Assembly: GCA_964016885.1 (NCBI GenBank)
Contig: OZ024743.1
Span: 84,754,001-84,818,000 of the forward strand
Reading direction: 5' to 3'
Length of the DNA: 64,000 nucleotides
Origin: Eledone cirrhosa
Lineage: Eukaryota
Made by a program: the position numbers and the translations under genes. The notes under the pieces were generated by a model. It saw nothing but the letters and a program-made list of their open reading frames with translations, was not told the DNA's origin and did not search any database. Shown here piece by piece: positions 1 through 64,000 of this stretch (the first letter of the stretch is position 1; each line of letters opens with the position of its first letter).

Positions 1-731
1 TATTACAGTGTATATAATACAGGGTATATAATATATATAGCAGTAAAATTGACCAACAAAGTATTACAGCTGCAATGTATAGTACAATGTATATAATATA
101 TACAATAGTAAAATCGGTGTAGAGTGTATATAACATACAACAGTAAAACAGATCAATAAAGTATTACAGTATATATTACAGATACAGCAGGTGTATATAT
201 AACATATATAGCAGTAAGACAGACCATCAAAATATTATAGTCTCCATATATTACAGCTACAACAGGTGTATATAGTAGAATGTATATAATATATATAGCA
301 GTAAAACAGACCAATAAAGTATTACAGTAATATATATACATTTATACAAGCTATAACAGAGGTATATAGCACAATCTCTATAATATATAATAGCAGTAAA
401 ACAGGTGTATAATGCAGTGTATATAATATATATATCAGTAAAACAAACCAATAAAGTATTACAGCAATATATATACTACAGCTACAACAAAAGTGTATAG
501 CACAATCCCTATAATATAGCAATAAAACAGGTGTGTATAGTAGAATGTATATAATATATATAGCAGTAAAACAAACCAATAACATATTACAATATACACT
601 ATAACAGGTGTGTATAGTACAATCATCATCATCATATACAATATATATATATATATTAATGAGTACATCAAAGAATGAGTTTTACACTAGATTGGAAGCA
701 CTCTACAGAACTATATTTTCCAGAGTTATTA

Positions 732-970
732 ATATTAATTCAAATATTAACAAAAATAGATATTCTTGTGATCAATTAAATTTTATTATACATATTTCAG
801 AGGTACTGAATTAAGTTCAACAGTACGTCCTCATCAGGGTTTGTCATGTATCATTTTATTTTATCTCATGAGGACATACTGTTGAACTTAATTCAGTACC
901 TCTGAAATATGTATAATAAAATTGAATTGATCACAAGAATATCTATTTTTGTTAATATTTGAATTAATAT
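732..970. repeat. Near-perfect inverted repeat, 103-bp arms (732-834 / 868-970), 33-bp spacer; Penelope-like pseudo-LTR remnant
   Basis: Arms are reverse complements with 2 mismatches. Confidence 0.9.
858..922 (+). ncRNA. Type-I hammerhead ribozyme-like motif (core variant CUCAUGA); mirror copy on the minus strand at about 780-837 has intact CUGAUGA
   Basis: ATTTTAT-CTCATGA-GGACATACTG...CAGTACCTCT-GAAA-TATGTA-TA-ATAAAAT: helix I 7 bp, helix II about 10 bp, self-complementary minimal helix III, AUA cleavage triplet. Confidence 0.65.
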
Positions 971-1574
971 ATATATATATATATAACAGTAAATCAAGTG
1001 TATAATACAATGTATATAATATATTTATAGTAGTAAAACAATTGTATAATACAATGTATATAATAAATATATAGCAGTAAATTAAGTGTATAATAGTGTA
1101 TATAATATATATATATAACAGTAAATCAAGTGTATAATACAATGTATATAATATAATATATATATAGTAGTAAATCAATGGTATAATAGTGTATATAATA
1201 TTTATATAACAGTAAAACAATTGTATAATACAGTGTATATAATATATATGTAGCAGTAAAACAATTGTATAATACAGTGTATATAATATATATATATAGC
1301 AGTAAATCAAATGTATAATACAATGTATATAATATATATATAGTAGTAAATCAATGGTATAATAATGTATATAATATTTATATAACAGTAAAACAATTGT
1401 ATAATACAGTGTATATAATATATATGTAGCAGTAAAACAATTGTATAATACAATGTATATAATATATATATATAGTAGTAAAATAAGCACATATAATATA
1501 TATAACAGTAAATACAGTGTATATAATATATATATAACAGTAAAACAGATCCAATAAAGTATTTGAAAACGAAC

Positions 1575-32395
<30,821 letters not shown>

Positions 32396-35184
32396 ATTGT
32401 ACAGTGATCCTGTGGCTTATACAGGAGCAGCTATGGCGATAATAGCAACACAAAAAACCTGCAAGAGGCAGAGAAAAGACAAATGGATATTAAGAATTCA
32501 AATACAAGCATTTCAAACAAACAAACAAAATATATTTGTATCATCACTCTAACCATTCTGATACCAAACCATCCAAAACCACATCTGGTTCTACAATACA
32601 ATGGCATTTAGTTTTAAATGTTTATATTTATCTAAAAATCTTCTATCATAATTTTATGCAAGTACCTATGTCAAGCAGCATTTATATTAATGAAGAGATT
32701 TGAGAGATTTACTAAAATTATTATCATTCCATTACGAAGATGGTATTTGTAACATAAAAAAAGGTTCTTATATAATTATGTCAAAAATTGATGGTTTTGT
32801 TTCATAGGATGAGAGATAGTTTTGAGCAGGTAGTGTTAAGAGTTAATACAAGATGGATAACATATTTATTATTGATAGTAATGGTTTACTTGAAAGTTTC
32901 ACAAGTCTGTCATTTTGAGAAGCTGGTAACATCACTAAATTATTTGATACCAGTGTATGATACTATTACATGAATATAGAGGGTGTATGTTACAAATGTA
33001 GTGAAACATGGGCAGTGAATGTAAAGGATGTGTGATGTTACATAGGTAGTGAAAGTAGAGGATGTGTAATGAACAAAGTAGTGTGTATGAACAAAGCACT
33101 GAAGAGAAAAATTGGGCATAAGAGGAATGTATGCAAAAGAGAAAATTGTGCTGATATGGACATAAAATATGCACGGATGATGACCACTGGATGAAGAAAT
33201 ACCAGTAATTTCCAAAGGAAGGTAACTGTAGAAGAGGAAGATTAAAGAAAATATGGGCAGAAATAATTGTTTCTACTTTAGGCACAAAGCCAGTAATTAC
33301 CCAGTGCATTACTGGTACTTTATTTTATCGACCCCATAAGGATGAAAGGCAAAGTCAACAGAATACTGAACCACACAGGAGAAGATGATGGAATGCAACA
33401 GGTGGAGGAAAGCTGTGTTGGAGATGACTCATCCAACTCATTTAAGCATGGACAAACGGGCATAAAAATGATGATAATGACTATAACCAGGATATGATTT
33501 CTCTATTCAGAGCATATTTATTTAATGTGTTTATCACACAAGTTTTAGAACAAGTATTTGAATAATAATAAAGAGAAATTCAATCATGTAAGAGAGAGTG
33601 GGGGTGTAACTAGCAATGAAAGAAAAGCAAATTTAAAGTTTACAATTTGACCCTTTCGTTACCATATTTCTATTGGAAGACTGTCTATAATTTCCAAGTA
33701 ATTTTGAAAAAGATTGAAAATTCAAAGGGATTTAGTAATATAGCTAACTTTCTCATTATCAAGTTGTTTAACAAAGATTCTTACATAAAATGTTTTTAGA
33801 TAAATATTAAACATTTAGAAATAGTTTTGTGTTATAGAATCAAGGGGCAGTTTCATATCATATCATAGCTGATATTATTATAAGCTATGTAGACAATCTA
33901 AGAAATGCATGTTACTAACAACACCCCTCCCAATATTCTCACATCCTACTAACCCAATGTATGTATGTACCTATGGACCCATAACTTGATCAAGTCATAG
34001 AGGCACCATAGTGACATAGAGGCACCATAGTGACATACAGTGTTCTTTAGCATTTCAAACCTGGCAGAACCCATTCCTCTCCATGTCTGAACACAATTTC
34101 TTCCAGAGAAGTTAAGAGATAGTGAATGAAAAAGAGCAATTGAGAACGAGATATAGAGAAAGAATCTACCTCAATACTGGATCGGCACTTGTTTTATCTA
34201 CCTCAAAGGATGAAAGGCAAAGTTGACCTCAGAAAGATTTGAACTCAACTGTAATGAATATTGCAAAGTCTATCTGATGTTCTAATGTCTCTACCAATTT
34301 GTTGCCTCACTAACCTAATACTCCAACATAATTTAAGATATTCACATAGCACACATTAGTAAGTGGATTTTCACATCACATGTCGCTTCATTATCATTAA
34401 GATAAAATAATTAATGTTTGTATAAATTATGTTTTAATTAAATAATTCTTAATGAAGATCTGACTGAGATGTTTCTTCTGGAAACAAAAAGAAAATCAGC
34501 TTGCCATGGATTCTGTCAATGACTCTCAGGACAAGATTTGTTCAGTGGAGTGGTTAGAGCCATTGCCTGTTACAGATAGACATCTTTTATATGAAAGCTG
34601 GGGTTTCTGTCAAGTAAAACGTCTGTCATGCTGGAAAGGGGGATGGTGAGAGAGTGTGTGAGACAGAGAGAGTAGTGATGGTGGCAAGAACACTGAAAAT
34701 CTCACCTTCATGGAAAAGAGGGGGAGAACAGTAGTTGCAGTGCCAAAATGTTTTTTAATCTTATGCTGTAGGGAGTGGTAAGAGTATGTGTATGAGAGAG
34801 AGAGGGGGGATACTTTTATGAAAAATATACTATTTTGTTAGTTTCAGTCATTTGTTAAATTTAATCAATTTATTTTGTTGTGTTGTATATATGCAAGAAA
34901 GTACAGTATATAAATTATCTGTGTGTATATGAATGTATAACTTATAAATAAAACATTCAAAATACAATATTTATCTTTAATACTTGGTGGTGGTTTCTAA
35001 TTAAACTGAATTTTCCACATAGCTTGAGGTGTTACGGAATCCTATGTCAATAACTGCAATTAAGAATGGAAACCCTAATCCTGACTCAGTTTACCTTATA
35101 CTCTATGAAATATACAACTTACACATATGCAAGTTTAGTTGGCCTCCTATAAGTTGCTATCTCATACAAGGTTTTTCAAGGGTT

Positions 35185-35374
35185 TTAACTTTTTAACATC
35201 CTGTAATGATTTAGCAGAAAATATTAAAAAATGGGTTCGATAATTCAAATATATATTTTATGAAAATTTGAAGGAAACTAAAGACTTTAATTTTTAATGT
35301 GATATAGTCAAGTTTTGTATTTTTCAAGAATGTCTTGTTAATGGTTTCATGTGGTACAGGATGTTAAGAGTTAA
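35185..35374. mobile_element. TTAA-flanked MITE (family A)
   Basis: TIRs ttaactttttaacatcctgta / tacaggatgttaagagttaa; copies at about 42480-42713, 25760-25970, 45942-46170, 55938-56112 and partial at 13250. Confidence 0.8.
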
Positions 35375-35572
35375 TGATAGGGATTCCAATTTTATCATGA
35401 AAAGCAACTTGAAATGAAGTGTCTTTCTCCAGAAAAGAATGAAGTGGCCAGTCCATGATTGAATCCATGACATTATGATTGTGAACTTCTAACCATGAGA
35501 CCATGTGATGATCTTATACTCTATGACACAGATGAGTGATAATTATATGAATTGTGAACTTTACATTTTTGA

Positions 35573-35810
35573 TTAACACTTTTGTTACCATAATATTTCT
35601 AATGAAGGACACTTTCATTACTGTATTTCTAATGAAATTACATTGCTTATGTATATCAATTAATTTTGAAAGTAATGAAAAATTTGGAAGAATTTAATAA
35701 AATAACAGACATTTTCATTAGTAAAATGATGTTTAGAACATTATTTAATTAAAATTTGAGTGGAATGTTTTAATGGTCAGTTTTAGATGGTTTGGTATCA
35801 AAAGGGTTAA
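35573..35810. mobile_element. TTAA-flanked piggyBac-like MITE (family B)
   Basis: ttaacacttttgttacc ... ggtatcaaaagggttaa; many relatives (about 17698-18130, 18621-18835, 27350-27813, 28449-28855, 41180-41465, 46342-47100, 56511-56750). Confidence 0.75.
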
Positions 35811-38504
35811 TGGCTAGTGGCTATAGTGGTAGGACTGGTGACATGATAAAATGTACTCGTGTAATATGGCACAAGCTGTGCTTATCAATGCTGTTTATAT
35901 ATATTTGGATGGAATTTCCATCCATATTGATTTTTAATTTAGGCACAAGGCCAACAAATTTGGGGGAAAGAACAAAGTTGATTAAATCAACCTCAGTATT
36001 TGACTGGTACTTTATTTTATTGACAATGGCATTGTATCATATGTTCTACCAATTCTGCCAATCCATCATTCTTCTTTCCATCTCAATATTCAAAACTTTA
36101 TATCCCACCCACACCCATATTATATCTAGTAAAACTACATATAAACAATACAGGTTAAACCTATATATATATACAGACCCGTAACTTCTGAGTGAGTCAC
36201 AGGAGCACTGCATTGACATGCAATGTTTCTAGGGCATTTTAAAACCTGACAGAGTTCATCTCTCCCAGTCTGAATGGAAGTGAGAAAGAGATATAGAAGA
36301 ATCAACCCAATACTAGACTGGTACTATTTTATAGATGAAAGGCAAAGTTGACCATAGCAGGATTTGAACACAGAGAGCAGAGATTTGAAACAAATACCAC
36401 AAAGCATTCTATCAGACATTCTAAGGACTCTGTCAATTCAATTCACCGCCTTTAAACCTATATTAATTCTATTTTATTTATTTTATTACATGAAACAACT
36501 TTATTTAATCACATGAAACAACATACTTTGTTAACTTTCATTCCATGCAATAACAAAATAACATTCTGTCTACCCTGGCACATTCACACCTTTTCCTTCG
36601 TATCTTAATTATATATCAAATATATTTGTTCTTGTGTAAAACATGTGTTTGGAAGCTTATCAAGGGGACCAAATTATATATAAACAATATGCAGACAATA
36701 CAGTGAAATGGTCTGCTCTATTTCTGTATGGTACAATAATAATAATGGCTTCTAATTTAGGCACAACACCAGCAATTTCAATTAAATCAACCCTGTTACT
36801 TGACTGGTGCTTTATTTTATCAATCCTCAGAAGGATGAAAGGCAAAATTTTAACTCAGTCACAATACTTAACTAGTTTCCTGTCTTTCTAATAAGAGTTT
36901 GTATGTATGGATCCATGACCCCTGATTGAGTCTTAGGGGCAATGACACAACATGTCTTGGGCAATTTAAACCTGGTGATGCCCATCCACTTTGCAGATCT
37001 GAACACAGATGATTAATGAGAGAGAGAGAGAGAACTGACCCTCAGTACTGAGCTGGTACTTTCTTTTTACCAACTTCGAAAGGATGGAAGGCAAAGTTGA
37101 CCTGCAGAATGAATACTACAAAGTATTCTATCTAACATTCTAACAACTCTTCCAATTTGCTGCCTCAGAGTTTGTTTACCTACAGTAAATTATGGGATTC
37201 AGAAATCATATTTATATTTTAATCAATGATCAGTAAAATGAATGATTAAAGTGTTCAATATTTTATGAACTGCTGAGAGCAATGAGAAATGGTATATAAA
37301 ATAATTCAATGTAATGTAAAAAATATATTCTTAGTATGTTATACAGTGGAACCTCAATCCACAAACTTAATTTGTTCGCGAAGGCCATTCATTGCCCAAA
37401 ATGTTCATAAAATGAAACTATTTCGCCCATACAAAATGTTGAGAGAGAGACTGTGTGTGAAAGACAGATAAATATCACCATAGTAACTAACTACACAGCA
37501 AGTGGCGCTTTCCTGCTGATACTCCAAGCTTGTTGCCAACCGTTGTTGCTAGTTAGCACATTCATTAACCGAAACATTTTATGTTCGGAAAAATTTAGAG
37601 CGAACTATCACACCAAGATAATACTCTGTATAGGGCACCAAGCCATAGAAACCATATGGAACGTACAAGAACATACGAGCAAGATGAGGTTTCTCTCCGG
37701 CCCTATCAGAGGTAAAAGAACATAAAACAATTATGATATTTAAAGCAGAATTCCACAGTGTTGAATGGCTGCTTTTGGTATTTTACAATGTACAATATAT
37801 TTTGAATTGAGGTTTTGTAAGTCTAGTAGCTAAATCACATGTTGGTTTTTACATTGTACTTTCATGGAAAACTCTGTAACCTACAAAAGTATATACTGGT
37901 AGTTGTGTAGAGGTATTCATCTAGGAATCCAAAACATCACAAACAGAAGCGACCTATGCACAATGATCACAGATGCCTGATTGATACAGATATAATCAGT
38001 CAGTTGCAATTCTAATGGCAGATACTATATATGAGAGGACCTGATGTTTAAAACTGGATGGTGAACACCCATTCAGTCGAGCTACACTTATTCAGAGTAA
38101 AATATATTCAATGAGTAAAGGGCTGAAGTGTATTTTAAATAGCTTGAAGTCAACTATAACACTGGGATAGACTCAGTGTTTTGGAGATTCTAATTATGGA
38201 GACCTAGGCAAAGAAATCAAGCTTTCAGTGCCACCAAGAGAAATTCAAATTCAAAAGATATACAGGAATCAGGTTAAAATATTTTATGATGATGATGTAT
38301 AGTGACTGAGAAAGGTAAAACATACCATTCCTGAAGAGACACCATTTAATCCATTATGTAATACATACATAGCTGGAAACCAAGAGCTAATGAGTGATCT
38401 ATGTCAGGGGCGGAGGAATCCTGCCCACAAGTAAAATTTAAAACCATGCACTAACAGTTCTCCAGAAACCCATATGAGAAAGAAAAAGAACATATAAGCC
38501 TTCC

Positions 38505-38729
38505 TTAACCCTTTAGCATTTACATTACTCTATATTTACTATTGCATTTTTGTGGTAAAAATTTTATGACATAATTATCTCACATAATATCAAATCTATG
38601 AGATTTTTATATTATTTCTTTAGAACAATACTTTAACGTTGGTATGAGGAGCTGGCTGTGACCAGTCTGACCAGAAAGAGGTGAGAGAATTCTGGCCGGA
38701 TATTGCTGGTTTAAATGCTAAAGGGTTAT
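38505..38729. mobile_element. TTAA-flanked piggyBac-like MITE (family C)
   Basis: TIRs ccctttagcattt / aaatgctaaaggg; copies at about 43950-44174 and 46797-46992. Confidence 0.82.
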
Positions 38730-39439
38730 AACCAGAAACAGTCAATGAAAATATAAGTTGTTTTTAACAACCTATAAAGCATATATTGTAGTTCATATGT
38801 ATGTAAGTATGTATGTGGCAAATTGGCAAAAGTTAGGGCATTGGATTAAAAATAGCTGTTATTTGTTCCAGCACACTCCACCCTGAGGTCAACTTAACTT
38901 TTCATCATTTCGAAAAATCACACACACAGAGAGAGACAGAAAAATGGTTGGTTGAGTTGGTGACACGATAAAAAGCGCCCAGTTCACACTGTAAAGTGGT
39001 CATTTTGGTGCCACAATAAAAAACACCCAGTACACACTACAGATGTGGTTGGCATTAGGAAGGTCATCCAGCCATGGAAACTAAACGAGAGTCAGTTCTG
39101 TATGAGCAAGAGTCATCTGATCTGGCTTGTCTCACAACGAGACAACTCGTCAAACCCATACTAGTGGGGGTAAATGGATGTTAAACAGTAATAATGAATA
39201 TATATATACAAATATATAGATAGATATAATGTTTAACAGCAACAGCACAAATCAACCAATGAAAGGTTGAAAGGTTGTCACATTCTTTTGTTTACTCTTT
39301 CTTTTTCCATAAAGTACAAAACCACAGATGTTGTCTCATGGTCCCAGTAGATAAAATTGCAAACATGTTGCCCTGGAGGACAAATAGCGAGAGGAATACA
39401 CTGAAAGAGCCAGCATGGAAAGCAGCCATATGACGATGA

Positions 39440-39760
39440 TCATCATCACCATCATCATCATCGTTTAATGTCTATCTTCCATGCTAGCATGGGTTTAGAC
39501 AGGAATTGTCCTACTTGAGGCAAGATTGGTCGGGTGACCATGTCTCGCTCGTATAGGACTATCTGGCAGGTTTTCTACGGCTGGATGCCCTTCCTAACAC
39601 CAACCACGTTTACAGTGTGGACTCTGTCAAAGGCTTTCTCCAAGTCAACAAAAGCTAAGTACTTCTCCTGTAGTTGTCGTACAAGGAAAAGCGCGTCCGT
39701 GGTACTTTTACCTGACACAAACCCAAACTGCATTTCATCTAGATCAATTTGCTCTCTGAT
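39440..39760 (-). mobile_element. Internally deleted RTE-type LINE derivative
   Basis: QIDLDEMQFGFVSGKSTTDALFLVRQLQEKYL/AFVDLEKAFDRV fused directly to the RTE 3' UTR and (GAT)n tail. Confidence 0.82.
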
Positions 39761-39834
39761 GATGATGATGTGTGTGTATGTATATATATATATACACAAT
39801 CATACGCACCCGTGTATATTTATTTATATATATC

Positions 39835-40235
39835 ATCATCATCAATTCATCATCAACGTTTAACGTCCATCTTCCACGCTTGCATGGGTTTGGACGGGAG
39901 TTTTCCCACTTGAGGCAAGATTGGTTGTCCTGCTCGTATAGGACTGTCTGGCGGGTTTTCTACGGCTGGATGCTCTTCCTAACACCAACCACGTTTACAG
40001 TGTGGACTGGGAGGTTTTTACCGTGTTACCTACATGGCCACATTACAGCGTGGACTGTGTGTTTTTTTTGTCGTGACACCTACACGTCTGGCGGATTTTC
40101 TACGGCTGGGTGCCCTTCCCAACACCAACCACATTTACAGTGTGTACTGGGAGGTTTTTACCGTGTTACCTACACGGCCACATTACAGCGTGGACTGTGT
40201 GTTTTTTTTGTCGTGACATCTACACGACCTCATTT
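39835..40235 (-). mobile_element. RTE/SINE 3'-tail copy with internal duplication of about 140 bp
   Basis: Repeated ctacggctgg...ccacattacagcgtggactgtgtg block. Confidence 0.75.
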
Positions 40236-43200
40236 GTTTCGGACTGGATGTTGTAGTACCAACATAACTTATATATATATAAACACACAGCAACACAGCA
40301 ATATCTGTTGACAGTATAATAATCCTTATCTTGTGACATTAACCATACATCAGAGAATACACAGGATTTAATGACATATTAGTTATGCTGTTGTTACAAC
40401 CAATTAACATTTATGCTTCATTTGACTATTTTTATTAATGATTTCAAGTCAATATTGTAAAGTGCATCAAAATAAGCTTTTCTGCAATGATTAATAATCA
40501 TGAGATGACAACAACTATTGAAAAATGGACAGATAAATATATAATGTTTAGTAAAGGTAAATGGAAATTGTGTGTATGTTGTAAATAGTGGGCTGAAGTT
40601 TTATTATATACAGTGCAATCTTCAATGTCACTATTTAAACAAGGAATATGATAAATTGAAAGGGACTCTGTCTTTAGATGTATTTAGACAGGCTGATATG
40701 GATCTTTATGCAAATAGTAATCTATTTTTATAAGACATTAATAGAAATATTTCTGTTAAGTAAGCAAGTTAAGGAGTGTGTGAATTGTAAAGAAAGTTTG
40801 TTAAAGAGTGTATACTTGCAGTTAGTGTATAGCTAGTGTATTGTTACTATTACAGTGTATAGCTAATGTATTGTTAGTGGTGCAGTATGTTCCAAACCTC
40901 AGCTTTAATAAAGAGAAAGTTATTTTAGTAAATCCCTCTTATTACTGAGGACCTCCAGCAAGTCACCCTTCCCATAAGACACCTAGGATTGAAGATCAAC
41001 CAAAGTCCGAGGTTACCAATGTGAGCTATGGTGAAGTTGAATTCCAAGCAGCTGAGGCACCACTCAGACTGTCTCCCTTTCTTTCATTGTTTGATCCTTT
41101 ATATTCTTTTTCATCTTACTTTTTTGTTCCCTTTAATAGTGTGTTCTGTTTTAATTATTTTTATGTAATATCAGACTATAAATAGATTTTCTTTTGAATT
41201 CTTGATTATTTTCAAAATTATTTGAAAATAATAGGTAGTATTTTTCATTAGAAATATATTAATAAAAGGTTTAACATGTTTCTATTTATCTAAAAACTTT
41301 CCATCATAATTTTATGTATATTTTGTTAATTTGTTTCAAACATCAGCTTAATAATGAGAAAGTAAGTTATATTACTTAATCCCTTCCTATTCTTGATTAA
41401 TTTTTAAATGATTCAAAAGATATAGGTAGTGTCTTTCGTTAGAAATATGGTAATAAAAGGGTTAAAGCAATTTTGAAAAACCCTGAAGCCAAATATGGTA
41501 ATTGGTTGTATTAATATGATGTTCACTGGCTAAACAAAAGGTGTATATTCAAATCCTAATGATAAAATGATGATGAAATGAAACTCTTCATGGATGTTAA
41601 CCCTTTCATTAGCATATCAACCATAATAGCATGCCATGTGTGTTTGTACATATATTTCACTTTGTAACTCTTTAAAGTTTACACACATAAACACAGTGCA
41701 TTTCCTATCTCAGTCATAAGAAATACACTTTCCAATCTTGAGGTCTAATCCTACATTTGTCCATGTAAATAGTTATTTCTACCAAATTACTTATACATTT
41801 AATTCTGTATGTACAAATGTACATACATGCTTAGAAATAATAAAAATATCTTTTATCTCTAATCACTTTCACAATCACTATAGAGTAACACAAATTTCCC
41901 AGTATTGTTCATATATCCAGTATTCCTGGTATATATGGCATAAATCCTGGACTCAAAAAATAAATACATTCAACAACATTGCTTTCATTATTGACAGCAA
42001 CGATCCACTAGTTTCTAATAAAATACACTATTATGAATTCATTATTGAAGGATTTACTAAAATTATTTCAATTATTAAGATGGTATTCCTCACATAACAA
42101 GAGGCAGTTTTTGGCAGGTTCGTATCAAAATCATTATGTGATTTGGCATTTTGGATCAATAACAGTAGCTACTTAACCCTTTGATATGAAACTGTCCCTG
42201 GTATTTGGAACATAAAATGTTAGCTTACAGCTTCCAAAATTTAATTTTTAAAGGTAAAATTCCAATTAAATATATTAACCCTTTTTGTACCATGTTTCTA
42301 ATAAAAGATACTGCCTGTTTTCTTTGATGTTTATTATTTACAAAATTATTGGAAAATGATATGCCATATCTTTTATTAGAAATATGGTAGCAAAAGTGAA
42401 AAAAAATTGGTTCCTTGCATATCAGTGAACATTGTTTTAAGACAAGAAATTGGATGAGAAAAAGTACAGCCTTGTCATTTAACCCATTAACATCCTGTAA
42501 TAATTTAACAGAAAATATTTATTTAAAAAAAAAAAAATGGGTCTGTAATTCAGATATTTATAGTATCTTTGCTACTGGACAGATCTTTGTGAAAAATTGC
42601 AGTATTAGAGTTAATATTGACTTCAATATTTAATGTGATACTGTTATAGTGCTGTTTTGTATTTCTCAATGTCTTACTAATGTGGTTTCATGTGTTACAG
42701 GATATTAAGAGTTAGATAAACTTTGTAATTGGTAAAATTCTTAATTTACACCCAAACAATTAATTGGTTATTATGTAATGTTGACACCTTTATACAGGTG
42801 TGGGCTTATAATTCTTATTCCTTTCAGATTGTAAAGTTTATTTTTAATCCCTATTTTGTGTGCACAACTTGGTGTGCTGACCAAATTTTATTTTTAATTG
42901 TACTCAATACTAAAAATTTACTGTTATTGCCTTTTACTGCTAGAAAAAAGAGAAGGGCTCTGCAATTTCTAACAAGTTACTTGTTACTTAGTAAACTTGT
43001 CTTGATGAAAGTCCATGTTAGCAGTGTAAAATACTTGTGTATTAAAACTTTAACAGATTCATTAGAACATCAGATAGATTGCTTTGCAGTATTCATTCCA
43101 TCTCTGCACTCTGAGGTCAACTTTGCCTTTCATCTTTTCAAAGTTGATAAAAATGTTCCAGTCCAGTACTGGGGTCAAGTCTTCCTCTCTTTCTCACATC

Positions 43201-44426
43201 ATTTCTATCACTTTCTCTCTCCTTCTCTAGAAAAGAGGTTTATCTAATATGGGCCTCAGTAACATCAGGAAATCATGAAAAATAATATGAAATGAAGTAT
43301 CTTGATCAAGAACACAACATGCTGCCTGGGCCAGGAACTAGACCCACAATTATATGACCATGAACCCAACATACTAAATACTTGGCCATGCACATTCACT
43401 GACTGTACCATCACAACAAGGTTACTTGGCTCTGAGATGGATGCTTTAGATGAACTTCTTAAACAATCAAGGATCTTTATTTTTGTTTCAGGACATTCGA
43501 TTTAGTTAATAAAAACTAATTTTATAAGTTCTACTTCTGTGTCAACTTTGATAGCAGAGAATTGCACACATAGTCGTAATATATTTTACAGCTCACACCT
43601 ATGCAGGTTGAACTGGCTTCAGCTCTATCATGAAAAGTAATTTGAGATGAAGTGTCTTGCTCAAGAACACAAATGTGCCACCCAGTCCAAGAATCAAACT
43701 CAGAACCTTTATGATCTTGAGTGTAACACTAGGCCACACACATTCACATAATGTAAGGAATTTTGGTCGAACCAGTTCAGACTTAATGTCATCCATAAAC
43801 AGATTTAATGAACATCCAATAAACCTCACAGGAGGCCAGCTAAACCTGCAAGGTGTGAGCTGTAACAAAGTAGAAACCTCACAGGAGGCCAGCTAAAACT
43901 GCAAGGTGTGAGCTGTGTAACAAGTAACATGGAAGTCATACATTTGCTTATTCAGCATTATCAAGATTACTCTATATTTACTATTGAATTTTCATGGCAA
44001 GCATTTTATCTTAAATAATTAACTCACATAACATTGGATCTATGAAATTTTGGTATTATTTATTTTGGAACAATACCTTAAAGTCGGTATGGGTGGCCAG
44101 TTACGGCCATTTTAAACAGAAAAAGGTGAGAGAATTCTGGCCAGATACAGACGGTTTAAATGTTAAAGGGTTAAACCTGTTACTATATTTCTTATGAAGA
44201 ACGCTGCCTTTAATTTTCAAATAATTTAAAAAATAATCAAGTATTTAGAGCATAACAAAAGTTCTTACATAAAATATTGTTGGGAAGTTTGTAGATAAAT
44301 GTTAACATTTTTAAACAAACAGTTTTGTATTGTAAAAACAGGGGCAGTTTTAGTCAACTGAGTATCAAAAGAATTAAGTGCTTATTAAACAGTCTGTTAT
44401 CAGTACTAATAGTTTTATTGGTACTG

Positions 44427-45386
44427 TATGTGATATGTTTAATAAGTAATGAGAAAATTTCAGGAGAGGCATTGAATATCATTCAATTAGAATTTCTACT
44501 TCATGGTGAAGTAGACTTACATATATAATGTACAAATTGACTAACTGGCAACTTCCTATCTGCCTATGTTGAAGCGCAGTGGTGTACAAGTGGTGGAACC
44601 AGTGTGATCCAATTCACCGATCTGTCAACATGTATTAAGATGCAGGGAAACGTGAAGCAACGTTACGCCAACAAATTTTGTGTTAAACTTAAGAAAACCA
44701 AATAAGAAGCTTATGGAATATTAGAGGAAGCTTATGAGGGTGAATTGGTGAGCAAAGCAAGTTTCAACAGATAGTTTAAACAATTTTCTGAAGGAAATAA
44801 ACTAGTTGAATATGAACACAGATCTGGGGCACCAAACAGAGCATGAAAGGAGGAAACCGAGGAAGTGTGAAAGTTAGTGAAGCAAGACTATTGAGCTATT
44901 GTTAGGATGGTTTCTGAAGCTGTAGAGAAATTCTGACCAAAGATCTGGAGCTCCACAAAGTCTGTGCTAAGTTTGAACCAAAGATCCTCCCCAATAACCA
45001 GAAGCAGTTTTGTATGGACTGAGATAGAGGTTGATTCTGGTTTCCTGAATAAGTGATGAGATTTGGGTATTCACCTATGACCCTGACAACAAACATCAGA
45101 GTGTTCAATGGAAGCATGTGTCCTCCCCCAGGCCCAAGAAGTAAAGCTGAACAAGGTCACAAGAGAAGGCCATAGTCATTCCCTTCTTTGACTCCTAGGG
45201 GCTAATTCACATTGAATGGATTACTGAGGGCCAAACTGTCAAAATGGAGTATTAAAGTTCTGAAAAGGTTCAGGGAGAGGATGACAAAGAAGAGGCAACA
45301 GCAATAGTAGTTCTACCAGAACCATGTCCCACCCCCACGTCACAATGTCTGAAATTTTCTCATAACTTATTGAACACACATATGTA
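44427..45386 (+). mobile_element. Mariner (Tc1/mariner) transposon relic with TIRs and degenerate transposase
   Basis: From 44640: MQGNVKQRYANKFCVKLKKT*EAYGILEEAY...EHRSGAP, LTKDLELHKVCAKFEPKIL, DEIWVFTYDPDNKHQSVQW, FFDS*GLIHIEW..EGQTV; TIRs tgtttaataagtaatgagaaaatttcag / ctgaaattttctcataacttattgaaca. Confidence 0.88.
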
Positions 45387-47669
45387 TCTTTTGGTACTAA
45401 ACAGTATAGTGTGTTATTGGTATTGCATAGTATGTTGATAAAACGGTACCATGAAAACTCACTGAGATCTGTCAAAATGTAAAAGTTTCTCATTTTAATA
45501 ACTGGCTTTCATTCCTACAATATCAAATGACAATTATTTCCAAAGTTTTTTTTAAATTATTTGTTGGTCAGTTGTAATTTTGATGAAGCTAGAATCATGG
45601 AGTATTTTATATTTTTTAAGTTTATCAAATATGTTATTAAATTTCAGATCAACATATAAAGAAAAACAACTTTCCAAGCTTATCATTTAATGCTTCTTTT
45701 CATCATCTTGTTCAGTGCACCAAACTCTGCTCATAGTAACTATTGTGCTGAATTTGAAAGCTTTGAATTTGTGGGAATTATTAAACAGAAGGAATGTTGA
45801 AATGACTAGAACGACTTCTTACTATCCATCATCACAGAGATGAAATGAAGGATACAATGGAGTGATACAGACAATTTACTCTATGTCTAATGTAAATAAA
45901 CAAAATGATAAAACTATGAGACAAAAGAACTGCCACTTGCTTTAACTCTAACTTAACATCCTATTCCTCATGAAACATTCTTGAAAAAGTTACAGAACAG
46001 CTTTATGACTGCACCACATTAAAACTTGAAGTCTTTACATTAGTTTAAAGCAAATTTTCACAAAGATATATCAACTAGTAAGTAAAGATATAATAAACAC
46101 CATAATTAATAAACCTGTTTTTAGATATTTTCTGCTAAATCATTATGGCATTATGGGGGTTAGAGTTAATACATATTAGATTATTACCTTTTAGTGATTG
46201 AAACAGTCCCCTATCACCACATCTTGATTCAATTGACAATAGGGAGGTGTAATACAGTTTCAATATTTAGCTTGAGCCCTCACATTTGAGACACAAGTAA
46301 CTCTTATGAAAACTGAAACATTTTTGATATACTCCTCTCATTTAACCAATTTGTTACATATTTCTAATGAAAGACACTGCCTATGATTTCAAGTCATTTT
46401 GAAAATAACCAAGAATTTAGTGGGATTTAGTAATATAACTAACTTTCTCATTATTAAGTTGGTACTTGAAACATAGTTTAAGAAATGTTCTTACATAAAA
46501 TTATGAAGGAAGGCTTTTAGATTAATATAAACACTTTAACATTTTTGTTACAATGTTTCTAATGAAAAACACTGCTTATGGTTTTCAAATCATTTTGAAA
46601 ATAAGAATTTAGTGGAATGTCTCATTATTAAGTTGGTGTTTGGAACATAAGCGTTCTTATATAAAATTATGATGGAAGGCTTTTAGATAAATATAAACAC
46701 TAACTATTTCATTACCATATTTTGAAAATAATCAAGAACTTAATTGGATTTAGTAATATAATTTTCTCATTATCAATTTGGTATTTGGAGCATAACTTAA
46801 CCCTTTATATTACTCTATATTTACTATTATATTTTCATGGTAAAGGCTTTACCTCACATAATATCAAATCTATGAGATTTTGATATTGTTTATTTTGAGA
46901 ATACATTAACATCAGCATGAGTGGCCGCTTACAGCCGGTTAGAACAGAAAGAGATGAGAGAATTCTGGCCAGTTTAAATGCTAAAGAGTTAACTAAGGTC
47001 TTTACATAAAATTATGATGAAAGGTTTTTAGATAAATAAAACAAAGTTTTATATAATAGAACCATGAGTGGTTTCATATGGTTTGATATCAAAGGGGTTT
47101 TGAAACAAATATAACTAGCAAGGAAAGCAGACATTAAATGTTGATGGTGACAAATATTACATTAATATGATAAAAAATCATAGTATCCACAATGATAACA
47201 AATATGTAAACAATAGGAGGGGGGCAGGACACATGAAATCACTATTACAATTACAACCAAACAATCCTAACCAACAAAAACAATGGTTATTAAATGTCCT
47301 AACGATAAACTAAACGACTGTTTCTTTTTTGCTACATTTTCTGTTGTTAATTACTAGGTTTTGTTTGACATTTCATCTAAAGACTTGTTCTTTGTGTGTG
47401 TCTGTGTGTATGGTGAATTATATCATTGGATATTACACAATTATACTACAGTCTTTGTGTATATTACAGTATGTGACATTGTACAATTATCGCAGTGTGG
47501 TGTATATTATATAGTATGTGATATACAATTATCTTGCAGTCTTTGTGTATGGAGTTCATTGTGACCAAACCAACAAAGAGACACCTTTTAAGTAGGAGAT
47601 ATTGAAGGGAATCACTGTATAGATTATACTGGCTGCTCATGTAATGACTATGACACCACAGCAACAGTA

Positions 47670-47785
47670 CAGATTAACCCCTTTCACAGCAACTGCCAAG
47701 ATGTGATATCACACCACAGCAACTGCCACAAATGTGATATAACACCACAGCAACTGCCACAGATGTGATATCACACCACAGATGT
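47670..47785. repeat. About 31-bp tandem repeat
   Basis: cacagcaactgccacagatgtgatatcacac units. Confidence 0.8.
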
Positions 47786-47934
47786 ATCAATCAGTGCTTA
47801 ATAAAGAATCTTTATTCATCTAAAGACTTGTTCTGTGTGTCTATGTGTATGGTGTATTGTATCATTCTCTCATCAACCATACTGTGTGTGTATGTGCGTT
47901 TATATTATTTTCTTCTACTAAACTGATTATGGTA

Positions 47935-48125
47935 GTCAACATAGACAGTCTAGTAATTCAAATGTAGACACTCTATCAGATAGTCCAATAATTCAAACAT
48001 AGACAGTCTATTAGATAGTCCAATAGTTCAAACATAGACAGTCTATGAGATAATCCAGTAGTTCAAACGTAGATACAGTCTATTAGATAGTCCAGTAATT
48101 TAAATATAGCCCAGTAATTTAGACA
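47935..48125. repeat. About 30-bp tandem repeat
   Basis: tagacagtctattagatagtccagtaattcaaaca-like units. Confidence 0.8.
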
Positions 48126-48129
48126 CATA

Positions 48130-51100
48130 TTATCCCTAGCGCATCATATGGCGGAAGAGAGACGTGATTCATCATACGAGTGTATATGAACACATATACA
48201 ATATGATTATGCTAATTCAGAATGTGTATTTAATTAGAAGGGTCTCTACAACAACTACAACGGTACGCGATGGGGCCCACCCACAGCCCCGGCGGACAGA
48301 ATGGAGAAGGCGTTTCCCCGGAGAACGGCGAGGGAGACGCGCTGGAAGAGCCACTCCAACTCATGGGGCTCACACCTGCGACTGGCCAGCTCAGTGCCTA
48401 TGGCGGTGAGTAAGGAGGTAGCCCTGGGGCCGAGGACACCAGAAGTCTCCACTGCCAGGGGTACAACCGCAAACCTGTCGGAGAGCGACCGGCATTTGAG
48501 GAGTTTGGTCCCCCCAGCCCGACGTGCAGCAGAACCTGGGTCAGTCGCAGACTGCACCAGGTTGCAGCTGCAGAAAGTGTCGGTGCAAGTGGCATCCACA
48601 GACGAGGGGTTTGCCACCGCGGAACGGGAAGATGGTCATGCCATCTGGCCTTTTGCTGTCCCCTCGATCCAGCCCCACTGGCTCGAGCTGGGATGGGAAG
48701 CCTGCAGCGTCCAAGCCATGTTTAATGACCTCGTTGAGGGCAGCATGGCGTGGAATGCGGCCGGCACTGTGGCGACAGGAAAGCGGGTGGAGGCCGAAAG
48801 AGTCCACGGTGGAACCGCAGCGACATTGGCGTAGCTGGCAGATCCGGAGGCCGAGCCTCAGGGAAACGCTGATGCGCAGACTATGCTTGTCTAGCTGCGT
48901 GCCAGTGGAGAAGGAGGGCAGGGCATGGAGCCAGGCACCACTGTGGGGTTTGGAGGCTGCACAAAAACAAGCAAGGCAGTGCTGGTCGAGCTGGCGCGTG
49001 AGCCTGTCTAAGGCCAGGCTGCACTAGATGGCATCCCAAGTGCGTTGGGGGAACTTGACGTCAACAGGGGAAGAAGGAGGAGGGACGTCTACTGGGCTAA
49101 GTCCTAGCCGGTCCCACGTCTCACAGGCGGCCTCACGTTCTCTGAACACAGAGGGTTCTGTTGTGTTTTGAAGAACCCTGCTGACGAGGATGTGGCATGA
49201 GGTTACCGACGAAAGATATGCCGTCAAAGCTAGTGAGATCAGGGATCGGAGGCGAAGGCCGCCATACCTGACAGGTAAAGTGGCCTGTTGCCACCTTGTC
49301 GTCAAACTTGACGTTGCATATCTCCTCAGCTGCTGTTCGGATGGCAGGCGGGTGGATCGGTGATCCAAGAATGAGGACATCCTCTTTGGGGGTTACCTGA
49401 ACCTGGCGTACAAGACGGAGGCTGCAAAGCTCGCAGCATCGAGGTTGACATTCACCACCGATTGAAGGTCATGGCAGACCGTCCACACAGGCCCGCCCAA
49501 CGTAGCATCATCCAGATACGAAACATTGAGGGTGGCTGTGATACTCCGGGCGATGTGGTCAATACCAAGGGCGAACTGGATGGGTCCCAAAGAGTCGCCC
49601 TGTTGGACCCCAGTGGCCGAAGGTATGACCATATCAGCAGCAAGTAGCATGGTCGGGGCTCCATAAGACAGGTAGGCCAGCGAGTAGGCAGAGGGGACTC
49701 GGCTGAAGCAGGCCTCAAGCAGATGATCCCGGCGTAAAGAGTTAAAGGCATTCCTCATGTCAAGCTTGACAATGAGGTGCCTGGAGTCCCTGGATGCCGG
49801 TTCCAATGGGCAGCTGTTGCAGAACTGCCTGGTTGCATGAGCGGCCCCCTCACAGCCACCGGACACGCCGACACCCAGTTGCACCGGACTAAACTCCTCA
49901 CCCAGTTCGTGTTATGGACTTGCAGATCACCTTGGCAGCCAGCCTCCGGAAGACATTGCCCACAGCAATGGGGCGTATGCCACCTTCTTTCTTCTGAGAG
50001 CGGTGAGGTTGGGCGAAAAATAGAAGCCTCGGGCGTAAGGGTCCAGGGCGCCATGGATGAGCCTATTGGGGAGTGCCACAATTGCACTCAGAAGGCGGCA
50101 TCCGGCCTCAGCGGACAGGGGAGATATCAACTCCCTGAGGTGGCCTGGTCGGAGACCATCAACACCTCCGCAGCTGCTAGCTGGGAAGGACCTGATGGCG
50201 GACATGATGTCTGCATCAGAAGCCACAAGGAGCTAGTGTGGGACGGGTGGGGGTATGGGTTTGAGATCAGTAGGTGGCTCAAGGTGTTTGTGTTGCAGAG
50301 CAGCCAGGACCTCCTTGGTGGGTTGGAGGACAGTGTCCTCTGAGGCAACAACTCTGACTGCGGCCGAGACATCACCCATGATAAGCTTGGCATTTACCTG
50401 GTCACACAAACGCTTGGCACCGGAGGATAGGGGGTACTTGAGGGTGGGGTGTGTGGCGTCCTTGGGCATGCTTGGAATGGGCGCTCGCCCAAAGGACGAG
50501 ACATTGGCCCAGAAAACAGAGTTCCACGTGCTGTAATCTGGTGGGCTCTTAGAAAACTAGGAGTAGATGAATGGCTTGTGAAAGTGGTACAAGCCATGTA
50601 TAGGGGAGCAGTCAGCAAAGTTAGGGTTAGCAATGAGTATAGCGAGGAATTTAGCGTACAGGTTGGGGTCCACCAGGGCTCTGTTCTTAGCCCTCTCCTG
50701 TTCATCATAGTCCTGCAGGCAATAACGGAGGAGTTTAAGATCGGATGCCCATGGGAACTCCTAGCTGAATCTATGGTAGAACTAGAGAATAAATTCCAAA
50801 CTTGGAAGCAGGGACTAGAAAGAAAGGGTCTCAAAGTCAACATGACAAAGACTAAGGTCCTTGTAAGTAGACGAGAAAACAGAACCCAGATCCCCTCAGG
50901 GAAATGGCCTTGCTCAGTATGTAGGAAAGGTGTAGGTAGGAACTCCATTCTCTGCCCCAAATGCAAACAATGGGTACACAAGAGATGTAGCGGGATGTCA
51001 GGAAGCTTAATTAAGAATGTAGGATTCACATGCAGCAGCTGTGCTGAGACAGCAAGCAGCAAACAGCCACAGGAAACAAGTACCACCAATCTCTGGGAGG

Positions 51101-52745
51101 GCCCTGTAGAAACAGTAGACAGCTTCTGCTACCTAGGTGACCGAATTAGCAGCGGAGGTGGGTGTTCAGAAAGTACAATAACTAGGGTAAGAACGGGATG
51201 GAAGAAGTTTAGGGAACTACTACCACTGCTAGCTGCAAAAGGCATCTCCCTCAGAATGAAAGGCAGACTGTATGATGCGTGTATCCGAACAGCGATGTTG
51301 CATGGTAGTGAGACCTGCGCGCTGAAGGTGGAAGACTTACGGAGATGAGAGAGAAACGAAGCCTGCATGCTCCGATGGATGTGTAACAGTAATATACGTG
51401 AATGACAAAGCATAAATGAATTGAGAGAGAGACTGAGGATAAGAGGAATCAAATGCTGTGTGCAGGAGAGGCGGTTGCGCTGGTATGGACATGTGATACG
51501 TATGAAGGATGACAGCTGCATAAAAAAAGGTGCAGAGCACTAGAAGTTGATGGAAACCGCGGAGTGGGGAGACCCAAGATGACCTGGGATGAGGTGATAA
51601 AAGCCGACCTTACCCAATTACACCTCTCAAAGACAATGACACACGACCGTGACTTCTGGCGTCACGCAGTAATACAGAGTACCCGACCTCCCATGAGTAC
51701 AAGCTGAAGCATATAGACAATATGCCCCCCCCCCCCCCAAGGTGGTCGTGGAGGTGCCACGGCAAAAAAACACCCAGCCCACACTGTAAAGTGGACGTGT
51801 TGGCGCCACGAAAAAGCACCCAGCACTCACTGTAAATGAGGTTGGTGTTAGGAAGGGCATCCAGCTGTAGAAATCAAGCCAGATCAGTTCCTGTATGAGC
51901 AAGGCATGGTCAGCCGACCAGACACTGCCCACAACAGGACAACCCGTCTAACCCATGCTAGTGTGGAAGAACGAACGTAAAACGGTGATGATGATGATGA
52001 TGATGAAGGCTGCTGTTGACCGGTCGCCCCGGTCAACGCCAGAGCTGGGGAGGCCGAGGGCAAGTGGGGCGAAATAGAACAGCCGCTCCCAGTCACTGGC
52101 TCGATTGGAGTCCAGGGTGCTCTCAATCGAGGAAGCAAAGGCATCAGCTACCGACACCCGTGCCGCTCTCGGGATCCTGAGTGGGATCTTCCGGAGCCGC
52201 CTGAGCCGAGCGATGTTGACCAGCGAGGCTTGGGCGCCAGGCAAGCTCGCTGTCCCATCTGGTGGTGTGCCAGACGGCCGTGGCTGGGAAGACGTAGGGA
52301 AGAGGCAACTCCTGCACCTCCACGATGCGAGGGCATTGGAAGCTCGATGAGTCAAGCCAACGCAGGTGAGGTGGTGGAAGCAGCCGCACCCCAAACAGTT
52401 CTGGCCCCTCTTCCGTTTGTTAGTGGTGTTGCAGGTGTCGGATGGAAGATGGGGCATGGGGCCGGGGACTGGGGCACCGAGCGGCATCAGGGGTGGGTGG
52501 AAGGGAAAGTGCTGGTAAGAGGGCCTCATAGCTCACCTATATATATATAGAGGTGTCAGAAAACAAGAGAGAAAAGAAGGAGCTGCATGGAGGGGGACAC
52601 ACAGGAAGGTAGAATGTTAGTAAATGAATGAGTGAATAGATGAATGTACAAAAAAAGGGGTGGGGGAGAACGGGGTTGTTCCCAGCGGAAAGACCCAGAG
52701 TTCAGCACGCACGGAACATATGTAAGCAAAATGTGGTCCCCATCC
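48130..52745 (-). mobile_element. RLE-class non-LTR retrotransposon (CRE-clade-like), frameshifted, with N-terminal PHD-like finger, RT, CCHC knuckle and restriction-like endonuclease; interrupted by an RTE
   Basis: CLGCGCFHHLTC...WRCRSC; PIAVGNVFRRLAAK; QLGVGVSGGCEGAAHATR; KLDMRNAFNS; GVQQGDSLGP; YLDD; ATLPVRYGGL; [19 protein letters not shown]; KRPDG; DATC; PLAVETSG. Confidence 0.88.
50514..52006 (+). mobile_element. 5'-truncated RTE-type LINE (RT with embedded PHD finger), 3' UTR and (GAT)n tail
   Basis: RVPRAVIWWALRKLGV, GVHQGSVLSPLLF, CSVCRKGVGRNSILCPKCKQWVHKRC, FCYLG, LHGSET, LRWYGHV, GRP..TW; premature stop at 51346. Confidence 0.92.
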
Positions 52746-53754
52746 TATCTAAGAAATCAGTAGCTCCAATTAAATAGACTTGGCTTGTGACAACTCATCC
52801 AACCCTTGCTGGCAGAGAAAACCAACTTTAAATGATGATGATGATGATTCAACTGTTTGGTAGTGCAGAAAATCAAAAACTTTCTTTTTCTTCAGTTGTG
52901 AATTAACAGAGTTGTTCCAAACACCAGCTTAATAAAAAGAAAATTAGTTGTATTAATAAATTCCACTAAAGTCTTGATTATTTTCAAAATCATTGAAAAT
53001 CAGAGGCAGTGTCTTTCATGGAAATATGGTAATGAATAACAGTCCACAGGCTTCCACAAGTTGTCTACAAAACTTCAATCAAAGCTGTAGTTGACCCAAA
53101 GCTACGGCTTAAGACATTATTGTGCAGTGAGACTGAACCCAAAACTATGTGGTTGTGAAGCAAACATCTTAACCACACAACTATACATGAAACCACTGAT
53201 GATATAAACTATATATGGTCAACCAATGTTGAATGTTTATTTCAGCAATGTGAGCTGTGTGAAATAAAATAGGTTATCAGTTTGAAGTAATAAATGTGTG
53301 TCTAATCTACAGTAAACTGAGACAACGTAGGATGTGAACCTATAACCAACATTTTACTTCTCCTCCACCTCACTCAACAGTACATTTTATTAGAAACAAT
53401 CTCAATAATTTGTAGCTGTATAAAGGTGGTGGTGGTGATGCTGAATTGGTAGACCATCAGATAAAATACCATTGGGGTATTTGTTCTGGCTCCTGACATT
53501 CTGAGTTCAAATCACACCAAGGTCAACTTTGCCTTCTGTGGTCGATAAAATGTAATTCAAATACTGAGGCTGATTTCATCAACTTTGCTTTGAGCAAAAT
53601 ATTAGATATCGATATTTTGTACCTGTTTAAATTTAATCTATTCCTAAAAAGAAAACTTGGTTTCAATCTGACAATTTCAGAGCCTTACAGTTCAAATTCA
53701 CCTAACCTCCCACTAAAAAGCAATAAAATAAATATTAACATTTAACAAGGGTAT

Positions 53755-54104
53755 GGAGGCACATGGCTTAGTGGTTAGAGCATTGGCCCTGCAATCGAAA
53801 GGTTGTGAGTTAAATTCTCAGACCGGGTGATGTGTTGTTTCCTTGAGCAAGACACTTTATTTCACATTGCTCCAGTTTACTCAGCTGTAGAAATGAGATG
53901 ATAGGGACGGGGGTCTATATCATTCCACTGCAAAGTGGTCGTGGAGGTACCACGGCAAAAAAGCACCCAGTACTCACTGTAAATGAGGTTGGTGTTAGGA
54001 AGGGCATCCAGCTGTAGAAATCAAGCCAAAATCAGTTCCCGTCCCACCCTTGCAAGCAGAGAAAAGCGGACATAAAATGATGATGATGATGATGATGATG
54101 ATGA
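53755..54104 (+). mobile_element. Full-length tRNA-head, CORE-like SINE with RTE-derived 3' tail and (GAT)n end
   Basis: A box tggcttagtgg, B-box-like gagttaaattc, ccttgagcaagacacttt core, 3' part matching the RTE UTR at 51740-51890. Confidence 0.88.
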
Positions 54105-54839
54105 CTACCACCCCCAGTAATATACTAAGGTTGAAAAATGAAATGAAAAGGACATTTACAACTCACACCTAAACAGGTTGCATTTCACAGAAATTTTTCT
54201 TAGGTGCTTTAATGATAGGTGGCTCCAGTCCTATCATGAAAACAAACAAGAAATGAAGCATCTTTTTCAAGAACAGAAAGCGCTGACTGGTTCCAGAACT
54301 GAACCTACAACCTTATGATTCTGAGTTCAACACCCTAACCACAAGGCGACATGCCTTTAGTATACAAGGGTTGGTTTGAATATATAAGCAGTATGTATTT
54401 GGTTTAGAAAAGCTACATTGTATCCCTGCATGTCGTACGAATCAACATCCAATTATAAAACATTGCCTCAAAATGTCCTGGCCAACCCATGCTAGCACAG
54501 AAATTTCAATGCAAACACAATGATGTTGATGATGTTGATGTCTTTCGTTAGAAATAATGGCAATGAAAGAGTTAACAGTCCTGCAAATTCAAACACTGAC
54601 ATAAAAAATTATCAATAGCTGAATCCCACCATGCAGGCACAATAACTACTCAACCAGGACATTTCTGGACTGAAAAGGATTATTCAATTTGAATGCAGAG
54701 GAGGATATAAGGAAACTGGAGAGAAATGAAGCAAGCATGAACTAAGAGACAAGCTAGGTATAACAGGAATCAAATGTGGTGTGCAAGAATTAGACTTTAT
54801 AACAGCAGTGATCGACATGGTTTCATTTTTTCAATAACC

Positions 54840-55270
54840 TTAAATTCCGTCCACCATCAATAGCATTACAAATAAAAAAGAAGTTATATAATGATGGAAA
54901 TATGAAAAAGAAAGATAAAACAAAATTAAGTAATGAGAAAAGGGTGAGAGTGTAAAAAAGGGCAGATCTGGCTGTATGGGAAAGTAGAGGTAAGGACTAT
55001 AAATGCCATAAATGAGAGGAAAAGGAGGGAGAAGGAGAGAGGGTGAGGCGATGTTTGGGCTACGCACTGTGGACAAAACTGAAAAGGCATTTCCATGGAC
55101 ACTGGCCAGTGACACCTGCTGCAACAGCCATCCCACCTCATGGGGCTCCTTCCTCAGACGGGCTACTGACGTTTCCATTGACTTATTGAAGCTTGGAGTA
55201 GGAATGGTATCTGTTGTTAGCCAGACAGCCTGGGTCAAACAAAAAACATGTGGCTTGCCAAATGAGTAAA
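54840..55270 (-). mobile_element. Second, older 3' fragment of a CRE-like element
   Basis: RKEPHEVGWLLQQVSLASVHGNAFSVL is homologous to RCEPHELEWLFQRVSLAVLRGNAFSIL at 48300-48380. Confidence 0.8.
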
Positions 55271-57229
55271 TATTTCAACAGCTGTATGCTTGTCATTAAC
55301 CACTCAACTGTGAAATGAAACTGGTCTCACTTGTCAGCCAGACAGATTGTCACAGGCAACAACCAAACAAACTACTTTATATAATTATTAGATAGCAATA
55401 TGAATGAGTAAGGATAAAAAGAAAATATTTAGAGAATGCACCCAGTCAACCCTTTAAAGTGGTAGTGCATAAAATGTTCCCAGTACAGTGTAAAGGGGTT
55501 GGTATTAGGAAGGGCATCTAGCCATGGAAATCATGCCAAATATGGAACATATGAGCAAGGCATGGTTCTCTAAATGTGACTGAACTTCAAGAGTTGTTAT
55601 GGATCCTACAGAGAAACAAAAGCAACATAAGAGCGTTTGTTAGTATTAAAAGCAATTAAGACAACAGAGGAACCACAAATTAGTAAAGAGCTAAACAAGA
55701 TGATATATAGTATTTAGTGTTCAACCTTGTGCTCCTGAGTTCACATCCAGCCAGGGATGAACTATTACATAGCAGAAATAACCCCCCAGCCATATAGAAA
55801 GACTTGTGACCAAAGAAAAAAATTACCCCCCACCCACCCCCTGCAAAAAAAACCCCCATAAATACTTTACCTTCTATCTACTGACCCCCCACTGAAAGTT
55901 AAAACATCTCACTTATTACAAACCACAATAACTCTCTCTTAACTATTAAAATCTTGAACCACATTAGACATTCTTGAAAGGTACAAAACAAAGCATCACA
56001 TTAAAAGTTTTCACAATGATCTTTCCACCAGAAAAGATACTATAAATACTTAAATTGACAAGCCCATTTTTAGTTTATTTTCTTCTAAATCAATACAGAA
56101 TGTTAAGAGGTAATAGGTGCAGCATAGCTGTGTCAATAACCAGTTGTTTTGGGTTCAGTCTCACTGCATTGCATTAGAGAACACTTGTATATATGTGTGT
56201 AAGGGTGTCTATGTTTATGTCCCATAACTTAGATTCAATAAAAAAGGGATAAAATAAGTACCAGACTTAAGCTATTAAAAGAATAAAAGAATGTTTTATC
56301 TTTCATCTGCTGATTTCATTGAAAATAAAACCATCTCATATTACAAACAACAAAAGAGTTAAAGGCTATAGTTGACCTGTAGCAACTTATGGCCACACAA
56401 TTTGCTAGAAATAGTAGTAAATCTATCCCAAATTATATTACCTACTTGGAAAAAGAATGGACACATTACATAATGTCCCTAAAATATATGAAATGTCATG
56501 GCTAAAATATTAACCCTTTTGATACCAGTCCACCAGAAACTCCTCAAATTTTATGTAACAAAACCACCCATTTCAAAGGGTTCCTACTTGGATTAAAATC
56601 TTCCAACATGATTTAATATAAGAACCTTTTGTTAAGTTATATTACAAATACTATGTTAATATTGATATAATTAATAATTTTAGTATGCCCTCGAAATTCT
56701 TCAATTACTTCAAATACAGTGTCTCATTATATATGATAATGAAAAGATTAAACATATAGCAGACAATTTCTGTAAAGCCAGCAACATGAGTCATCATTAT
56801 CATTAATCAAAACCAGTACTTAATCAGTATATCAAGCCACCTAAAACCACCCCTGGTTCTGTGAAACTAAACTGTTTATATTTATCTAAAAGCCTTTCAT
56901 CATAATTTTATGTAAGAACCTTTATTAAGTTATGTTCCAAACACCAAATTATAATAACTTCTTATTTAGGCACAAGGCCAACAATTTGTAAGAAGGGGAA
57001 ATTTGATTATATTGATTCTAGTATTTGACTGATACTTTATTTAATCACCTTCGAAAGGATGAAAGGCAAAGTTAACCTTGGCAGGATTTGAATTCAGAAG
57101 GCAAGGGCCATAAGCCTTTTGTCTGACAGTTTAATGATTCTGCCAATCCACAGCCCTTACCAATTTAATAATAAGAAAGTTATTTTTACTAAATCCCTCT
57201 AAATTGTTACTTTCAAAATTAATAAAAAT

Positions 57230-57655
57230 TCTGCCTATGGACAAGAATCTTGGGTAATGATCGAAAGAATACAATCATGAATGCAAACAGCCGAAATGGA
57301 GTTCCTCCGAAGAGTCTTTAAAGTATTGTTATAGATCAGGGTGTCACTCCATGTCGAGCCACTACTTCTCTGAATTGAGAGATCACAGCTCCGGTACTAT
57401 GGACATGTGGTTAGAATATCTAAGGGCAGAATCGCTGGACAGATTTTACAGGCAAAGCCAACTAGCAGAAGACCCAGAGGTAGACCATAAGGAAAGATAG
57501 TCAGATAATATCCATGAACTCAGTTGGTCTGACATGGGGATCCAGCTGGATCATTTGGAGATGGGTTTCTGTTAAGACCCTTGGGAAGGCATGTCTGAGG
57601 ATTCTGCCTCCACGACCCTCACAGGAATATGTGGCTGAAGAAGATTGAACAACCA
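57230..57655 (+). mobile_element. RTE-type LINE 3' fragment (different subfamily)
   Basis: YGQESWVMIERIQS*MQTAEMEFLRR...IERSQLRYYGHVVR...RPRGRP. Confidence 0.8.
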
Positions 57656-57994
57656 AACATAGTTGAAAGTTGATCCAGGTAAGGTTTGAACTCAGAACAA
57701 AAAAATGTATTAAGAACAAAAAGATTATTCAACAAGAAAATCTTTTATCACTTAGCAACTGAAATATGGGAGAAAACCAACAATCTAACATCTTGTATAC
57801 ACAGTTCCCATTTTTATATTGAACACTTAAGAGACTAGAACCAAACATTAATTCTTTATTTCAACATAGCTAATTTGAACAGATTGCATGTGTGTGTATG
57901 GAGAGAGATATGTTTCATGTTTTTAAGGCTACTTTTCCATGCTAGCATGGGTTAGATGAGACATTTTGAAGCAGTTTTTCAATAGCTGATGCAG

Positions 57995-58130
57995 GGTGCA
58001 AGAGAGAAGACTGTGATAGTATGAACATGTGAATCATGGAAAATGACAGTGGTATAAAGAAGTGCAGAGAAATTTCAGTGAAAGGGACCCATGGAAGAGG
58101 TAGACCTAGGAAGACATGGAATGAAGTAGC
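57995..58130 (+). mobile_element. RTE C-terminal fragment
   Basis: VQERRL..., KKCREISVKGTHGRGRPRKTWNEV. Confidence 0.7.
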
Positions 58131-58662
58131 TACCAGTTTTAAAATGTTACCTGACCCATTCATGCTCCTCTCCATCTCCAACACTGCTACCAAGCAACTA
58201 TTTTCACCACAGAACCCCACCCCAGTATCACCCACTACAGTTAAATCCTAACACATCAACCATGACGCTTTAGTAGCTGTTTCACATCACCAGAGTACCT
58301 TCCAACTCTATTTGATATCACCCCCTCCTCTCAGTCAACTTCCACTTTGTCATATACCCATAACACTATATTTGTTATCCTCCTCCATCTTACTTGTTAC
58401 ACATGACATACTTATCTCTCCTACCTTCCCCCATCATATTGACTCTCCTAGCCAATATCCCCACACCACCCCCTCTGTAGTGTTGGTGTCACAAGAAATG
58501 CACCTAGCATACCCTGTAAGGTGGTTAGTGATAGGAAAGTATCCAGCCATAGAAAACTTGCCAAACAAAGAGTGAAGTGGGCTTTTCAATTGTACGACAA
58601 CACCCCATGATAACATGCACCCATCCAATCCTTGCTAGCACATGTTAAATGATGATCATGAT

Positions 58663-58700
<38 letters not shown>

Positions 58701-58729
58701 CACATATATATACACACACACATACATAT

Positions 58730-59300
58730 ATCATCTCCAGTTTTCTCCAAGCTCCCATGATTTGGATGTGTCCTCTTCAGCAGATCAACCCTCCTCTTGT
58801 ATTTCTTCACATTCTGAGATCCTCTTTCACTGCTCCTGCCCAAATCTATGGACTTCAACTACAATATTTTCCTTCCGTTGGAGATCCTAGTATTTCATCC
58901 AACAATCATCATTCATATGCATGTACTATATACCCATACCAGTGCACAAAGCATCGAATTCCTGTTATGCTCAGTTTTTCCCTCAGCTCACCTGGGCTAA
59001 GTCGATCATGCACGTTAACATTACACATTGAACAAAGCATGCTCACTTCTTATCTTCTTAACCTTTTCATTTCTGCATTTAGTATGCATGTTTAACCTCT
59101 ATGCAACATCAAACTTTTCACGCAGGCATGATTTAATTTACCCTTTGTTGTCAACAGAGATAGTAATCCAACTTGTTCTACTATGCTTCCAGAGCAACTA
59201 CCTCCACGTTTAGCTAATTAGGTCACATAGGTAACAGAAACTATCAACTACTTCTGTGGAACTTTCCTTGATTAGGGAAGATATTTCACAGCTAATATGT
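58730..59300 (-). mobile_element. Degenerate RTE fragment
   Basis: Minus-strand remnants of VDSFCYL, RLRRSEVSMLCSMCNV and WYG motifs. Confidence 0.6.
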
Positions 59301-60914
59301 GTATTCCGACTTTATAATGTGTACACCATATCCCTGCATGCCGTAAAGATTAATTAAAAAGGTTGCCGCCATGAAAGGGTTTACGGTTGTAAAACATTGC
59401 CTCAAAAAGTCCTGTCCATCCCAATATCAACCTAGAAAAGCAGACGTAAAAATGATAATAGCAACCTACAGTAAAGGCAATCCATCTAGATGCTATAGTA
59501 GAGTTGGTTGCCTTGACAATTGATCTCGAAATAAAACAAATATTAAAATATCTCACTTGATTCATTTCGAAAGCCAGGCTCAACAAAACAGCTAGACACA
59601 GATATATATACAATACACACATACAGATGAAGGAACACCTAACGTATATGCAATGAATCTAGTGATTCAGACAAGATACTTCAAGTTGTCAAGGATTCCC
59701 GATAAAATAGATGATGATAGAAAAAAAAACATCCAATTATAAAACATATTGATATACACAATAACAAAGTTTGACAGTGTTCTCTGCCAATGTGTGTATT
59801 CTAATGAAGGACTGGCGGAACGCTGTCGTCCAACCTTGATGACAAGGATGTTGATGATGATGTTACTATATATATGTGTGTGCCTAGATTATTAAAATGT
59901 ATTTACCAGCCAATGACAGAAGCCTCTACGTGGTAGCTCGACTTGCCTGAAATAGTACTAAACTTATAACTTATTGCCTTGGAAAGAATAGACACATTAG
60001 ATAATGTAGTCACAGATACACGATGAATGAGATAAGAAAGGGATTGTCATGAACGACATTGATCGTGTATTCAGACAGGGTTGACTCGGGGCTAAATAGC
60101 AATAAGCTAGGCTACTATTGCATATATACATCTATACATGCAAGTATATATACGTGTATACTTAAATTATATAAAACAAAAACAAAATCAATCTATGTGA
60201 ATTCAAGACTGTTTAAATTTGAAGTAAAAGCTTTCTTTTATAAAAACCTAAATTATTTTTTTGAAATATGGAAACTGAGTTAAGAAAAAAATCAAAATGA
60301 CAAAACATATATGTATACATTTATAATAATATGCATTATTGTATGGCGGTGATTGTTGTGGTAGAAATGATGCTAGCTGATATTAATCGCGGCAAAAATA
60401 AAAACATAGCAGCAATAAACAAAAACATGAGTACGAACAGTATCTGAGGGTTAACCCTTGCAATGGATTGGCGCCTAGTTCATGGATGAATCTGTTCATG
60501 ACAGGACTAGGGCCTCTATCATTAAAACCCACAGAAACCTCCTGTGGAATGCAACATCGTAGGAGACCTGATAAAACTTAACAGAGAGAGAGAGAGCACG
60601 CAATATATGAATGTCAGTTTGTAAAGCCATGAGAATGTTATACATATATACACATATATATAAGTATACATGCACAAATTCACACGATAAAAACATAGAA
60701 ATGTGGAATAAAACGATTTTCAGTTAAGAAAATTTAATAGAGAAAATAACTGTTGGTCTTGAAAATAGCCGAGAAAGAGAGAGAGAGCAAAGTAGTCGCC
60801 CAGTCATGTGTGTGTGTGTATGAAGTGGGAGTGTGTGAGAGATAGAACTGTTCTTTGGTGGAATTAGCGATGCTGTGCTTTCATTAAAAAGGACTGCTTA
60901 TTGCATAGCTTCAC

Positions 60915-61173
60915 AACACACACACACATGTATATATATACACACACACACACATGTATATATATACACACACACACATATATATATATATACACACACA
61001 CACACATATATATATATACACACACACATATATATATATACACACACACACACATATATATACACACACACACACACATATATATACACACACACACACA
61101 CATATATACACACACACACACATATATATACACACACACACACATATATATACACACACACACACATATATAT

Positions 61174-61234
<61 letters not shown>

Positions 61235-61288
61235 TATATATATATATATACACACACACATATATATATATATATATGTGTGTGTGTA
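60915..61288. repeat. Compound (CA)n/(TA)n microsatellite
   Basis: Directly visible; source of spurious six-frame ORFs. Confidence 0.97.
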
Positions 61289-62842
61289 ATTCATTAAGTT
61301 AAATGTGTGGAAAATAATGAAGGTTTTATTATGAAGCTGTTTTATAGTAAAAAGTGAGAGAGGTTAAATCTAACAGTACGGTGTTGTGTATCGTCTCATT
61401 ACCATGGCTGCTCTTTCAGCTCTCATTCACACACGCACCTTATACAAATTACATATATACACACCTTCACGTGTGTGCGCGCACGCGCACGTAAGTGCAT
61501 TTGTGTATAAATCTCAATATATACATGTTTATAATGAATTTATATAGACCTATCATAAATAAGTATATACAGAAGGAAAGAGAAAATTTAATTGAGATTA
61601 ACATGAGTCAAACGACATTTATTATCGCAGTTGTATAAATATATCGTACAAACACATATACTGTTTAAGATTGGCACTACTAACCATAAAACTAATCTTT
61701 TCTTTATTATGAAAAAAGGTGGAAGACATGAAAAGACGTTAGAAAAAAGTGTGGAGTTTTCATAGAAACCGACTGAACTGCAGAGAGAGAGCGCAACAGT
61801 ATATACACGATTGTATTATATGATAAAAGTCCCAGGAGAAATATGAAAGCCTTAAGCCAATGAAGGAAACCCAATAGATCCAGAATTACCCAGGGCTCAT
61901 TAACTCGGGCTATGTTCATTCCTCTCGCATATCTTTTTCGAAATTAACTGGATAATAATAATTATAATAATGATTTCTTTTATCATAATAATTAACAGTC
62001 GCCTCTCCACTACAATTAGTATGTGATATACAAAAACACATATGAAGAATGAATATGTGAGAAGTTGAATTAAGTAATATACAATCGACCCAAAACACAA
62101 AAATATCAACAAAGCCTTAAATAAACAAAACAAGAACTCGCTGAACTCACACCCACATATACATCTACACGGGTATATGTAGAGGAAGATAAAGAGTATA
62201 GAGAAAGGACAGTGTGAGAGAGATATATAGTAAGGAGGGAGAGGGATAGCGTTAGAGGAAACAAAACAGAGTGAGAGGAAGGCCGAAATAGAAGCAGATA
62301 GAGTTAGAGAGGAAGATCGAGAGAGAGAGGAAAATAAAGAAATAGACATTAAGAGGAAGAATCACATATGTGTGTGTGTATATCCATATATATAAAGAGA
62401 TTCGTGTGTATATCAAAACGACCAAAGCACACAGTACCATCACACGAGAGGAGAAAAAAAACATGCTTTCTTTTCCCTCCGGCACCCTTGTTCATCTTTG
62501 TTTTAAGGAAGTCAGTTCTTCCGTTTAGCCCTTTTAAATATATTTTGGCCTCACTATCTACCAATCTCTCCCTCTCATGACTATTTAAAAAATAATCAAT
62601 TTGCGTACTAAAGATTTTACTAAAACATATTTCCGACTGTGTCGCTAGACCCACTACATACACGTTTATTGGTTTTTCTTACTACAGGAGTAAGAGAGAA
62701 TCGTTTCAGAGTATTCAATACAAAATGATCATTTTAAAGATAAATTATGTCAAATATATATAAATGTTGATTTCAGAGCAATATGTAGCCCAGATCACAC
62801 ACACATTATATATGTGTAGCCCAGGTCACACACACAGATTAT

Positions 62843-62843
<1 letters not shown>

Positions 62844-62892
<49 letters not shown>
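62844..62892. repeat. (TA)n microsatellite
   Basis: Directly visible. Confidence 0.97.
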
Positions 62893-62894
<2 letters not shown>

Positions 62895-63146
62895 GACAGA
62901 GAGAGAAAGCAGTATGTAGCCCAGATCACATGGAGGGACTAAAACAGAGAGAGAGAGGGTCGGCAAATTGGGGCTGATGAAATGGTTGTATAGGTACAAC
63001 CTGAAATGTTGGTGGTGATGACGATATGGCCGTTTGAAAGAAGCCGGCAACAAGCCGTCTCCTCCCGACAATAAAGACAGCAGAACGAGAGAAGAGAAGA
63101 GAGATAGATAAATAAATAAATCAAAACAAGCAAGCCACAAACTTAC

Positions 63147-63340
63147 TTTCTTCAGTGCTTCTCACTGAAAGCAATGTCGTTGTTGTTGTCGTCAGTATCA
63201 GTTAGCTAGTGAGTTAGTGTTGTTGTTGTTCCACTCAACTCACCATTTGTCTGGTCGTCGACTAAGGCAACCTTGGTGTTTTATTATAAACTAGTAACTA
63301 CGTTCCCGACATGCCAGCCAAGCAGCAGGCAAGCTACACT
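63147..63340 (-). promoter_or_regulatory. Putative non-coding first exon / promoter-proximal region of brm
   Basis: Consensus donors AAA|GTAAGT (63146-63141) and ATG|GTGAGT (63243-63238) in a TE-poor, CpG-retaining stretch; the start-codon exon has a splice acceptor, so an upstream exon is required. Confidence 0.45.
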
Positions 63341-63354
63341 CACTTAATCACCCT

Positions 63355-63640
63355 AGCTTCAACTCTCATTACCTCCCTTTTCTCTATATAGTTTTCTTTA
63401 CTCTTTAATATCCCTTCTCTCTATATAGCTTCGACTCTCATTACCTCCCTTCTCTCTCTATAGCTATCATTCTTATTACCTCCCTTCTCTCTACATAGCT
63501 TCCTTTACTCTTTAATATCCTTCCTCTATATAGCTATCACTCTCATTACCTCCCTTCTCTCTATAAAGCTTCCACTCCCATTACATCCCTTCTCTCTATA
63601 TAGCTTTTACTCTTGTTATCACCCTCTCTCTATATATTTG
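63355..63640. repeat. Pyrimidine-rich tandem repeat of about 35-38 bp
   Basis: ctctcattacctcccttctctctatatagct units. Confidence 0.8.
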
Positions 63641-64000
63641 TATATATACCTACTACTCACATTATTTCCTTTCCTATATATAGTTTTCATACTCTTTAAT
63701 CCTCCCTCTGTGGTATACCTTCATGACTTTTACCTTCTCTCTCGCTTATCATTCGCTCCCCCTTCCTCTCTGTTTCTTTCTATGCTACTTCTCCCTGGCG
63801 TTCCTTGTCTCTCTGCTTCCTATATTTCTCTTTAATGTTCTCTTACTCTTTCCCTGGCCACTTTCCTATCATTTAATCTTTTACCAGTTCTACAAAAAAT
63901 AACGCTATTTCTCTTTCTTTCTCTCCCTCTCTATTACTCTTTCACTTTCTCGTTCTTTATTCTCTTACCCCCCCCCCCCGCAACGCTATAAACACTCTTT

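Follow-up and report, generated by a model that had tools for sequence, protein, structure and literature searches.

This locus raises the question of what kind of element left an inverted repeat with hammerhead-like folds on opposite strands in an intron of brm, and how such an arrangement is produced. The window analyzed is a 64,000-nt stretch of Eledone cirrhosa contig OZ024743.1, for which an earlier note had proposed a recent Penelope or retrozyme insertion at 732-970. We conclude, with a probability of about 0.9, that the element is the 5´-truncated, head-to-head 3´ end of a Hydra-clade Penelope-like element (PLE) residing in a (TA)n tract of the brm intron, likely made by TPRT from both cut ends, with two damaged hammerheads that we predict to be inactive. 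Taken alone, the locus is transposon debris of an ordinary kind, and its value lies in the family-wide data to which it leads.

The insertion in the brm intron

The intronic position noted previously was borne out. A brm/SMARCA2-4-type exon (1575-1804, minus strand, 5´ edge approximate) lies upstream of the host intron, which has its donor GT at 1574, spans ~2.27 kb and ends left of the window. The next exon, bromodomain-type as read from its translation, is located ~697 bp left of the window, and Pfam identified QLQ, HSA, SNF2 and Helicase_C exons on the minus strand of the window. A degenerate AT-rich minisatellite of ~44 bp (1-640 and 987-1550) fills most of the intron around the insertion. 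Farther along the window, a frameshifted non-LTR retrotransposon (48258-50556, minus strand; RVT_1, E 4e-8), with a C-terminus that we take to be of the restriction-like endonuclease type, is broken up by a plus-strand RT fragment that is RTE-like. At 50431-51345, there is a match to a PHD finger, and a hammerhead-like string at +49181, antisense to the retrotransposon ORF, is probably a chance occurrence.

Direct comparison of the arms confirmed the reported geometry of two 103-bp arms (732-834 and 868-970) around a 33-nt spacer, with two mismatches (778/924 and 826/876). The inner pairing extends 3 bp beyond the arms (835-837/865-867), where a third mismatch corresponds to the hammerhead core G. 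The hairpin folds at -145.2 kcal/mol (z -26), and equally good folds were obtained for 0 of 200 shuffled sequences. The extent given in the earlier note proved too small, as the element also includes a tail to the left of the repeat; the total insertion is 313 bp (658-970), within (TA)n. The left part of the target microsatellite (641-657, unstranded) was assigned from the sequence and because (TA)n abuts nearly all family ends; for the right part (971-986, unstranded), a target-site duplication is unreadable within (TA)n. The tail itself, a one-sided 3´ extension of the PLE end, was delimited by family alignment (658-731, minus strand).

The long arm (732-837, minus strand) is a 5´-truncated PLE 3´ end that begins at hammerhead C3. 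It carries CTGATGA (837-831), helix II (830-821/808-799), GAAA (798-795) and the 3´ helix I strand (786-780), the 5´ partner of which is gone through the truncation, so a CTGATGA core lacking this strand is found on the minus arm just as described before. The short arm (834-970, plus strand) is likewise a 5´-truncated PLE 3´ end, running from -30 to the family end termed B below. It contains a complete minimal type-I hammerhead (858-922) with a predicted cut after 915, and every part listed earlier for this arm could be read: helix I (858-864/916-922), CTCATGA (865-871), helix II (872-881/894-903), GAAA (904-907), a palindromic helix III (ATATGTAT) and the AUA triplet. This arm has a G5C change in the core at 867 and an A.C mismatch in helix II at 876. 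At the head-to-head joint, 4 nt of microhomology, TCAG (834-837), are common to both arms, as read from the BLAST arm ends (locus L001, arm overlap 1608-1611), and the 33 nt of the spacer correspond to normal family sequence located upstream of the hammerhead.

The three arm differences (~3%) suggest that the insertion is young and not brand-new. An assembly artefact was ruled out given that the arms differ at three sites and that asymmetric ends recur across contigs. DNA contigs of three runs, all from one sample that is possibly the assembly's own, cover the junction between left flank and tail; no piece spanning the element was found among them.

A family of Penelope-like elements, probably of the Hydra clade

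Copies are plentiful: the search of the animal's own genome with the window repeat, a check proposed in the earlier note, gave 81 matches from 40 scored of 1,791 candidates. Across 30 fetched loci (24 places), the sequence is shared and the inversion point differs from copy to copy; the homology continues left of 732 into the tail and always stops at the same site, next to (TA)n. With a probe of 65 nt from farther upstream, 877 candidates were obtained, of which the 40 scored matches were 100% identical. The linked RT and GIY-YIG-type ORFs that had been suggested as something to look for were found physically joined to the family end. One such locus, L063, contains, in order, an inverted truncated copy, an end with tail, a frameshifted ORF, a ~2 kb 3´ region, a further end with tail, and (TA)n, with a full unit of 4,103 bp. 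At another, L084, a 750-aa open frame without the N-terminus and with a changed linker Cys adjoins ends 84-91% identical to the window element. None of the seven long stretches examined has a fully intact ORF. A search with an ORF piece gave 38,896 candidates, of which the 150 scored were 74-100% identical, and relatives at 31-40% identity, one of them named as from Argonauta, are plentiful (189 with E<=1e-20 among 8,000 scored).

An AlphaFold model (AF2) of the ORF built from 76 sequences reached a pLDDT of 83.3, and in a Foldseek search ranks 1-7 were all telomerase RT (TERT). The single ORF thus appears to encode a telomerase-related RT, judging from the fold of the model. A PDB sequence search with the ORF gave nothing meaningful, and Pfam searches of eight ORF pieces gave no RT or GIY-YIG match. 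The ORF contains a YRDD motif, and three copies have VY..YIG with downstream R, E and N-type residues. Based on these motifs and the literature rather than on a fold match, the C-terminus is assigned as a putative GIY-YIG-type endonuclease. A protein-like reading of the opposite strand of the tail was dropped, given frame-breaking indels among copies.

The Hydra clade of PLEs with a C-terminal endonuclease was defined by the motifs RWK, DKT, CxCX5C, CxxC and CxH (Craig et al., 2021, PMC8557442). We found RW[KR], DKT, YRDD, CxCX5C, VY..YIG, CxxC and CxH across four copies (L084, L086, L088 and L089), and RWK, DKT (not DKG), CxCX5C, CxxC and CxH are present in 65, 76, 69, 75 and 74 of the 76 aligned rows, respectively. 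No CCHH motif was seen by eye in the endonuclease in the translations, the clade comparison also being by eye only. A pseudo-LTR from a partial tandem, a 5´-truncated inverted copy and a one-sided tail are represented among L063, L087, L089 and the head-to-head pairs counted below, and the family has the (TA)n insertion preference and sense 3´ hammerhead of the Hydra clade. By motif and anatomy, compared by eye with published sequences, the element therefore probably belongs to this clade. The Penelope-like half of the original proposal stands, since the end is joined to an RT and GIY-YIG-type ORF, and the retrozyme half does not, given the 4.1-kb ORF-bearing unit. The family spans several young Hydra-clade subfamilies, overlooked by both Pfam and Rfam.

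Like the Hydra clade as described in PMC8557442, the family combines the clade motifs with a sense hammerhead near the 3´ end and a (TA)n target. The supplement of that paper lists an octopus family, Hydra-1_Obim, with its own hammerhead, which by eye differs from the one described here; the 5´ leaders, also compared by eye, resemble each other. Listed there as well is Penelope-13_HM, with a 5´-truncated inverted copy and hammerheads on both strands. Compared with the published Hydra elements in this source, the unit is longer (4.1 kb with a ~2 kb 3´ region vs generally <3 kb), as is the tail (88-96 nt vs 30-40 bp). The helix III sequence also differs, being GAAAU..AUA where the published elements have GAAAC..GUH, and a constant mismatch is found at helix II pair 4. 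Octopus Penelope families have also been reported in PMC13282606, where ribozymes are absent from the main text.

Two other PLE loci were encountered. A second, unrelated PLE-type family in inverted arrangement (L061, G000:C3:284462500-284471500, positions 2681-5927) contains an RT piece, a GIY-YIG-like IVYIGETARS..R..H and a CxxC linker. L087 (G000:C3:174981500-174991400) has a 4,001-bp direct duplication with 99.2% identity over a PLE unit, reflecting a tandem of very recent origin or else a duplication introduced in the assembly.

Two ends, a one-sided tail and the origin of inverted copies

For the family, two 3´ ends were mapped, B at +105 from the core and A at +201, leaving a 96-nt tail between them. 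The survey covered 77 loci, after 13 of 90 were dropped for duplicating a place already included. The arms terminate at A in 56 cases, at B in 58 and elsewhere in 6, followed by TA-type repeats in nearly all. Among 37 head-to-head pairs, 32 are AB, one (L021) is BB, none is AA, and four have one off-site end. The window copy is one of these four; its tail aligns only to +180, 21 nt short of end A, which could reflect either the loss of 19 nt from an A end or a start short of that end. With end-blind queries, 13 of 14 pairs are AB and one is off-site (p=2e-4 for 13/13). In sister subfamilies with different tail sequences, taken in genome order, 8 of 8 pairs are long+short. Arms differ on average at 1.7 positions within a locus and at 4.3 between loci (28 of the 37 pairs being measurable). 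Of the 77 loci, 36 were classed as single, with one arm only within the 3-kb stretch examined; at L028, classed as single, both arms have tails and one arm is internally deleted. At the 37 junctions, judged from BLAST ends, 14 overlap by 2-13 nt, 18 have extra bases and 5 are flush or overlap by 1 nt.

Hydra PLEs and their hammerheads have been published, as have hammerheads paired on opposite strands, inverted copies, tails on one side and the targeting of (TA)n. The quantitative addition is that the rule of one long (tailed) and one short end, known previously just as "often at one end", is near strict in the samples examined (32/37; 8/8). In the literature searched, we did not find the family, the 90-96-nt tail, the constant helix II mismatch or the count of long+short ends. 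Lunse et al. (2017) may already describe such variants. With ~49,000 hammerhead motifs, 16 per Mb, the genome offers a large natural data set on the formation of PLE inverted ends and tails.

Full-length units have a TATATA tract of their own directly after end A, with the leader and ATG behind it, and end B lies in AATATTAAT. Since both ends are at TA-like tracts, both could anneal to the cut (TA)n target, and the long+short pairing is what would be expected if RT had two start sites, one used for priming on each side of the cut target. In the model that we favor, the PLE endonuclease would cut (TA)n on both strands, and its two 3´ OH groups would prime at different template positions, one at A (long end) and one at B (short end), where the template has TA-like tracts. 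The two cDNAs would end prematurely and then be joined at microhomology. In LINE-1 twin priming, both target strands also prime and a head-to-head inversion is joined by microhomology; the two LINE-1 pieces do not overlap, whereas both arms of this family copy the same ~105 nt.

A close parallel is the Poseidon element PAc of Anolis (Frangieh et al., 2024, PMC11167929), described as having two fixed RT start sites bounding a tail, an AT-rich target and an end repeat that contains a hammerhead. Separate priming on each target strand is the simplest reading of our end data together with the cutting and extension of both strands from two sites by PAc. The PAc starts fall within the ORF, at template positions that lack homology to the target, in contrast to the family ends, which are at target-matching TA-like tracts upstream of the ORF start. 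The family tail is longer than that of PAc and not significantly structured; a conserved tail structure was unsupported in five natural tails (z -0.27 to -1.81). We also noted that the divergent tails of both subfamilies (L054:1655-1772 and L135:1590-1698) share GAGTGCTT ~30 nt past end B, a candidate protein-binding or start-site signal.

The same element could have been made by another route, possible if not probable in our estimation, in which the inverted arm arises by cDNA self-priming or fold-back and endonuclease trimming during resolution of the intermediate leaves one end without its tail. Both steps have been proposed for PLEs, self-priming in PMC3846280 and endonuclease-mediated resolution in PMC8557442. 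This route also predicts arms with shared private variants and a one-sided tail, as observed, and small palindromes are present at some junctions. The genomic data alone fit dual priming and self-priming with trimming alike; what speaks for dual priming is that a PLE protein cuts and extends both strands in vitro, with RT starting at two tail-bounding sites (PMC11167929), and that both family ends coincide with TA-like template tracts. A more specific version of dual priming, which we view as unlikely, is that a dimeric PLE protein holds two RNAs paired via the palindromic hammerhead helix III, one A-primed and one B-primed from the two (TA)n strands. If true, the hammerhead would be an RNA dimerization signal, explaining its conservation despite weak cleavage, the two-RNA dimer would also account for the near-strict long+short rule with overlapping arms, and natural events in the tens of thousands would be on hand in the genome for testing the idea.

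The other readings fare far worse. The type-I hammerhead, short length, AT-richness and high copy number would suit a non-LTR retrozyme, a small non-coding hammerhead element spreading via circular RNA as tandem monomers. A 65-bp-period triplet also exists, and among the first 100 motifs listed, 5 of the 28 adjacent pairs within 5 kb are on the same strand. However, 20 of these pairs are head-to-head (the other 3 being tail-to-tail) rather than head-to-tail monomers, and the copies are variably 5´-truncated pieces of one 4.1-kb ORF-bearing unit. Tandem monomers without a link to an ORF are not what is found, and the element is not a retrozyme as characterized in PMC7229834 or bioRxiv 10.64898/2026.07.22.740005; the retrozyme reading, largely refuted for the window copy, is thus very improbable. 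Co-option of the hairpin or the minus-strand hammerhead for brm splicing or editing seems scarcely credible: the gene that hosts it is essential, and a dsRNA stretch of ~100 bp would arise from it in the pre-mRNA, but the element is one of thousands of similar copies, has decay changes, and has its antisense arm transcribed ahead of the sense hammerhead. We give next to no credence to insertion at TA of a DNA transposon bearing terminal inverted repeats, whether a MITE or a fold-back element. The near-perfect inverted repeat, TA flanks and high copy number recall such elements, but no two copies have the same center, A and B make the ends asymmetric, 36 of 77 loci show a single arm within the 3-kb stretch examined, and continuity of the sequence with the RT ORF refutes this reading.

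Hammerheads across the family and in the window copy

A genome pattern with helix I, core and helix III fixed and helix II free gave 49,407 matches to the minimal type-I hammerhead and none in the reversed control. Because they were fixed in the search pattern, helices I and III provide no independent test of the fold, for which the unconstrained helix II serves. Matches are not evenly spread, with 16.5 per Mb overall but 6 per Mb over the initial 16 Mb of C1, and local arrays may contribute to the count. The earlier note had made its ribozyme proposal depend on other copies keeping CUGAUGA/GAAA with helix pairing, and such copies were found, CTGATGA being retained at 6,436 sites; the CTCATGA of the window occurs at 17.

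In 65 distinct interiors from fetched loci, helix II pairs 1-3, 5-7 and 9 form in 58-65, pair 8 forms in 45, and pair 4 is never standard (0/65; C.C in 56); off-register pairings reach 24-46%, vs 81% in register. Covariation was examined in an alignment of 50 hand-picked rows, comprising 47 of 72 distinct matches, one divergent copy and both window arms. In this alignment, 5 of 8 helix II pairs have two-sided changes. Over the whole structure, there are 72 two-sided-change cells vs 26.1 after shuffling (0/500), and slid controls are 36-55% paired vs 95.6% in register. Both pair-count measures robust to relatedness failed to exceed shuffles (292/500 and 345/500), such that the covariation check proposed before succeeded for the two-sided-change cells and not for these two counts. 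The covariation, which comes from few subfamilies, thus supports the hammerhead fold without proving activity.

As judged from sequence, family copies qualify as minimal type-I hammerheads, with a CUGANGA and GAAA core, helices, a palindromic helix III and an NUH triplet, and the family's hammerhead likely self-cleaves. Type I, a long helix II and a palindromic minimal helix III are shared with the minimal PLE hammerheads described by Cervera and De la Pena (2014, PMC4209133), who also reported dual hammerheads on opposite strands 100-700 bp apart. Relative to the hammerheads given in that text, the first helix II pair is more often G.U or A-U than G-C, and pair 4 is never standard. The family count is higher than the 2,000-9,000 of PMC4209133 and lower than the 120,000 for axolotl in PMC7229834. 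In the monomer of an intact copy, the hammerhead fold is not the MFE (-0.1 vs -9.4 kcal/mol), and cleavage in tandem transcripts that are intact would likely require a dimer formed through the palindromic helix III or the help of protein. The palindromic helix III fits the dimeric action described for minimal hammerheads of this type (PMC4209133, PMC6765202). The PLE hammerhead in PMC11167929, as reported there, cuts only with the element's protein and is dispensable for in vitro insertion. Intact natural copies exist, so the repaired consensus suggested in the earlier note is not needed for a cleavage test.

At the window locus, the two hammerheads are on opposite strands, which precludes a cis dimer. 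The suggested Infernal-type search came up empty, as the Rfam scan of the window repeat gave no hammerhead match at E<=10; the five weak matches were unrelated, and the miRNA and snoRNA matches among the Rfam results were set aside as due to the hairpin alone. Neither strand has both an intact core and helix I, and the copy is predicted to be inactive. Core G5 is essential to the hammerhead, and the plus-arm hammerhead is predicted to be dead because of G5C (17 sites vs 6,436 with G). The minus-arm hammerhead is predicted to be dead because its 5´ helix I strand is missing. The hairpin over both hammerheads (-145 kcal/mol) also leads us to predict no cleavage. On the pre-mRNA strand, the antisense arm is made before the sense hammerhead and the whole region folds as a hairpin; in the brm pre-mRNA, the copy would thus form a ~100-bp dsRNA hairpin instead. 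Many such insertions would form long dsRNA hairpins in host introns.

Several other arrangements were observed in the genome. At G000:C1:63697640-63697898, one minus and three plus hammerhead 5´ halves are spaced at 65 bp, a tiny tandem array at an inverted junction that possibly came from template slippage or a retrozyme-like seed. Two head-to-head hammerheads at G000:C1:4408052 and 4410652 differ solely in the orientation of loop II, inverted in one of the arms, which suggests that the template was switched locally within the hairpin. Unrelated repeats contain further CTGATGA...GAAA motifs for which a helix II is plausible (L089:1636 on the plus strand and L088:6654/7058), and the genome likely holds more hammerhead families beyond the pattern searched.
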